Part shown: positions 1-64,000 of the stretch, one piece after another
Layout: each line of letters starts with the position of its first letter
How positions within the stretch are numbered: position 1 is the first letter of the stretch
Origin: an uncultured delta proteobacterium
Lineage (GTDB): Bacteria; Desulfobacterota; Binatia; Binatales; Binataceae
DNA length: 64,000 nt
Direction: 5' to 3'
NCBI GenBank assembly: GCA_963794325.1
Contig: CAWCDG010000005.1
Coordinates: forward strand, 32,001-96,000
Position numbers and translations under genes: made by a program
The notes under the pieces: model-generated
Seen by the model: only the letters and a program-made list of their open reading frames with translations
Database searches by the model: none
Told to the model about the DNA's origin: nothing

Positions 1-605
1 GGCTGCTCGCGCAGGTCGACGATTACAAGGTGGAAATCCTTCTGACCCTCGCGCTCGCCAGCGGCGGTTACGCACTGGCGGACTGGATTGGGGTCTCTGC
101 GCCGATCGCGATCGTGGTAGCGGGATTGATAATCGGCAACGAGGGCCGAGAGAAGGCAATGTCCGACGAGACGCGTTCTCACCTCGACGTTTTCTGGGAG
201 GTCGTGGATGAGATTCTTAACGCGATCCTGTTTCTCCTGATCGGAGCAGAATTGCTGCTGGTACCGCTCGACGGAGGCTATGGAGTCGCCGCGTTAATTG
301 CCGTCCCGCTTTCCTTGATCGCTCGGCTGGTCAGCGTTGCGGTCGTGGTTCTGATCCTATCGCCCTTCCGGACCATCGAGCGTGGGACTATCCCGGTGCT
401 GACCTGGTGCGGACTTCGAGGAGGAATATCGGTAGCCCTCGCACTCTCCGTTCCCTACCTTGATTACCGAAACCCGATCATCGCGATGACTTATGCAGTC
501 GTTATCTTCTCAATCGTCGTTCAGGGTCTTACGATTCGTCCAGTGATTTTGCGAACCATCCCCTCCATCCCGCTCGCAGAAGAGCCAAAGGCAACGCCCG
601 ATTGA
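1..605 (+). CDS. nhaP: Na+/H+ antiporter, CPA1/NhaP family (5' end outside window)
   Basis: Hydrophobic ORF with CPA1 motifs FWEVVDEILNAILFLLIG, TWCGLRGGISVALAL and FSIVVQGLT; the frame runs off the window start. Confidence 0.85.
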   Translation, partial: LLAQVDDYKVEILLTLALASGGYALADWIGVSAPIAIVVAGLIIGNEGREKAMSDETRSHLDVFWEVVDEILNAILFLLIGAELLLVPLDGGYGVAALIAVPLSLIARLVSVAVVVLILSPFRTIERGTIPVLTWCGLRGGISVALALSVPYLDYRNPIIAMTYAVVIFSIVVQGLTIRPVILRTIPSIPLAEEPKATPD

Positions 606-700
606 GCGGCAAATCGCTCCAGACCTCACGAAGGCCCGAAGCGCTGGCGACTCGGCCCCCGGCTGGGCGCATATTCGCCGACGGCAAGTACTATCACTGA

Positions 701-1519
701 ATGGAGATCGCCATGAGAATTCGCACAGAGCAGTTGGACGACGGTGAACGGCAACGCATGCTGAGCGAAACGACGCCACCCGATTTCCTGGATTCCTCCG
801 CCGAATGGCGGCGGATTTTTTCGGAAATCTGGGGAACGTTTCTGCTGGTCGTGGTGGCCGCGGGCGCGGACGTAGTGGCAGCGAAGAGCGGCGGCGCGGT
901 CACTTTGGGCATGGCAGTGGTGGCGCCCGGCATGATGGTCATGGTCGTTATCTACTTTATGGGCACGGTAAGCTGGGCACATCTCAATCCCGCCGTCACT
1001 CTTGCCTTTGCCGTACGAGGAAATTTTCCCTGGCGTCGCGTGCCCGGCTACTTCCTCGCACAGATTGCGGGAGGCATCGCGGCCGCGATCTTCCTTCGCG
1101 CGATGTTCGGGACGGTTGGCGAACTCGGCGCCACCAAGCCCGGTATGGACGTGAGCGCCCTGCAGGCATTGCTCATGGAAGTACTGCTCACCACAGGATT
1201 GGTGAGTACGATCCTGGGCACCGCATCGGGCGCCCGCAACATCGGAGCCAATGGCGCCATCGCGGTCGGCGGTTATATCGCGCTTGCGGGACTCTGGGCC
1301 GCGCCTATCAGCGGGGCTTCGATGAACCCAGTACGTTCTCTGGCCCCTGATCTGGTTCGCCTGGACTTCGCTGCGGGATGGGTCTATCTCGTCGGTCCGT
1401 TTGCTGGAGCGTTGATCGGGGTCCTGTTCGAATGGATTTTGAAAGGGCCCCCGACTCTTACGGGGACGATCGCGGCACAGGGCGTGCTGGAGAGCGATAA
1501 GGGCGTCAACGCGGGTTGA
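701..1519 (+). CDS. MIP family channel (aquaporin/aquaglyceroporin)
   Basis: HLNPAVT and GASMNPVRS loop motifs; about six hydrophobic segments. Confidence 0.92.
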   Translation: MEIAMRIRTEQLDDGERQRMLSETTPPDFLDSSAEWRRIFSEIWGTFLLVVVAAGADVVAAKSGGAVTLGMAVVAPGMMVMVVIYFMGTVSWAHLNPAVTLAFAVRGNFPWRRVPGYFLAQIAGGIAAAIFLRAMFGTVGELGATKPGMDVSALQALLMEVLLTTGLVSTILGTASGARNIGANGAIAVGGYIALAGLWAAPISGASMNPVRSLAPDLVRLDFAAGWVYLVGPFAGALIGVLFEWILKGPPTLTGTIAAQGVLESDKGVNAG

Positions 1520-1613
1520 AGTTTGGGTCTGCCTTTGCCGGGACGATCTACTGGCAAGCAATCCTACTATGGCTAAAGGGCGCAGGGTCCACCCGCACCC
1601 CGCCCAGCCAAAT

Positions 1614-3071
1614 TCAAGTCTTAGCCGGCCTTACAGAGGCGTGCGCGATTCCGCGCAGCATGCCGGCGAATACCAGTTGGTGCAGCGGATAGATCCCGTA
1701 CCAGTATGCGATTCCCGGCAGTCCGACTGGATCGAAGATCGCCGTTTGCCTGATCGTTGAACCGCTCCCTTCGGCTGCGACTTCGAAGTCGAGCCATGCG
1801 CGGCCCGGCAGCCGCATCTCGGCGGCCAGCCGGAGTTGACGCGGGGGATCGAACGTCTCGACGCGCCAGCAATCCACCGCATCGCCAACTTCCAGCGAGT
1901 CCCCGTCGCGTCTACGGCGACGCATCCCGACTCCGCCGACCAACAGGTCGAGGAAACCGCGCACGTGCCATAGCCACTCGCCGTAGTACCAGCCCGTCGC
2001 GCCTCCGATGCGCCTTATCGGCGCGAATGCGCCCTCCGGCGGTGCATCGACGTGCACCAAGCGCGAATCGACGAGGCGGTTGCCGAATCTGACTCCACCC
2101 CAGTCGCGCGGTTCGCCGGCCGCGGAAATTGCGTCGGACCATCGTGTCCCGCGGTAATCGAGATCTTCATTGCGCAGCGCGAGGGCGATCGCTTCACGCA
2201 CTCCTCTTGGCCGGATCGAAAATACTCTGAGCGCGCCATCGTCACGGACCACTGTCGGATGGATCATGCTGTCGATAAGTTTGCGGCCAACCCGCGCGTA
2301 AAGCGGCGTCACCAGCCCAAGCCACAGGCTCGAGAGCCGCGGCGTGAGAACGGGCACGGGAATCATCAAGCGATGCAATCCACGCTGACGCGAGTACTCG
2401 CGCAGGATGTCGCCGTAGGACACGACGTCCGCCCCGCCAATTTCGTAGATTGGATTGCCTTCGACCTCGAGCTTCAGTGCCTCGACCAGGTAATCAACCA
2501 TGTCGTTGATAGCGATCGGCTGCGCCTTCACCGCGACCCATTTCGGCGTGACCATCACCGGCAGACGTTCCGCCAACGCGCGAACCATCTCGAACGAGAG
2601 GCTGCCCGATCCAATGATGATCGATGCGCGGAACTCGATGACCTGGACGCCGGATTCGCGGAGCAGCTCGCCGACCTCGTGGCGGCTTCGCAGATGCGTC
2701 GAGAGTTCGGCACTGCTTTCGCCGAGACCGCCAAGGTAGATGATGCGCCGCAGGCCTGCCGCGCGTGCGGCGGCGGCGAAGTTGCGCGCGCCCTCGCGAT
2801 CTTTCTCTTCGAAAGATCCCGCCGACCCCATCGAATGAACCAGATAGTAGGCGGTCGAAGCGTTACGCAGAGCCGCGTCGAGGCTTGGGGGGTCGAGCAC
2901 GTCGCCGGCCACCGCTTCAGTCTTGGCCGCCAAGTGCGAGCGCAGGTAGTCGGGTCGCCGCGCCAGGCATCGCAACCGAACTCCGCCATTCTCGAGCGCT
3001 TTCAGCAAACGCCCGCCCACGTACCCGGATGCGCCGGTGAGCAGGACGACCGGCCGCTCCGACGTTGTCAT
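1614..3071 (-). CDS. NAD(P)-binding atypical SDR with C-terminal DUF2867 domain (YbjT-like)
   Basis: TGASGYVGGRL Rossmann motif, YYLVHSM, and C-terminal AEMRLPGRAWL typical of YbjT/DUF2867. Confidence 0.85.
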   Translation of the reverse strand: MTTSERPVVLLTGASGYVGGRLLKALENGGVRLRCLARRPDYLRSHLAAKTEAVAGDVLDPPSLDAALRNASTAYYLVHSMGSAGSFEEKDREGARNFAAAARAAGLRRIIYLGGLGESSAELSTHLRSRHEVGELLRESGVQVIEFRASIIIGSGSLSFEMVRALAERLPVMVTPKWVAVKAQPIAINDMVDYLVEALKLEVEGNPIYEIGGADVVSYGDILREYSRQRGLHRLMIPVPVLTPRLSSLWLGLVTPLYARVGRKLIDSMIHPTVVRDDGALRVFSIRPRGVREAIALALRNEDLDYRGTRWSDAISAAGEPRDWGGVRFGNRLVDSRLVHVDAPPEGAFAPIRRIGGATGWYYGEWLWHVRGFLDLLVGGVGMRRRRRDGDSLEVGDAVDCWRVETFDPPRQLRLAAEMRLPGRAWLDFEVAAEGSGSTIRQTAIFDPVGLPGIAYWYGIYPLHQLVFAGMLRGIAHASVRPAKT

Positions 3072-3108
3072 GTACTCGCCGGTCTGCTGGTCATCGCGTC
3101 ATCGCGCA

Positions 3109-4125
3109 TCATACGTGGTTGCGGAGCATCAGCTCCTTTGGATGTGGTTCCAAATAGATCTGGCCGCGCAGGTAGGTGACGTCGAATTCGCGGACGTAGT
3201 GCCGAAACAGGGTGATCGGCACGATCAGAGGCACGAGGCCGCGATGGTAGTCTTCTATAAGCGCGACGAGTTCGGCGCGCGCGGTCGCGTCGAGATGCTC
3301 GCGCAGGTAGCCGAGCATGTGATGCAGCACGTTGGTGTGGCGGGCCGTCGTCGCGAGTTTCTTGAGCGCGTCCATGAACGCCAGCTCGTATTCGTCGCGC
3401 AGCCGGTCGCGCGGAACTCCCTTCGCGTTGGCGACGAATCGTCCGAGTTCGCGGTACGCCTTGGGCGAATGCGCCATCAAGACGAGTTTGTGCACGGTGT
3501 GGAACTGGACCAGGCCGCCAAGCGTCCATCGCGTCGCGAAGAACGATCGGAGCCTCCTATACGCGAAGACCCGCTCGACGAAGTTCTCCCGCAGATGCGC
3601 ATCGTTGAGCCGCCCTTCCTCCTCGATCGGCAAGCTGGGATATCGGCGCATCAGTGCCGATGCGAACAAGCCGGCGCCGTCGCGCGTCGCCATTCCCGAC
3701 GGACCGTAAACGCGTACGCGCTCCATCCCGCAACTCGGCGAATCTTTCTTCAGCACGTAGCCGGAAAGATCGTCGCGCCCAAGTGCGGCGGTCCGACGCT
3801 CCGCGTAAGCGTTCATCTTGTCGGTGTGATCGATCCCGGTTTTATTCCCGACCAATCGAATACCGTCAGCCTCGTTGCCGCCGCGGACCAGCCGGATACT
3901 TTCGCGCGGAGTGCCGAGTCCGATTTCCATTTCGGGGCACACCGGAACGAACTCGACGAAGAGGCCCAGTGTGTCAGTGAGAAAGGCGCTGCGCTTGTGG
4001 CCGCCGTCGAAGCGCACCTGTTCGCCTAGCAGGCATGACGACACGCCGATTCTGATCGGCTCGTCGCTGGCGTATAGGCCCTTCGTGGCGACTGCGGCCG
4101 GCCTAGCGGTTGGGATCGCGCCCAT
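3109..4125 (-). CDS. DUF523 + DUF1722 protein (2-thiouracil desulfurase-like/YbgA)
   Basis: GVSSCLLGEQVRFDGGH, VCPE and KDSPSCG (DUF523 Cys motifs); C-terminal YLEPHPKELMLRNHV. Confidence 0.9.
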   Translation of the reverse strand: MGAIPTARPAAVATKGLYASDEPIRIGVSSCLLGEQVRFDGGHKRSAFLTDTLGLFVEFVPVCPEMEIGLGTPRESIRLVRGGNEADGIRLVGNKTGIDHTDKMNAYAERRTAALGRDDLSGYVLKKDSPSCGMERVRVYGPSGMATRDGAGLFASALMRRYPSLPIEEEGRLNDAHLRENFVERVFAYRRLRSFFATRWTLGGLVQFHTVHKLVLMAHSPKAYRELGRFVANAKGVPRDRLRDEYELAFMDALKKLATTARHTNVLHHMLGYLREHLDATARAELVALIEDYHRGLVPLIVPITLFRHYVREFDVTYLRGQIYLEPHPKELMLRNHV

Positions 4126-4143
4126 CGAGTTCGTAACTCGTGC

Positions 4144-4500
4144 TTATCCGACGATCCAGCGCAGCGCCTCGCTGGCGTGGCTCTGATCGTAGGCTCTTGC
4201 CTCCGGATGGACGAAGATCCTGATTGCGCCGATCAGCCAATGCTGCCACTCATGCGCGGTGATGACGGCGATGCGCTCTATCTTCTGTTGGTGGTTTTTT
4301 ACGAAGCCGGCATGTTTTTCAAAAGCCGCGAGATTCTCCCAGCCGTTGAAACCGGAAGCATCGATCAGCAATCTGATTTTGCCATGCTGACTGATGAGAG
4401 AATCGATTTGCGGCGCAATTTGGCGGAAGTCGTCCGCCTTTAATTTATCCGGCACCACGATCTTCAACGCGTTGGGGGAGATAATCTCTGTCTTGATCAT
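4144..4500 (-). CDS. STAS/SEC14 (SpoIIAA-like) domain protein
   Basis: GKIRLLID, IERIAVI and EALRWI patterns of the SpoIIAA-like family; GGAGG RBS upstream. Confidence 0.8.
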   Translation of the reverse strand: MIKTEIISPNALKIVVPDKLKADDFRQIAPQIDSLISQHGKIRLLIDASGFNGWENLAAFEKHAGFVKNHQQKIERIAVITAHEWQHWLIGAIRIFVHPEARAYDQSHASEALRWIVG

Positions 4501-4906
4501 GCAAGACCTCCTTGCTGGTTCACGATCAGTATATCACCAGCGATGCCTCGCTGACGTTCGTACTCTTGCTCCATTCGCCGATGGCGCGCTGATATGACGT
4601 CGCGCCATGAGATAATTCCTATAACCATGCGTTGATCATCGTGGTCCACCACTAACAAGCGCCTAACGCCCGCGTCGATCTGTCAGTTATTCAGCTTTGC
4701 GAGAGTATCTAATCGACGCAAGGATCCAACAGTCGCTTTACGTTCTACACGGCACCGTGTGCATGGGAAGTTATGTTGGGTCTTTGATAATATGGATAGC
4801 GCAGAGTCGATTCATTGGGATCGGCTTAGGAATCGAGTCCAAATTGATCCAGCGTCAACGAGAAATCGGGAATAGGACTTACGGAGTCGATTGAAAGAGG
4901 AGATTC

Positions 4907-5104
4907 ATGTTGGTTCTCATAATATTGTTGGTTTTGCTACTAGGCGGAGGCGGGTTTTACGGCTACCGCAGCGGCTACTATGGACCGCGGGGAATGGGCC
5001 TGGCGAGCATCCTCCTTGTAGTCCTGCTCATCTGTTTCGTGCTGGGCGGGATGGGAAACGGAATGATGGGCGGTGGGTTCGGACACGGAATGTATTTTCG
5101 ATGA
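4907..5104 (+). CDS. small Gly-rich membrane protein (DUF3309-like)
   Basis: ILLVLLLGGGGFYGY pattern, two hydrophobic segments, AGAGGAG RBS. Confidence 0.65.
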   Translation: MLVLIILLVLLLGGGGFYGYRSGYYGPRGMGLASILLVVLLICFVLGGMGNGMMGGGFGHGMYFR

Positions 5105-5205
5105 TCCTGAGGAACTGTGGTGCGCTGCTATCAGCAGGCGCTGATAACAATATTTGGAATCGAAGCGCAAGATTTTTAATTCGCTGACAAAGGACTAGGT
5201 GTCAA

Positions 5206-5403
5206 ATGACAAGCGCAACAACTGTAAAAGATCCTGTGTGCGGTATGAACATAGAAGCTGCTAACGCCGCCGGACACAGCGAGCACAAAGGGCAGACCTA
5301 CTACTTCTGCGGGGCCAAGTGCAAAGAGAAGTTCGATCATGGTTCGGAGCAATACCTCGGCAAGCCCGCACAAGCTCCGAAGAGCGGTGGATGCTGTAGT
5401 TAA
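5206..5403 (+). CDS. YHS/TRASH domain metal-binding protein
   Basis: KDPVCGM and YYFCGAKCKEKF motifs; C-terminal GGCCS. Confidence 0.88.
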   Translation: MTSATTVKDPVCGMNIEAANAAGHSEHKGQTYYFCGAKCKEKFDHGSEQYLGKPAQAPKSGGCCS

Positions 5404-5478
5404 AGCGAGAATCAGCACGCTGCGCACTTTTCGGATTGTGCCATGACGGCAAGACGGCCGACGATACGGTGTTCACAA

Positions 5479-6338
5479 ATGCTTAGCGGCGTGATGGTTC
5501 TGTGGTTTCTTCTCACCGCAATATCGCTGTTGTTTGTGGCGGTTGATATTCGTTCGACGCCAGCATCCCCGGTCCTCAAGTGGGGATTCATATTACTCAC
5601 CGCATACACCGGCCGGTGGGCGCATTTCTATATGTATTAGGCTGCCGCGAACCGCTACCCGGGTTGCACGAACGCTATGTCGCGACACGGTGGCGGCAGG
5701 TCCTGGGTTCGACCATGCATTGTGTTGCCGGCGATGGCGTGGGAATCCTGACTGGCGCAGTCGTCGCCAGCTTGTTCCATCTAACGAGAAGTACAGATGT
5801 CGCGCTGGAATACGTTTTGGGTTTCGGCTTCGGATGGACCGTCTTCCAGGCGCTGTTCATGCGGGGCATGGCGGGCGGTTCATATGGAGGTGCGCTCGCC
5901 AGTGCCTTCTTTCCGGAGTTGCTATCCATGAACTCCCTCATGGCCGGCATGGTACCTGTGATGACTTTGGCAATGGCCAGTACTCCGGCGAGCCATGATC
6001 CATTAGAGCCGTCATTCTGGTTCATTATGTCAATGGCGCTGCTGGTCGGTTTCATCACCGCATACCCCATGAACTGGTGGTTGGTATCGCGGCACATGAA
6101 GCACGGCATGATGACGGTGCGGCCGCCGAACGAGGCCGCGGAACATGAAGCGCCTAAGAGCATGCGAGATAGTCACCCGCACAACGATCAATCTGGCGGC
6201 CTGCAAGAAAGTAGCAAACCTCCAATGGGCGGTGATGCGAAAGCGGTATCCAAGAGCATGCTCACCTCGATGACAATCCTTTCGTTCGTGATATTTGGAT
6301 TCGGGCTATCGATCGCGCATATCTTTGGCGGCCTTTAA
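5479..6338 (+). pseudogene. DUF4396 membrane protein, frameshifted near 5613 (real lesion or sequencing error)
   Basis: N-terminal frame ...KWGFILLTAYTG continues as PVGAFLYVLGCREP in another frame; STMHCVAGDG and AYPMNWWLV motifs of DUF4396. Confidence 0.75.
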
Positions 6339-6785
6339 AGGGCAGTCGGCGCGGAAATCGCGATGCCGCGGCGGCTAAGCGCGCGACTATCCGCGATATT
6401 TGACTCAGCACAGGCCCGACACCGGGTATAGGACGCAGCCGGCAATAGTGCTAACGCGTCAACTGGCTACTGAAAGAATTTCTTTCTCGCGGTCGTCTAC
6501 AACGCATTCGGGTAACCGAGCTTTCGCTGCCATTCGTGCTTTAGATAACCAACCGGTTGCCGGGTTCATTGGATGCCCAATGCATGCTCAACGTATAGTT
6601 CGGCGGTAGCAGCACTATTGTTGGGAGACGAAATTGCAAGCAGCTAGGGCTACATCACTGTTGGCGTCGCGAAGTGCTCTAACCTGTGGCAGAAGTTTCA
6701 AGAGCGAGCTTCATTCTTTAAGGGCACTTATTCCGGTTAGGAAGGCAACCAAGTTAGATCACCCGGAAGTCCGGAGACGCGGTTA

Positions 6786-7004
6786 ATGAAACTTCGAGAG
6801 ATCGGAATCCGGCGTTATCTGCAAGTCTCGAGCGGCTTGATTATTTTTGGCCTGCTCGTTGAAATTTTCACCCTGCTTTGGTTTAGCCCACTTTCGTTTG
6901 TGCTTTTTGTGGCCGTCGGTGTGACCCTGATAGGAGCGGGCATCCTGGTTTATCTCGTTTCGCTGGTCTTTGCTGTTGCTCCACCTGCAAATGATCGCGC
7001 ATGA
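6786..7004 (+). CDS. small two-TM membrane protein upstream of the multiheme cytochrome
   Basis: 72-aa hydrophobic ORF that resembles the ORF at 15479. Confidence 0.6.
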   Translation: MKLREIGIRRYLQVSSGLIIFGLLVEIFTLLWFSPLSFVLFVAVGVTLIGAGILVYLVSLVFAVAPPANDRA

Positions 7005-7060
7005 AATAGGAACTCTCACGCTGGCCTTAGATCCGGCGGGCGCGAAGTAACTGGGAAGTT

Positions 7061-8677
7061 ATGCTCGGACTAACCGGTATCCTAATCGCCCTAATCGTAC
7101 TGACGATCATTATGGCTGCAGTGTTTCTCGTGGATCCGTCCGTGACTGTGGAAGCTTCGGGCAAGGTTCTCGCCTTCATCGCGTTATGCATTCTCCCCGC
7201 GCTATGCATCGTCACGGGCATGTCCTTTCACAATGAGCGTTCGCAACAGACCTCATACTGTGTTTCGTGCCACACCATGGTAACCCACGGGCAAAGTCTG
7301 CGCGTGCTTGATACGCATTATATCCCTGCCCAACATTTTCAGAACCACCTCGTGCCGTCGGACAAGGCCTGTTATACCTGCCACACCAACTACACCATGT
7401 ACGGTCCATTGAAGGACAAGCTTAGAGGCTTAACCTATCTGTACATGGAGTATCTGAGCACTCCACCAAAGACACTTCATCTAATCGGCACGTACCCTAA
7501 TTCGGAGTGCCTGCACTGCCATCTGGGTACCCGCGACTTTGAAGATAATCTCGCGCGCATGCCGCCTTTGGCTGTGCTCAAATCGAATAAAGTATCGTGC
7601 ATTTCAAGCGGTTGCCACGATATGATTCACAACGTTTCCAAAATTGATCATATGAAAATGTGGACTGGCGGACCGGTGGCTTCCGATTCGTCCTCAGCCT
7701 CGGCAGCTAACGCTAACCCAGCCGCCGCGAACGGGCCAGCTGGAGGTTCGGCGGGCAAGACTGCTGAGAGCGGGGGCAAGGCTATTTTCGATTCTCACGG
7801 GTGCAAAGGATGCCACGGAGAGTCTGGTGGAGGCGGTGCCGGGCCGGCGCTGACTGATATTTCCACTAAGTATCCGTCCGCTAAATTGACGACTCTTCTC
7901 AAGGCCCCGACGGCCAAGATGAAGACCGCCGGCATGGTCCCGCTGACCTTGAATGCTGCTGATATGAAAGCCCTGGTTACCTACCTTGGCAGCCTTGGCG
8001 GCAAATCAGGCGCAGCAGCAGCGACACCATCTAGTTCCGGCTCGTCCTCTAACGCGAAGCCGGCCGCCGCAAACGGGCCAGTTGGACGTTCGGCGGGCAA
8101 GACCGCTGATAGCGGGGGAAAGGCTATTTTCGATTCTCACGGCTGCAAAGGATGTCATGGAGAGGCTGGTGGCGGCGGTGCCGGGCCGGCGCTGACTGAT
8201 ATTTCCACTAAGTATCCGTCCCCTAAATTGACGGCTCTTCTGAAAGCTCCGACCGCCAAGATGAAGACCGCCGGCATGGTCCCGCTGACCTTGAATGCTT
8301 CTGATATGAAAGCTCTGGTTGCCTACCTTGGCAGCCTTGGCGGCAAACCAGCCGCCTCTGGAGCTGGCACGAAGCCAAGTGCCGCGGCCGCGTCATCGAA
8401 ACAAGAGCCCGCAGCGATGTATCACAGCTTCTGCGCCTCCTGCCACGGCGACAGCGGGAAAGGAAACGGGCCCGGAGCGTTGGCATTTAATCCGCCGCCG
8501 ACGGACTTCACCGACTGCGCAAAAATGAAAATGCGTTCCGACGAATTCCTCTACGAGGTTGTGGCGAAGGGTGGTTCGGCGGAGGGTTTGAGCCGCACGA
8601 TGCCGGGTTGGTCGGAAGCGTTCACCGCCAGTCAGATACATGGGATCGTAGAGTATGTGAAAAGCTTTTGCAGATAG
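7061..8677 (+). CDS. membrane-anchored multiheme cytochrome c: NapC/NirT-like domain plus three class I cyt c domains (7 heme motifs)
   Basis: Two N-terminal TMs; motifs CVSCH, CYTCH, CLHCH, CISSGCH, CKGCH twice, CASCH. Confidence 0.85.
   Translation: MLGLTGILIALIVLTIIMAAVFLVDPSVTVEASGKVLAFIALCILPALCIVTGMSFHNERSQQTSYCVSCHTMVTHGQSLRVLDTHYIPAQHFQNHLVPSDKACYTCHTNYTMYGPLKDKLRGLTYLYMEYLSTPPKTLHLIGTYPNSECLHCHLGTRDFEDNLARMPPLAVLKSNKVSCISSGCHDMIHNVSKIDHMKMWTGGPVASDSSSASAANANPAAANGPAGGSAGKTAESGGKAIFDSHGCKGCHGESGGGGAGPALTDISTKYPSAKLTTLLKAPTAKMKTAGMVPLTLNAADMKALVTYLGSLGGKSGAAAATPSSSGSSSNAKPAAANGPVGRSAGKTADSGGKAIFDSHGCKGCHGEAGGGGAGPALTDISTKYPSPKLTALLKAPTAKMKTAGMVPLTLNASDMKALVAYLGSLGGKPAASGAGTKPSAAAASSKQEPAAMYHSFCASCHGDSGKGNGPGALAFNPPPTDFTDCAKMKMRSDEFLYEVVAKGGSAEGLSRTMPGWSEAFTASQIHGIVEYVKSFCR
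7708..8348 (+). repeat. intragenic tandem duplication (342-bp period) of a monoheme cytochrome c domain
   Basis: gctattttcgattctcacgg occurs at 7781 and 8123; near-identical DNA and protein (GKAIFDSHGCKGCHGE...MVPLTLNA). Confidence 0.95.
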
Positions 8678-8769
8678 ACGGCAAGTGCCAGAAACACTCG
8701 CGAAGTGCGCTTGACGCAACGCACATCCTTTCCGAGTTGAGGTGGGTTAAGGACGGAGTAGAGGCGCAG

Positions 8770-9648
8770 TTACTTCTTGTGCGACCCCTTCGGCGGCTTA
8801 CCGCCTCGCTTCGCCTGCCGCACCACCGCGGCGTGATACTTGTGGCGAATTTGCGCAATGTCCACCTGGGCCGGCGGCAGCTTCAGGTCCATGTCCTCCA
8901 TCGTGTCGGCGAGGATCTCGGAAATGGCCAGGCTGCGGAACCACTTGTGATCGGACGGGATCACGTACCACGGGGCGTGCTTGGTGCTAGTCCTTTCCAG
9001 GACTTCCTCGTAGGCCTTCATATACTCCGGCCACAGCTTGCGTTCCGAGTAGTCGCCTTCGCTGATTTTCCAGTGCCGCATCGGGTCATCGAGGCGCTGC
9101 GCGAAGCGCTCGAGCTGCTCCTCCGGACTGATGTGTAGATAGAACTTGAGGATGCGCGTGCCGTTGTCGTGAAGCATCTTTTCGAAGTCGTTGATCAAGT
9201 CGTAGCGCTTCGACCACACCGACTTCGGCACCATCTTATGCACGCGCACGACCAACACATCCTCATAGTGCGACCGATTGAAGATCACGACTTGCCCTTT
9301 GGCCGGCGTGTGCAGGTGAGCGCGCCAGAGGAAGTCGTGGGCGGCTTCGATCTTACTCGGCTGTTTGAAGCTGGCGACCAACGTCCCCTGCGGGTTCATC
9401 GCAGTGAACACGTGGCGCACGACTCCGTCCTTGCCGCCGGCGTCCAGCGCCTGCAGAACGACCAGCAATGACTTGCTGCCGTCGGCGTAAAGTAGATACT
9501 GCGCCTTGGCTAAGCGCTCGACGCGCTTCTGGATCTCCGGCGTCGCGTCTTTGTGCGATTCGTCGTGCTTGTCTTTAAACCCCGGGTCAATCTTATCGAG
9601 CCTGACCTTTGCGCCAGGCTCGACGACGAATCTCTTGCGGTAGTTCAT
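8770..9648 (-). CDS. ppk2: polyphosphate kinase 2 (class III-type)
   Basis: QALDAGGKDG Walker A, HDFLWR, FNRSHYEDVL and HAPWYVIP motifs. Confidence 0.92.
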   Translation of the reverse strand: MNYRKRFVVEPGAKVRLDKIDPGFKDKHDESHKDATPEIQKRVERLAKAQYLLYADGSKSLLVVLQALDAGGKDGVVRHVFTAMNPQGTLVASFKQPSKIEAAHDFLWRAHLHTPAKGQVVIFNRSHYEDVLVVRVHKMVPKSVWSKRYDLINDFEKMLHDNGTRILKFYLHISPEEQLERFAQRLDDPMRHWKISEGDYSERKLWPEYMKAYEEVLERTSTKHAPWYVIPSDHKWFRSLAISEILADTMEDMDLKLPPAQVDIAQIRHKYHAAVVRQAKRGGKPPKGSHKK

Positions 9649-9704
9649 AGTTAACCTTGTTCAGACTCCGGGAGCACGCTGCCGCTTAGTCGCGGCGACG
9701 GCCG

Positions 9705-10379
9705 TCAGGCGGTCGGGATGTGCGCCGGCGCCGTTCGGGCCTTGGAACCGCGGCGCAGCAGGATCGCCGATGCCAGCGCGATCGCGATTGCGATCAGAAG
9801 CAGCACCACGGCGAACCAGAGATAGGTTTCTATCTCGGTGCCAATCAACGCCGCCAGCGCGAGAAATGCGCTGACCCAGTAAAAGCTCCTGTCGAAGTGA
9901 ACGCCCGCGAGAAAACAGGTCACAGTCAGCAGCAGGATGACCGTCAAAGCGACCGCATCGGTCGACATCTGGCCTCGTGTATGCTGCATAAACAGGATCT
10001 TCACTGCGACGATCGGTCCGACCCAATGCAGCGCCTGGCGCATAAGCATTCGCCAGAGTGCGATCTCATACGCCCGTCCGGCAGCCAGTTCGTGCGCAAG
10101 GCAGGCTACGCCGAAGATGGGAAACATCGCGCACCAGTAGAAGAGCGCCTTGTCGCTGGAATAGTTCGACAGGAAAAGCCCGATCATCACCAGTACGCCG
10201 AGTACTCCGACCACCACCAGGCGGCGGACGAACATCGATTCGAGCCCTCTCGCCCACGTGCTGGCCTGCATCAATGGCGACGGTGAGTTAGGAGGCTGCG
10301 ACGAGGCAGGCGCATGAGACGGAAGTTCCGCGGTTGAAGCTTCCGGGGAATGATTCAGTTCGGATTGGTTGAGGCTCAC
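9705..10379 (-). CDS. hypothetical multi-pass membrane protein
   Basis: About six hydrophobic segments; co-oriented between the P-type ATPase and ppk2. Confidence 0.65.
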   Translation of the reverse strand: MSLNQSELNHSPEASTAELPSHAPASSQPPNSPSPLMQASTWARGLESMFVRRLVVVGVLGVLVMIGLFLSNYSSDKALFYWCAMFPIFGVACLAHELAAGRAYEIALWRMLMRQALHWVGPIVAVKILFMQHTRGQMSTDAVALTVILLLTVTCFLAGVHFDRSFYWVSAFLALAALIGTEIETYLWFAVVLLLIAIAIALASAILLRRGSKARTAPAHIPTA

Positions 10380-10432
10380 GGTTAATTCGATCCTCTGTGA
10401 AGTTGCGGAGTTTCGGAACTAAGTGCTTCCCT

Positions 10433-13400
10433 TTAAGTGGTAGCGGGCGCCGCCTTGCCTTGTGCGGCCGGATGAAGGTTGGCATTGACTCTTGCCAGGT
10501 GGCGCTGATGGCTTGCGCTCCCCAGATGCAGCATTTTGTAAACTTGAACCTTCGCCATGTCGTTGATGAAGAACCATACGAGGGCATAGCCCCACACTAG
10601 CAGCGCGTACTTCCATCCAAGTGGCGTCATGCCCCACCCGTAAACGGCGGCCAGTGTTCCGATGATCTGGGTTGCTTCGCAGGCAACCACCAAGCGCCAA
10701 TTGGGCCACGGCCGCTTCCAGAAAGTCCCAGCGCTTCTCGTAATGTAGATGGTCAAGTGTCCGGCGACCAGGAGCTTCAGGAACATGAGGCTCTGAACCA
10801 CGGGGCGAGAAAGGTGAAGGTATTTTTCCGCGGCCCAGAAAAGGCCGAAGGCAGCGATAACTCCTAACATGCCAAGTACCGAGCTGACCGTCAGCACGCG
10901 TTCCATGTCCCACCGTACGGGACGCGGAGCGACGACAGTGTTGTCATAGGCGATCATCATGATCGGAAAGTCATTGAGGACCGCGATGATCACGATCATG
11001 ACCGCGGTTACCGGGTAGAAGTTGAAGACCACGATAGCGAGAGTCATGAAGAGCAGCACGCGGATGGTTTCGGCGATCCGGTAGATTGCGTAGCTGTTCA
11101 TGCGCTCGAATATTTTGCGCGCCTCTGAAATGGCGGCGGTGATGACAGAGAGGCCTTTCGCGGTAAGCACCAGGTCGGCGGCCGCGCGAGCGGCGTCGGT
11201 CGCGCCGCTGACCGCGATTCCGCAATCAGCCTTCTTGAGCGCCGGAGCGTCGTTGACGCCGTCGCCGGTCATTCCCACGATATGCCCACCAGCCTGAAGG
11301 GCCTTGACGATTTTGAATTTGTGCTCGGGGAAAACCTCGGCGTAACCGTCGGCCGCGTCGATCTTGTCAGTGTTGTCTGCCTTGCCCTCAGGGAAAAGCT
11401 GGCTGGCGACTGCGATGTTCGGTCCCAGTTTGAGCTCGCGCGATACCTGCTGAGCAATCGCAAGGTTGTCGCCGGTAACCATGCGCACTTGCAGGCCCAT
11501 TTTTCGCGCGGTCGCGATGGTCGAGGCCGAATCGTCGCGAAGCGTATCGGACAGCGACAGCAGTCCAAGCAATTCCCACTTTCCATTAGCATCGGTACGC
11601 GCCACGCCAAGCGTGCGGAAGCCTTTTTCGGCCAGATCGTTGACCTGCTTTTCGGCTTTTTTGCGCTCGTCCGCGTCCGGATGGGCTAGATCCAGAATGA
11701 CTTGCGGCGCCCCCTTCGAGACTTTGAAAGTGGCGTTGCCATGCTTGACCTCGGCCTCGGTTCGCTTGCTGACCGGATCGAACGGCGTGAAATGAGTGAT
11801 TTGATAGGCCTTCAGCGCCGACTGATCTTTGAGACCTTTGACGACGGCATCGTCGATCCCATCGCGGCCGTTCGTTGGCGAGGCCAAAGACGCGGCCAGG
11901 ACCAGGTCCTGCTCGTTGCTCGCCTTGAAAACAACCGGGCTGCCCAACTCGAGCTCGTCCTTGGTGAGTGTCCCGGTCTTGTCCGAGCACAGAATATCCA
12001 TGCCGGCCATCTCTTCGATCGCGGCCAGGCGGGAGACGATGGCCTTCATTTTGGCGAGCACGGATGCGCCGACCGCCATCGTGACGGACAGAACGGCCGG
12101 CAAGGCGACCGGTATAGCAGCGACCGTCAGAATCAAGCAAAAGAGTATGGTTTCAACGAACGGGTCGCCGCGATACAGCGAGATGATAAGGATCAATGCG
12201 ACCAGGCCGAGAGTAATCAGAATGAGAAAATTACCTATCTTAAGGACCGCCTTCTGAAAGTGGGAAACGGTCTTAACGCTCTCAGTCAGTTGCGCGGCTT
12301 TGCCGAAGAGCGTGTTCATTCCGGTGGCGGTGACGAGCCCGTTCATTTGGCCCATCTTCACGATCGATCCTGAATACGCGACGTCGTTTTTCTTCTTTTC
12401 AACCGGCAGCGACTCGCCCGTCAGCGCGGACTGATCGATACTGAGGTAGTCGCCATCTACCAGCTTCATATCGGCGGGGACGACATTGCCGAGTTTGATC
12501 ATGACAATATCGCCAGTCACCAGGGTCTTGGCCGGGACGTCGCTCCACTTGCCGTCGCGCAGGACATGGGAATGCATTGCCAGATGCTTTTTCAGCGCTT
12601 GGATCTCGTTGTCGGCCTTGTATTCCTCCCAGAAGCCGACGACCGCATTCAGCGCCAGCATGAAGAAGATCATAGTAAAGTCTTCCCAATGCCGAACCAC
12701 TGCGGAGAGTATCGCCGCAATCTCGATCATCCACGCGATAGGTCCCCACAGGAACTTGAGAAACCGCATGATCGGATTGATGTGCACTTCCTTGATGGCG
12801 TTCGGACCGTCCTTCTTGAGCCGGGCCGCCGCCTCTTCCTGGGTCAGCCCAACCTTGATACTGGACTTGAACTTGGTGACCGCCTCCTCGATCGTGCCGG
12901 TATCAGTTGGTACCTTCACCGAACCTTTAGATGCATCTGCCTTTGCCCCATCAGCCTTGGGCGCATCAGCCTTGGACGCGTCAGCCTTGGAGTCATCGGC
13001 CTCAGAGCTGTCAGCCTTGGCCCCGTCAGCCTTGGGAGCATCGGCCTGAGAGCTATCGGCCTTGGCTGCTTCGGGCTTGGTCCCATTTGCTTTGGGAGTG
13101 TCTGCCTTGGACGCGTCAGCCTTGGGCGCATCAGCCTTAGAGCTGTCAGCCTTGGCCGCGTCGGGCTTGACCCCGTCAGCCTTGGGTGCATCGGCTTTGG
13201 CCTTTTCGGGCTTGGGGGCATCACCTTCGGGCCTGCTAGGGTTGGTCGCTTCCGCGGCGAGGGAGGACTCGGCCTTTTGCCAGTCCTCGAGCGCACTGCC
13301 GGGTTCACCATGCCGAGCCTGAAACGCTTCGAAGGCGCGCTTGCGAATCTCGTCTACGCTCGGCTTTGACCCATTGGGTTTGGCGACGCTCGAGGCGTCA

Positions 13401-13639
13401 GGTTTGGATGCGTCGGGCTTAGGCGCATCGGGCTTGGACGCATCCGCGTAAAGGGCCGCCTCTTCCTTTAGCAAGTATTCGCGCGCCTGGAATATTTCGT
13501 ATGCACGCTTGCGGAGTTCGTCCAAGCCGGGCTTCGACCCATTGGGTTTAGCGACTTGTTCTTTGGACCCGTTTGGCGCGGAGTCTTTTGAATCGTTTGA
13601 GGTCTTCGCATCGTCTGCGGAACTCTTCTCAATAGCCAT
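10433..13639 (-). CDS. plasma-membrane-type proton-efflux P-type ATPase (P3A) with extended N-terminus
   Basis: TGES, AIPVALP, CSDKTGTLT, KGAPQVI, TGDGVNDAPALKKADCGIAV, YRIAETIR and M6 LNDFP motifs. Confidence 0.93.
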   Translation of the reverse strand: MAIEKSSADDAKTSNDSKDSAPNGSKEQVAKPNGSKPGLDELRKRAYEIFQAREYLLKEEAALYADASKPDAPKPDASKPDASSVAKPNGSKPSVDEIRKRAFEAFQARHGEPGSALEDWQKAESSLAAEATNPSRPEGDAPKPEKAKADAPKADGVKPDAAKADSSKADAPKADASKADTPKANGTKPEAAKADSSQADAPKADGAKADSSEADDSKADASKADAPKADGAKADASKGSVKVPTDTGTIEEAVTKFKSSIKVGLTQEEAAARLKKDGPNAIKEVHINPIMRFLKFLWGPIAWMIEIAAILSAVVRHWEDFTMIFFMLALNAVVGFWEEYKADNEIQALKKHLAMHSHVLRDGKWSDVPAKTLVTGDIVMIKLGNVVPADMKLVDGDYLSIDQSALTGESLPVEKKKNDVAYSGSIVKMGQMNGLVTATGMNTLFGKAAQLTESVKTVSHFQKAVLKIGNFLILITLGLVALILIISLYRGDPFVETILFCLILTVAAIPVALPAVLSVTMAVGASVLAKMKAIVSRLAAIEEMAGMDILCSDKTGTLTKDELELGSPVVFKASNEQDLVLAASLASPTNGRDGIDDAVVKGLKDQSALKAYQITHFTPFDPVSKRTEAEVKHGNATFKVSKGAPQVILDLAHPDADERKKAEKQVNDLAEKGFRTLGVARTDANGKWELLGLLSLSDTLRDDSASTIATARKMGLQVRMVTGDNLAIAQQVSRELKLGPNIAVASQLFPEGKADNTDKIDAADGYAEVFPEHKFKIVKALQAGGHIVGMTGDGVNDAPALKKADCGIAVSGATDAARAAADLVLTAKGLSVITAAISEARKIFERMNSYAIYRIAETIRVLLFMTLAIVVFNFYPVTAVMIVIIAVLNDFPIMMIAYDNTVVAPRPVRWDMERVLTVSSVLGMLGVIAAFGLFWAAEKYLHLSRPVVQSLMFLKLLVAGHLTIYITRSAGTFWKRPWPNWRLVVACEATQIIGTLAAVYGWGMTPLGWKYALLVWGYALVWFFINDMAKVQVYKMLHLGSASHQRHLARVNANLHPAAQGKAAPATT
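12935..13225 (-). repeat. 15-bp coding repeats (KAD[A/G/S][P/S/A] pentapeptides) in the ATPase N-terminus
   Basis: Recurrent tcagccttgg units on the + strand; protein KADAPKADASKADTPK... Confidence 0.9.
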
Positions 13640-13715
13640 CGTTCAACTCCTGCCAAATTCCTTTCATACTGCGAAGACTGACCTGGGTCACAAGCTTACG
13701 AGAGATCCTGACGGA

Positions 13716-14765
13716 CTATTGGTTCTTCGCTTGAGCACGCGTGAAGTCGAGGACCACACGTGACGCTACATCGCCGTGTTCGAGCCGGTTGAAGATCTGG
13801 TTGATCGCAGACAGTGGCTGCAGTTCGATGTCGGCCTTGACCTTACCTGCGGTGGCGAACGCGAGCGCATCGGCCATATCCTGACGCGTACCGACGAACG
13901 AACCGCGAATGGTTATGCAGTTCGCCACTACGTCGAACAGAGGAACCGGGAATTCACCGGGCGGCAGTCCGACCAGCACGCAAGTGCCACGCTTCCGGGT
14001 CATGCCAACGCCCTGCTTGAATGCGATCAGCGAGGGAGCCGTAATCACAACGCCATGAGCGCCGCCGCCGGTCTCTTTCTTCACGGCGGCTGCAGGGTCG
14101 CCGGCTTTGGCATTGATCACGAGATCGGCGCCAACCTGCTTGGCGTGAGCCAGCTTGCGATCGTCGATATCGATCGCGCAGACCAGCAATCCCATAGCCT
14201 TGGCATATTGGATCGCCAGATGCCCGAGTCCGCCACAGCCGGAGACGGCGATCCACTCGCCGGGCTTCGCTTCGGTCTCCTTGATCCCCTTGTAGGTCGT
14301 GACGCCAGCGCAGATCAGCGGGGCCGCATCCAAAGGCGCGAGGCCGGCAGGTATATGGGCGACATAGTTCGGGTCTGCGAGTAGGTACTCGGCAAAGCCC
14401 CCGTTTTTGGTATAGCCGCCGAACTGGGCTTCGGGGCAAACCGTCTCCCAAGCCGTCAAACAATATTCGCAATGGCCGCACGCCGAGTAGAGCCAGGGCA
14501 CCCCAACCCGGTCTCCCTCCTTTACGATCGTCACGCCCGATCCAACGGCGGTGACCAGCCCGATGGCCTCATGACCCGGAATGAAAGGGAGCGTGGGCTT
14601 CACTGGCCAGTCGCCATGCGCGGCATGGAGGTCTGTGTGGCATACGCCGCAGGCCTCGGTTTTGATCAGGATCTGACCTGCGCCGGGAGACGGGATGTCC
14701 AATTCACGAAGCGCCAGAGGCTTTCCAAACTCCTCGACTATTGCTGCTTTCATCTTAAGGGCCAT
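13716..14765 (-). CDS. adhP: zinc-dependent alcohol dehydrogenase, propanol-preferring type
   Basis: CGVCHTDLH, GHE, structural Zn site CGHCEYC...C and GSFVGTRQD. Confidence 0.93.
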   Translation of the reverse strand: MALKMKAAIVEEFGKPLALRELDIPSPGAGQILIKTEACGVCHTDLHAAHGDWPVKPTLPFIPGHEAIGLVTAVGSGVTIVKEGDRVGVPWLYSACGHCEYCLTAWETVCPEAQFGGYTKNGGFAEYLLADPNYVAHIPAGLAPLDAAPLICAGVTTYKGIKETEAKPGEWIAVSGCGGLGHLAIQYAKAMGLLVCAIDIDDRKLAHAKQVGADLVINAKAGDPAAAVKKETGGGAHGVVITAPSLIAFKQGVGMTRKRGTCVLVGLPPGEFPVPLFDVVANCITIRGSFVGTRQDMADALAFATAGKVKADIELQPLSAINQIFNRLEHGDVASRVVLDFTRAQAKNQ

Positions 14766-14816
14766 GGTTACTCCTTTCGGGAGACTCGAATCGTTGATAG
14801 CGGACGGGTCCGCAAG

Positions 14817-14915
14817 TTAGACAGCAGCAAGACAACCATCAAGTTGAATGTCGGTCTGCTCGACGAACTCTTTGAGCAGCTTTTCTGAGTACGGATTGAT
14901 TGTTTGGTATGCCAT
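14817..14915 (-). pseudogene. 5' remnant of an NAD(P)-dependent succinate-semialdehyde/aldehyde dehydrogenase
   Basis: My translation MAYQTINPYSEKLLKEFVEQTDIQLDGCLAAV* matches the Sad/GabD N-terminal pattern; GAGGAGG RBS upstream; not in the ORF track. Confidence 0.6.
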
Positions 14916-15261
14916 CGGGAGAGCTACCTCCTCGAGCGGAGTGCGAGCTGGAAAATCAGGTTACCGCCGGTCTTCCAGCGTTACGCGATACCGACGATCG
15001 AGTTGTGGTCGGTGAACCGGATGAATTTCCGACACGCCTTGAACCCAACATTCGAGGCGCTGGTACCGAAAGCTTCGCAATTCAAGCCTAGCAGACTCGG
15101 CCTGTAGCCTTAGCCCGCGATCAGAATCGTTTGTTCTTTAAATAACCGATCGGGTATGTTGCCCAATGGCCACTAAACGCAAACTCAGCGTAGAGTACTC
15201 GGCGACAGAAACGCCGCGCCTGGAGAAATTCCGGCGATGGCTACGCGAAACGCGCGATTCG

Positions 15262-15474
15262 CAGATCACGTAGCGATCTACTATAGTGGCATCGGAATGC
15301 CTGAACAAATTAAACTCCGCAAACCTTCCCCCGAACTCGAACTGCTTGCAGTGCCACGGCCCGGCGGCCAACTTCAAAAACGATCCCGCGCACGCAGCCG
15401 CGATGAAGCCGCTCCTGGCCAGTCAACTTAGCTGCGTGACCTGCCACCAGCCGATCCACACGCCCGAAGGATGA
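15262..15474 (+). pseudogene. 3' remnant of a NapC/NirT-like cytochrome c (5'-truncated, frameshift near 15330)
   Basis: HVAIYYSGIGMPEQIKLRKP then, in another frame, PNSNCLQCH...SCVTCHQPIH; parallels YPNSECLHCH...SCISSGCHDMIH of the 7061 protein. Confidence 0.7.
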
Positions 15475-15478
15475 GAGC

Positions 15479-15670
15479 ATGCCAACACTGATCGAAACAG
15501 CCCTGATAGCTGTCGGCCTCGGATTCCTGCTTGCGGCCCCGTGCATCATCGAGACCACGCCGATAACGATGTGTTTGTTTTTCTTTTTCGGCGTTCCGTT
15601 GTTCGCGTTAGGTTTCTTGTCTTATGTTATCGCGGTAATTCAAGACTTGCGGCGACACGAGGTGCTGTAA
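15479..15670 (+). CDS. small two-TM membrane protein next to the cytochrome remnant
   Basis: 63-aa hydrophobic ORF with the same layout as 6786-7004. Confidence 0.6.
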   Translation: MPTLIETALIAVGLGFLLAAPCIIETTPITMCLFFFFGVPLFALGFLSYVIAVIQDLRRHEVL

Positions 15671-15698
15671 CCTCGAAAGCGACCGCCCCTTTGTTTCT

Positions 15699-16295
15699 TC
15701 ACGAAACGGTGGCGGCTCGCTGCATCTTTTGCGCGGTAGGTTCGCGCCGGTAGTACGCCGGATAGATCGCGGTCAGTGCGAAGCCGAGAACCATGCTCGC
15801 ACCGGGTACGATCACGACCAGCAGTGATCGATGGCCGAAGCCGAGTGCGATAGCCGCCAGAATAGTATCGAGAGTGAAGATGATCGCCCATACGACACTG
15901 ACGCGGAAATGAACCTGGCGAAACGAAGGTTCGTTCCACAGGTCGCGCGGTGATCTCTCTCGAGCATACTGAAGCCTGAAGGGAACACCGAAAATCATCG
16001 TTACCCATGCGGCTACCGCGAATAAACCCCATCCGAAGATGGTCTGGTAGCGGATGAAAGACCCTTCACCAACGGCGGCGAGCTCGACAATCGCAAGTAC
16101 GAAGAATCCCAGCGAAGTGCAATCGATTATCTTGATCCTTCGCGTAAGAATCTCGTACGCGACGATCGCCAGCATGATCACCAACCCTGCGCATGCTGCC
16201 GTTCTCCAATACTCCCACGCGCCTATGAGGCCATAGGCCAGCCATGCGGCGAATCCCATGTAGGAGACGACGTTAGGTATGGGTTTCCATGTCAT
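15699..16295 (-). CDS. hypothetical membrane protein
   Basis: Multi-TM protein with PFRLQYARE...W.EPSF motif; ATGA overlap with the upstream gene sets the start at 16295. Confidence 0.7.
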   Translation of the reverse strand: MTWKPIPNVVSYMGFAAWLAYGLIGAWEYWRTAACAGLVIMLAIVAYEILTRRIKIIDCTSLGFFVLAIVELAAVGEGSFIRYQTIFGWGLFAVAAWVTMIFGVPFRLQYARERSPRDLWNEPSFRQVHFRVSVVWAIIFTLDTILAAIALGFGHRSLLVVIVPGASMVLGFALTAIYPAYYRREPTAQKMQRAATVS

Positions 16296-16516
16296 CTCAT
16301 GGCGCCCGGAAGCGGCTGCTGCCGTTGACTGCGAGGCCACCAGGCCAAGTCATCGCTCATCACATAGGTAGCCAAGGCGACGAGCATCAAACTCACGGCG
16401 ACCCACAAACGCCAATCATGATGCGCGTGCTTCCAGTAAGGCCGATGGAAGCCATGATTAACACCGTCGCCATCTGGACCTTCGTGATGCTGGTGATTGT
16501 GCTTTTCCTTACTCAT
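16292..16516 (-). CDS. small His-rich single-TM protein
   Basis: [11 protein letters not shown]...[21 protein letters not shown]; overlaps the xfp stop and the next start codon. Confidence 0.65.
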
Positions 16517-18941
16517 GAGTTGCCGCCTGATCGCCGTGGTCCACCTGTGGCGACCTCGGGTGGGATTCGTTGCTGCTCTGATCTTTCCATTTCCAGTTCC
16601 GGATTTCCGGCAAGTCCTGTCCGTGCTTGTCGATGTAATGCTTGTGCTCAATGAGCTTGTCCTGAACCATCTGCTTGAGATACGCGCCCTTGGCTCCCAA
16701 CTGCGGCAGACGATCCACGACGTCTTGAACCAGGTGAAATCGATCCAGGTCGTTCTGCACCCTCATGTCGAAGGCCGTCGTGATAGTGCCCTCTTCCTTA
16801 TAGCCGCGGACGTGCAGGTTGCGGTTGGTGCGGCGGTAGGTAAGCCGATGCACCAGCCATGGGTATCCATGGAAGCCAAAGATGATGTGCTTATCCTTGG
16901 TGAAGAGCGAATCGTAATCCGTCTCGCTTAACCCGTGCGGATGCTCGCTCGCAGACTGCAGCTTCATGAGATCGACGACGTTGATCACCCGGATTTTCAG
17001 ATCGGGCAGATGTTCGCGAAGGATGGAGACGGCGGCCAGAATCTCCAGCGTGGGCGTGTCTCCGCAACACGCCATCACCACGTCCGGCTCGGAGCCCTGA
17101 TCGTTACTGGCCCATTGCCAGATGCCGATTCCTTCCGTGCAATGCACGACCGCCGCGTCCATGGTCAGCCATTGCGGCAGGGCGTGCTTGCCGGCCACCA
17201 CCACGTTGACGTAATCCCGGCTGCGCAGGCAGTGATCGAAGACCGACAGCAGACAGTTCGCGTCGGGCGGCAAATACACGCGCACGATGTCGGCCTTCTT
17301 GTTGATCACGTGGTCGAGGAAACCTGGGTCCTGGTGCGTGAAGCCATTGTGATCCTGCTGCCAGACGTGAGAGGCCAACAGGTAGTTCAGTGACGAGATC
17401 TTGCGGCGCCATGGCAGTTCCAACGTCACCTTGAGCCACTTGGCGTGCTGGCTGAACATCGAATCGACGATGCGAATGAAAGCCTCATAGCTATTGAAAA
17501 GCCCATGGCGTCCGGTGAGCAGATAGCCCTCGAGCCAACCCTCGCACTGGTGCTCGCTGAGCATCGAGTCCAACACGCGTCCAGTGGGCGCGAGGAATTC
17601 GTCATTTTTTACTTCGCGAGCATCCCACTGACGATCGGTGACTTCAAAAACCGCGCCCAACAGATTCGATAGTGTCTCATCGGGACCGAACACGCGGAAA
17701 TTACGCTTGTCCTGATTCAGCTTGGCTACATCGCGCAGAAAACTGCCGAGCACGAGCGTATCCTGTCCGCTGACGGCTCCGGGCGAAGGCACATTCACCG
17801 CGTGGTCGTGGAAATCCGGCATCCGCAGATCGTGCAGCAGAATGCCGCCGTTAGCGTGCGGATTGGCACCCATCCGCCGCTCGCCCTTAGGCGCCAGCTC
17901 GGCCAGTTCCGGCTTGAGACGGCCATGCTCGTCGAACAGCTCCTCGGCCTTGTAGCTCTTCATCCAGTTTTCAAGCAACTTGACATGGTCCGGATGCTCG
18001 GGGTCCACTATCAGCGGCACCTGGTGCGACCGGAAGGTGCCCTCGATTTGTAAGCCGTCGACAAATTTCGGGCCCGTCCAACCCTTGGGCGATTTCAGGA
18101 CGATCATTGGCCAACGCCGCCGAGTGGTGTCGTTTTTGTCGCGTGCGTTGCTTTGGATTTGCCGAATGTCTTCGATGACCTGTTCCATGGTGGCGGCCAT
18201 GAGTTGATGCATCTTTTCCGGCTCATCACCTTCTACAAAGTAGGGCGTCCAGCCGCAGCCTCGCAGAAATTGCTCTAACTCTTCGTGCTCGATACGGGCG
18301 AGCACGGTCGGGTTGCTGATCTTGTACCCGTTTAGGTGAAGGATCGGCAGCACGGCTCCGTCGGTAATCGGGTCGAGAAACTTGTTGGACTGCCATGCGG
18401 TCGCCAGCGGACCGGTTTCCGCCTCACCGTCACCGATGATGCAGGCGACGATCAGATCGGGATTGTCGAACGCGGCGCCGAAAGCATGGCTGAGTGAGTA
18501 CCCCAACTCGCCACCTTCGTGAATCGAGCCCGGCGTCGTCGGCGCAACGTGGCTCGAGATCCCGCCGGGAAACGAAAATTGCTTGAACAGCTCTTTCATC
18601 CCGGCTTCGTCCTGGGTCACGTTCGGATAGATCTCACTCCAGGTACCTTCGAGGTAAACGTTGCCCACCAACGCTGCGCCACCATGCCCGGGACCCGCGA
18701 TGTAGAACATATTCAGGTCATATTTCTTGATGACCCGGTTCAGATGCACGTATATAAAGTTCTGACCCGGCACCGTACCCCAATGTCCTACCACCAACGG
18801 TTTCACGTGTGACAGTTTGAGCGGCTCCTTCAGCATCGGATTCTGGTAGAGATAAATCTGACCGACCGAGATGTAGTTGGCGGCGCGCCAGTACGCATCG
18901 ATCTTGTGGAGCATTTCCGGGGAAAGAGTTTCTGTATTCAT
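16509..18941 (-). CDS. xfp: xylulose-5-P/fructose-6-P phosphoketolase
   Basis: [31 protein letters not shown] and [12 protein letters not shown] motifs. Confidence 0.96.
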
Positions 18942-18978
18942 GCTTCAATTCTCCTTCTTTCAGTGGGCGGCCGGTCGC

Positions 18979-19641
18979 TCACTTGTTCGCCTTGCCGGTT
19001 GTTTCGTTCCTGGATTCAAGCGGCTTCGATTCGGGCGAGTCCTGCTGGCGTAGAAAGATCGTCAGCACGACATAGAGCGCAATCACGAGATATTCCGCCT
19101 GCCAGGTTTGCAAGGTTGTCGTCCAGAATTTAGCCGAAAGCAAAAATGCTGCGATCGAGATCGGCGGCTGGCCCGCGAGCGCGAGTTGCTCGTTGTAGGC
19201 CTTGGTCCCGAAGACGATATGCAGCCCAAGTGCGAGCACAAACAGCAGAATAAACGCCACCAACAGCGAATTGCGGTAAAACCAACTGAAGCGATCAGCT
19301 TTGCTTCGCTTTCCTTTGCTTTTCGCTTTGCGTGGATCGCGGGAATGCGGTGCGCCACGCTGATAGAGGAAGCTGCTGAATACGATCAGCGAGCCAAGCT
19401 GCAGGAAGGCCGCCTGCCAATTGGAAGCGAGCCCTTCCAGGAAGGCCCCGGTTGACAGAAAATGCCAATAGCCGATCGACGACTGCGCGTGCTCCGCAAG
19501 AGTCTCATTTTGTAGCCACCAGCCGGTAAGACTTCCCACGTAAATGCAGATGATGAAAAGCGCGAACAGCACGATCGAGAGTGAATTGTCTCTGATCGGG
19601 TGGATTACTTTTCGCATCCGACCCACCTTCTCCGTTCCCAC
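18979..19641 (-). CDS. DUF6766-like membrane protein
   Basis: Internal repeat NWQAAFLQ / TWQAEYL; ends LRQQDSPESKP. Confidence 0.7.
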   Translation of the reverse strand: MGTEKVGRMRKVIHPIRDNSLSIVLFALFIICIYVGSLTGWWLQNETLAEHAQSSIGYWHFLSTGAFLEGLASNWQAAFLQLGSLIVFSSFLYQRGAPHSRDPRKAKSKGKRSKADRFSWFYRNSLLVAFILLFVLALGLHIVFGTKAYNEQLALAGQPPISIAAFLLSAKFWTTTLQTWQAEYLVIALYVVLTIFLRQQDSPESKPLESRNETTGKANK

Positions 19642-19689
19642 GGCGATGTTCGCGCTAGTCCCATTTTGTCCTAAGAAGAATGCTCGCTA

Positions 19690-20913
19690 TCAGAAGTTTC
19701 TTTTTCTCTTCATGACTGGGTTGTTTTCAATTGTGATGCCCAAGACGCGGCAAACTGTCTTTGCGATCATGAGTTCTTCATCCGTATGAATGACGCGAAC
19801 AGTGACCCGGCCGTCGGCCGCGGAAATCACACTCTCATTCACCGCGTTTCGCTTTTCTTCGAGTTCGATCCCAAGGAATCCCAGTCCGTCGCAAATCCGC
19901 GCGCGGACCTTTGGCGCGTTTTCGCCAATGCCGCCGGCAAACACTAGCGTGTCCAGTCCACCTAACGCCGCCGCGAATGCGCCGATCCACTTCTTGACCT
20001 GGTAGCAGAACAGCGCGACCGCTTCAGCCGCCCGCACGTCCTGCGCTTCATGTTCGAGCAAATCGTGCATGTCGGAACTGGTCTCCGACATCCCGAGCAA
20101 CCCGGACTTGAAATTGACCATCTCGTTGAATTCTTTCGCGCTCATTTTTTCGGTGCGCGCCAGATACCAAACCAGTCCGGGGTCGAGATCGCCTGAGCGG
20201 GTACTCATCGGTACTCCGGCCGTCGGAGTGAAACTCATGCTCGTGTCTATCGATTTGCCATGACGCACGGCCGCCAGGCTCGCGCCGTTGCCAAGATGTG
20301 CGAGGATGACCCGGCCTTGAGCCGCTTCCGATCCGCCCAGGCGGTCTAGTTCTCCTATGAGGAACGCATACGACAACCCATGGAACCCGTACCGACGCAC
20401 CCCTTGCGCTTCGTAGCGGCGCGGGATCGGCAACAAACGGGCTACTTGTGGCATGTCATGGTGGAAAGCCGTGTCGAAACACGCGACTTGGGGCAGCTTA
20501 GGAAATCGGCGATGAAACGCCTCGGTTAACAGGATCTCCTCCGGCATATGCTCAGGATCGAAAGCACTGAGCGCGTGCAGCTCCTTGACCATTTCCGGAG
20601 TGATTCGCTGCGGCTTGAAATACTTCGGCCCGCCATGCACCACGCGATGCCCGACCGCGGTCAATGCATCGCGGTCGCTGCGTTTCTCCAGCCAATCCAT
20701 CAACGCATTCACCGCTGCCGTGTGGTTCGGCACGGCCAACGCTCGGGAAACTTTCTCTGATCCTTTCACCGTAAACCTGGCGTCCGACAAACCGATCCGG
20801 TCAATACTCCCGTCCAACGAGCGGCGTAGTGGCTCGCCAGCTTCGAACAACGCGAATTTAATACTCGACGAGCCGCCGTTGATCGTCAGAATCTGTGAGT
20901 TAGCCGGCTTCAT
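19690..20913 (-). CDS. ackA: acetate kinase
   Basis: INGGSSSIK, GHRVVHGG, RRYGFHGLSY, HLGNGAS, TRSGDLDP and GGIGEN motifs. Confidence 0.95.
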   Translation of the reverse strand: MKPANSQILTINGGSSSIKFALFEAGEPLRRSLDGSIDRIGLSDARFTVKGSEKVSRALAVPNHTAAVNALMDWLEKRSDRDALTAVGHRVVHGGPKYFKPQRITPEMVKELHALSAFDPEHMPEEILLTEAFHRRFPKLPQVACFDTAFHHDMPQVARLLPIPRRYEAQGVRRYGFHGLSYAFLIGELDRLGGSEAAQGRVILAHLGNGASLAAVRHGKSIDTSMSFTPTAGVPMSTRSGDLDPGLVWYLARTEKMSAKEFNEMVNFKSGLLGMSETSSDMHDLLEHEAQDVRAAEAVALFCYQVKKWIGAFAAALGGLDTLVFAGGIGENAPKVRARICDGLGFLGIELEEKRNAVNESVISAADGRVTVRVIHTDEELMIAKTVCRVLGITIENNPVMKRKRNF

Positions 20914-21547
20914 GCATGAGTCCTTCGTCGGTATCCAATCCGAACGAAGCCAGTTTCGCGCACGTGGATGTGTAATCAGTGTGAAGGATGCTTCGAATGC
21001 CTAAACCTTCCGCGATCTGGACGAACATCGGGGTGTTCTCGATATAGACCACGTGTCGGGCCGGCGTCTGGGCGATGTCCAGCGCAAGCCGAAAGATGTC
21101 CTCGTCGGGCTTGCGGATATGCACGAAGCAGGAGGAAATAAACGAATCCACAAAGCTGTCCAGCTTGAACTTTTGAATCCTATGAGCATTCAGTTCGCGT
21201 GATTCGTTGCTGACCACTGCGATCTTGAGCCCGTGTCGGGCCTTGAGCTGAGCGAACAGCTTGATCATCTCGGGATAAGGTTTCGATTGCGCGAACATGA
21301 AGCGCTGAAACTGGGCCCGGGTGAACGGCCGCTTCTGGTAGAAGACCACCCGCCCCAGATATTCTTGCAGGGTGAGCTTTCCCTCTTCATAGGTATCGAA
21401 AGTCAGGTGATGCCGATCCTCCATCTCGGACCACTCCAGCTTGAAGGTGGTCGCCGCCCGTTTGCGGGCGTTATGATCCCATCCGTTGGTGAGCAGGACG
21501 CCGCCGACATCTAGAAACACGCAGGTGATTGCAGCCGCCTTGCTCAT
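20900..21547 (-). CDS. HAD-family phosphatase
   Basis: FLDVGGVL motif I, VSN motif II and RKPD motif III. Confidence 0.85.
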   Translation of the reverse strand: MSKAAAITCVFLDVGGVLLTNGWDHNARKRAATTFKLEWSEMEDRHHLTFDTYEEGKLTLQEYLGRVVFYQKRPFTRAQFQRFMFAQSKPYPEMIKLFAQLKARHGLKIAVVSNESRELNAHRIQKFKLDSFVDSFISSCFVHIRKPDEDIFRLALDIAQTPARHVVYIENTPMFVQIAEGLGIRSILHTDYTSTCAKLASFGLDTDEGLMHEAG

Positions 21548-21554
21548 CGAAGTT

Positions 21555-22853
21555 TCACAACCAACCGCCGCTGAAACCTGCCCGCTGCAAGCCGCTAACG
21601 ATGTATGGGCATTGACGCATCAGCTTCCATATCAATTGAGAGCGATAGTTTTCGATCATCAAGACAATCGGCCCTTGATTAAGCCCGTAATGCCATGGTG
21701 ATACCCAACCACAGGAGTTGCTGGATTCGACCGGATAGGTCGGGTTGAAAGTCGCTTTGAAACCGTACGGGTTGTGCGCGGTTAGTTTAACCTGATTGAT
21801 GTAGCGGTTGATCGTTGGCAACACGATCTCAGGCGCAAACGGCAGCGATGTAACTACTGCCCACGGCGCGATAGTTCCGTCGTCTGGCCCATACGGCACG
21901 CCTCGTCCGAGGTAGGCGAAAAATTGGCGCTCGACGCCGTCCACTTTGATCGTCTCGTCGCCGGGGCCGTCGCTCGCGGTAATTCCCCAGCAATGGCTGC
22001 TATAGCCGGCGAACTTGTGCGGGTTGTCGATCGCATATTGTTGTTGGACATAGGTCGCGCGACGGCTGTTTTCGAAATAGTCGATACCTTTGAGGCGCAT
22101 GAACGCATCCTGGATGCCACGAAAATCAATCCACACGTGGGATAGCTGGTGAGTGAAGAACGGCCCGGCGTAAAGGTACTCGTAACCGTAACGGTGCTCC
22201 CATCGGTAAGTAGAAATCCACGCGGCGTAGCAGGTCTCTGGCAGGGGATGAGTCGGCGAGCCCATTCCCATGATGTACAGCAGCATCGCCTCGTCGTAAC
22301 CGGCCCAACGGAATTCGAGAAATCCGCTCTCGGGCTTCCAGCCATGCGTGAGCGTGGCGCCATTATTTTGCGCCCATTGCCAATCCGCGCGGCGATAGAG
22401 CTGATCAGCAAGGGTTCGAATTTCCTGCTCAGCGGAGTTGTCCGCGCCGAAGTAAGCTCCCGCCGTCAACGCTCCCGCCAGCAGGAAAGCGCTATCTATC
22501 GTGGACAATTCGCATTGCCACGTGCGCCGGCCGCTCCGCATGTCGAGAAAATGATAATAAAAGCCGTGGTAGCCGGTGGCGTCAGGTTCGGGACCTTGCG
22601 GGCTATTCCATAAAAAACGCAGCGTGGTCAGCGTTCGTTCTACCGCTGCTGCACGCGGCATGAATCCGCGCTCGACGGCCACCGGATAAGCCGCCAGCGC
22701 GAAGCCGGTAGCCGCAATGCTGGCAGGCCAGTCCGGTGCGGTCTTATCGATCACCAGCCCGTTTTCTGGATTCGTCTCATGCAAAAAGTAGCTGAATGAT
22801 TGGTGCTGAAGCCTTTCCAGCTCAGCTTCGCCGATTGGTTTCCCGCCGCTCAC
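21555..22853 (-). CDS. glucoamylase-family (GH144/Cgs-related beta-1,2-glucan-active) protein
   Basis: SIAATGF, GFYYHFLD, ELSTIDSA, WGITASDGP and DDGTIAP motifs; probable GTG start near 22853. Confidence 0.8.
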   Translation of the reverse strand: MSGGKPIGEAELERLQHQSFSYFLHETNPENGLVIDKTAPDWPASIAATGFALAAYPVAVERGFMPRAAAVERTLTTLRFLWNSPQGPEPDATGYHGFYYHFLDMRSGRRTWQCELSTIDSAFLLAGALTAGAYFGADNSAEQEIRTLADQLYRRADWQWAQNNGATLTHGWKPESGFLEFRWAGYDEAMLLYIMGMGSPTHPLPETCYAAWISTYRWEHRYGYEYLYAGPFFTHQLSHVWIDFRGIQDAFMRLKGIDYFENSRRATYVQQQYAIDNPHKFAGYSSHCWGITASDGPGDETIKVDGVERQFFAYLGRGVPYGPDDGTIAPWAVVTSLPFAPEIVLPTINRYINQVKLTAHNPYGFKATFNPTYPVESSNSCGWVSPWHYGLNQGPIVLMIENYRSQLIWKLMRQCPYIVSGLQRAGFSGGWL

Positions 22854-22914
22854 GGTTACACCCGACGGGGTCTTCGGATTTTCTGCGCGCGGGCTGACCT
22901 TTGTGCTCAATTGT

Positions 22915-23997
22915 CTAGCTCTTGAGCTGAGTGCTCTTCTGCGCAATGCAGTCGAGAAGGTCGTCCCAGGACTTGTCGAAGGACTCCGCGCCCTCGCGCT
23001 GTAGTTGAGCCGCCAGAGCGTCGAGGTTGATACCCGCCTTCGTGAACCGCTCAAGGACTTGCTCGGCGTCGCCGCCATCGGGCGGCATCGTCGTACCGAG
23101 GTCGCCGTGGTCGGCGAGGGCCTGCAGGGTCTTTTCCGGCATGGTGTTCACCGAGTACTGCGCCGCAAGTGACTTGACGTATAGGATGTCAGATGATTTC
23201 GGATCCTTGGTGCCAGTGCTTGCCCATAGCATGCGCTGCGAGCGTGCTCCGGCATTGAGGAGACGCAGCGAGCGATCGGAAGCGATCAGTTCGCGATATG
23301 CTTTGTAGGTGCGCTTGGCCACTGCTATACCAAGCTGGTCTTTGAGGCTTGCCGGTATTTTCTCCGCGACGGCTACGTCCCAGCGGCTTACGAACAGCGA
23401 GGCGACTGAACCTACCTGTGGATTCAAGCCTTTGGCGATGCGTCGTTCGATCCCGCGGATGTATGCTTCCGCGGCCGCCACGTATTGCTCGCATGAGAAC
23501 AGCAGCGTCACGTTGACTGCTACCCCCGCGAAGATCGATTCCTCGATGGCGCCGAGGCCCTCGCGGGTGCCGGGAATCTTGATGAAGAGGTTGGGACGAT
23601 TCGCTCGCGCATGTAGCTCTCGCGCCGCCGCGATGGTGCCCTTCGTGTCGTAGGCCAGCTTGGGTGAGACCTCGAGCGACACCCAGCCGTCGACCCCGTT
23701 CGTCGCCTTGTGGATCGGAAGGAACAGATCAGCGGCGCGCGTCAGGTCTTCGATTGCAAGCTCGAAGAACAGCGCCTCGCCCGATTTCTTTTCCTTCAAT
23801 TTCTGGCTGATGGCGTCGTCGTAGTCATGACTGTTCTTGATTGCGTGATCAAAGATCGTAGGGTTAGAAGTAAGCCCCGTGACCGATAACTCCCTAATGT
23901 AACGTTCGAGCGTGCCGCTGGTCAGCAGACCGCGGGTGATATTGTCGAGCCAGAGGCTCTGTCCCATTTCGTGGAGTTGTTGGGTCGCTTTCATCAT
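22915..23997 (-). CDS. tal: transaldolase
   Basis: GQSLWLDNI, GLTSNPTIF, VSLEVSP, FIKIPGT and WASTGTKDP motifs. Confidence 0.94.
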   Translation of the reverse strand: MMKATQQLHEMGQSLWLDNITRGLLTSGTLERYIRELSVTGLTSNPTIFDHAIKNSHDYDDAISQKLKEKKSGEALFFELAIEDLTRAADLFLPIHKATNGVDGWVSLEVSPKLAYDTKGTIAAARELHARANRPNLFIKIPGTREGLGAIEESIFAGVAVNVTLLFSCEQYVAAAEAYIRGIERRIAKGLNPQVGSVASLFVSRWDVAVAEKIPASLKDQLGIAVAKRTYKAYRELIASDRSLRLLNAGARSQRMLWASTGTKDPKSSDILYVKSLAAQYSVNTMPEKTLQALADHGDLGTTMPPDGGDAEQVLERFTKAGINLDALAAQLQREGAESFDKSWDDLLDCIAQKSTQLKS

Positions 23998-24043
23998 TTT
24001 TCTCCTGGACCGAACGGTGCAGCGTTGGTGTGGCAGGCCATCA

Positions 24044-25438
24044 TCAGGATGGCTCCTTGAGATTGGGATTGTGCCAACCGCCGTCTGCGGCGATGAGCAC
24101 GTCAGCCTCTTTAGGCCCCCATCCATGCCGCTTGTAAGGGCGAACCCGGTGATGGTTCTTAAGGACCGGGTCGACAACTGCCCAGGCGGCCTCAACTGCG
24201 TCCTCCCGGGTGAAGAGCGCTCCGTCGCCAGCCATGGCGTCGGTCAAGAGCCGTTCGTAGGGGGCTTCCTCTCCCGCCTGTTCTTCGAACAGGTAGAGCT
24301 CTCGCTGGTCGCCGACGAACTCTTTTCCCGCGCGCTTGACGCGAGCGGCGAGAGCGACGGCTGAGCTGGGTGACAGGCGGAATCGCAAATGGTTGGCCTT
24401 TCCGGTTGCCGGCGATGAGTCGGCGAAAAGCTTCTGCGGGGGCGGCTTCAACTCCACCAGGACTTCGGTTGCCGTTTCGGCCAGGTATTTGCCGGAGCGC
24501 AGGTACCATGGCACGCCTTCCCATCGCCACGAGTCGATAAAAAGCCGCAGGGCGCAGAAAGTCTCGACGTCGGAGTTCTTCGCCACGTCGGGCTCCTTCC
24601 GATAGCCGATGTATTGGCCACGCACCAGGTCGTCGGACTTTAGCGGGCGCATGGCTTCAAAGACCTTCGCTTTCTCGCTATGCACGGCGCCAAAGTCCCT
24701 GTCGGCCGGCGGTTCGATCGCGAGCAGCGCGACCACCTGAAAGAGATGATTCTCGATCACGTCGCGCAAGCAGCCGGCGGTTTCGTAAAACGCGCCGCGG
24801 CCATCCACGCCGATTTCTTCGGACATGGTTATCTGGACGCTGGCTACGTAGTTGCGGTTCCAGATCGGCTCGAGAAACGAATTGGCGAAGCGGAAATAGA
24901 GGATGTTCATGATCGCCTCCTTCCCGAGGAAGTGATCAATGCGGAAGATCGAGTCTTGCGGGAACACTGTCTGCGCGACGCGGTTGAGCTCCCGCGCCGA
25001 CGCCAGATCGCGTCCGAACGGTTTTTCGACGATGACGCGCGCATGCTCCGTCAGATTCGCCGCGCCGAGGCCCTTGATCACCGTCTCGAACAGCGACGGT
25101 GGGATGGCGAGGTAGTGCGCCGGGCGCCGAGCACTGCCAAGCGCCTCCTTTATCGCCGTGAACGTCTCCGCGTCCTTATAATCCCCACTGACGTACTGGA
25201 ACTGAGCCAAAAGATGGTGGAAGGCGCGCTTGTTATCGATCCCACCGGATCGCTTTATGCTGTCCGTCACGCGTTTGCGCAGACGCTCCAGACTCCACTC
25301 CGGGAAGGCGACGCCGATTATCGGGACTTTGAGGTTGCCGCGCTTCGCCATCGCATAGAGCGCGGGGAAGATCATCTTGTGTGCGAGATCGCCCGTCACT
25401 CCGAAGAGCACCAGCGCATCCGAATGAGAGGTGCCCAT
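24044..25438 (-). CDS. zwf: glucose-6-phosphate 1-dehydrogenase
   Basis: FGVTGDLA, EKPFG, RIDHFLGKE and RWEGVPWYLRSGK motifs. Confidence 0.94.
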   Translation of the reverse strand: MGTSHSDALVLFGVTGDLAHKMIFPALYAMAKRGNLKVPIIGVAFPEWSLERLRKRVTDSIKRSGGIDNKRAFHHLLAQFQYVSGDYKDAETFTAIKEALGSARRPAHYLAIPPSLFETVIKGLGAANLTEHARVIVEKPFGRDLASARELNRVAQTVFPQDSIFRIDHFLGKEAIMNILYFRFANSFLEPIWNRNYVASVQITMSEEIGVDGRGAFYETAGCLRDVIENHLFQVVALLAIEPPADRDFGAVHSEKAKVFEAMRPLKSDDLVRGQYIGYRKEPDVAKNSDVETFCALRLFIDSWRWEGVPWYLRSGKYLAETATEVLVELKPPPQKLFADSSPATGKANHLRFRLSPSSAVALAARVKRAGKEFVGDQRELYLFEEQAGEEAPYERLLTDAMAGDGALFTREDAVEAAWAVVDPVLKNHHRVRPYKRHGWGPKEADVLIAADGGWHNPNLKEPS

Positions 25439-25875
25439 CAGGCGTCTCTCTTGCTGGCAGCAACTGCAGCCCGAACAGACATGCAGTCCATGCGTCCAAA
25501 GCCAGTATTCGCAATATTGGCTGACACTTGAGTAATTCCTGCGGAATCGAAAGCGAACCGTAAGCCGGATGAGTTTACCGACGACTGGAGCTAGCAACGC
25601 TCGGTGTAGGTACAAACAACGCTCTGCAAATTTATCGTAACAGATTCGGTGTTCGTCTCATTCCCGCGATCGGCGCTATTTGTTCTTCGGATTACAAATC
25701 GCGCTTTACGTCTTGATGAAGTTGAACGCATAGTCAGATCAAGCGGTTAACATACTCGTGAGGTCTGGTGGAAAAAGATTCGCCACCTTATGAAGAACAA
25801 CACTATCGAGAACTCTTCGTCGGATAGAACCGACCCGTTATCGAAATTGATCTGAAAGGATAAGGAGACTTAGTC

Positions 25876-26424
25876 ATGCCTCAGGTTAACTCCGTTGTAG
25901 CTATTTACGACACTCACTCCCAGGCAGAAGAAGCTGTCAAGGACCTGCAAAGGTCTGGGTACGATATGAAGAAACTGTCTATCGTCGGAAAGGACTATCA
26001 CACCGACGAGCATGTCGTAGGGTACTACAATGCTGGCGATCGAATGATGTACTGGGGTAAGATGGGAGCCTTTTGGGGCGGCTTTTGGGGGCTTCTGTTC
26101 GGATCTGCATTCTTCGCTATACCCGGGGTCGGGCCGGTCCTGGTAGCTGGTCCCCTGGTTGCGTGGATTGTCGGCGCTCTCGAAGGCGCGGTAGTTGTGG
26201 GCGGATTGACGGCGGTCGGCGCCGGGCTTTACAGCATCGGTATCCCTAAAGACAGCATCGTCAAATACGAGTCTGCGCTCAAGGCTGACAAGTTCATCGT
26301 CCTGGCGCACGGCACGGCAGCCGAAGTGACCAAGGCCAGGGACACAATGCAGACCACGCACCCCACGGACCTTGCACTGCACGCGACGGGACGCGAGGAA
26401 CACTCGGGGCTCGCGGCCAAATAA
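25876..26424 (+). CDS. general stress protein / DUF1269-like membrane protein
   Basis: LSIVGKDYHTDEHVVGYY and Gly-rich IPGVGPVLVAGPL; strong AAGGAG RBS. Confidence 0.8.
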   Translation: MPQVNSVVAIYDTHSQAEEAVKDLQRSGYDMKKLSIVGKDYHTDEHVVGYYNAGDRMMYWGKMGAFWGGFWGLLFGSAFFAIPGVGPVLVAGPLVAWIVGALEGAVVVGGLTAVGAGLYSIGIPKDSIVKYESALKADKFIVLAHGTAAEVTKARDTMQTTHPTDLALHATGREEHSGLAAK

Positions 26425-26523
26425 CTGGGCAATCAAAGGATGGTGTACGGCAGTTAACTCTCTCCCGGAGGTTGGACTGCCGTACTCTCAAGTCGACCCC
26501 TTCAACCTGGAGAAAGAATTACG

Positions 26524-26943
26524 ATGAAACGAATTGGTGTGGCATTGATAGCGACCAGCCTTTTGATGATAACCGTGAGTGTGGGATTCGCGAAAGATCT
26601 GAGTACGATCGGGCTTGAAGAGGCGTTCATCGATTCGGTCGGGACCTGCGGTCCCTCAAGCAACGTAGCGGGCTCGGTCGGTAAGAGTGAAGATCCGCAG
26701 GTGAAGATCGCGCTCCGCGACGCATTGATTACTGAAGCTGCCGACGACGCCGCCGCGATTGCGGGCTCCAACAAACCTCACAGCGACTGCATCAGAAAGG
26801 ATCTCACGTCGCGCGGATACACGGACAACGATATGGCGGCGCTGCCTTATTGCGTCAAGCACGACTGGCCGGATCCCTTCACCAGCCTCGGCGTGTGCGT
26901 GAAGAATCACAGCCGACTCGAGGGAGTGCTCAACAAAAAGTAG
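26524..26943 (+). CDS. hypothetical secreted protein (4 Cys)
   Basis: Signal-peptide-like MKRIGVALIATSLL...; GGAG RBS; stop 2 nt before the USP start. Confidence 0.6.
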   Translation: MKRIGVALIATSLLMITVSVGFAKDLSTIGLEEAFIDSVGTCGPSSNVAGSVGKSEDPQVKIALRDALITEAADDAAAIAGSNKPHSDCIRKDLTSRGYTDNDMAALPYCVKHDWPDPFTSLGVCVKNHSRLEGVLNKK

Positions 26944-26945
26944 TC

Positions 26946-27809
26946 ATGCAGCTATTTCGTAAGATTCTCTGCCCGGTCGCGTTCAGCGATAACGCGATGG
27001 CGGCGCTTGACCAGGCGGCCAAGCTCGCTCGAAAAGACGACGCGCTGCTGTACTTGATGCACGTCGAGTTCGTACCTATAGGCGACCCGGCCAAACTTGA
27101 TCCCTACGCCAAGGTTTCGACGCAACCTGACAAACTACGGTTAGAGCGGATCGCGCGAAAACACCTGGCCAAGGTCCGGCACGAGATTCTCGTGCAAGTT
27201 GGATGGCCCGCGGAATTAATCGAAAAGGCCGCAGAGGATCTTGACGTCGATCTGATTGCTATGGCGACTCACGAGCGGGCACGCATCGATCGTCTGTTTA
27301 TCGGGAGTATCGCTGAACATGTGCTTCGCACGTCGAAGCGACCGGTCCTGAGCTTCGGTCCCGGAACCGCCATCGGAGCGCTGAAGAAGATTCTTTGCCT
27401 GGTTGATTTTGATCCAGACTCGATTGCCGCACTGAACTTTGGATGGCGCCTGGCCCAAAAATATAGCAGCGCGATATGCCTACTGCGTGTAGTCCCGGTG
27501 CCCTTCGAGCCGTCGGAAGTTCCCGTAGAGCCATCGACACCTGAATGGGAGCAAGATGCCCGCGCTCGGCTCGTAAAGGTAGCGGCTGAAATTCTGGGCG
27601 CCAAAACCAAGTGTGAACTTATTGTGCGACGTGGAGACTCCGCCAGCGCGATACTCGAGGTCGAAAAGGAACTTCAGCCCGATCTGATCGTAATGCCTTC
27701 GCATGAACAGTCCGGATTGGGCCACCTGATTTTTGGAAGCGTGGCCGAGCGTACGGTTCGCGAATCGAACGTTCCAGTGCTGACGGTCCGACGGCACCCC
27801 GCGGTCTGA
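26946..27809 (+). CDS. tandem universal stress protein
   Basis: Two USP domains: KILCPVAFS...GSIAEHVLR and KILCLVDF...GSVAERTVRES. Confidence 0.9.
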   Translation: MQLFRKILCPVAFSDNAMAALDQAAKLARKDDALLYLMHVEFVPIGDPAKLDPYAKVSTQPDKLRLERIARKHLAKVRHEILVQVGWPAELIEKAAEDLDVDLIAMATHERARIDRLFIGSIAEHVLRTSKRPVLSFGPGTAIGALKKILCLVDFDPDSIAALNFGWRLAQKYSSAICLLRVVPVPFEPSEVPVEPSTPEWEQDARARLVKVAAEILGAKTKCELIVRRGDSASAILEVEKELQPDLIVMPSHEQSGLGHLIFGSVAERTVRESNVPVLTVRRHPAV

Positions 27810-28036
27810 TCTATAGCGGTGGCCAGACTTCGCTCGGATCGTTCCCGCGAGCAAGTCTGGTCAACGTATATGGATTGATTTATCCCGTCGCGCTCAATTC
27901 ACAGTGGGCCTGCTTGCGCCTCCTGCACTAGGCGGCCCGACGCCTAATTGCGTGTCTGCCCGACCAATTTATCGAGCCTCGCGACCCCGCACCGATTTGA
28001 TTCGCCCCGGCGGTTTTGCTTTCAGAAATGGATCGT

Positions 28037-30026
28037 CTAGCTGCCAGTGCCCGTCAGGCTCACGTTGCGCGGGCTGGTCGGATCCTCCGGGACATTGACG
28101 GTCAGCGTCGCGCTCTCGCCGGCGGCGGTCGTGGGCTTGAACCTTACGCCGATCGTGCACGACGTGTTGCCCACCAGCGACACGCCGCAGGTCCCACCCG
28201 TAATCGTGAAGTCACCAGAGTTGGGGCCGCTGACTGAACTGCCAATCGAAATGGTGAACGGCGACTTGTTGGTGACCGTGGTCTTGAGCAGCTTCGAAGA
28301 CGTTCGCGACACCGTGCCGTAAGAAAGTGTGATCGGGGAAACCGTTTCCGGAATCGTCCCCGCCACCGTGAATGTAACATTGTAGGGACTGAGCGGGTCA
28401 GGGCTGTCCGCGAAGGTCACCGTCGCGGATTCGCTGCCCAGCACGCCGGGCGTGAAAGTCACCTTCTTCGTGCAATATGTCTTGCCGGCCAGCGTCGACC
28501 CGCAAGTGCCGCCGCCGATCGCGAAGTCGGCCGCATTAGGACCGCTGACGCTCTGGCTCAACGAAACGGTGACGCTCTGCTTGTTCGAGAGCGTGAAGGT
28601 CTTGACTACGCTGGCGCCGAACTTTACGTCGCCGGTCGAGAAGCTGGTCGGCGACACGGTCAGGTCGGCCGTGCCGGTGCCGGAGAGCGCTACATTCTGC
28701 GTGCCGGTGCCACTGTTATCGGTCAACGTTAGCGTGGCCGATCGTGCGCCAAGCGCATCGGGCGTGAAATGTATTGGAATCGTGCAAGTCAAGGCGTGCG
28801 CGAGGCCGCTTGCCGGGCAGGTCGAGGCGCCGGGGGCGAACTCCGCCGGGTTGTTCGACGATACGCCGTCCAGAAAGAACGGCTTCAAGCCGGTGTTCTT
28901 GATAGTCAGGGTCTTGCTGACAGTGTCACCAACTGGGGAACTCCCGAACGCCAGAGATGTCGCCACGGAAATGGTCGTCGGCGTCGCGGTTGCAGTCGGC
29001 GTCGCAGTCTGAGTTGCTGTTGGCGTCGGGGTCGAAGTCGCAGTTGCGGTCGACGTCGCCGTTGCCGTCTGTGTAGCCGTCGCGGTCTGTGTAGCTGTCG
29101 CTGTTGATGTCGCCGTGGCCGTTGCGGTTGCCGTCGAGGTCGCGTCGAGTGGACGTCGCCGTCGCAGTAGGCGTCGCGGTTGCAGTCTTAGTGCTGGTGG
29201 CCGTTGCAGTCGCGGTTTGAGTAGCCGTCGCCGTGGATGTCGCAGTCGCAGTAGGTGTTGCGGTTGCAGTTTTAGTGCTGGTGGACGTTGCAGTCGCGGT
29301 TTGAGTAGCCGTCGCAGTCGCCGTCGCGGTTGCAGTCTTAGTGCTGGTGGACGTTGCAGTCGCCGTGGCGGTCGGCGTCGGCGAGGCGACCGTGCCGCGG
29401 TTTAGATACACGGTATCGATCGCAAAATCGCTGCATGAACCCGTGCAACTCGTGATGCTGAAAGTCGCCGCGGCGATGTTGGCCCCGCTCTGGTCTATCA
29501 CTCCGAGATAGGTCGCGTCGCCGTTCGGGTTGCTGGTTACCGAGATGGTACCTAGAAAAATCCCGCCTTTGACGAGTTGTAATTGCGCGGTGAATTGAGC
29601 CGGTCCGTCCGCCTGGATTAAGGCGCCGACCCCCGAAACAGGAGCGCCGAAGGAGAGGCCCAAGGGTCCGTTACCGCTATTGCCGAGGTCGGAAGTCCAA
29701 ATGAGGCTATCGTCCGCGTTGAATCCCGCACCGTTCCAACTGCACGAAGCAGCCGGGCATACCACCGACACCAGGCTGCCCGCCCCACCCAGGTTAACGG
29801 AGAGGTTGAGCCCTCCGCCCGAGTTGGCCTTGACGGTGGCTCCGAGCGAGGTCCCGTTTACTCCGAGCTGTGACCAGTTGACGGTATCGTTTGCATTCTG
29901 AGCGGCGGCGCTCGTCACCGCCTGCAGCGTATCTGCCCGGCAGATCGTCGCCGTCAACAAACTTGCCAGGAGTACTCCGCAGAGCGCGCCGATGGTTCGA
30001 CGCTGAATATTTTGCCGCCGTTCCAT
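28037..30026 (-). CDS. secreted protein: N-terminal domain, Thr/Ala stalk and three ASH/choice-of-anchor-D Ig-like domains; apparent frameshift near 29145
   Basis: Signal peptide; the TATATAT linker switches frame at ...TSTRRDL and continues as TSTATAT...TISVATSLAFG into the 28037-28966 ORF; repeats such as CTIPIHFTP...SATLT...VALSGTG. Confidence 0.75.
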
Positions 30027-30031
30027 CGGGG

Positions 30032-31267
30032 TCACATGCAGGCCGCGCCCGCATCCTGGCCGAAGGTGCCGTTGTCGGAATACCAGTCGTTGACGCCGAG
30101 CGAGGGTACCTGGCGATAGAACCACGAGAAGAACGCCAGCTCTTGCATGCGATAAGTAAAATTGTTGGAGCCCACCAGCGCCGGAAAGTCAGTGCCGCTC
30201 AGAGGATCGCCGACTTCCAGGTTGTTCTGGCATCCGCTCACTTGTCCGGTATGGCCCCACGCAGGCGTCGGATTGTTGCCGACAGGGTCGTCCATCCATT
30301 CGCCGATCTCATGGCTCATCGCCGTGAGGGTGGAAAGGCCGGTGAAAATTCCGCTGGTGTCATAGTCGGCTGGCGAGTACGTCTGGAGCGGATTTCCGTA
30401 GGCGCCGTGGTATCCGATGATGCAACAGTTCGAGGGGAAACTCGGAGTTCCGCTCGTCATCACCACGTTCTTCAGCAAAAATATCGGCAACGCGGTGGGA
30501 CCGACTCCTGATCCCGCCAGGCTCGGGATGATCGTTCCCGTGACGATGGGATCGAACCAGTTGATATTCATGACGCCGATCGTCCCGCCGCATCCGCCGT
30601 ATGCCGCGGTGGAAAACACCGACCCGTCTGCCGCCGGTACATTGACCGTCACGGCGGAAAGCGTCGTCACCGGGCTCAGCGTCGTGTGATAGAAACTTCC
30701 GGTCGGCGAAACGTTGGTCCAGAAGTTGGCGCGCTGAAAAGCGTCAACATACTGCGTCACGCCCATATCGACGCCACCCATCGAAATATCCAGCGGCGTG
30801 AATAGCGGCGATTGCTGGGTCAGACTGAGCGGAGTTCCCGAGGGCGAACAGCTACTGTCCGTCGCGGTCGGATCGAACGTGGCGCCGCCGGAAAAAACAA
30901 TTTTCAGCGGAACGATTACGGTCGTGACGTTGGTCGTCCTGGCGCCGTGGAAGAACGGACTGCGGCCGACCATCGTGCCGCTGTAATTGTGACCGTCCAG
31001 CGGCGACGTGATGCTGTAGTTCCACAGCGGGATCGTCGTCGCGCTGGCCGGCGCTATAACGGACTGCGCGTTGATACCCCGGGGCGGTAGGACCGTGAAG
31101 TAGGCCTGCGGGGCCTGCAGGGGTGCGGAATCTTGCGCGAACAGGCTCGCGCTCGTCCCGAAAACGCAGGCATACAACAGGGCGGCGCACACGCTGAGCT
31201 TCATCAGAACCGTTCGCAGGTTGGTTCTGTGGGGGGTGCGTCGTGTGTGCATCAAAGCAGTTCTCAT
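30032..31267 (-). CDS. secreted hypothetical protein with HExxE...DP motif (PHI-1/EXORDIUM-like by resemblance)
   Basis: Signal peptide; CCIIGYHGA, SHEIGEWMDDP and LEVGDP motifs; true start may be further downstream. Confidence 0.65.
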   Translation of the reverse strand: MRTALMHTRRTPHRTNLRTVLMKLSVCAALLYACVFGTSASLFAQDSAPLQAPQAYFTVLPPRGINAQSVIAPASATTIPLWNYSITSPLDGHNYSGTMVGRSPFFHGARTTNVTTVIVPLKIVFSGGATFDPTATDSSCSPSGTPLSLTQQSPLFTPLDISMGGVDMGVTQYVDAFQRANFWTNVSPTGSFYHTTLSPVTTLSAVTVNVPAADGSVFSTAAYGGCGGTIGVMNINWFDPIVTGTIIPSLAGSGVGPTALPIFLLKNVVMTSGTPSFPSNCCIIGYHGAYGNPLQTYSPADYDTSGIFTGLSTLTAMSHEIGEWMDDPVGNNPTPAWGHTGQVSGCQNNLEVGDPLSGTDFPALVGSNNFTYRMQELAFFSWFYRQVPSLGVNDWYSDNGTFGQDAGAACM

Positions 31268-31569
31268 TCTTTCGAGACTCGTCTACTGGCGGTATTCAAT
31301 CAAACAGCGTGTTTCCTTACGTGAATCGAACCCTACTAAAAGTATAATTCTCTGTCAAGCGGTTTCTCGAAAAAAAACAGCGCGACGCCTCAGGCAGTCG
31401 ACGGTAGATTGTTAAACGCGTCGCCGCTATGCGCAGGAGAGGCCCCGCTATCGTGTCATCGCGGACGCCATTTCGCCGCGGCTCGCGCTGCGGTACAAAT
31501 CATTACTCGGACTCTGATATTTTCATCGGGCGCATCCCCGCGGTTTGCGGCCGGAGCAGGATACATCAC

Positions 31570-33252
31570 ATGGCGGATGATAAAAATTCTCTGAGATCAA
31601 ACAGTAGCGTCCTGGTTGACGGACCTTCGCGGGCGCCGGCCCGCGCCATGCTCAAGGCCGTCGGGTTTACCGATGAAGATTTGAGCAAGCCGCTCATCGC
31701 CGTCGCGCATACCTGGATCGAGATCATGCCCTGCACGGCCCATCTGCGGGATCTCGCGGAGCATGTTAAGCGCGGGATTCGCGCGGCGGGGGCGACGCCG
31801 ATCGAGTTCAACACGATTGCCGTATGCGACGGGATCTCGATGGGGACGCATGGGATGCGCGCTTCCCTGATCAGCCGCGAAGTCATCGCGGACTCGATCG
31901 AGCTCACCGTGCGCGGGCATCTGTTTGATGGCGTCGTGGCGATGTCGGGATGCGACAAGACAATTCCCGCAACTGTGATGGCGTTGCAGCGGCTCGACCT
32001 GCCGTCGCTTATGATTTACGGCGGCTCGATACAGCCGGGGCGCTTCGGCGATCAGCAGGTTTCCATTCAGGATGTCTTCGAAGCCGTGGGCGCGCATTCG
32101 GCCGGCAAGATGAAGCTCGAAGACCTCAAAAAACTCGAAGATGTCGCGTGCCCGGGCGTCGGTGCATGCGGCGGGCAGTTCACCGCCAACACGATGGCCA
32201 CGGCGACCGAGCTTTTGGGAATCTCGCCGATGGGCTCGAACAGCATTCCCGCGACCGATCCGAAAAAGCCCGAGAGCGCGTTCCAGGCGGGACGCCTCGC
32301 AGTCGATTTGCTCAAGCGCAAACTCAAGCCCAGCCAGATAATCACGAAGAAGGCGCTCGAGAACGCGATCGCGTCGGTCGCGATGACCGGCGGCTCGACC
32401 AACGCCGTGCTGCATCTGCTCGCGATCGCGCACGAGGCCGGAATCACGCTCGATATCGACGACTTCGATCGCATCAGCTCGCGCACCCCGCTGCTCGCGG
32501 ACCTTAAGCCCGGCGGCCGCTACCTCGCTACCGAAATGTACGCCGCGGGAGGAATTCCGCTAATCGCAAAACGCCTGAAGGAAGCGGGACTGCTCCACGA
32601 AAACGAGATGACCGTGACTGGTCGAACGATTGGCGTCGAGGCTGACTCGGCGCGCGAGACGCCAGGTCAGGAAGTCGTGCACTCGGTCGCGAAGCCAATC
32701 AAGGAAACTGGCGGGCTGGTGATTTTGAAGGGCAACCTCGCGCCCGAAGGATGTGTGGTCAAAGTCGCCGGCCACGAGCGCATGACTCATCGCGGGCCCG
32801 CGCGGGTTTTCGATTGCGAAGAAGACGCCTTCAAAGCGGTCTCGGCGCAAAAGATTAAGCCGGGCGACGTCGTCGTCATCCGCTACGAAGGACCGCGCGG
32901 CGCGCCCGGGATGCCCGAGATGCTCGGCGTCACGGCGGCCCTCTCGGGACAAGGACTTGGAGAATCCGTCAGCCTGCTGACGGACGGAAGATTCTCGGGT
33001 GCAACCCACGGCTTGATGGCCGGGCACGTCGCTCCCGAAGCCTATGTCGGCGGACCAATTGCGGCGCTCCGCGACGGCGACGTGATTACTTTCGATGTTG
33101 CGAAGCGGCGCTTGGATGTCGCGCTCACCGACGATGAAATCAAAGCACGGATCAAGAATTGGAAAGCGCCCGAGCCTCATTATAAGAGCGGCGTGATGGC
33201 GAAGTACGCGAACACCGTATCGTCATCGTCGCGCGGCGCCGTGACCCATTGA
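31570..33252 (+). CDS. ilvD: dihydroxy-acid dehydratase
   Basis: [34 protein letters not shown] and TDGRFSG motifs. Confidence 0.96.
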
Positions 33253-34037
33253 CGGAGTCAGCAGAATCATCAGCGGGGGCATCGCCCGCGCGCGACGCGC
33301 GCGGGCGCTGCTCCCGCCGATTGCCCACGCTTGCAGCGTGCGCGATGCTCGCAGTCGTCCTGTGCGCGCGCCTCGCGCGCGCTCAGGACGACTGGAAGGT
33401 CATCCAGCGCCACACCACCTCGCAGGCGCCGGCCGAGGCCGGCGCCAGCGACGCCGCCAGCCCCGCCGTCGCCAGTGGCGACGGCTCCATCAACGCCTGC
33501 GGCGAAACCGCTCGCCCCGCCGGCGAGCCTTATAGCTCGATCGTCACCCAGCTCAACGATATGTGGGGCACCAATTTCCACGTCTATGAGTCGATGAATG
33601 CCGGCTCGCCCCACGCACGCAACGGCGGCTGCGTCTTCTACAATCAGAAGTTTCTCGACAGCCTGTTTCAACAGTGGATGCACATCGACGACCCCGACAC
33701 CGTGAAGCCGATGCTCTACGCGATCTTCGCGCACGAGATGGGCCATCTCGCGCACAGCGACTTCGATCCCAGCAATCAAAACGTTCCGGTAAAGAGCAAG
33801 GAACTCTCGGCGGATCACTTTGCCGGCTACACGCTCGAGCGAATGGGAATTCGACGCCTCGATCCGGTCGAAGTAACGCGCTACTACCAACTTACCGGCG
33901 ACGATTTCGTCGGCCACGCGTCCGGCCACGGCAACGGCGAGGAACGCACGACGGCCTTCGAGGATGGATGGCATCGCGCGGAAATCGGATTGCCGGAGCA
34001 AGGCACGCAGCCGGCGGGAGGACTCGGCGAGCCATAA
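33249..34037 (+). CDS. secreted zinc metallopeptidase-like protein (M48-like HEXXH)
   Basis: AHEMGH followed by ELSADHFAG; N-terminal hydrophobic signal. Confidence 0.65.
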
Positions 34038-34060
34038 AGTCCTGGTCGCAATTCTTGAAC

Positions 34061-35062
34061 ATGGGTGCATCGATAATTTCGCAAAAAAATTCATCACAAG
34101 CTGCGGCTGACGCGATTCGCGCCGAATCCAGCGCCATCGACGCGCAGGCGCTCGGCTTTCGTTACGGCGATCGCGAAGCCCTCAGCGGCGTAACGTTCTC
34201 AATCGCCCGCGGCGAAATTTTCGGCTTCCTCGGACCCAACGGCGGCGGCAAGACTACTCTGTTCAAGCTGCTATCGACGCTGGCGCCGATTCAATCAGGC
34301 GGCGCGCAACTCTTCGGCCACGATTTGGCCGGCGAGACCATCGCCGTGCGCCGCCGCCTCGGCGTGGTCTTTCAGCATCCGAGTCTCGACGGCAAGTTGA
34401 CCGTCGGCGAAAATCTCGCCGCCCATGCTCATCTATATGGGATCTCCGGCAACCGGCTGCGCGATCGCAGCGCGGCGATGCTCGAGCGGCTCGGTCTGTC
34501 GGCTCGCGAGCGCGACCGCGTCGAGACCTTGTCGGGCGGCCTGCAGCGCCGCGTCGAGCTGGCCAAGGCATTGTTGCATGAACCTGCGCTGCTGCTGCTC
34601 GACGAGCCGAGCACCGGGCTGGATCCGGCCGCGCGCCGCGAGTTTTGGAACTACCTCCAGCATCTGCGCGAGCACGAGGGCGTCACGATCGTGCTGACCA
34701 CTCATTATATGGAGGAGGCCGAGCGATGCGATCGCATCGGCATTCTGCATCAGGGGAAACTGGTCGCGATCGCGCCGCCGGATGAACTCAAATCCGAAGT
34801 CGGCGGTGACGTGATAGTGATTCGAACGAAGGAGCCGGAAATCCTGCAGCGAAAAATCCTCGCGCGCTTCAAGCTCAAGAGTCAGCTGGTTGATGGCGCG
34901 ATTCGTATCGAAAAACTCCGCGCCCATGAGCTGGTGCGCGATTTGATCGACGCGTTCGTCGAGGAGATCGAGTCGGTTTCATTCGGCAAGCCGACTCTCG
35001 AGGACGTATTCGTGCATCTGACCGGTCACCAGTTCTTCGCGCATATGCCGGACACGGAATAG
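34061..35062 (+). CDS. ABC-2 exporter ATP-binding subunit (DrrA/NodI-like)
   Basis: GPNGGGKT, LSGG, LLLDEP, TTHYMEEA and PTLEDVF motifs. Confidence 0.92.
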   Translation: MGASIISQKNSSQAAADAIRAESSAIDAQALGFRYGDREALSGVTFSIARGEIFGFLGPNGGGKTTLFKLLSTLAPIQSGGAQLFGHDLAGETIAVRRRLGVVFQHPSLDGKLTVGENLAAHAHLYGISGNRLRDRSAAMLERLGLSARERDRVETLSGGLQRRVELAKALLHEPALLLLDEPSTGLDPAARREFWNYLQHLREHEGVTIVLTTHYMEEAERCDRIGILHQGKLVAIAPPDELKSEVGGDVIVIRTKEPEILQRKILARFKLKSQLVDGAIRIEKLRAHELVRDLIDAFVEEIESVSFGKPTLEDVFVHLTGHQFFAHMPDTE

Positions 35063-35066
35063 GGAA

Positions 35067-35852
35067 ATGCGAGAAATTTTGCTTCAGGCCGAAACCCTCT
35101 GGTATCGCGAAGTCGTGCGCTTTATCCGGCAACCGATTCGCGTGGTGAGCGCGATCGCGACGCCGCTGGTTTTCTGGTTGCTGCTCGGCGCGGGCCTGCA
35201 AGCGTCCTTCAAGCCGAGCGGGATGCCGCCCGGACTCGACTACGTGCAGTATTTTTATCCCGGCGTGATCGTTTTGATGCTGTTGTTCACCGCGATTTTC
35301 GCGACCGCATCGACGGTTGACGATCGCCGCCAGGGCTTCCTTCAGGGCGTTCTGGTCGCACCCGTCTCGCGCCCGACGATCGTGCTCGGCCAGGCGCTCG
35401 GATGCACCACGCTCTCACTGATGCAGGGCGCTATCTTCCTCGCGATGGCGCCGTTGGCGGGAATCCATCTAAGCCTCGCGGCGATCATCGTGTCGCTCGC
35501 GATAATGGGACTGATCGCGTTCGCGATGACGAGTATCGGACTCGCGATGGCGTGGCGCACCGAATCGACGCAGGGCTTCCACGCGTTCATGAACATGCTG
35601 CTATTGCCAATCTGGATGCTATCGGGCGCAGTCTTTCCGGTCGTCGGCGCGCCGCGATGGTTCCAATGGACAACGCGCCTGAACCCTCTCACCTACGCCG
35701 TGGACGCCCTCCGCCAGGGCCTATATCTCGCAGAGCCAGCCTCGAGCGGCGCCACGATGCCGATGGGATCATCGGTAGCAATCGCAATCGCCTTCGCCGC
35801 CTTCACCTTCATCCTGGCCACCCGCGCCGCCCGCATTGCCTCGACGATCTAA
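35067..35852 (+). CDS. ABC-2 exporter permease
   Basis: Six TMs; LSGAVFP and [11 protein letters not shown] motifs. Confidence 0.9.
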
Positions 35853-36616
35853 CGCGGCGGCATCCTGAGCGCGCCGTCCAGCCGGATCGTCTCGCCGTTC
35901 AGCATTTCGTTCTCGACGATGTGCCGCGCGAGCGCCGCGTATTCCGACGGCTTGCCCAACCTCTGCGGAAACGGAATCTGCGCCGCGAGCGCCTTGCGAT
36001 TCGCCTCTGGCAATCCCGCCAGCATCGGGGTCTCGAAAGTCCCCGGCGCGATCGTGCAAATCCGGATGCCGAGCGACGCGAGGTCGCGCGCGATAGGCAG
36101 CGTCATCGAAACCACCCCGCCCTTCGACGCCGAATAAGCGACCTGCCCGATCTGTCCATCGAATGCGGCGACCGATGCCGTATTGATGATCACGCCGCGC
36201 TCGCCGTCGGGACCCGGCTGATTCTTCGCCATCTGCGCCGCCGCCAGCCGCGTCACGTTGAACGTGCCGATCAGATTCACCGTGATAACCTTGCTGAACA
36301 AATCGAGCGAGTGCGGACCATCCTTGGTCACCGTGCGCATCGCGCGCCCGATGCCGGCGCAGTTCACCGCGATATGAATCGTGCCAAACTTCGCGACCGC
36401 TTTCGCAATCGCGTCAGTCGCCTGGTCGGCGGAGGCGACGTCAGCCTCAACGAAGACAGCATTTGCGCCGAGCGACTCGGCTACTTTGGCCCCGGGCGAC
36501 GAAGGTAAATCGAGAATCGCGACCTTCGCGCCCGCCGACGCGAACTCGCGGACGGTTGCTTCGCCGAGTCCCGAGCCGCCACCGGTGACAAGCGCGACCG
36601 CATTTTTGAGATTCAT
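35849..36616 (-). CDS. 3-hydroxyacyl-CoA dehydrogenase, HSD17B10-type SDR
   Basis: [20 protein letters not shown] and [13 protein letters not shown] motifs. Confidence 0.92.
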
Positions 36617-36726
36617 ATCAACCTCGCAAAAGTGAGTAGCCTGAGCGCGACGAAGTTATGATTGCAGGCGCGGTTATGCAACCACGCCACTTGAGCGCCA
36701 CTTCGTGGACAACGAAAATCTGGCCG

Positions 36727-37428
36727 TCAGCAGTTGCCGCCGGAGCTTTGCACAGTCGCGGTGCCGGGCGGCGGGCCGGGGGAACAGAAGGGTGGCCCAT
36801 CGTCTGCGGCTTCCGCAGTCCCGCCGTTGGTTGCCGTCGCGTGCGCGAAGCCGCCGGCCTCACATGATGATTCCGCCGTCCCGCTCGTGTCGGCGTTTGC
36901 GGTGGCTGTGCACTTACCAGCACTTCCGTCCGCCGACGCTTGGGCAGTGCCAGATCCGCTCGCAATGGCAGTCGCCTTGGCGCGCAAGTCAGCACTAGCC
37001 GCCGCAGTGCCCGAACCGCTCGCTTTGGCGGTCGCGTTGGACTTCGAGTCAGCACTAGCCTCCGCAGTGCCCGATCCGCTCGCTTTGGCAGTCGCCTTGG
37101 CGCCCGTGTCAGAACTAGCTTGCGCAGTGCCTAGATCGCTCGCTATCGCGTTTGCCTTGCCGTGCGTGTCAGAACTAGCTTGCGCATCGCCGCCGGTCTT
37201 CGCGATTGCCTTCGACTTGCCACCCGTATCTGCACTTGCTGCGCAGGCGCTCCCATCAGTGCCGGTGTGCGAGACGCTGTGGTTGCCGCTCGCTTTGCAC
37301 GTCACTCCTCCCGCAGCATGGGCACTCGTCGCCGCCGCAAATGCCAAAAACACCGCGCCGGTAAGTAACCCCATCGTCGTCTTCGGTAGTTTCACAGATT
37401 CCCCTCCCACCTGGCTGATCTGCGTCAT
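36727..37428 (-). CDS. secreted Ala/Ser/Gly-rich repeat protein (DUF6764-like)
   Basis: Signal peptide (...AAATSAHA); repeats like KATAKASGSGTAEASAD; Cys residues at both ends. Confidence 0.65.
   Translation of the reverse strand: MTQISQVGGESVKLPKTTMGLLTGAVFLAFAAATSAHAAGGVTCKASGNHSVSHTGTDGSACAASADTGGKSKAIAKTGGDAQASSDTHGKANAIASDLGTAQASSDTGAKATAKASGSGTAEASADSKSNATAKASGSGTAAASADLRAKATAIASGSGTAQASADGSAGKCTATANADTSGTAESSCEAGGFAHATATNGGTAEAADDGPPFCSPGPPPGTATVQSSGGNC
36930..37240 (-). repeat. 60-bp (20-aa) coding tandem repeat, about five units
   Basis: Column-aligned repeats on successive 60-nt lines (agcactagcc...gcagtgcc...ccgct). Confidence 0.9.
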
Positions 37429-37528
37429 TTCCCGTTCGAGTAGCTCGAATACAAACAATCTGGCGCCAGGCAGTGTCGGATATCTATATGAGCGCCTTTG
37501 ATGTTTCCAGTAGCTCCCGGGTGAAGTG

Positions 37529-39580
37529 CTACGGCGACGCTTGCTGTTGGGCGGGATGCGGCGTCTCGAGCATTCGCCGTGCCGCCGCGACAGCGTCGCT
37601 CGATCCAGCCAACTCCAGAATGTCGCCTTCGCGCAAGATTTCGTCGCCAGTCGGGACCACCACTTCAGAATCGGCGCGGCCGATTGCGACCACCACCGCG
37701 CCGCTGTTGGTCTGGAGATCAAGTTCGGACAGTTTTTTTCCTACACCTTCGCTGTCCGATCGAAGCGGGACCGGCGTGATCATCCCGATGCCGGGGACTG
37801 CGTACGAGTCGCCTCCGGCGTCTGCGGGAGCGCCTCGCAGCGCGGTCGCGATCAGGCGCGTCGCATTGCGGAGTTGGCCCTGCATCTGGCGCGCGGCTCG
37901 CGCCACGATGACGACCATCAGCACGATTGTGATTACGATGATTCCGATTCCTTCAACCGGCTCCAAGAACGGCTGAACGATCGCGAGCAGCGGCACCGCT
38001 ACCACCAGCAGAATTGTGATCTGGAGCAATTCGATCAACGCGCTCACCGCGGGCGCACCATTCGATGGAAGTTCGGCGAAGGCGCGCGATGCGAGCGCGG
38101 TCGCGAGCCGCCGCGACGCGAAGTACATTGCGGCCGCGGGCCCCGCACATACGAGCACCGCGAACGCGTCGACATACAGGCCGGCGCCGAAATACGTCAG
38201 ATGTTCCATGCTCGCGACTGTGGTCGTCAGATCGAGAGGATCCCATTCGTTGACGATCAGAATTGCGCCGATCAAAACGCCGCTCGCGGCGATTGCCGCC
38301 GTCGGCCATGCGATTGAGTTGGCGTTCTTCGCCGGCTGTCCGGCGTTGCGAATTCGCTCGAACCACGAGTCGTAGAGCGCTTCGAGCACCTTGAGCGGAC
38401 GCGGCATGCGCGCGGATACGAATTCGGCGAACGGAATCGATCCACGAATCATGTAGGGCGTCAGGAAAGTCGTGACGGCGGAGACCGCGACCGCCAGCGT
38501 ATAGAGAAAATCGCGCGCCGCGCCGGTCTTCAATCCCGCGCCCGCGATGATGAATGAGAACTCGCCGATTTGCGACAAGCTCATGCCGGCTTCGATCGAA
38601 GTCTTGGTGCCGACGCCGCTCAAAATCGACGCGAAGGTAACCCCGAAAATCTTTCCGCCGACTACCGCGGCCGTCAGCACGATCAGCGCCTGCCAATGCT
38701 CCGCGATGAGTTTGGGATCGATCATCATGCCCACCGAGACGAAGAATACCGCACCGAAAATGTCCCGCAGCGGTGCGACCAGATGTTCGATCTGCTCGAC
38801 TTCGCCCGACTCCGCGACCAGCGATCCCGACAGGAACGCGCCGAGCGCAACTGAATAGCCGGCGTGTTCCGCCAGCAGCGCGAAGCCGAAGCAGATGCCG
38901 ACGACTGCCACCAGCGTCGTCTCGGGCCGGCCCATCCGCACCACGAATCGCACCACCGGCGGCACCACGACAAATCCAATGCCGACGAATGCGACCAGGA
39001 ACAGAATCAGGCGCGCGATCGTCACCGTCATCATCGATGCCGACACGCTCGCGCCCGAGGCTAGCGTCGTCAGAATCGCGAGCTCGACGACCGCCGTGAG
39101 ATCTTCGGCGAGCAGCACGCCGAACACCAGCTCGCGCAGGCCGTCTGAGACCGGAGTTTCCTGGTAGGCCTTGGCGACGATAGTCGTGCTCGAGATTGAA
39201 AGAATCGCGCCGGTGAAGATGCTCTCGAGCGGCGTCCATCCCAGCGCGCGCCCGCATACGTAGCCAAGCCAGATCATGAAGCCGACCTGCAGCGCCGTGA
39301 TAAAGCCCGAGGTCGGGCCGAGGCGAATCAGCTTGCGCACGCTGAATTCGAGCCCGAGCGCGAACATCAGCAGAATCACGCCCAGTTCGGAGAGCGTGTG
39401 GATGCGCTCGGGATCCGCGAGCAGAGGAATCGGCACGTTGGGCCCGACGATCAGGCCTGCGATCAGATAACCGACCACGACCGGCTGCCGGATTTTCTGA
39501 AAGATGATGGTGGTGACGGCGGCGACGCATAGCACCATCGCGAGATCTTCGAGAAACGTATGTGAGCTGAGTACGTGCAC
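37529..39580 (-). CDS. CPA2 cation:proton antiporter with C-terminal TrkA-C (RCK_C) domain
   Basis: LGLEFS, SSTTIV, LRDIFGAVFFVSVG and QIGEFSF motifs; C-terminal VVAIGR...LREGDIL. Confidence 0.9.
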   Translation of the reverse strand: MHVLSSHTFLEDLAMVLCVAAVTTIIFQKIRQPVVVGYLIAGLIVGPNVPIPLLADPERIHTLSELGVILLMFALGLEFSVRKLIRLGPTSGFITALQVGFMIWLGYVCGRALGWTPLESIFTGAILSISSTTIVAKAYQETPVSDGLRELVFGVLLAEDLTAVVELAILTTLASGASVSASMMTVTIARLILFLVAFVGIGFVVVPPVVRFVVRMGRPETTLVAVVGICFGFALLAEHAGYSVALGAFLSGSLVAESGEVEQIEHLVAPLRDIFGAVFFVSVGMMIDPKLIAEHWQALIVLTAAVVGGKIFGVTFASILSGVGTKTSIEAGMSLSQIGEFSFIIAGAGLKTGAARDFLYTLAVAVSAVTTFLTPYMIRGSIPFAEFVSARMPRPLKVLEALYDSWFERIRNAGQPAKNANSIAWPTAAIAASGVLIGAILIVNEWDPLDLTTTVASMEHLTYFGAGLYVDAFAVLVCAGPAAAMYFASRRLATALASRAFAELPSNGAPAVSALIELLQITILLVVAVPLLAIVQPFLEPVEGIGIIVITIVLMVVIVARAARQMQGQLRNATRLIATALRGAPADAGGDSYAVPGIGMITPVPLRSDSEGVGKKLSELDLQTNSGAVVVAIGRADSEVVVPTGDEILREGDILELAGSSDAVAAARRMLETPHPAQQQASP

Positions 39581-39664
39581 CGCGTCGAGGAATCTTAGCT
39601 TGCGGCGCCGATCGCGCGCGAGAGAGCTACTGACTTCGCCGCGATTGTTCCCGTCGCGCGATTG

Positions 39665-39744
39665 TTCCCCTTCCCTCGAGGGAAGGGGTTACTCCAAACA
39701 CTCCGGTTCCCCTTCCCGCTCGGGAAGGGGTTAGGGGTTAGGTT
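39665..39744. repeat. REP-like hairpin pair (CCCCTTCCC-loop-GGGAAGGGG, second copy with a GGGGTTAGGGGTTAGG tail)
   Basis: Two palindromes at 39665-39690 and 39705-39744. Confidence 0.8.
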
Positions 39745-39760
39745 CTTCTCGCTACAGAGC

Positions 39761-40345
39761 CTACTGCTTCAAGACCAACGGAGGCCCGCTGACTCGCGTC
39801 CCCAGGAGCGAGACGTTCACCTCGACCCGATTGGCGATTCTGATAAACGGAATGCCGCTGTTCATCCCGTAGTCCTTGCGATCGAAGTACAGCGTCCCGT
39901 TAATTGTGCCGGAGCCGGTGCCCACGCCGGACACCGTAAGTGTGAGTTTCTCGAGCCTGGTAACTCCGCGGATCGTAAAGTTGCCGTCCACCTCGAAGGT
40001 GTTAGGACCGGTCTGCAAAATCTTCGTCGATTTGAATGAGATCAAGGGATTATTGGCGACATCGAAGAAGTCCGAACTCTTCAGCTTGCTATCCTTCATC
40101 CCGCTCCCGGTATCAACCGATGCAGCCTGAATCTCGACGTCCAAAACCCCCGTCGTCACGTCCGTAGATGCAAAAGTCAGAGTGGCGTTCCACTTATCAA
40201 AAGTGCCGGCTATCGCCACCGACGCCTTCACGTCGAACTTGATCGAGCTTTGTACTGGTGTGATCGCGAAGACAGGAACGTCTTGCGCTCTGCTCAATGA
40301 CGGAATCAAAGCGGACGCCAGCAGACATACAGCAATTAATCGCAT
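39761..40345 (-). CDS. YceI-family periplasmic lipid/polyisoprenoid-binding protein
   Basis: Signal peptide; SVDTG...LKSSDFFDV, GNFTIRGVT and DRKDYGM motifs. Confidence 0.88.
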   Translation of the reverse strand: MRLIAVCLLASALIPSLSRAQDVPVFAITPVQSSIKFDVKASVAIAGTFDKWNATLTFASTDVTTGVLDVEIQAASVDTGSGMKDSKLKSSDFFDVANNPLISFKSTKILQTGPNTFEVDGNFTIRGVTRLEKLTLTVSGVGTGSGTINGTLYFDRKDYGMNSGIPFIRIANRVEVNVSLLGTRVSGPPLVLKQ

Positions 40346-40388
40346 GGCGGCAGTCTGAGTTCTTCCTGCCTTCCTGTCAATTACAAGG

Positions 40389-40429
40389 AACCTAACCCCT
40401 AACCCCTTCCCATAGTGGGAAGGGGAACC
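40389..40429. repeat. REP-like element, inverted copy of 39705-39744
   Basis: aacctaacccctaaccccttccc-atagt-gggaaggggaacc is the reverse complement of 39705-39744 apart from the loop. Confidence 0.85.
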
Positions 40430-40444
40430 AAAACGATTAGAAGA

Positions 40445-41608
40445 TTAGTTCGTGTTGCTCACGCGAGGGAGGACTTTGGTCCAAAACAACTCGATCGTTT
40501 TCATCAGCCGGTCGTGCGGCATCAGCCCGTTGTACATCCACGCGAAGACCCATCGGATGGGCAGGCGCTTCAGCAGATGCTCGACCTGGCGCGTGACGGT
40601 ATCAACCGTGCCGACAAACGCGAGACCGTTGGTCCATAGATCGGCGGGCTCACCGGTTTTCGGATCTTCGAGGCCCTTGGAAAATCCGAACGGCTCAAAC
40701 CATTCGTGACCGCAGAAGTAACCGCTCTCGCGCCAGATTGCGCGCGCCTCGTCGTCGCTGTCCGCGATCACGATATCGCGCAGCACGCCCATCCCTTCGC
40801 CGAGCGGCTTTTTCGAGACTTCGGCATAGACCTCGCACAGCTGATGCTCGAGCGACGGATGCAACGGCGGCAGGATCGCGGTGACACCCTCCTGCGCGCA
40901 CCATCTGATACTGCGCTCCGACGACGCGAACGGCTGGAAGATCGGCGGATGCGGCTTCTGGACCGGCTTCGGCACGACCGCCACCGCGCGCACGATTCCG
41001 TTCTCGATGCCGCCGCCCCATTTCGCGGTCGCGTCGAGCGTCCACGGTGTTTCGCCGGGCGGAACGCGCCAGTACTTGCCCTCGTAGGAAATAAAATCCT
41101 GCGTCCACGCTTGCTTGATGATGCGAAAATTTTCTTCGAACGCCGCGCGGTTGGCGTTGTCGATCTCGTCGTGCTGATGCGGCAGCGCGCCGTGAATTCC
41201 GTGCGTCTGCTGCGCCATGATATCGACCCATCGCCGCTGATAGCCGCGCGCGAAGCCGGCATTGGCGCGCCCGCCGCTCATATGATCGAGCATCGCGATA
41301 TCCTCGGCGACGCGCAGCGGATTCTGCGACGGCAACACGATGCCGAGCTGGCCGACACGCAGCCGCTTGGTCTGCATCGCGATATACAAGTCGAGCAGCA
41401 CCGGATTGTTCGACAACTCGAAACCTTCGACGTGAAAATGATGCTCGGTGAAACTGATCGAGTCGTAGCCGAGGTCGTCAGCGAGGCGCGCCTGCCCAGT
41501 GATGTCGTGCAGCATCTGATCGTATAGATGCCCCTTCAATCCAACGCGCCCTCTTTCGATGTCGGCCTTGCTGCCGACCGAAGGTAGATAGAACAGCGAT
41601 ACTTTCAT
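40445..41608 (-). CDS. LLM-class (luciferase-like) flavin-dependent oxidoreductase
   Basis: FTEHHF, NPLRVAEDIAMLDHMSGGR and PKPVQKPHPP motifs. Confidence 0.9.
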   Translation of the reverse strand: MKVSLFYLPSVGSKADIERGRVGLKGHLYDQMLHDITGQARLADDLGYDSISFTEHHFHVEGFELSNNPVLLDLYIAMQTKRLRVGQLGIVLPSQNPLRVAEDIAMLDHMSGGRANAGFARGYQRRWVDIMAQQTHGIHGALPHQHDEIDNANRAAFEENFRIIKQAWTQDFISYEGKYWRVPPGETPWTLDATAKWGGGIENGIVRAVAVVPKPVQKPHPPIFQPFASSERSIRWCAQEGVTAILPPLHPSLEHQLCEVYAEVSKKPLGEGMGVLRDIVIADSDDEARAIWRESGYFCGHEWFEPFGFSKGLEDPKTGEPADLWTNGLAFVGTVDTVTRQVEHLLKRLPIRWVFAWMYNGLMPHDRLMKTIELFWTKVLPRVSNTN

Positions 41609-41662
41609 GATGTCTGGACTCTAGAACTCTCGGAACGAAAACGCCAAACGCGCGATTTCACC

Positions 41663-41731
41663 GGGTGCAGGGGTCACCCCTGCCGAAGGAAGCGTGAAAC
41701 CCACCGCGGGTTTCAAATTTAATAAAGTGAT
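41663..41731. repeat. two-hairpin intergenic repeat, copy 1
   Basis: GCAGGGG-TCA-CCCCTGC plus GAAACCC-ACCGC-GGGTTTC; matches 47505 and 63903. Confidence 0.88.
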
Positions 41732-41742
41732 TTCCCCTTCCC

Positions 41743-42576
41743 CTAAACCGCGAAAAATTCCTTCATCGCTACGAGCGACTCCGCCTCCGTCAACGACGGT
41801 GCATGTCCCACCCCCGGCACCTCGACGACCTTTGCCCGCTTGAGCACCTTACACATCCGCGATGCCGTCCCGCGGTCCAGGACGTCGCTGTCCGCGCCGC
41901 GAATGATTAACGTCGGGCATGCGATTCGCGCGTACGGCACCCACAAATCGAATCGTTGTTGCGCGGTGCCTCCGCGAAGCGGACGCCGCACGTTCGGGTC
42001 CATCTTCCACGACAATGCCCCGTCGGTACCCTGCTTGACCGACCATTTCACCTGATCGGCGACGACGCTGTCTGCGAGCTTCGCCATCGGCGGATAATTT
42101 TCCTTGTAGTACTTCACCACCTCGCCGATATCCTTGAATCGTTCCGGCGCCGTGCCGACGTAATTCCCGATTCTCGCCAATCCCACCGGATCGATCTCCG
42201 GCCCGATATCGTTGAGCACCAGCCGCTCGACCCGCTCCGGCCATCCGCCCGCATACATCATCGAAATGATCCCGCCCATCGACGTCCCGATCAGGCTCGC
42301 GCGCGCGACGCCCAGCTCTTCGAGCATCTTCGCCAGGTCGGTCACATAATTTTGCGGCAAATATTCCGTCGGCGGACCCCACTGACTCTCGCCGCGTCCG
42401 CGCACGTCAACCGAGATCACGTGATACTTCGCCGCCAGATGCGCCGCGAGCGCGTCGAAGTTGTGTGCGTTCTGGGTCAGCCCATGCACGCAGATCACCC
42501 ACGGCGCATCGTCATTGTCGTAGTCCAGGTAATGCAGCCGCAGGCCGTTTGCGTTGACGAATTTATCCGATGCCAT
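41743..42576 (-). CDS. alpha/beta hydrolase
   Basis: HGLT oxyanion motif, GTSMGG nucleophile elbow and GVGHAP. Confidence 0.9.
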   Translation of the reverse strand: MASDKFVNANGLRLHYLDYDNDDAPWVICVHGLTQNAHNFDALAAHLAAKYHVISVDVRGRGESQWGPPTEYLPQNYVTDLAKMLEELGVARASLIGTSMGGIISMMYAGGWPERVERLVLNDIGPEIDPVGLARIGNYVGTAPERFKDIGEVVKYYKENYPPMAKLADSVVADQVKWSVKQGTDGALSWKMDPNVRRPLRGGTAQQRFDLWVPYARIACPTLIIRGADSDVLDRGTASRMCKVLKRAKVVEVPGVGHAPSLTEAESLVAMKEFFAV

Positions 42577-43284
42577 CTACTTCCCCTGCGGCGTTTGCCC
42601 GACCTGCCACAATTTCTCCGGCACGATTATCAGCCGCCGCCCGTCGCGAGTAATCACACCCTCGCGTTCGAAATCGTTGAGCTGCTCGGTAGTACGCTGG
42701 CGCGACGCGCCCACCAACTCCGCCAGATCCGCATGAGTCAGCTTGATCGTTAGCAACGTCCCGCGCGAGTCGCGCACGCCGAACTTTTCCGCCAACTCGA
42801 GCAGCGCACCCGCCAGCCGCTCGCGGAGTCCAAGCCCCACGAAGTTCGCGTACCGCACCAGCATTCCCCACCATCTCCCGACCGTCACGTCGAGTATGAT
42901 GCTCAGCCGATCGAGCGGCACGCCGAGCACAGTATCCACAAAAATTTCCGGCTTCACCACCGCGACGAGGCAATCGCTATACGCCTCGCATCGAAACGGC
43001 CGCGTGGTTTGCGGCAGCAGCGACGACAATCCGAACACCTCGCCCGGCCCGACGAAGCCGACCAGCACGCGCTGCTCGCGATTCACGTAACACAGCTTCG
43101 CCACGCCCGACAGCAGGATATAGACGTGACTCGACGCATCGCCTTCCTTGAAGATCGGCCCTTCGCGCCTCACCTTTAGCGCCTCCGACGCAGCCGCCAG
43201 ATGTGCTGCCTGATCTTCGCGCATCCACGACAGCGATTTGAGCCGCGTCAGGGATTTGGCATCAACTGCGACTTCCGCTACCAT
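42577..43284 (-). CDS. Crp/Fnr-family transcriptional regulator
   Basis: cNMP-type domain (GPGEVFG), RERLAGALL and HTH LTHADLAELVGASRQRTTEQLN. Confidence 0.92.
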   Translation of the reverse strand: MVAEVAVDAKSLTRLKSLSWMREDQAAHLAAASEALKVRREGPIFKEGDASSHVYILLSGVAKLCYVNREQRVLVGFVGPGEVFGLSSLLPQTTRPFRCEAYSDCLVAVVKPEIFVDTVLGVPLDRLSIILDVTVGRWWGMLVRYANFVGLGLRERLAGALLELAEKFGVRDSRGTLLTIKLTHADLAELVGASRQRTTEQLNDFEREGVITRDGRRLIIVPEKLWQVGQTPQGK

Positions 43285-43312
43285 GAACGTTAGCTAGCAC
43301 AATCGAAGTAAT

Positions 43313-43378
43313 TGTCGCGAATGTGACAGCTCCCGCGATTCTTTTCCTCGATATGCACCTTTTGTCACGGGTGCGACA
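43313..43378. promoter_or_regulatory. two Crp-family-type operator palindromes, TGTCR-N6-YGACA
   Basis: tgtcgcgaatgtgaca (43313-43328) and tgtcacgggtgcgaca (43363-43378) lie 50 bp apart in the divergent crp/pha spacer. Confidence 0.65.
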
Positions 43379-43475
43379 AACGTAAGCGTATCTAATGCTT
43401 GACGTAACTATCATATTACCGCAACTTACTTACGCCAAGACTGTGGAACATTCGAAGCAGAGAGAGGTAGTACCG

Positions 43476-44111
43476 ATGGCCAACAACAACGACAACCCAA
43501 GGAGCAAACTGAACTTCACCGACTCAAATTTTTCCGATGAGATCCTGAAACTCGCTCAGTGCCTGATGCCCGAGCCACCCACCACCAAAGTGAAGCGGCT
43601 CGTCGCAACCATCGCCGACAAGGGAATCGATCGCCAGCTTCATGAACTCGGCTGGAAGGCATACGATACCGTGGTCGGCGTTGCCAACAATGCAACCAAT
43701 CGCGTCTTCACCAGTCCGACCGTAGGCAACCTGCTCGGCGGTGCAGTCGATATCATGCTCCGATACCAGCGCTTCAATATGGCCGTCGCCGGCGCATTCT
43801 TCTCGGCGCTGTGGCCGGCCGTCGGTCTGCCTTCCGCAAGCGAAGTCGAGTCGCTCCGCGTTGACGTGCGTGCGATGCGCGAGGATCTGCGCGACGCCGT
43901 CGCCGATCGCGACACCAAAGACGACTTCGCCAGTGACCTGCACCGCGCGATCCGCGAGTCGATCATTAGCCCGCGAACAGTCGACCAGGCTGCCGCCCTC
44001 GAATCGATCGGCCACAAGCACGCCGAGAGGTCCGGCGTGTACCAGTTCTCGGTATGGTCCGGATGGCCCAGCGCAGACCCGATGGAGCACGGGGAAGATG
44101 TCGGCAATTAA
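43476..44111 (+). CDS. PhaE-like PHA synthase partner subunit (divergent)
   Basis: VGLPSASEVESLRVDVRAMREDL resembles the PhaE C-terminal LPTR.E motif; overlaps the phaC start. Confidence 0.5.
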   Translation: MANNNDNPRSKLNFTDSNFSDEILKLAQCLMPEPPTTKVKRLVATIADKGIDRQLHELGWKAYDTVVGVANNATNRVFTSPTVGNLLGGAVDIMLRYQRFNMAVAGAFFSALWPAVGLPSASEVESLRVDVRAMREDLRDAVADRDTKDDFASDLHRAIRESIISPRTVDQAAALESIGHKHAERSGVYQFSVWSGWPSADPMEHGEDVGN

Positions 44112-45162
44112 CGAAATCGCTTCGCTCTGGATGGAAGGCACGATGCGCACGCTCGACGCGTTCCGCACCGGCTTCGGCGCCACGATGGACGATCCGCCGC
44201 CCGCGACGCGATCGCGCGTCATCTATGAGTCCGGCCTCGTGCGGCTGCGCCACTACCGCGCCCTCGGCGAAAACCCCAAGCGCGTGCCGCTGCTGCTCAT
44301 CTACTCCCTGATCAAACGCCCCTTTATCCTCGACCTGCAGCCCGGCCGCAGCGTCGTCGAGTATCTCGTCAAACAAGGCTTCGACGTTTACCTGATCGAC
44401 TGGATTCCACCGCGGGCCGACGACAAGGGCCACGGCTTCGACGAGTACGTCAACGTCGACATCGCCAACGCCGTCCGCGCCATCCAGATTTACACCGGCA
44501 TCCAGCAGATCTCGATCCTCGGCTACTGCTTCGGCGCGCTGCTCGGCCTGATGTACAGCGCGCTGCACAGCGGCAACGTCAAGAATCTCGTCACCTTGAC
44601 CATCCCGCTCGACACCAGCCCGCGCCAGTTGCCCATCGAGCATCTGACGGCCGCGATGTCCTCGCGCAGCGCCAAGATGATCGTCGATATGTACGGCAAC
44701 GCGCCGGCCTGGATGATCTACTCGTTCTTCAACACCCTCGCGCCGACCCATCACATGCTCGACAAGTTCGTCGGCGCATATCGCAGCTCGGCGCGGCCCG
44801 GCTACCTCGACACCTTCAAGCTGTTCGAGCGATGGCTCCATAGCGACGTGCCGATGGCCGGTCGAATCTTCCTCGAGACCTCCGAGATGTGGCGCGAGAA
44901 TTCGCTGGTCAAGGGCACGATGAAAGTCGGCGCATCGATCGCGGACCTCGCCGGCATCAAGATGCCGTTGTTGAACGTCATCGGCGACCGCGACGACATC
45001 GTCAATCCCGCATCGAGCGAGCCGCTCCCCGATTTGGTATCGAGCGACGACAAACAGAATCTGCACTACCCAACGGGCCACATGGGCGCGGCGATCAGCG
45101 CCGACTCGCTCAAGCGTCTATGGCCCCAAATCGCCAATTGGCTGAGTGCCCGCGATGAGTGA
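44098..45162 (+). CDS. phaC: class III-type poly(hydroxyalkanoate) synthase
   Basis: RPFILDLQPGRS, DVYLIDW, lipase box GYCFG (Cys), Asp in GDRDDIV and His in TGHMG; about 354 aa. Confidence 0.85.
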   Translation: MSAINEIASLWMEGTMRTLDAFRTGFGATMDDPPPATRSRVIYESGLVRLRHYRALGENPKRVPLLLIYSLIKRPFILDLQPGRSVVEYLVKQGFDVYLIDWIPPRADDKGHGFDEYVNVDIANAVRAIQIYTGIQQISILGYCFGALLGLMYSALHSGNVKNLVTLTIPLDTSPRQLPIEHLTAAMSSRSAKMIVDMYGNAPAWMIYSFFNTLAPTHHMLDKFVGAYRSSARPGYLDTFKLFERWLHSDVPMAGRIFLETSEMWRENSLVKGTMKVGASIADLAGIKMPLLNVIGDRDDIVNPASSEPLPDLVSSDDKQNLHYPTGHMGAAISADSLKRLWPQIANWLSARDE

Positions 45163-45349
45163 AGAAACCAAAACACCAGGCTCAACGCACAAGCGGCAAA
45201 AGAAACGGACCGACAAAGGTCCCAAAGGAAACGTAGCGTCCCAGAAGATCGCTGACGCCGTCGGCGCGGCAGCGAAAACAATTTCGATCCACAACGTTAG
45301 CAAAACAAACGGCGGGCACGAGCCGCGCCGGCCATCAGGAGAAAAAGGA

Positions 45350-45610
45350 ATGTCAGAGCACAAAGGGAACGGTTCCGTGTTAGAGGGTCTTACCAGCAAC
45401 CTGAACATCGAGGGCGCCAAGAAGTTCGCCGCGTGGTATATCGACACCAGCGAGAAAGTCGCCAAGCAGGCAATCGACTTCCAGGCGCAGGCGACCAAGT
45501 GGGCGAAAGAAACCCCGCTCGCTCCAATTTTCGACGCACAGCTCGAATACGGCAAAAAGTTTGTCGAGCGCTCGGCCAGCGCCGCCCGCAGCCTCTGGCG
45601 CATCGAATAA
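45350..45610 (+). CDS. small phasin-like helical protein (start could be 45155)
   Basis: Amphipathic helical sequence directly after phaC; AGGAGAAAAAGG upstream of the ATG at 45350. Confidence 0.5.
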   Translation: MSEHKGNGSVLEGLTSNLNIEGAKKFAAWYIDTSEKVAKQAIDFQAQATKWAKETPLAPIFDAQLEYGKKFVERSASAARSLWRIE

Positions 45611-45634
45611 TCTTTTCAGTATTAAGGCCGCGCT

Positions 45635-45668
45635 CCGTTGTCGCGCGCGGAATCGCGCGCGACAACGG
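45635..45668. terminator. strong hairpin after the pha operon
   Basis: ccgttgtcgcgcgcg-gaat-cgcgcgcgacaacgg perfect inverted repeat; no clear U-tract. Confidence 0.6.
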
Positions 45669-45707
45669 TTGGCGCCCTCCTCTGAGAGTCGTTAGATTCT
45701 TCAGAGC

Positions 45708-46973
45708 ATGGCTTCAGAACTCGCATCAGCCAACTCAGCCAACGCGCATGAGATCTCCCGCGACGAGCTCCGCGCCCGCCTGCGTGATCCCTCGCTGACC
45801 ATCCTCGATGTACTGCCCCAGGCCTCGTTCGTCGAGGCCCACATACCCCGCGCCATCAACATTCCGCTCGAGCAGATTCCCACTCAGGCGCGCGAGATAC
45901 TCCCCGACCTCGATGCTGACATCGCGGTTTACTGCGGCAAATTCACCTGAACTCGCGCCCAGGAGGCGGTCGCCTCTTTGCGTGAGCTTGGTTACTCGAA
46001 GGTCCGCGAATATCGCGGCGGCCTCGAGGACTGGATCGAGGCAGACGGACCAACCGAGCGCGTGAACGACGAAGTCTCGGAGCCGAAACCTGACGCCACG
46101 CCCGAGATTGCCGGCCCTCCGCTGAGCGCTTCGCCCGACGGCGCCGTCGGCCGCGGCCCTGCGCGCCTCTCCCGGATGCGCCGGCTCGACAAGTCGGTTC
46201 TCGACCTCGTCCAGCAACGCTCCACTTTGCAGCTGTTCACAATCTGGCTCGCAATGATCCTGCTGACCGGCCTCGCCTACTGGCTTGGCGCGATGCTCGG
46301 CGAGCACGGCCTCGTCGAACAGAGGCGACCCGTCCAGGCCGACCTCAGCGGATTCGCAAGTGCGCTATATTTCAGTTTCGTCACCGCAACTTCCATCGGT
46401 TATGGCGACATCGTGCCGGTCGGCGTTGCGCGCGTGGTCGCTGTAGCGGAGGCGATTGCCGGACTGCTGATCTTCGGCGCGGTCGTCGCCAAGTTCGTCT
46501 CGCATCGACAGGAAGAGTTAGTGAGCGAAATTCACCGCGTCACCTTCGAAGAACGGCTCGACCGCATCGAGACCAATCTGCATATGGTTGTTTCGGAACT
46601 GCTCGCGGTCACTGCGATGGTCGAAGCGAAGGCGCCGCTGAATCGAGTCACCACCCGGCTCGAGAGCGCCGTCATCCTTTTTGTGAGCGAATTGCGCACC
46701 ACCCGCGACCTGCTCTACCAGCCGCGCCTGATGGTCGAGGAAGGCGTGCTGGCCGGGATTCTTGCCACCCTCGCGTCGGCCATGAACGTGCTGGCCGAAC
46801 TGCTCGCGCTACTGCCGGATGAATTCTCGCGCTCGCAGGGATTAACCATTACCCTCGATCGTGTCACTGGTCTGGCCGAGGAGGTTTGCGGCGATTGCGT
46901 CCCCCACTCCTACACCCCAAGGCTCGTATTCTGGATGGACCGAATCCAGGCCACCGCCAAACGAATCAGATAA
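45708..46973 (+). CDS. predicted selenoprotein: rhodanese domain (Sec at codon 81, TGA 45948-45950) fused to a 2-TM GYG potassium-channel pore
   Basis: In-frame read-through gives YCGKFT-U-TRAQEAVASLRELGYSKVREYRGGLEDW, completing the rhodanese fold; downstream ALYFSFVTATSIGYGDIVP pore; SECIS-like hairpin right after the TGA. Confidence 0.8.
45952..45986 (+). promoter_or_regulatory. bacterial SECIS-like stem-loop
   Basis: Lower stem ctcgcgc/gcgtgag, upper stem aggaggc/gcctctt, apical loop GGTC separated from the TGA by 17 nt. Confidence 0.75.
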
Positions 46974-47149
46974 TCCCAGTGGGGCGGGCCGCCGTGCCCG
47001 CAATTGACTTGAGAGTGGCGCGGCAAGAATACCTCGCCCGTTACTTCACGGGAGAGGAGGCCGGCCGCAACGCGGCCGGTAGGTGAGGGTTCCGCGATTC
47101 AATATGTAAGCGCGCCGCGACGCTGCCCTTTTTTTCTTGTCTTTCCCTC

Positions 47150-47435
47150 CTTGTGTCATTCAGAGCGAAAGTTGCTGTAGCGAAGAATCCCGAATCTGAG
47201 CGACCGGGATGATCGGTAACACTTTAGACCGGCATGATCGGTAACACTTTATCGGGGTTTGGCGGGGAGGAGCGCGAGGGGGGAGGCCGACGCTTCCAGC
47301 GTCGGGTGGGGGACTACATTTCCGGATTCCGAATATGCGGCGCCACAGACAATCGCGCCGCAATTGTCCCCCACCCTAACCCTCCCCCCACGAACGGGGG
47401 AGGGAATCAGATCGCTTAGCTCTGAATGACACAAG
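47150..47435. mobile_element. nested non-autonomous elements: GTCATTC-type REP/MITE with 17-bp perfect IRs enclosing an IS481-like terminal remnant and another hairpin repeat
   Basis: IR cttgtgtcattcagagc / gctctgaatgacacaag; internal 25-bp tandem gaccgg(g/c)atgatcggtaacacttta; the - strand translation ends KVLPIIPV as in IS481-type transposase tails. Confidence 0.55.
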
Positions 47436-47504
47436 AACTGAATGACACTGGAAAAAGAACCTGAGAGCAAAAGGGCGTCCTCGCCATTTTGCGATTAGTA
47501 CTAA

Positions 47505-47572
47505 GGTGCAGGGCTTAGCCCTGCCGAAGGAAGCGTGAAACCCACCGCGGGTTTCACATTAAATAAAGTGAT
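47505..47572. repeat. two-hairpin intergenic repeat, copy 2
   Basis: Direct repeat of 41663-41731 with an altered first loop. Confidence 0.88.
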
Positions 47573-48901
47573 CTACGCCGATTGCGCATGCGTGCGCGGC
47601 CGGATCGATTCCGCCAAATCGGCCGCGAACTTGCCCGCATCTTCGACTGGCATGGTCGATGCCGTCACGCGGATTCCGGGCGCGCTTTTGATTCGATAGC
47701 ACTCGCCCGCCCGAATCGCCCAGCCTTTCGATGCCATCGCGTTCACCACGCCCGCTTCTTCCGCGACCGGCACCCACACGTTCAGCCCCGAGCGTCCGCG
47801 CGCCTCGATTCCGTGATTAGCGAGCGCTTCGATCAGCGCGCGCCGGCGATGCGCATAAGTATCGGCCGCTCTCCTCAGAATCGCCGGCGTCGCCGTGTCC
47901 GCCCACATCATCGCGACCAGGTCTTGCAGGATATGACTGACCCATCGCGGACCGAGGCTCTGCCGCCCCTGCACTCGCGCCACCGTCAGCGCATCACCTG
48001 CGACTGCGCTCACTCGCAAATCGGGACCGAGCGACTTCGACACCGACCGCACTGTCGCCCAATCCTTGCGGCCTCCCGACAATGTAATCGCTGGAGCGCC
48101 CGAAACCGGCCCGGCGTGATCGTCCTCGATCAAGACGACATCCGGAAACCCGGCGAGCACGTGCTTTAACTCGGACGCGCGTTTTCGATCGAGTGCCGCA
48201 CCGCTGGGATTCTGCGCACGCGGGGTCAAAATGAAGGCCTTCGCGCCGAGTTTGAGCGCGCGATTCAAATCCGCGGCCATCGGCCCCGAATCGTCGATCG
48301 CAACCGGCTCCGCCACCAGCGCCATCGCCGCAACCAGGTCGAGCACGCCGGTGTAGCTGGGATCTTCGACCGCGACGACGTCGCCGGGCCGCAGATGCGC
48401 CTGCAGGACGCGCTCGATACCGTCGAGCGCGCCGCTGACCACCGCAATCGAATCAGCCGCGATACCATCGCTCTTGAATTGCCGCGCGGCCAGCTTCACC
48501 AGGGCGGCGCGATTCTCGGCGTCGCCGTATTTGCCTGGAATTCCGTCGAGCCGCGCGAGAAACAGCTTCAACTTCGGCAGCATCGCCGGATCAGGCCCGC
48601 CGTCCGCCAGATTTCGCAGCCCGGGAGCGGGCGGCGGAAAGACCGCCCGGGTCAACAGCGGCGGCCGCCGATTGACGACGGTGCCGCGACGCCCCGAGCC
48701 ATGCACCAATCCACGGACCCGCAGCGCGTTATACGCCGCCGCCACCGTGGTCGGGCTGACGCGCAGCTTCGTGGCCAGCGCGCGCACGGTCGGCAGCCGC
48801 TCGCCGGCCTGCAACTTTCCGCCACGAATTCCATCTTCGATGCTCGCGGCGATCTGGTTGCTTGAATCTCCGCGGATTTGATATTGTACCGATACGTTCA
48901 T
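47573..48901 (-). CDS. MocR/GntR-family PLP-dependent transcriptional regulator
   Basis: GERLPTVRALA...VSPTTVAAAY wHTH; PRAQNPSG, IEDD and SVSKSLGPDLR aminotransferase-like motifs. Confidence 0.92.
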   Translation of the reverse strand: MNVSVQYQIRGDSSNQIAASIEDGIRGGKLQAGERLPTVRALATKLRVSPTTVAAAYNALRVRGLVHGSGRRGTVVNRRPPLLTRAVFPPPAPGLRNLADGGPDPAMLPKLKLFLARLDGIPGKYGDAENRAALVKLAARQFKSDGIAADSIAVVSGALDGIERVLQAHLRPGDVVAVEDPSYTGVLDLVAAMALVAEPVAIDDSGPMAADLNRALKLGAKAFILTPRAQNPSGAALDRKRASELKHVLAGFPDVVLIEDDHAGPVSGAPAITLSGGRKDWATVRSVSKSLGPDLRVSAVAGDALTVARVQGRQSLGPRWVSHILQDLVAMMWADTATPAILRRAADTYAHRRRALIEALANHGIEARGRSGLNVWVPVAEEAGVVNAMASKGWAIRAGECYRIKSAPGIRVTASTMPVEDAGKFAADLAESIRPRTHAQSA

Positions 48902-48932
48902 AGTTACGTACTGTAACAAAGAGGCAAGGTAG

Positions 48933-49658
48933 ATGGAAGAGGCGACGCAGATCCCGCAGACGGCCAATCCGAACGACAGCAGCCACTCGATCGCGGCCAC
49001 CGATCGAACGCGCGTCAAGCGCCTGCCCAAGCGCGCTTCATACGACCGCGAAACCATCTACTCGATCCTCGATACCGCGCTGGTCTGCCACGTTGGTTTC
49101 GCAATCGATAGGCAACCCTACGTGATTCCCACGCTTCACGTTCGTATCGACGACCGTCTTTATATTCATGGATCGGCGGCGAGCCGGATGCTTGGCGCCG
49201 CGGCCGACGGCACGCCGCTAGCGGTCACGGTGACGCATATCGACGGCTTGGTGCTCGCGCGATCGGCGTTCCATCATTCGGTCAACTACCGTTCAGTCGT
49301 GATTCTGGGCAATGCGACCCTGGTCACCGATCCGGCTGAGAAGCTGATCGTGATGAAGGGGCTTATCGATCACGTTGCGCCGGGCCGATGGGACCATATT
49401 CGGCATCCGAACGCGAAGGAGCTCGGCGCGACGTCGGTTCTGTCGATTCCAATCGTCGAGGCGTCGGCGAAGCTCAGGAGCGGCGACCCGTTCGACGACG
49501 AAGCCGACTACGCGATGCCGATTTGGGCGGGACAGATTCCGTTTGCGACGGGAACGTTGACCCCGATCGCCGATGGACGCCTCGAGGCCTCGACACCGAT
49601 TCCTGCGCACGTAGCCGAGTACGCGTTGCCCTTGAATCGAGGAGCAAGAGTTACATGA
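48933..49658 (+). CDS. pyridoxamine 5'-phosphate oxidase-like flavin-binding protein
   Basis: LYIHGS and DGLVLARSAFHHSVNYRSV motifs; divergent from the MocR regulator. Confidence 0.88.
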   Translation: MEEATQIPQTANPNDSSHSIAATDRTRVKRLPKRASYDRETIYSILDTALVCHVGFAIDRQPYVIPTLHVRIDDRLYIHGSAASRMLGAAADGTPLAVTVTHIDGLVLARSAFHHSVNYRSVVILGNATLVTDPAEKLIVMKGLIDHVAPGRWDHIRHPNAKELGATSVLSIPIVEASAKLRSGDPFDDEADYAMPIWAGQIPFATGTLTPIADGRLEASTPIPAHVAEYALPLNRGARVT

Positions 49659-50111
49659 CCGCGATGGTAGTGATGGAGACGGGCAGATTCCTGATCAGCA
49701 CCGATCGGTCGAAGCTCGACGTCGATTTGATTCACCGGTTTCTCGCAGACTCGTACTGGGCGGCCGGAATTCCGCGTGAGACGGTCGTTCGCTCGATCGA
49801 AAACTCGCTGTGCTTCGGGGTTTACGACGATGCCCGCCAGGTCGGCTTCGCGCGCGTGATTTCCGACTTCGCGACCTATGCGTACCTCGCCGACGTGTTC
49901 ATCCTCGAGCCGTATCGCGAACGCGGGCTGGCCAAGGAGTTGATGGCGTCGATCATGGCGCATCCGGATTTGCAGGGGCTGCGGCGATGGAGCCTCGGCA
50001 CCCGCGACGCACAAGGGCTGTACGCGCAGTTCGGTTTCAAGCCGGTCGTCAACACGCGGGCGCGCTCTGGTCATGGAGATCGTGAACCCCGAGAGCTATT
50101 CGCGTTCTTGA
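49655..50111 (+). CDS. GNAT N-acetyltransferase; apparent frameshift near 50060-50070
   Basis: SYWAAGIP, GFARVISDFATYAYLADVF and TRDAQGLY motifs; the family-typical tail MEIVNPESY lies in the +1 frame ending at 50111. Confidence 0.8.
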
Positions 50112-50226
50112 ACGGGGCGCATCGACGTTCTATATAACAAGTGTTAGGGACCGCAGCCGGCGGCTGACGCCCGTCGTGGGCGCGGCCAGGACGCGCATTA
50201 CGCGGTCACCTCACGCGGAGGCAACA

Positions 50227-51420
50227 ATGGATTTCAAGTTCAGCGCCGAGGACGAGGCGTTTCGCGCGGAGTTCAGCGGCTGGCTCAAGGCTAACCTGCC
50301 CAAGGCGGGGAAGAGCGAAGACGACGGCGACTTCATGCGCGAAAGCAGCGCCGACGACTGGAAGCGGCGGGTCGAGTGGCACAAAAAAATGCACTCGGGC
50401 GGATGGGTCGGAATCAGCTGGCCCAGGGAATACGGCGGCCGCGGCGCGACGCTCACCCAGCAGATCATTTACAACGAGGAGTTGGCGAAAGTCAGCTCGC
50501 CGATGATGGTCAACGGCCTCGGCATCATGCTGGTCGGTCCGACGATCATCCATTGGGGCACCGAGGAGCAAAAGAAAAAACACATTCCGAAAATTCTTTC
50601 GGCCGACGAGCTTTGGTGCCAGGGATATTCCGAGCCCGGCGCCGGATCCGACGTGGCCAGCCTGCAGACGCGCGCGGTCGAGGAAGGCGACTACTTTATC
50701 GTCAACGGACAGAAGGTCTGGACCTCGGACGCGCATCACGCGGACATGTGCATCCTGTTGGTGCGCACCGATCCCGAGGCGCCCAAGCACAAGGGCATCA
50801 GTTACATCCTGGTGGACATGCACAGTCCCGGCGTGACGGTGCGTCCGCTGGTGCAGATCACGGGTGACGCGAATTTCAACGAAGTGTTTTTCGAAGATGT
50901 GAAGGTACCGAAGAAAAATCTGATCGGCGAGAAGAACCAGGGATGGCAGGTCGCGATCACGACGCTGATGTTCGAGCGCTCGGGAATCGGCGGAGGCCGC
51001 GACATGATGGGACAGGTCAAGGAGCTGGTCGAGCTGGCGAAGACGATTCGCAGCAACGGGCACACGGCGTGGAACGATACCAGCGTGCGCCAGAAGCTGG
51101 GAGGTTTCGCGTGCGAGGCGGCGGCGCTGCGCTACACGGGATTTCGGCAACTGACGCGGAGGCTCAAGGGTCTGCCGCCGGGGCCCGAGGGTTCGGTGCT
51201 CAAGCTATGCACCAGCGAACTGAATTTGCGGATGAACAAATTCGCGATGGAGATGCTCGGGCCGTACAGCCAGATGGAATTTCACGCGCCGCATGCGATG
51301 GACAAGGGTAAGTGGTCCTACCGGATGCTCGCATCGCGGGCGCTGACGATCGCGGGTGGCACCAGCGAAATCCAGCACAACATTATCGGCGAGCGCGTAC
51401 TGATGTTGCCCAAGGGCTAG
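50227..51420 (+). CDS. acyl-CoA dehydrogenase (FadE17/IpdE-like group)
   Basis: WCQGYSEPGAGSD, NGQKVWTS, FNEVFF and TIAGGTSEIQ motifs. Confidence 0.92.
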   Translation: MDFKFSAEDEAFRAEFSGWLKANLPKAGKSEDDGDFMRESSADDWKRRVEWHKKMHSGGWVGISWPREYGGRGATLTQQIIYNEELAKVSSPMMVNGLGIMLVGPTIIHWGTEEQKKKHIPKILSADELWCQGYSEPGAGSDVASLQTRAVEEGDYFIVNGQKVWTSDAHHADMCILLVRTDPEAPKHKGISYILVDMHSPGVTVRPLVQITGDANFNEVFFEDVKVPKKNLIGEKNQGWQVAITTLMFERSGIGGGRDMMGQVKELVELAKTIRSNGHTAWNDTSVRQKLGGFACEAAALRYTGFRQLTRRLKGLPPGPEGSVLKLCTSELNLRMNKFAMEMLGPYSQMEFHAPHAMDKGKWSYRMLASRALTIAGGTSEIQHNIIGERVLMLPKG

Positions 51421-51445
51421 TCACATTCTGCAGTGAGTACTTTAC

Positions 51446-51475
51446 GAAAGGCGGCCCGGAATCGGGTCGCCTTTC
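51446..51475. terminator. probable bidirectional terminator between convergent genes
   Basis: gaaaggcggcccg-gaat-cgggtcgcctttc hairpin. Confidence 0.65.
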
Positions 51476-51478
51476 CAG

Positions 51479-54400
51479 TTAATGGCCGGTTCCATTCAGG
51501 TTGACGGTGCGGGGGCCGCTTGAGCTGTTGTTCTTGATCGTGAGCAGGCCGGGGCGCGGTCCCGTTGCGGTCGGAGCGAAGACGACAGCGTAGCTACAAG
51601 TTTTTTTCGGCTTGAGCGTCGTGCCGCAGACCCTCGAGAGTGTGAAGTCGCCAGTCACCTGGGTGCCTATCAGCAGAATCGGGACCTTGCCGCCGTTGCG
51701 CGCGGTTATTTTTCTGGCCTTGCTGCGCTTGCCCAACTTCGCGGTGAAAGTGGCAGAGCCTGGTGAGACGATCAGCGGCGCCGCCACGGTCGGCATCGGG
51801 GTTGGGGTGAGTGTCGCCGTAGCGGTCGCAGTCGCAGTCGCCGTTGCGGTAGGTGTCGCCGTGGATGTCGGCGTCGCTGTCGTAACCGGAGTGCGAACCA
51901 TGCTTGGTGTCGCTGACATGGTCGCCGTCGTAGATTGGGTCGCGGTAAGCGTCGCAGTGGCAGTCGAGGTCGCAGTGGCTGTGGCCGTCGCGGTAGGCGA
52001 GGCTGTCACGCTAGCGGTCGCGGTGATCGTGGCGGTTGCAGTTGACGTGGCAGTAGCTGTCGCGGTGGCGGTTGCAGTTATCGTAGCAGTAGCAGTCGCT
52101 GTCGCAGTCGGGGTAGCGGTAGTCGTCGCGGTCGCTGTGCTGCTGGCAGTCGCGGTGGCGGTGATTGTCGAAGTTGCAGTTGCGGTCGGGGTTGCCGAGG
52201 CGGTACGCGTCGCAGTCGGCGACGGAGTGCCGGTGCGCGTTGGTGTCGCGGTATTCGAAGCGGTTGGCGTCGAAGTCGGGGTCCTGGCACCCGTGGACGT
52301 AGGGGTTGGGGTTGGCGTCACGCCGGGCGAGCCTTCGCCCGACAGCTCAAATATCCCGCGCCCATGCGTCGCGGCGAAAACCACGCCGCTCAAATTCTGC
52401 TCGATATCGAAAACAGCTACCGCGGGAATCACGCCGAGGTTGAACGGCGCCCAGGTGTTTCCGCCGTCGGTGGTTCTGAAAATGCCGATGTCGGTCGCCG
52501 CGAGGACGGTGTTGGCGGTCGGGTCGTTGCGATCGACCAGCAGTCTCAAGACCGGAACGTCGGGCAGCGCGTTGATGGGTGGCGGACTCTGAAGCGTCGG
52601 ATTGCCGTCGGCCTCAATCCACGATCCGCCGAAGTCGGTAGTCACAAAAATATGCCCCATCCCGGTCGCCGAGGTGAAGCCCGAGAGGCTTAAGTATGCG
52701 ATCGAGGAATTGAACGGGTCGATCGCGATTCCGGTGGCCTGCGTCGAATCCGGAAACACAATGGGCGGCAATTGGGCGGTCTTGTCGGTCCAATGCGCGC
52801 CTTCGGGCTGTCCGGGATTGACCTGCATATCGGCTTGATCGGTCGTGAAGATTTTGAACGGGGTCGGACGAAAAGTGGTGCTGGTCTGCATCGCGAGCGC
52901 GTAGGCCTTGGTGTGGTCGGAGGGCGAAATCTCGAGATCTTCGAGCCCGCATTCGCCACTGTTGCATCTCCCGGTCAGATCCTGCGTTGTTTGCAGAGAC
53001 CAGGTTGCCATCGCGTCGTTCGAAACATAGACGGAATGCGCACCGAACAGGACGCGCTGTGCGACGGCAGGGTCGCTGGCTATCGGCGGAAAATAGGCAG
53101 CGCCGGGATCGCCCGCCGTCACCATCGCAGCCTGCAGCGCCGCACTCGACGCGGCGGAATTAAAAGTGACTCCGCCGTCGGTCGAGCGCGAGACCCACGG
53201 CCCCACAGTGGTAGTCGCGAAGGTGTGGTAGGCGAACAGTGGGTTGACGATGTCGAAGAGCGCGAAGCCGCCGTCGAGATTATCGACCTCGCTCCAGCTC
53301 GACGAGGGCGGCTGGGTCGCGTCAAAGCGGGCGGTGCCATTGTCCTGGAATCCCGCAATCACCACCGTGCTGTTAGTCGGATGAGGACCGACCGATTGCG
53401 CTTGTGCGGCGCCGATGCTCGTGTTCAGGGGGCTCCAGGCAAGGGTCCCGACGTCGAAGCGGTACAGCCCGCCGTCGTTGCCGAGGTAAAAGTTATGCGC
53501 GATTGCAGGATCGAACGCGATCGCGTGCTGATCCGAATGCGTCCCACCGGCCGGCGCGAGCGACGTCCAATTAGATCCGGAATTGATCGAGCGGTAGATT
53601 CCGACGCCGCCAAACACGACGGTGGCGCCGGTTGGGTCGGCGGGATCGATCGCCAGTGCCTGGTTGAAGAACGACTGCGAAAAGTTGCTCGAGTTGGCGC
53701 CGTCGATAGTCGTGGCGCCGACTGTCGCGCTCGGCACCGACGCCTGCGTCCAGGTCACGCCGTCGTTGGCGGATTTGTAGAAGCCTGCGAACTCGATACC
53801 GTCGGCCGCGCCAATGATCGCGTAGGCGACGCCGTTGGCCGCAGCAACGCTCGCGCGGCCCACTCCGCCGTTCAAGTTGGGCAGGCTGGCTAAGGTCCAA
53901 CTGAATCCCGAATTCGACGAGCGGAACACGCCGACGCCGAGAATCGAAACCAGGACGGAGGTTGGCGATGCGGGATCGATCGCAACCGACTCGGCGGGGC
54001 ACGGATCGTTGGTGAAGTACGGGCATGCGCCGAAGGTCCCCGCCGGATATGAAATCCACGACGCGCCGCCGTTATCCGAGCGCCAGAGCCCGTTCTGGCT
54101 GAAATCACCCTCGACCCACGACGCATCGGCCCGGTTGGCGGTCGAGCCGTAGGTCACCGCCGCATAGATTACTCGCGGCGTCCGCGTGGTATCGACTGCG
54201 AGCGAGGCAATCGACGCATGGGAAAAATTACTCGCACCGAGTTGCGTCCACGAGTTGCCGAGATCACTCGAGACGAATACTCCCTCGCCATAGTACGAAT
54301 CGGCTGAGCCGTTGCCCTCGCCAGTGCCGACGTAGAGCGTTGGATTCGGGGTGGTCGTGGTATCAAGCGCGAGGGCGCCGACTGACAGCGTCGGCTCAAG

Positions 54401-54928
54401 GTCGAATATCGGCGCGAAGGCCGCGGATGCATTTGCGCGCATCCATACGCCCCCATCTCCGGTGCCCACGAACAATCGTCCACTGACGGTAGCGTCTGCA
54501 ACGATAGCGGTTACTCGCCCGGTTACGCCGGCGAGCACGGGGCCGGTCGCCACTCCGCCGAACGTCGGAATCTCATTTTGCAATGGCAACGGACCGAGAG
54601 CAGTCCACGTCAATGAAGCGGAAGCCTGCATCGGATCAGAAGCATTCAGCGCCGCGCTTCCAACTGCTCTGCGCTCCTGCATTCGCATCTGTGCGATCGC
54701 TCTGCCATACGCTCCGTGCGGCAGTCCAAACCTGAGTCCTCGCTTGCTGAGGAAGAAAGCCTCGCGCGCCACGCGCTCGCGCGCGTGCAGCGCACCGGGC
54801 GCGTTGAGGTTAGCGCGTGCCGATCGAGAGCTCGCACGCATCGGGGAAGACAGAATTACGGCGAGGCCGGCCGCGAGCAGCAAGCCGCCGGCGGCGGCAA
54901 AAAGCCATGGCGAGAAAACTTTGGACAA
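51479..54928 (-). CDS. large secreted BNR/Asp-box beta-propeller protein with Thr/Ala stalk and C-terminal ASH/Ig-like domain
   Basis: Many SxDxGxTW boxes (SSDLGNSW, SDNGGASW, SANDGVTW, TTDGGNTW); ATHGRG; TATATAT linker at about 51785-52325. Confidence 0.85.
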   Translation of the reverse strand: MSKVFSPWLFAAAGGLLLAAGLAVILSSPMRASSRSARANLNAPGALHARERVAREAFFLSKRGLRFGLPHGAYGRAIAQMRMQERRAVGSAALNASDPMQASASLTWTALGPLPLQNEIPTFGGVATGPVLAGVTGRVTAIVADATVSGRLFVGTGDGGVWMRANASAAFAPIFDLEPTLSVGALALDTTTTPNPTLYVGTGEGNGSADSYYGEGVFVSSDLGNSWTQLGASNFSHASIASLAVDTTRTPRVIYAAVTYGSTANRADASWVEGDFSQNGLWRSDNGGASWISYPAGTFGACPYFTNDPCPAESVAIDPASPTSVLVSILGVGVFRSSNSGFSWTLASLPNLNGGVGRASVAAANGVAYAIIGAADGIEFAGFYKSANDGVTWTQASVPSATVGATTIDGANSSNFSQSFFNQALAIDPADPTGATVVFGGVGIYRSINSGSNWTSLAPAGGTHSDQHAIAFDPAIAHNFYLGNDGGLYRFDVGTLAWSPLNTSIGAAQAQSVGPHPTNSTVVIAGFQDNGTARFDATQPPSSSWSEVDNLDGGFALFDIVNPLFAYHTFATTTVGPWVSRSTDGGVTFNSAASSAALQAAMVTAGDPGAAYFPPIASDPAVAQRVLFGAHSVYVSNDAMATWSLQTTQDLTGRCNSGECGLEDLEISPSDHTKAYALAMQTSTTFRPTPFKIFTTDQADMQVNPGQPEGAHWTDKTAQLPPIVFPDSTQATGIAIDPFNSSIAYLSLSGFTSATGMGHIFVTTDFGGSWIEADGNPTLQSPPPINALPDVPVLRLLVDRNDPTANTVLAATDIGIFRTTDGGNTWAPFNLGVIPAVAVFDIEQNLSGVVFAATHGRGIFELSGEGSPGVTPTPTPTSTGARTPTSTPTASNTATPTRTGTPSPTATRTASATPTATATSTITATATASSTATATTTATPTATATATATITATATATATATSTATATITATASVTASPTATATATATSTATATLTATQSTTATMSATPSMVRTPVTTATPTSTATPTATATATATATATLTPTPMPTVAAPLIVSPGSATFTAKLGKRSKARKITARNGGKVPILLIGTQVTGDFTLSRVCGTTLKPKKTCSYAVVFAPTATGPRPGLLTIKNNSSSGPRTVNLNGTGH

Positions 54929-55139
54929 AGCGACGACCCCCCTTCCGGCCCACGTCCAATAGTCACTCTACTCTCATTATATGTACGAACGAATAACATA
55001 ATGAGTATCCAGTCGATTACTCATTTAGTATTGTTCCCGTCTAACTGAGTATTCCTTTGCCTACGGCAGGCTGCGCTTGGCGTTGCCGCTGTGTGCGGAG
55101 GGAGCGAAGTGCTCGACGAAAGATAACGTGCTACGGCGG

Positions 55140-56051
55140 TCAGACTGCGGCGATTCGGAAGCCAATCTTCGGGAAGTGATTAACGATCCTGCCCAACTCC
55201 GGAACCTCGCGCTCGATTGCGATCTCATGAATCGAGCTGACGACCACCCTGCCGGTCACCGGATCGAAAGCGTAGTCGTCGGGGGTGATCGAAACGCGGG
55301 TCCCGGCCTCGAGGCCGTTGGGATCACGCGAGTCGACGTTCTCGGCGGTGGCGGGCGCGCTGTCTTTCGCGATCTTGAGAGCCTCGTCGGGATCCATCGG
55401 GCGCACGTCGCCGTAACCCATCGCATCGATACGTTCGAACCATCGCATGAGATGCGTAAATTTTTGCGCGAGGCCAAATGCGGTCGGCTCGGCGCGCAGG
55501 AACCACACCGGATGGAAACAGGCAGCATCGGCAAGGCTGAACGAATCGCCGAGCAGGAATGGCGACGAGGCAAGTTGGCGATCGAGGATTTCGAGGAATG
55601 CACGCAACTGGTTTCGCGAATCGGGGGCCGAGCGTGCGATATTCCCGAAGTCGGCGCCCTGCATCATCTTCGAACGGTCTTCGATAAATTCCTTGGGCAC
55701 CACCGCTGCGAGCTTCTCGAAAATCACCGGCGTCGTCGACCAGAACATCCGGCGATCCGCCCATTGATTCATCGTGTCAGCCGCGGCGGTCAAACCGCCG
55801 GGATAGATTGTCGGTTCTGGTTTCAGCTCGTCGATTTTCCTGATGATGATTCCCGTGTCGCACCAAATGTCGGCGCCGATTTGCAGCACCGGGATTCGCC
55901 GATAGCCGCCGGTGAGCGGCACCAGCTTGGGCTTCGGCATAATCACTGGCTGTTCGACCGAGCGCCATGTAATTTTTTTGTGCGCGAAAATTTTGCGGAT
56001 CTTTTCAGAGAAAGGTGACGTGGCATATTGGTGCAAAATTATTTCGGGCAC
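55140..56051 (-). CDS. glutathione S-transferase family protein
   Basis: SPFSEKIR, GGYRRIPVLQIGADIWCDT and SLADAA motifs. Confidence 0.9.
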   Translation of the reverse strand: MPEIILHQYATSPFSEKIRKIFAHKKITWRSVEQPVIMPKPKLVPLTGGYRRIPVLQIGADIWCDTGIIIRKIDELKPEPTIYPGGLTAAADTMNQWADRRMFWSTTPVIFEKLAAVVPKEFIEDRSKMMQGADFGNIARSAPDSRNQLRAFLEILDRQLASSPFLLGDSFSLADAACFHPVWFLRAEPTAFGLAQKFTHLMRWFERIDAMGYGDVRPMDPDEALKIAKDSAPATAENVDSRDPNGLEAGTRVSITPDDYAFDPVTGRVVVSSIHEIAIEREVPELGRIVNHFPKIGFRIAAV

Positions 56052-56138
56052 GACTTACTCCTGCGGGTGCAGTATTTGGAACGATCCTTAGCGCATTGAA
56101 TTTTTGCACGCCAGTAGAAACCTGATAAGTTCGCGCTC

Positions 56139-56792
56139 ATGCATGGCCATCACGAATTCGATCTGTATGACGCGATTTACACCACGCGCTCGATGCGGCG
56201 GCTGAAGCCCGATCCGGTGCCGGCGGCGCTTATCGTCAAGGTGATCGAGGCGGCCACGATGGGTCCGAGCGGGCATAATCGTCAGCCCTGGTTTTTCATC
56301 GTCGTCACCGAATCCGAGACGAAGAATTTCGTCGCCGAACGTTATCGCAAGGCGTGGGAGGTAGTGTTCACGCCGACCGAGCGAGAAGTTGTCGCCAACG
56401 ATCCTCAAAGCCAGCGCGGGCGAAATCTGCGCTCGGCAAAGTATCTCGCCGAGCATATCGCCGACGTGCCCGTGATGATTTTCGCATGCGTGAAAAAATA
56501 CACCGATCGCGCTCGCGCCGGGCAGCCGATGTTGGGTGCGATTTACCCGGCGATTCAGAACCTGTGCCTGGCGGCGCGCGGCTACGGACTCGGCACGTCG
56601 ATCACCGGGATGCACACGATGTTCGCGAAGGAGATCGACGCGATGCTCGGCGTGCCGTCCGAATACGCGAACGTCGTGCTGATCCCGATGGGCTATCCGA
56701 AGGGCCGATGGGCGCGACCCGATCGCAAGCCGGCGCTGCAAGTGACGTTCTGGGGAAAATGGGGCAACCGGCGCGAGCTGATGCCCGATTGA
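56139..56792 (+). CDS. nitroreductase family protein
   Basis: RSMRRLKPDPVP, PSGHNRQPW and QNLCLAARGYGLG motifs. Confidence 0.9.
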   Translation: MHGHHEFDLYDAIYTTRSMRRLKPDPVPAALIVKVIEAATMGPSGHNRQPWFFIVVTESETKNFVAERYRKAWEVVFTPTEREVVANDPQSQRGRNLRSAKYLAEHIADVPVMIFACVKKYTDRARAGQPMLGAIYPAIQNLCLAARGYGLGTSITGMHTMFAKEIDAMLGVPSEYANVVLIPMGYPKGRWARPDRKPALQVTFWGKWGNRRELMPD

Positions 56793-56793
56793 A

Positions 56794-57006
56794 TCACGCA
56801 TCGATGACGGCGAGCACTACGTTGCGCTGAATCTGATCGCCCGGCTTGACGCGGAACTCCTTGAGGCGCCCGCTGGCCGGCGCCTTGACCGGTATCTCGA
56901 CCTTCATCGACTCGATCACCATCAACTCGTCGCCGCGCGCGATTTGCGCACCACTCTCGACCGACAGTCGCAGCACCTTGCCTACGGCGGGGCTCTTTAT
57001 ATCCAT
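56794..57006 (-). CDS. stand-alone biotin carboxyl carrier domain protein
   Basis: IESMKVEIPVKAP biotinylation motif; 70 aa. Confidence 0.85.
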   Translation of the reverse strand: MDIKSPAVGKVLRLSVESGAQIARGDELMVIESMKVEIPVKAPASGRLKEFRVKPGDQIQRNVVLAVIDA

Positions 57007-57144
57007 CGCTCAGCATTCCTTGATCGAGCGTGATAGCAGGCACGGCCCGAATGTACCAGCATCGAAAAAACGCCTTGTGTTTTCGGGCCGCTTGGTTGTA
57101 GAGAGACTAAATCGGCGCGATCGTGCGGCTAATGGAGAGACGGC

Positions 57145-58500
57145 ATGAACAGTTTCGTCGCGGCTCGAACGCTCACTGAATATCCGCGCGGCCGGCATCG
57201 ATGGTCGCTGCTGATTCTCACGGTGCTCGCCTCGATTCTCGGCGCGTACGACTTCCAACTCGCCCCGCTGCTGCCGATCCTGCTGCCCTACCTGCACATG
57301 AGCCACACCGCCTATGGCCTCTTCATCACCTTCACCGTGCTGATCTCCGGCATCTCGGCATTCTTCGGCGGCCCGCTCGCCGATCGCTACGGCCGCGTCC
57401 TGATCATCGACATATGCCTCGGCTGCGTCACGGTCCTGTTGTTCCTGAACGTCTTGATCACCAACATCGCGACCTTCGTGATCCTGCGCACCTTGATGGG
57501 AATCGTCGCGGGCCTTACCGCCGGCGCCGGCGCCGCGCTGATTCGCGACATGTCGCCGCGGCTCAGCCGCGCGCTCGCCTTCGGACTGCTGACGATAGGC
57601 CCGGTCGGCGCGAACTTCCTGGCCAACTACGTCGCCGGCGCGACGCTGCCGATCTACCACACCTGGCAATCGCAGATCTGGATCATGGGATTCCTCGCGG
57701 TCGCGATGTACATCCCAATCGTGATTTGGCTGTGCGACCTCAGCCCCGAACTGCGTATGCAGATCATGAAGACCGAAATCCAGGCGCTCGCCGCCGAAGG
57801 ACGCTTGCCCGCCGCGTCGGAGATCCCGTCCGGCACGCGCGACGCCTTCCGCCGCCTGCTCGGGCATCTCGAGGTCTGGCTGCTGGTGCTCGGCATCACC
57901 GCGAACCTGACATTGTACTTCGCGATCCAGGGCTTCGGTCCGCTGATGTTCACCGAGGCGTTTCACTATTCTCCGTCCGAAGCCGCGAAGATGAACGAAT
58001 ACTTCTGGCTCACCAATCTCGGCGTACTCGTGCTGACCGGACTTGTCTCCGACCGCCTGCAAATCCGCAAACCGATCGCAATCTTCGGCGGCATCCTCGC
58101 GTCGCTCCTGATGGCGTGGTGGATTCCAAAGTTCGGCACTGAGATGCCGCGCGCGACGCTGATAATGGTCGCGTCGCTGATGGGATGCTTCCTCGCCATC
58201 GCATACGTGCCGTGGGCCGCGCAATTCTCCGAGGCGCTCGAAGACGTCTCGCCCGCTTTGCAAGCCACCGGCTGGGCCTTCTTCGGCCTGGTCGCGCGCG
58301 CCTGGGTCGCGATCTCGGCGCCGCTCTCGCTCTACGTCGCGGTCCACTACGGATGGGGCGAATGGGTCAAAGTCGCGCTCGGCGGAATGATCATCTACAT
58401 CGTCGCGATGGCCTTCACGCGCGGCCACGCGGCGGTTGAGGAGCACGCTCACGCGGTGCCCGCGAGTGATCGCGTGACAGCCGGCAAATCCACAGCCTAG
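57145..58500 (+). CDS. MFS transporter
   Basis: GPLADRYGR motif A; about 12 TMs; GLVSDRLQIRK. Confidence 0.9.
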   Translation: MNSFVAARTLTEYPRGRHRWSLLILTVLASILGAYDFQLAPLLPILLPYLHMSHTAYGLFITFTVLISGISAFFGGPLADRYGRVLIIDICLGCVTVLLFLNVLITNIATFVILRTLMGIVAGLTAGAGAALIRDMSPRLSRALAFGLLTIGPVGANFLANYVAGATLPIYHTWQSQIWIMGFLAVAMYIPIVIWLCDLSPELRMQIMKTEIQALAAEGRLPAASEIPSGTRDAFRRLLGHLEVWLLVLGITANLTLYFAIQGFGPLMFTEAFHYSPSEAAKMNEYFWLTNLGVLVLTGLVSDRLQIRKPIAIFGGILASLLMAWWIPKFGTEMPRATLIMVASLMGCFLAIAYVPWAAQFSEALEDVSPALQATGWAFFGLVARAWVAISAPLSLYVAVHYGWGEWVKVALGGMIIYIVAMAFTRGHAAVEEHAHAVPASDRVTAGKSTA

Positions 58501-60053
58501 GGGCGCATCGTGCGCGTACGAATCCCCAGCTGCGTCGGAACGATCTCGTACGCCTGATGGACCCAGTCGACTAGCAGCGGCCGGGTGTCGCGCGGATCGA
58601 TTATCTCCTCGATGCCGAACGCCTCAGCAGTACGCAGCGGCGATCGGATAGCGTTGAATTTATCTTCGAGCTCCTTGCGCAACTTTTCCGGATCGCTCGA
58701 CGCCGCGAGGTCGCGCTTGTATGCCGCCTCGATTCCGCCCTCGATCGGCAGCGAACCCCAATCCGCCGACGGCCACGCGTAGCGAAAATTCAAGCCCGTC
58801 GTGATTCCATGACCCGCACCGGCGACGCCGAACGCCTTGCGCACCATGATTGCCACCAGCGGCGTCGTGGTCTGAAACATCGCATACAGCGCGCGCACGC
58901 CGCGGCGGATGGTCCCGGAAATCTCGGCCTCGCGCCCAATCAGAAAGCCGGGCTGATCGACAAAATTCACGATCGGCAGATGGAACGTGTCGCAAAGGTC
59001 GATGAACTTGACCATCTTGTCCGACGCCGGCCCGTCCAGCGACCCGCCGATCGAGAACGGATCATTCGCCATCACGCCGACCGGGAATCCGTCGAGCCGC
59101 GCGAAGCCCGTCACCAATGACGGCCCGAAGAACGGAGTCATCTCGAAGAATGAATCGCGATCCATCACCAGCTCGAGGATTCGCCGCGCGTCGTAACCGT
59201 GGCGGCGATTGCGCGGCACGATACTGATCAGCTCCTCTTCGCGGCGAGCGGGATCGTCGTCGGGCGTCGTCCGCGGCGGAACTTGCCAGACGCTTTGCGG
59301 CAGGTACGACAGGAAGCGACGAATCTGCGCGAGCGCGTCGTCCTCGCTCTCGGCCTCGTTGTCCACCGCGCCGCTCATGTGAGCATGAATTTCGGCGCCG
59401 CCGAGTTCCTCCTTGGTCAGATCCTCGCCGACGCCCCATTTGACGACCGGCGGTCCCGCGACGAAGAGCTGACTCGTCCCGCGCACCATCACCGAGAAAT
59501 GCGACGCCGCCACCCGCGCCGCGCCGATTCCCGCAACCGAGCCCATGCATCCCGCGACGACAGGCACCTCGCCCATCAATTTCACCAGCACGTCGAAGTC
59601 CGGATTGGCCGGGACGTAAGTCCGCTTCACGGTCTCGAACGATTTCACGCTGCCGCCGCCACCGGTGCCATCGACGAGCCGGATAATCGGGATGTGCAGC
59701 TCGTGCGCGATCAGCTCCGCGTAGCTGCGCTTGTTGCCGATATTCGCGTCCGCCGCACCGCCGCGCACCGTGAAGTCGTCGCCGCCGACTACGACGCGCC
59801 GCCCGTTGATCCGTCCGGTACCACCGACGAAGTTCGCCGGCATGATCGACGCAAGCGTCTCGCCCTCGTACTTCGGCGCCCCCGCGAGCGCGCCGTACTC
59901 GTGGAACGTGCCCGGGTCGAGCAGCCGCTCGATACGCTCGCGGACGGTGAGCTTCCCCCCGTCGTGCTGCCGCTTGATATTGTCGGCGCCACCCATTCCT
60001 TTCGAAAGCTCAACGCGGCGCCGAATCTCCTCGACCTCTTTCTCCCACGACAT
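58497..60053 (-). CDS. acyl-CoA carboxylase carboxyltransferase subunit (PccB-like)
   Basis: GKLTVRERI, DFTVRGG, ELGG, FVDQPGF and IIDPRDTR motifs. Confidence 0.9.
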   Translation of the reverse strand: MSWEKEVEEIRRRVELSKGMGGADNIKRQHDGGKLTVRERIERLLDPGTFHEYGALAGAPKYEGETLASIMPANFVGGTGRINGRRVVVGGDDFTVRGGAADANIGNKRSYAELIAHELHIPIIRLVDGTGGGGSVKSFETVKRTYVPANPDFDVLVKLMGEVPVVAGCMGSVAGIGAARVAASHFSVMVRGTSQLFVAGPPVVKWGVGEDLTKEELGGAEIHAHMSGAVDNEAESEDDALAQIRRFLSYLPQSVWQVPPRTTPDDDPARREEELISIVPRNRRHGYDARRILELVMDRDSFFEMTPFFGPSLVTGFARLDGFPVGVMANDPFSIGGSLDGPASDKMVKFIDLCDTFHLPIVNFVDQPGFLIGREAEISGTIRRGVRALYAMFQTTTPLVAIMVRKAFGVAGAGHGITTGLNFRYAWPSADWGSLPIEGGIEAAYKRDLAASSDPEKLRKELEDKFNAIRSPLRTAEAFGIEEIIDPRDTRPLLVDWVHQAYEIVPTQLGIRTRTMRP

Positions 60054-60124
60054 ACGATTCTCCTGGCAGATAAGATTCCTGATCCTATAGACCATGCAGA
60101 TACGAATTCACGCAATCTGATTTT

Positions 60125-60201
60125 AGTGGCACAGGCTTTAGCCTGTGATTTTCTGGTCCATGAAATCCAGGAAAGAATCACAGGCTGAAGCCTGTGCCAC
60201 T
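60125..60201. repeat. inverted REP doublet (GTGGCACAGGCT..AGCCTGTG)
   Basis: agtggcacaggctttagcctgtgatt ... aatcacaggctgaagcctgtgccact. Confidence 0.85.
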
Positions 60202-60327
60202 TGAGCAATGCTACCAACCCGGCGGGCGCAGCCGCCGGCTGGCGCGGAAAAAAGACGTCGGATGCCGGGGCGTTTCTCGGGCGTGTTCTTCCTGTTAGTT
60301 TCAATTGGTACTTTCAGTTTTTGCATC

Positions 60328-61701
60328 ATGACGACGAATAGAACCTCTGCGCTGCATCCGCAGCATGCGATGCTCACCGGCTGGGGGCGTTATCCGCTTT
60401 CCGAGAGCGATGTTTATCGGCCTGATCGAATTGCCGAGCTGCAAACTGTTGTCACCTCGAATTCATCGTCGGTGATAGCGCGGGGGTTGGGGCGCGCTTA
60501 TGGGGATGCGGCGCTCAATGATCAGAATCGCGTCGTTGATCTTACGCGGCTCAACAGAATGCTCGCGTTCGACGCCACCTCAGGGCTGCTGCGATGTGAG
60601 GCTGGGGTTACGATTGCCGAGTTGATCGATGTTTTTCTGCCGCGCGGGTTTTTTCCGCCGGTGACGCCGGGGACGCGTTTCGTGACGCTCGGCGGATCGG
60701 TCGCGGCGGACGTGCATGGCAAGAATCACCATCGCGATTCGTCGCTGGCTTCGCATGTGACCTGGTTCGATTTGATGGTCGCGTCGGGCGAGGTGCTGCG
60801 ATGCTCGCGCGAGGAAAACTCCGCGCTGTTCTGGGCGACGGTCGGCGGTATGGGGCTCACCGGCGTTATTCTCGAATTGGAGCTCAGGATGCGGCAGGTT
60901 GAAAGCGCTTATCTCGACGGCGAGCTGATCCGCGCCGGGAATGTCGATGCGGCGATCGAGGCCTTCGAGCGGATCGACGCGCAGTACGGTTATTCGGTCG
61001 CGTGGATCGATTGCAACAGCACCAAAAGCGCGCTGGGCCGCTCGATCCTCAACGTCGGCAACTTTGCGACGCTCGACCAGTTGCCGCGGGCCGCCGCGCA
61101 GAATCCGCTGAGCACGACGCCCAAGCTCAGCCCCTTCGTGCCGTTCGATTTACCGGTGGTGAACTCGCTGACGGTAAGAGTGTTCAACGCGGTCAACTAT
61201 GCGTTCCATCGCGAGAAAGCGGCGCACACGATTTTCGACTGGGGCAGTTTTTTCTATCCGCTCGATTCGATCCGCAACTGGCCCCGGATCTATGGCAAGC
61301 GCGGCTTCGTGCAGTATCAATGCGTGTGGCCTCCCGAGGAGAGCCGTGCGGGGCTGGTTGAAGTGCTCGAAGCGATCACGCGCAGCAAGCGCGGTTCGTT
61401 TCTCGCCGTGCTCAAGAAATTCGGCGCGCAGGACGGCCTGCTTTCTTTTCCGATGCCCGGCTACACGCTCGCTATCGACTTCCCGGTTACGACTGGGATG
61501 CTCGAATTTCTCGACACGCTCGATGCGATGGTGCTGAAGCGCGGCGGGCGCGTGTACCTGGCCAAGGATGCGCGGATGTCGCCTGAGACGTTTCGCGCGA
61601 TGTATCCAAATCTCGGCAAGTGGCAGACGGCGAAGAGTGTCGCTGATCCCGAGAATCGGTTTTCGTCGAGCTTGTCGCGCAGGCTGGGAATGACGGAATA
61701 G
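60328..61701 (+). CDS. decaprenylphosphoryl-ribose oxidase-like FAD oxidoreductase (DprE1-like)
   Basis: RGLGRAYGDAA, VTPGTRFVTLGG, DVHGKNHH, FYPLD, GFVQYQ and GGRVYLAKD motifs. Confidence 0.88.
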   Translation: MTTNRTSALHPQHAMLTGWGRYPLSESDVYRPDRIAELQTVVTSNSSSVIARGLGRAYGDAALNDQNRVVDLTRLNRMLAFDATSGLLRCEAGVTIAELIDVFLPRGFFPPVTPGTRFVTLGGSVAADVHGKNHHRDSSLASHVTWFDLMVASGEVLRCSREENSALFWATVGGMGLTGVILELELRMRQVESAYLDGELIRAGNVDAAIEAFERIDAQYGYSVAWIDCNSTKSALGRSILNVGNFATLDQLPRAAAQNPLSTTPKLSPFVPFDLPVVNSLTVRVFNAVNYAFHREKAAHTIFDWGSFFYPLDSIRNWPRIYGKRGFVQYQCVWPPEESRAGLVEVLEAITRSKRGSFLAVLKKFGAQDGLLSFPMPGYTLAIDFPVTTGMLEFLDTLDAMVLKRGGRVYLAKDARMSPETFRAMYPNLGKWQTAKSVADPENRFSSSLSRRLGMTE

Positions 61702-62439
61702 ATGAATAGAGTTTTGATTCTTGGCGCCACCAGCCCGATCGCGCGGGCGCTTGCGCTCCGGTTCGCATCCGATGGAGCACGATTGTATCTTGCCGCGCGC
61801 AACGCCGATGAAGCGCGGCGCGTTGCCGAAGACGTCAGCGCTCGCGCGGGAGTGACCGCTCTCTCGGGGACCTTCGACGCCCTGGATTTCGCGTCGCATG
61901 ACGAGTTCATCCGCAGTGCCGCCGGCGAGCTCGGCGGGCTCGATGGGGTGGTCGTATGCTTCGGCACGCTCGGCGACGAGGACGTTGCGCAGACTGATCC
62001 GGGCGAGGCGCTCGCGACGATTCATCAGAACTTCACTGGTGCGGTGTCTTTGATCACGCTCGCCGCGCGCCATCTTGAACAGCAACGTTCCGGCTTTATC
62101 ATCGTGATTGGATCGGTCGCCGGCGAGCGCGGCCGCAAGAAAAATTACGTGTATGGATCGGCCAAGGGAGCGCTCGCTACTTTTGCGCAAGGACTGCGAG
62201 GGCGGCTGGCCGACAGCGGAGTGCATGTGATGACGGTCAAGCTCGGCACGGTGGATACCCGAATGACCTGGGGACGCGAAGGCGCGCTGCTCACGATTGC
62301 GCCGACCAAAGCAGCCGACCTGATTTACGCGGCGTATCGAAAACGCGCCGAAGTCGTATATGTGCCGTGGTTCTGGCGCGTGATTATGGGTGTGGTTCGG
62401 ATGATTCCCGAAAGCCGGTTCAAACGCCTCAGTTTCTAG
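61702..62439 (+). CDS. DprE2-like short-chain reductase
   Basis: ILGATSPIA and SVAGERGRKKNYVYGSAK motifs; abuts the DprE1-like gene. Confidence 0.85.
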   Translation: MNRVLILGATSPIARALALRFASDGARLYLAARNADEARRVAEDVSARAGVTALSGTFDALDFASHDEFIRSAAGELGGLDGVVVCFGTLGDEDVAQTDPGEALATIHQNFTGAVSLITLAARHLEQQRSGFIIVIGSVAGERGRKKNYVYGSAKGALATFAQGLRGRLADSGVHVMTVKLGTVDTRMTWGREGALLTIAPTKAADLIYAAYRKRAEVVYVPWFWRVIMGVVRMIPESRFKRLSF

Positions 62440-62552
62440 CAGGGTGATTCCTGCGCCCAGTATAAAGAAAGCCGGCTGTGGTGTTTTTCGCACACGCAAT
62501 GAAGAAAGGTACTCGAACTGAAAAACTTTATCGGCGAAGGCGAAAATACAAA

Positions 62553-63878
62553 ATGAAAGTAAAACTTGAAGTTGTTGCGCTGGTTGCGCTCGCGGTTCTC
62601 TCGATTGCCGGCTCATCACGCGCCGGGGTGAATGCCGGAGATGTGATCACGAAGGATCAGGCCGACAAGGTTGCCGACCTCGTCAGTCCCGGGAATCTGG
62701 TCCTGGTGAAACAGGGCATGACGATGAAGATCGTGCCGACCGACCGGCTCGAGTGGCCGCCGCCGTACAAATCGGCGACCGAGAAATATTCGCCGCAGGT
62801 GAGCCTCGCGCCCGACGGAACGTTGAAAGGCTATTCGGCCGGGCTGCCGTTTCCGCTGGTCGATGCGAACGATCCGCAAGCCGCGCTGAAAGTGATGTGG
62901 AATTTCAGCTACCGGCCGCTCTACACCGATGACGCGATTTCCAAGAACACCGAGATTGCGAGCTACCGGCCGGGCTCGACAGCCGCCGATCCAGTCGAGC
63001 ATTTCACGATTGGCAATGTGGGCTTCTACAACAACACCGGACGCACCGAGGTGAATCCGATCCCGACCGATCCGGAAGCGAAGCGGTCGAACATCCGATA
63101 TCGATTCGGCGCGTACCCGTTCCTCGAACCTTCCGAGATGCGCGGATTCGGATTTATCCGCTATCGCAGCATGGACCCGAAGACCGAGGACAATAGCTGG
63201 ATGATGAATCCGCGCACGCGACATACGCGGCGCGCGTCGGCCAGCGAACTCTCGGATGTGTTCGGTTTGCTCGACACGGCCGCAGGCGGCGGTGGCGGAG
63301 GCGCCGGGACTTACGCGAGCAATCTCGATCCTGATTCGTTTTTTGGCTTCGCCGCGAAAATCGAGGATTTCAATTACAAGTTCCTCGGCGAGAAGCCGAT
63401 GCTCGCAGTGGTGAATGCGGAGAATTCACCGGCCAAGGCGTGCCCGACCGACGGCGGACGAACTATCTGCCCCGAGAATTGGGAGATGCGCCGGCTCTAC
63501 GTGATCGAAGCTGACGCGAAGCAGACCTCCGCAATCGCCAGCAGCCCTTCGATTCCGAAGCGGATTTTCTATATCGACTCCGAAGGATGGTTCATCACGG
63601 CGTCGGATCAATACGATCGCGACGGCAAGCTGTGGAAGACCGTCGCGACGTTCAACGCGTATCGCGACCGGCCGGTTCCGGACGCGCACGTCGCGATCTG
63701 GCCATTCAAGCGGATGTTCCAGACCGCGCTGGTCGATGAAGACGTCACCAATGGCTTCTCAACCGTCGTGCTGTCGCCCGGAGTCGAGACTGACGAGCAT
63801 GAGAGCTGGTACATCAACATGGGACTCGCGACGGAGAATTTTTTCAATCCCGCGGCAATGTCGAACGCGGCGCACTGA
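62553..63878 (+). CDS. DUF1329 family secreted protein
   Basis: Signal peptide; AGLPFP...KVMWN, WEMRRLYVIE and YDRDGKLWK motifs. Confidence 0.85.
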   Translation: MKVKLEVVALVALAVLSIAGSSRAGVNAGDVITKDQADKVADLVSPGNLVLVKQGMTMKIVPTDRLEWPPPYKSATEKYSPQVSLAPDGTLKGYSAGLPFPLVDANDPQAALKVMWNFSYRPLYTDDAISKNTEIASYRPGSTAADPVEHFTIGNVGFYNNTGRTEVNPIPTDPEAKRSNIRYRFGAYPFLEPSEMRGFGFIRYRSMDPKTEDNSWMMNPRTRHTRRASASELSDVFGLLDTAAGGGGGGAGTYASNLDPDSFFGFAAKIEDFNYKFLGEKPMLAVVNAENSPAKACPTDGGRTICPENWEMRRLYVIEADAKQTSAIASSPSIPKRIFYIDSEGWFITASDQYDRDGKLWKTVATFNAYRDRPVPDAHVAIWPFKRMFQTALVDEDVTNGFSTVVLSPGVETDEHESWYINMGLATENFFNPAAMSNAAH

Positions 63879-63902
63879 GTCGTAGGGAAACTCACGAATC
63901 GT

Positions 63903-63957
63903 ATGTGAAACCCTCCGCGGGTTTCACGCTTCCGCGGCAGGGGTGACCCCTGCACCC
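63903..63957. repeat. two-hairpin intergenic repeat, copy 3 (inverted on the + strand)
   Basis: gtgaaaccctccgcgggtttcacgcttccgcggcaggggtgacccctgcaccc is a near reverse complement of copy 1. Confidence 0.85.
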
Positions 63958-64000
63958 AGTATTAAGAAAGATGCGGGGCTTCGCCCCTGTTAGAACTTTT

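Follow-up and report, generated by a model that had tools for sequence, protein, structure and literature searches.

Does the in-frame TGA at positions 45948-45950 end a short gene, or is it read as selenocysteine (Sec) in the middle of a longer one? Within the window (the whole 64,000-nt stretch of DNA that was analysed), the ORFs 45708-45950 (80 aa, ATG start) and 45978-46973 (331 aa, TTG start) lie in the same frame, with this TGA as the sole stop between them. Reading it through yields 421 residues that include …AVYCGKFT-U-TRAQEAVASLRELGYSKVREYRGGLEDW…, TATSIGYGD and CGDC. The whole gene spans 45708-46973 on the forward strand, as do all features described below, with 421 codons including the one in-frame TGA, a start ATG (M-A-S-E…) that is kept in orthologs, and a TAA stop at 46971-46973. 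The only Cys or Sec residues of its product are C76, U81, C394 and C397. We consider it very likely that 45708-46973 is a single gene for one 421-residue selenoprotein, in which a rhodanese domain is fused to a K+ pore, although neither selenium incorporation nor expression has been shown directly.

The rhodanese domain and the codon at position 81

The rhodanese homology domain (residues 18-111, 45759-46040) extends across the TGA and matches solved rhodaneses in the PDB with E-values down to 4e-15. Against the Pfam Rhodanese profile (PF00581, gathering score 22.2), the read-through protein scores 60.4 bits and covers positions 2-101 of 102, whereas the 80-aa piece upstream of the TGA covers positions 2-69 only, at 39.5 bits, leaving a third of the profile missing. 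Because the profile is complete solely when the TGA is read through, this coverage supports read-through.

The proposed Sec codon (U81, TGA at 45948-45950) lies five residues past Cys76 (TGC, 45933-45935), the counterpart in alignments of the first Cys in the active-site loop of rhodaneses, among them the solved structures 6mxv (YCGSG--FRS) and 3tp9. The loop Cys is the catalytic residue of the rhodanese family, and we take C76 to be this canonical catalytic Cys. Across 55 aligned sequences C76 never varies, and conservation at position 81 is at least 90%. Relative to the solved rhodaneses, the HMMER alignment places a two-residue insertion (T-U) in the active-site loop, which thus becomes C76-x4-U81 and does not meet the criterion for the canonical six-residue loop (C-x5, ending in R/S or T). 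The insertion therefore makes for a longer loop, and leaves open whether the domain is competent as a classical sulfurtransferase. A first-pass annotation of the locus had proposed two ORFs in one frame separated by a TGA, a 421-aa read-through product containing the peptide quoted above, and one continuous rhodanese domain cut by the TGA; the former claims held on checking the ORFs and their translation, and the latter on the Pfam profile coverage. Its Cys/Sec loop also held, with the refinement that the first Cys is the canonical catalytic one and that Sec sits inside the two-residue insertion.

Conservation, decoding machinery and the downstream hairpin

Among 71 orthologous loci of the bacterial family, the codon at the U81 site is TGA in 63, TGC in seven and TGT in one. 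The TGA forms come from 63 genomes (62 besides the source) in 13 genera, at 45-84% protein identity, and the flanks on both sides of the TGA stay in frame among orthologs. The Cys-form orthologs of the fusion are single uninterrupted proteins. Further afield, among 58 full-length database homologs (≥380 aa), 55 carry Cys at the U81 site, C-x4-C is found in 11 of 13 distant full or near-full-length fusions (P0122 to P0185), and the fusion, the K+ filter and both Cys motifs are conserved jointly down to 35-46% identity. Because the 63 TGA-form sequences share ancestry, tallies over them suggest more independence than there is. A quick IQ-TREE tree was built from 67 of the 71 rows (L029, L061, L087 and L088 were dropped, being <380 aa); as it is midpoint-rooted only, it does not tell whether Sec replaced Cys or the reverse. 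Seven unpublished genomes (G019, G024, G117, G173, G178, G179 and G180) contribute none of the 71 loci, while the survey tallies 41/41, 73/165 and 152/165 do include unpublished genomes.

Standard annotation breaks the gene in two. Of the top 120 database matches, 62 fall short of 380 aa and are assigned only the channel family, with no Rhodanese entry, and many library representatives of the channel start at query residue 85-100. The family is therefore invisible in current catalogues.

The source genome encodes the full set of Sec genes, with a tRNA-Sec (selC; 72.4 bits, anticodon TCA) and profile matches to selB (375 bits), selA (570 bits) and selD (377 bits), all above their cut-offs; its selD itself contains an in-frame TGA. 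Across the 63 genomes carrying the TGA form, selA is above cut-off in 61. The remaining two genomes are incomplete (64% and 84%), and each encodes tRNA-Sec; one of the two (G021) has a full selB and the other (G133) a partial selB match under the cut-off. TGA is also the commonest ordinary stop in the source genome (1575 of 3126 long ORFs). No conserved restart codon was found downstream of the TGA among the 63 TGA forms, the first restart-like codon falling anywhere from 1 to 79 codons downstream and its commonest position being shared by only 18 of the 63.

Immediately after the TGA lies a SECIS-like hairpin (45952-45986), with a lower stem of 45952-45958 paired to 45980-45986, a 7-bp upper stem of 45961-45967 paired to 45972-45978, and an apical loop GGUC at 45968-45971, 17 nt from the UGA. 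Its pairing holds in 80.4% of cells of the hairpin alignment, compared with 28-47% when the partners are slid, and its covariation score was reached by none of 500 shuffles, with the caveat that the structure was derived from the same sequences on which it was tested. The same alignment shows an invariant G at +22 and a U at +23 that is at least 90% conserved; in the SECIS of E. coli fdhF the loop carries G23 and U24.

We scored the hairpins by the bSECIS criteria given in the legend to Fig. 2 of PMC13188914 (3-9 nt in the loop, 4 bp or more in the stem, a G among the first two loop nucleotides, a spacing between 16 and 37 nt, and MFE ≤ -7.5). With bulges allowed, 63/63 TGA forms pass these generic criteria, but so do 357/600 random in-frame sites; with perfect stems only, 36/63 TGA forms pass. 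Since some 60% of random sites pass the bulge-tolerant version in this GC-rich genome, it was dropped as a discriminator, and only the positional version, with spacing held to 16-18 nt, is used as support. At that spacing 61/63 TGA forms pass and 0/8 Cys-codon forms, against a background of 6-9% (56/600 random in-frame sites and 25/400 true TGA stops). Folding energy gave weak results as a SECIS test and is not used as support: the locus's own hairpin has a z of -1.0, with 32 of 200 shuffles folding equally well, and against synonymous-codon shuffles the hairpins have a mean z of -0.79, with 3 of 63 sequences at or below 0.05. An Rfam search of 45000-47500 at E ≤ 10 returned no match. Similar hairpins follow the TGAs of selD and of a stand-alone rhodanese paralog in the same genome.

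Taken together, the Sec machinery, the Sec/Cys pair among relatives, the position-conserved hairpin and the lack of a conserved restart codon make it very likely that TGA 45948-45950 is a Sec codon, albeit without direct evidence of selenium incorporation; no RNA run is listed, and expression likewise lacks direct evidence. Several expectations of the first-pass annotation are borne out by these comparisons, namely that homologs would show Cys or TGA at this codon (63 TGA, 7 TGC, 1 TGT), that they would keep the fusion (all family loci do, as do the distant YC-x4-C fusions), that selA, selB, selC and selD would be present in the genome (all four are), and that gene callers would split the gene (hence the short, channel-only entries).

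The K+ pore, its tail and known systems

Downstream of the rhodanese domain, a Pro/Ala/Gly-rich linker of variable length (46041-46220) ends with a conserved basic stretch, GRGPARLSRMRRLDKSVLDLV, directly before the first transmembrane helix. TM1 (residues 172-198, 46221-46301) has a best 19-mer KD of at least 1.6 in 54 of 55 homologs, and TM2, the inner helix (residues 235-265, 46410-46502), reaches the hydrophobicity threshold in 55/55. Between them lies the K+ selectivity filter T-S-I-G-Y-G-D (residues 228-234, 46389-46409), which aligns with the KcsA filter and meets the criterion of T-x-G-Y-G-D between two hydrophobic helices; its residues G231, G233 and D234 are invariant across the 55 aligned sequences. 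Residues 214-264 match Ion_trans_2 (PF07885) at 51.4 bits (gathering score 22.5), while the inward-rectifier family IRK (PF01007), at 20.6 bits, remains below its gathering score of 22.7. We infer from the sequence that the channel part is a KcsA-like two-helix K+ pore, presumably tetrameric; K+-selective conduction and the tetramer are themselves inferences.

The pore is followed by a C-terminal domain of about 156 aa (46503-46970), probably helical and of no known family, for which no match by sequence to families or solved structures was found. A third transmembrane helix at residues 347-370 was considered and rejected, the stretch being amphipathic with up to six charges in distant homologs. 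The tail carries an invariant CxxC, C394-G-D-C397 (46887-46898), within I-C-x-x-C-V-P…W-M-D-R. This motif occurs in 149 of 150 homologs that have the rhodanese domain or its remnant; among homologs without detectable rhodanese, 28 have it and 22 do not, but this class is confounded by fragments and frameshifts, and the co-occurrence of CxxC and rhodanese is therefore just a hint. The KcsA-like TM1/pore/TM2 unit (TATSIGYGD) and the helical tail with CGDC, both proposed in the first-pass annotation, thus stand.

KcsA, the pH-gated channel of Streptomyces lividans, is the best solved-structure match for residues 150-421 (E = 1.6e-7). The alignment takes in the pore helix, the filter and the inner helix, with TATSIGYGD here and TATTVGYGD in KcsA, and the two have in common the order TM1, pore, TM2 and cytoplasmic helical tail, which in KcsA forms a four-helix bundle. 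Unlike this protein, KcsA has no rhodanese, no Sec and no conserved CxxC in its tail.

On the selenoprotein side, none of the curated NCBIfam models reaches its cut-off with this protein. A close parallel is TsoB (NF045694, UxxxxU), a rhodanese/DsbD fusion-like membrane selenoprotein with Sec at loop +5, the same spacing as in C-x4-U here; TsoB has two Sec and a DsbD-like membrane part, whereas this protein has one Sec and a K+ pore, and it scores 27.9 bits with the TsoB model (cut-off 805). Rhodanese-like selenoprotein forms 1-4 (UxxS, UxxG, CxU/NF041203 rhodanese_LYCAU, and UxxG) have Sec in or beside the active-site loop, as here, but are soluble and single-domain where this protein is fused to a channel; the NF041203 model gives 33.9 bits (cut-off 115), its motif being C-x-U as opposed to C-x4-U. 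The stand-alone paralog mentioned above reads YCRDSL-U-DLS, i.e. C-x4-U followed by x-x-S.

E. coli YgaP likewise joins a cytosolic rhodanese to a transmembrane domain, but is described as a dimer, without a K+ selectivity filter and without Sec. Cytoplasmic sensors are familiar on other K+ systems, including KefC (glutathione adducts), Kv-beta (an NADPH oxidoreductase) and MthK and other RCK channels. These share the logic of a cytoplasmic domain reading small-molecule or redox state to control K+ flux; none of them is known to contain a rhodanese or Sec, and their folds differ.

Alternative explanations and a possible gating mechanism

One objection, that a TGC or TGT was misread or misassembled as TGA, can be all but set aside. 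The stronger argument against it comes from the 62 other genomes that also carry TGA here; in addition, contigs from four soil-metagenome runs span it, with no difference listed at 45948-45950. Three of these contigs, covering 45662-46801, 45673-46122 and 45846-46193, have no other letters at all, and the fourth (45939-46089) has one, not listed at the TGA codon. The four runs belong to one single study, and the source sample is possibly among them. The check for an assembly error suggested in the first-pass annotation thus, on the evidence of contigs and other genomes, lends no support to TGC or TGT. A more biological objection is that translation ends at the TGA, giving an 80-residue rhodanese fragment and a separate channel (here from the TTG at 45978), or that the locus is a decaying split gene. 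In favour of this, gene callers using the standard code report such a split, the hairpin is energetically unremarkable and belongs to no Rfam family, and expression data are lacking. Against it, the stop lies at the identical codon in 63 genomes of 13 genera, whose flanks have diverged to 45% identity and are still in frame, and a fixed stop between diverged flanks that keep their frame disfavours decay. Nor is there any conserved restart, the upstream piece would lack a third of its domain, the orthologous Cys forms are single proteins, and the genome has the full Sec machinery. We regard the split gene as very improbable.

Two further alternatives accept the selenoprotein and question its function. 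The four Cys/Sec residues may together bind a soft metal or metalloid (Hg, Cu, Cd, As, etc.) and so gate the channel, in place of a redox or sulfane switch. This remains possible but rather unlikely; the count of exactly four conserved thiol/selenol groups, in C-x4-U and C-x2-C, would suit such a site. Metal-resistance genes are absent from the flanks, and Sec sits in the active-site loop of a fold that transfers sulfur, close to the canonical catalytic Cys, a placement that indicates sulfur or selenium chemistry, but neither point is decisive. Alternatively, the rhodanese may be a working sulfurtransferase that is merely anchored to the membrane, with the K+ pore independent of its state. YgaP, whose catalytic rhodanese domain is cytosolic and anchored to the membrane, is a precedent, and the long, variable linker could reflect loose coupling. 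Yet relatives down at 35-46% identity still combine the fusion with the filter and both Cys motifs, and without cross-talk it is difficult to account for a CxxC that is invariant in the tail of the channel itself, so that anchoring alone seems unlikely.

The reading we favour, a Sec-containing rhodanese fused to the pore, can be put as follows, its gating part being putative. SelB and tRNA-Sec would read UGA 45948-45950 as Sec, guided by the hairpin that starts just downstream. The product would be a cytoplasmic rhodanese with the extended loop C76-G-K-F-T-U81, flexibly linked to a KcsA-like, presumably tetrameric K+ pore, behind which a cytoplasmic helical tail would bear the invariant C394-x-x-C397. 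The Cys-Sec pair may act as a chemical sensor, either by forming a selenenylsulfide or as a carrier of sulfane sulfur or selenium, perhaps exchanging with the CxxC of the tail, and a change in its state would open or close the pore, tying K+ flux to thiol-redox or reactive-sulfur status. The support for a sensor is that C76, C394 and C397 are invariant and are, besides U81, the only Cys or Sec residues. That the pair gates the pore is inferred without direct support, and on balance we lean slightly against it. A bolder reading, that this is the first Sec-containing ion channel, gated by the state of Cys76-Sec81 (selenenylsulfide, persulfide or selenopersulfide) or by a bound soft metal and relayed or reset through the tail CxxC, is likewise tentative, and in our judgement a little more apt to fail than to hold. 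The redox or sulfane gating with relay to the C-terminal CxxC put forward in the first-pass annotation thus remains an inference without direct support.

A Sec-containing or rhodanese-fused K+ channel was not found in the literature searched, including PMC13188914, PMC9312934, PMC1088965, PMC12013277 and PMC7539508, and two selenoproteome reviews mention no channel; supplementary tables and Haft and Tolstoy (2025) were outside this scope, and a listing there is not excluded. The first-pass annotation's statement that no such Sec-containing channel has been described holds within these limits. Known selenoproteins are nearly all soluble redox enzymes, with just a handful of predicted transport-related ones (2026 review). 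If true, a K+ channel with Sec in a regulatory domain would extend selenium biology to ion channels, and the rhodanese would join the short list of cytoplasmic sensor folds found on K+ pores. Should the proposed gating also be true, a widespread family of soil bacteria would have its membrane potential and K+ content tied directly to the status of reactive sulfur, selenium or oxidants. Sec and Cys versions coexist (in 63 and eight species-level genomes, respectively, and in many more in metagenomes), so that nature has already supplied the U-to-C comparison by which to ask what a sensor gains from Sec.

The flanking genes suggest no sulfur or selenium pathway. The neighbours are a PhaC-like hydrolase, a 154-aa ORF of unknown nature, a GntR/aminotransferase regulator, a pyridoxamine-oxidase-like protein and a GNAT protein, without a functional link to the channel. 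Synteny is partial: of 30 loci, 18 keep the two upstream genes in place and four the downstream regulator.

The rhodanese-potassium channel gene and its in-frame TGA

The gene at 45708-46973 (+) is a single unit that carries signals for Sec decoding, keeps its fusion across relatives and has its K+ filter intact, and is very likely a genuine selenoprotein of new architecture, in which a rhodanese sensor containing Sec is joined to a K+ channel. Two ORFs, 45708-45950 (80 codons, ATG start) and 45978-46973 (331 codons, TTG start), lie in a common frame with the TGA at 45948-45950 as the sole stop separating them, a first-pass description that held on re-reading; reading through this TGA gives 421 residues, ending at the TAA at 46971-46973. 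The first-pass annotation had taken the product for a Sec-containing rhodanese fused to a K+ channel, a reading that is supported, and had proposed a gating mechanism, which remains an inference without test. By Pfam, the rhodanese domain is full-length only in the read-through product (residues 18-111, profile positions 2-101 of 102, 60.4 bits), the match in the 80-residue piece alone stopping at profile position 69, and an Ion_trans_2 pore occupies residues 214-264 (51.4 bits). The TGA codon is spanned by contigs from four soil-metagenome runs, with no difference listed there; all four runs come from one study, and the source sample is possibly among them. No conserved restart codon follows the TGA among the 63 TGA forms described below: the distance to the first ATG, GTG or TTG ranges from 1 to 79 codons, and the most frequent position, a TTG at codon 9, is shared by 18.

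In HMMER alignments to solved rhodaneses, C76 falls on the loop Cys (e.g. YCGSG--FRS of 6mxv, YCR--TGGRS of 3tp9), while T80 and the proposed selenocysteine, U81, form a two-residue insertion in the active-site loop. The Sec is therefore not the canonical catalytic residue, and from sequence alone we infer that U81 would be a second nucleophile, five residues past C76, in an enlarged loop. The Pro/Ala-rich linker varies in length and ends in a conserved basic stretch before TM1 (residues 172-198), followed by the pore helix and filter TATSIGYGD, in which G231, G233 and D234 are invariant, and by TM2 (residues 235-265). The best solved-structure matches of the pore part are KcsA chains; for the last 156 residues there was no Pfam, NCBIfam or PDB sequence match. 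A hydrophobic stretch at residues 347-370 is amphipathic in distant homologs and reaches the TM threshold in only 26 of 55 sequences, compared with 54-55 of 55 for TM1 and TM2; a cytoplasmic location is therefore most likely for the tail, as it is for the N-terminal domain. Exactly four Cys/Sec residues occur in the protein, C76, U81, C394 and C397. Across 55 sequences, down to 35% identity, the three Cys never vary and conservation of position 81 is 90% or higher, and the CxxC is present in 149 of 150 homologs bearing the rhodanese domain or its remnant.

Sec-decoding machinery and the hairpin after the UGA

The host organism is equipped to decode UGA as Sec: its genome (4.45 Mb, 10 contigs, 85% complete) holds tRNA-Sec (72.4 bits; called by ARAGORN as tRNA-SeC, anticodon TCA), selA (570 bits, cut-off 268), selB (375 bits, cut-off 242) and selD (377 bits, cut-off 125). 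The selD gene, outside the window at G000:C4:1158546-1161572 (G000 being the window's genome), adjoins selB and has one in-frame TGA at the classical site CKAAG-U-AGKLGP; we infer, again on sequence grounds only, that it is itself a selenoprotein gene. TGA is the most frequent stop of long ORFs in this genome (1575 of 3126) and is not reassigned genome-wide. Across the family, a selA above its cut-off is present in 152 of 165 genomes; where a TGA form was read, the figure is 61 of 63 genomes. The two exceptions are incomplete genomes (64% and 84%) that each have a tRNA-Sec (72.4 and 69.9 bits), with selB full in one (G021) and partial, under cut-off, in the other (G133). Nine genus-level relatives without selA (82-98% complete) are missing the channel gene too.

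The window's hairpin 3' of the UGA comprises a lower stem (45952-45958 with 45980-45986), a 7-bp upper stem (45961-45967 with 45972-45978) and an apical loop, GGUC (45968-45971), with 17 nt from the UGA to the loop. In an ungapped alignment of the 63 TGA forms, numbered from the U of the UGA, every sequence has G at +22, and conservation of the U at +23 is 90% or higher. The named helix has 80.4% of cells paired, as against 28-47% with the 3' partners slid by 1-3 columns; two-sided changes occur in four of eight pairs, and the covariation score was reached by none of 500 shuffles, with the caveats that the sequences are related and that the tested structure was derived from these same sequences. 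Folding energy is unexceptional, with a z of -1.0 for the window's hairpin and, against synonymous-codon shuffles, a mean z of -0.79, just 3 of the 63 TGA forms lying at or below 0.05. No Rfam match was found in 45000-47500.

The bSECIS criteria were applied as published (PMC13188914, Fig. 2 legend). If stems must be perfect, 36 of the 63 TGA forms and none of eight Cys-codon forms pass; as background, the pass rate is 141 of 2000 for random in-frame sites and 66 of 831 for real TGA stops. Allowing bulges, all 63 TGA forms pass, but 357 of 600 random sites also qualify, as do 174 of 400 real TGA stops, so that by themselves the criteria say little in this GC-rich DNA. It is position that discriminates the TGA forms: at a spacing of 16-18 nt, 61 of 63 pass, whereas the eight Cys-codon forms give none, the random sites 56 of 600 and the real stops 25 of 400. 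As internal positive controls, the TGAs of selD and of a stand-alone rhodanese paralog each precede a GC hairpin whose G-rich loop falls within +21 to +26. This paralog, outside the window on the minus strand (G000:C2:458823-459134), has its in-frame TGA (VVAYCRDSL-U-DLSARAAAQLE) at the same loop position as the channel's, again C-x4-U, and similar single-TGA rhodanese matches occur in many relatives; several rhodanese selenoproteins in the family are thus probable.

Distribution of the Sec and Cys forms

One family of soil bacteria keeps the architecture in no fewer than 63 species-level genomes, and natural Cys counterparts exist. The channel gene was detected in 73 of the family's 165 species genomes (E ≤ 1e-40) and was absent from 400 other genomes sampled across the phylum (E ≤ 1e-30). 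Among the 71 orthologous loci in which the codon was read, 63 have TGA at exactly the same codon (context Y-C-[AG]-x-[FYAD]-T-TGA), spanning 13 genera and 45-84% protein identity to the window, seven have TGC (YCGxL[TS]-C-[DE][RL]S) and one has TGT. The TGT locus, L061 (G050:C12:5654-7051, in a 63%-complete genome), then shows a frame break and has otherwise Sec-type surroundings (YCAKFT-C-ERS); decay of this copy or faulty assembly may account for it. One relative has a second, fragmentary copy (G007:C1:173283-174012) in two pieces of 54-57% identity, the second with one TGA and one TAG, which by appearance is likely a pseudogene remnant. A quick maximum-likelihood tree of 67 of the 71 rows (four of <380 aa left out) placed the seven Cys forms in one clade (SH-aLRT 95) nested among the Sec forms, and therefore a single Sec/Cys switch is enough. 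Midpoint rooting makes Sec ancestral; the root is not established.

Among the best 120 protein-database hits, 58 are of at least 380 aa and 55 of these have Cys at the site; close Cys-form homologs carry the source names Candidatus Binataceae or Candidatus Binatus. Of the other three, P0032 has the Cys and lacks the preceding Tyr, and P0028, a full-length metagenomic homolog of Sec-type context, has W (YCGKFT-W-QLGEQ), possibly through mutation to TGG, or because the source's gene caller applied another code to a TGA. In the third, P0009, the regular expression had matched falsely in an N-terminal extension. The remaining 62 hits (<380 aa) carry only the channel family and no Rhodanese, as results when a gene caller meets a TGA form, and the many hits in an exhaustive 50%-representative library that start at query residue 85-100 are the same artefact; the gene is systematically mis-annotated as two. 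Among 13 more remote fusions, full-length or nearly so and with 35-46% identity in the matched parts, 11 read [YH]C-x4-C, one has Gly at the site and one Ser; C-x4-C is thus the family norm, with Sec in place of the second Cys in the window's lineage.

Known relatives, proposed mechanism and gene neighbourhood

A 2026 review of prokaryotic selenoproteomes gives five rhodanese-like forms, UxxS, UxxG, CxU (NF041203), a second UxxG and UxxxxU, the last being TsoB, a rhodanese/DsbD fusion (NF045694), and also lists several Sec-containing transport proteins. The word 'channel' does not occur in the main texts of that review, a 2022 review or the deep-Sep paper, and full-text searches for a link between rhodaneses or selenoproteins and potassium channels turned up nothing relevant; a listing in supplementary tables or in Haft and Tolstoy 2025 is not excluded. 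The protein reaches no NCBIfam cut-off, whether of NF041203 (33.9 vs 115), TsoB (27.9 vs 805) or any other model. The nearest precedent in idea is TsoB, with Sec at the +5 loop position and its rhodanese fused to a membrane protein; the nearest pore is KcsA, and the nearest membrane-anchored rhodanese is YgaP.

In two-helix K+ channels both ends of the chain are cytoplasmic, the loop Cys of rhodaneses bears the persulfide, and Sec surpasses Cys both as a nucleophile and as a leaving group. Given these properties, the rhodanese domain would hang beneath the pore and the C76/U81 pair would switch state, whether by forming a selenenylsulfide upon oxidation, by taking on a load of sulfane sulfur or selenium, or by binding a soft metal. 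That state, perhaps exchanged with the tail C394-x-x-C397, may bias the inner-helix gate. The mechanism is attractive, but it rests on inference from established knowledge with no gating data, and we would put a redox or sulfane gate on the K+ pore at slightly worse than an even chance. Alternatively, the protein might sense soft metals or metalloids instead, which we think unlikely, or might be a membrane-anchored sulfurtransferase uncoupled from the pore, which we think very unlikely.

Upstream, window positions 43741-45610 hold a 473-aa alpha/beta hydrolase resembling PhaC and, overlapping it, an ORF of 154 aa that belongs to no known family; in 18 of 30 related loci both are found in synteny with the channel gene. 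The stretch from the upstream ORF to the channel gene contains a near-perfect GC-rich palindrome (45620-45670), CCGTTGTCGCGCGCG-GAAT-CGCGCGCGACAACGG. A 60-nt query around it returned 22 hits in the window's own genome, with a 39-nt core common to the top listed hits, and in metagenome contigs it shows 15-270x depth and many loose ends; by appearance it is likely a REP-like intergenic repeat, and could possibly double as a terminator. Shortly after the channel gene comes another repeated intergenic element (47027-47096), with 37 blastn hits in the same genome and depth up to about 1150 in one soil-metagenome run (X1).
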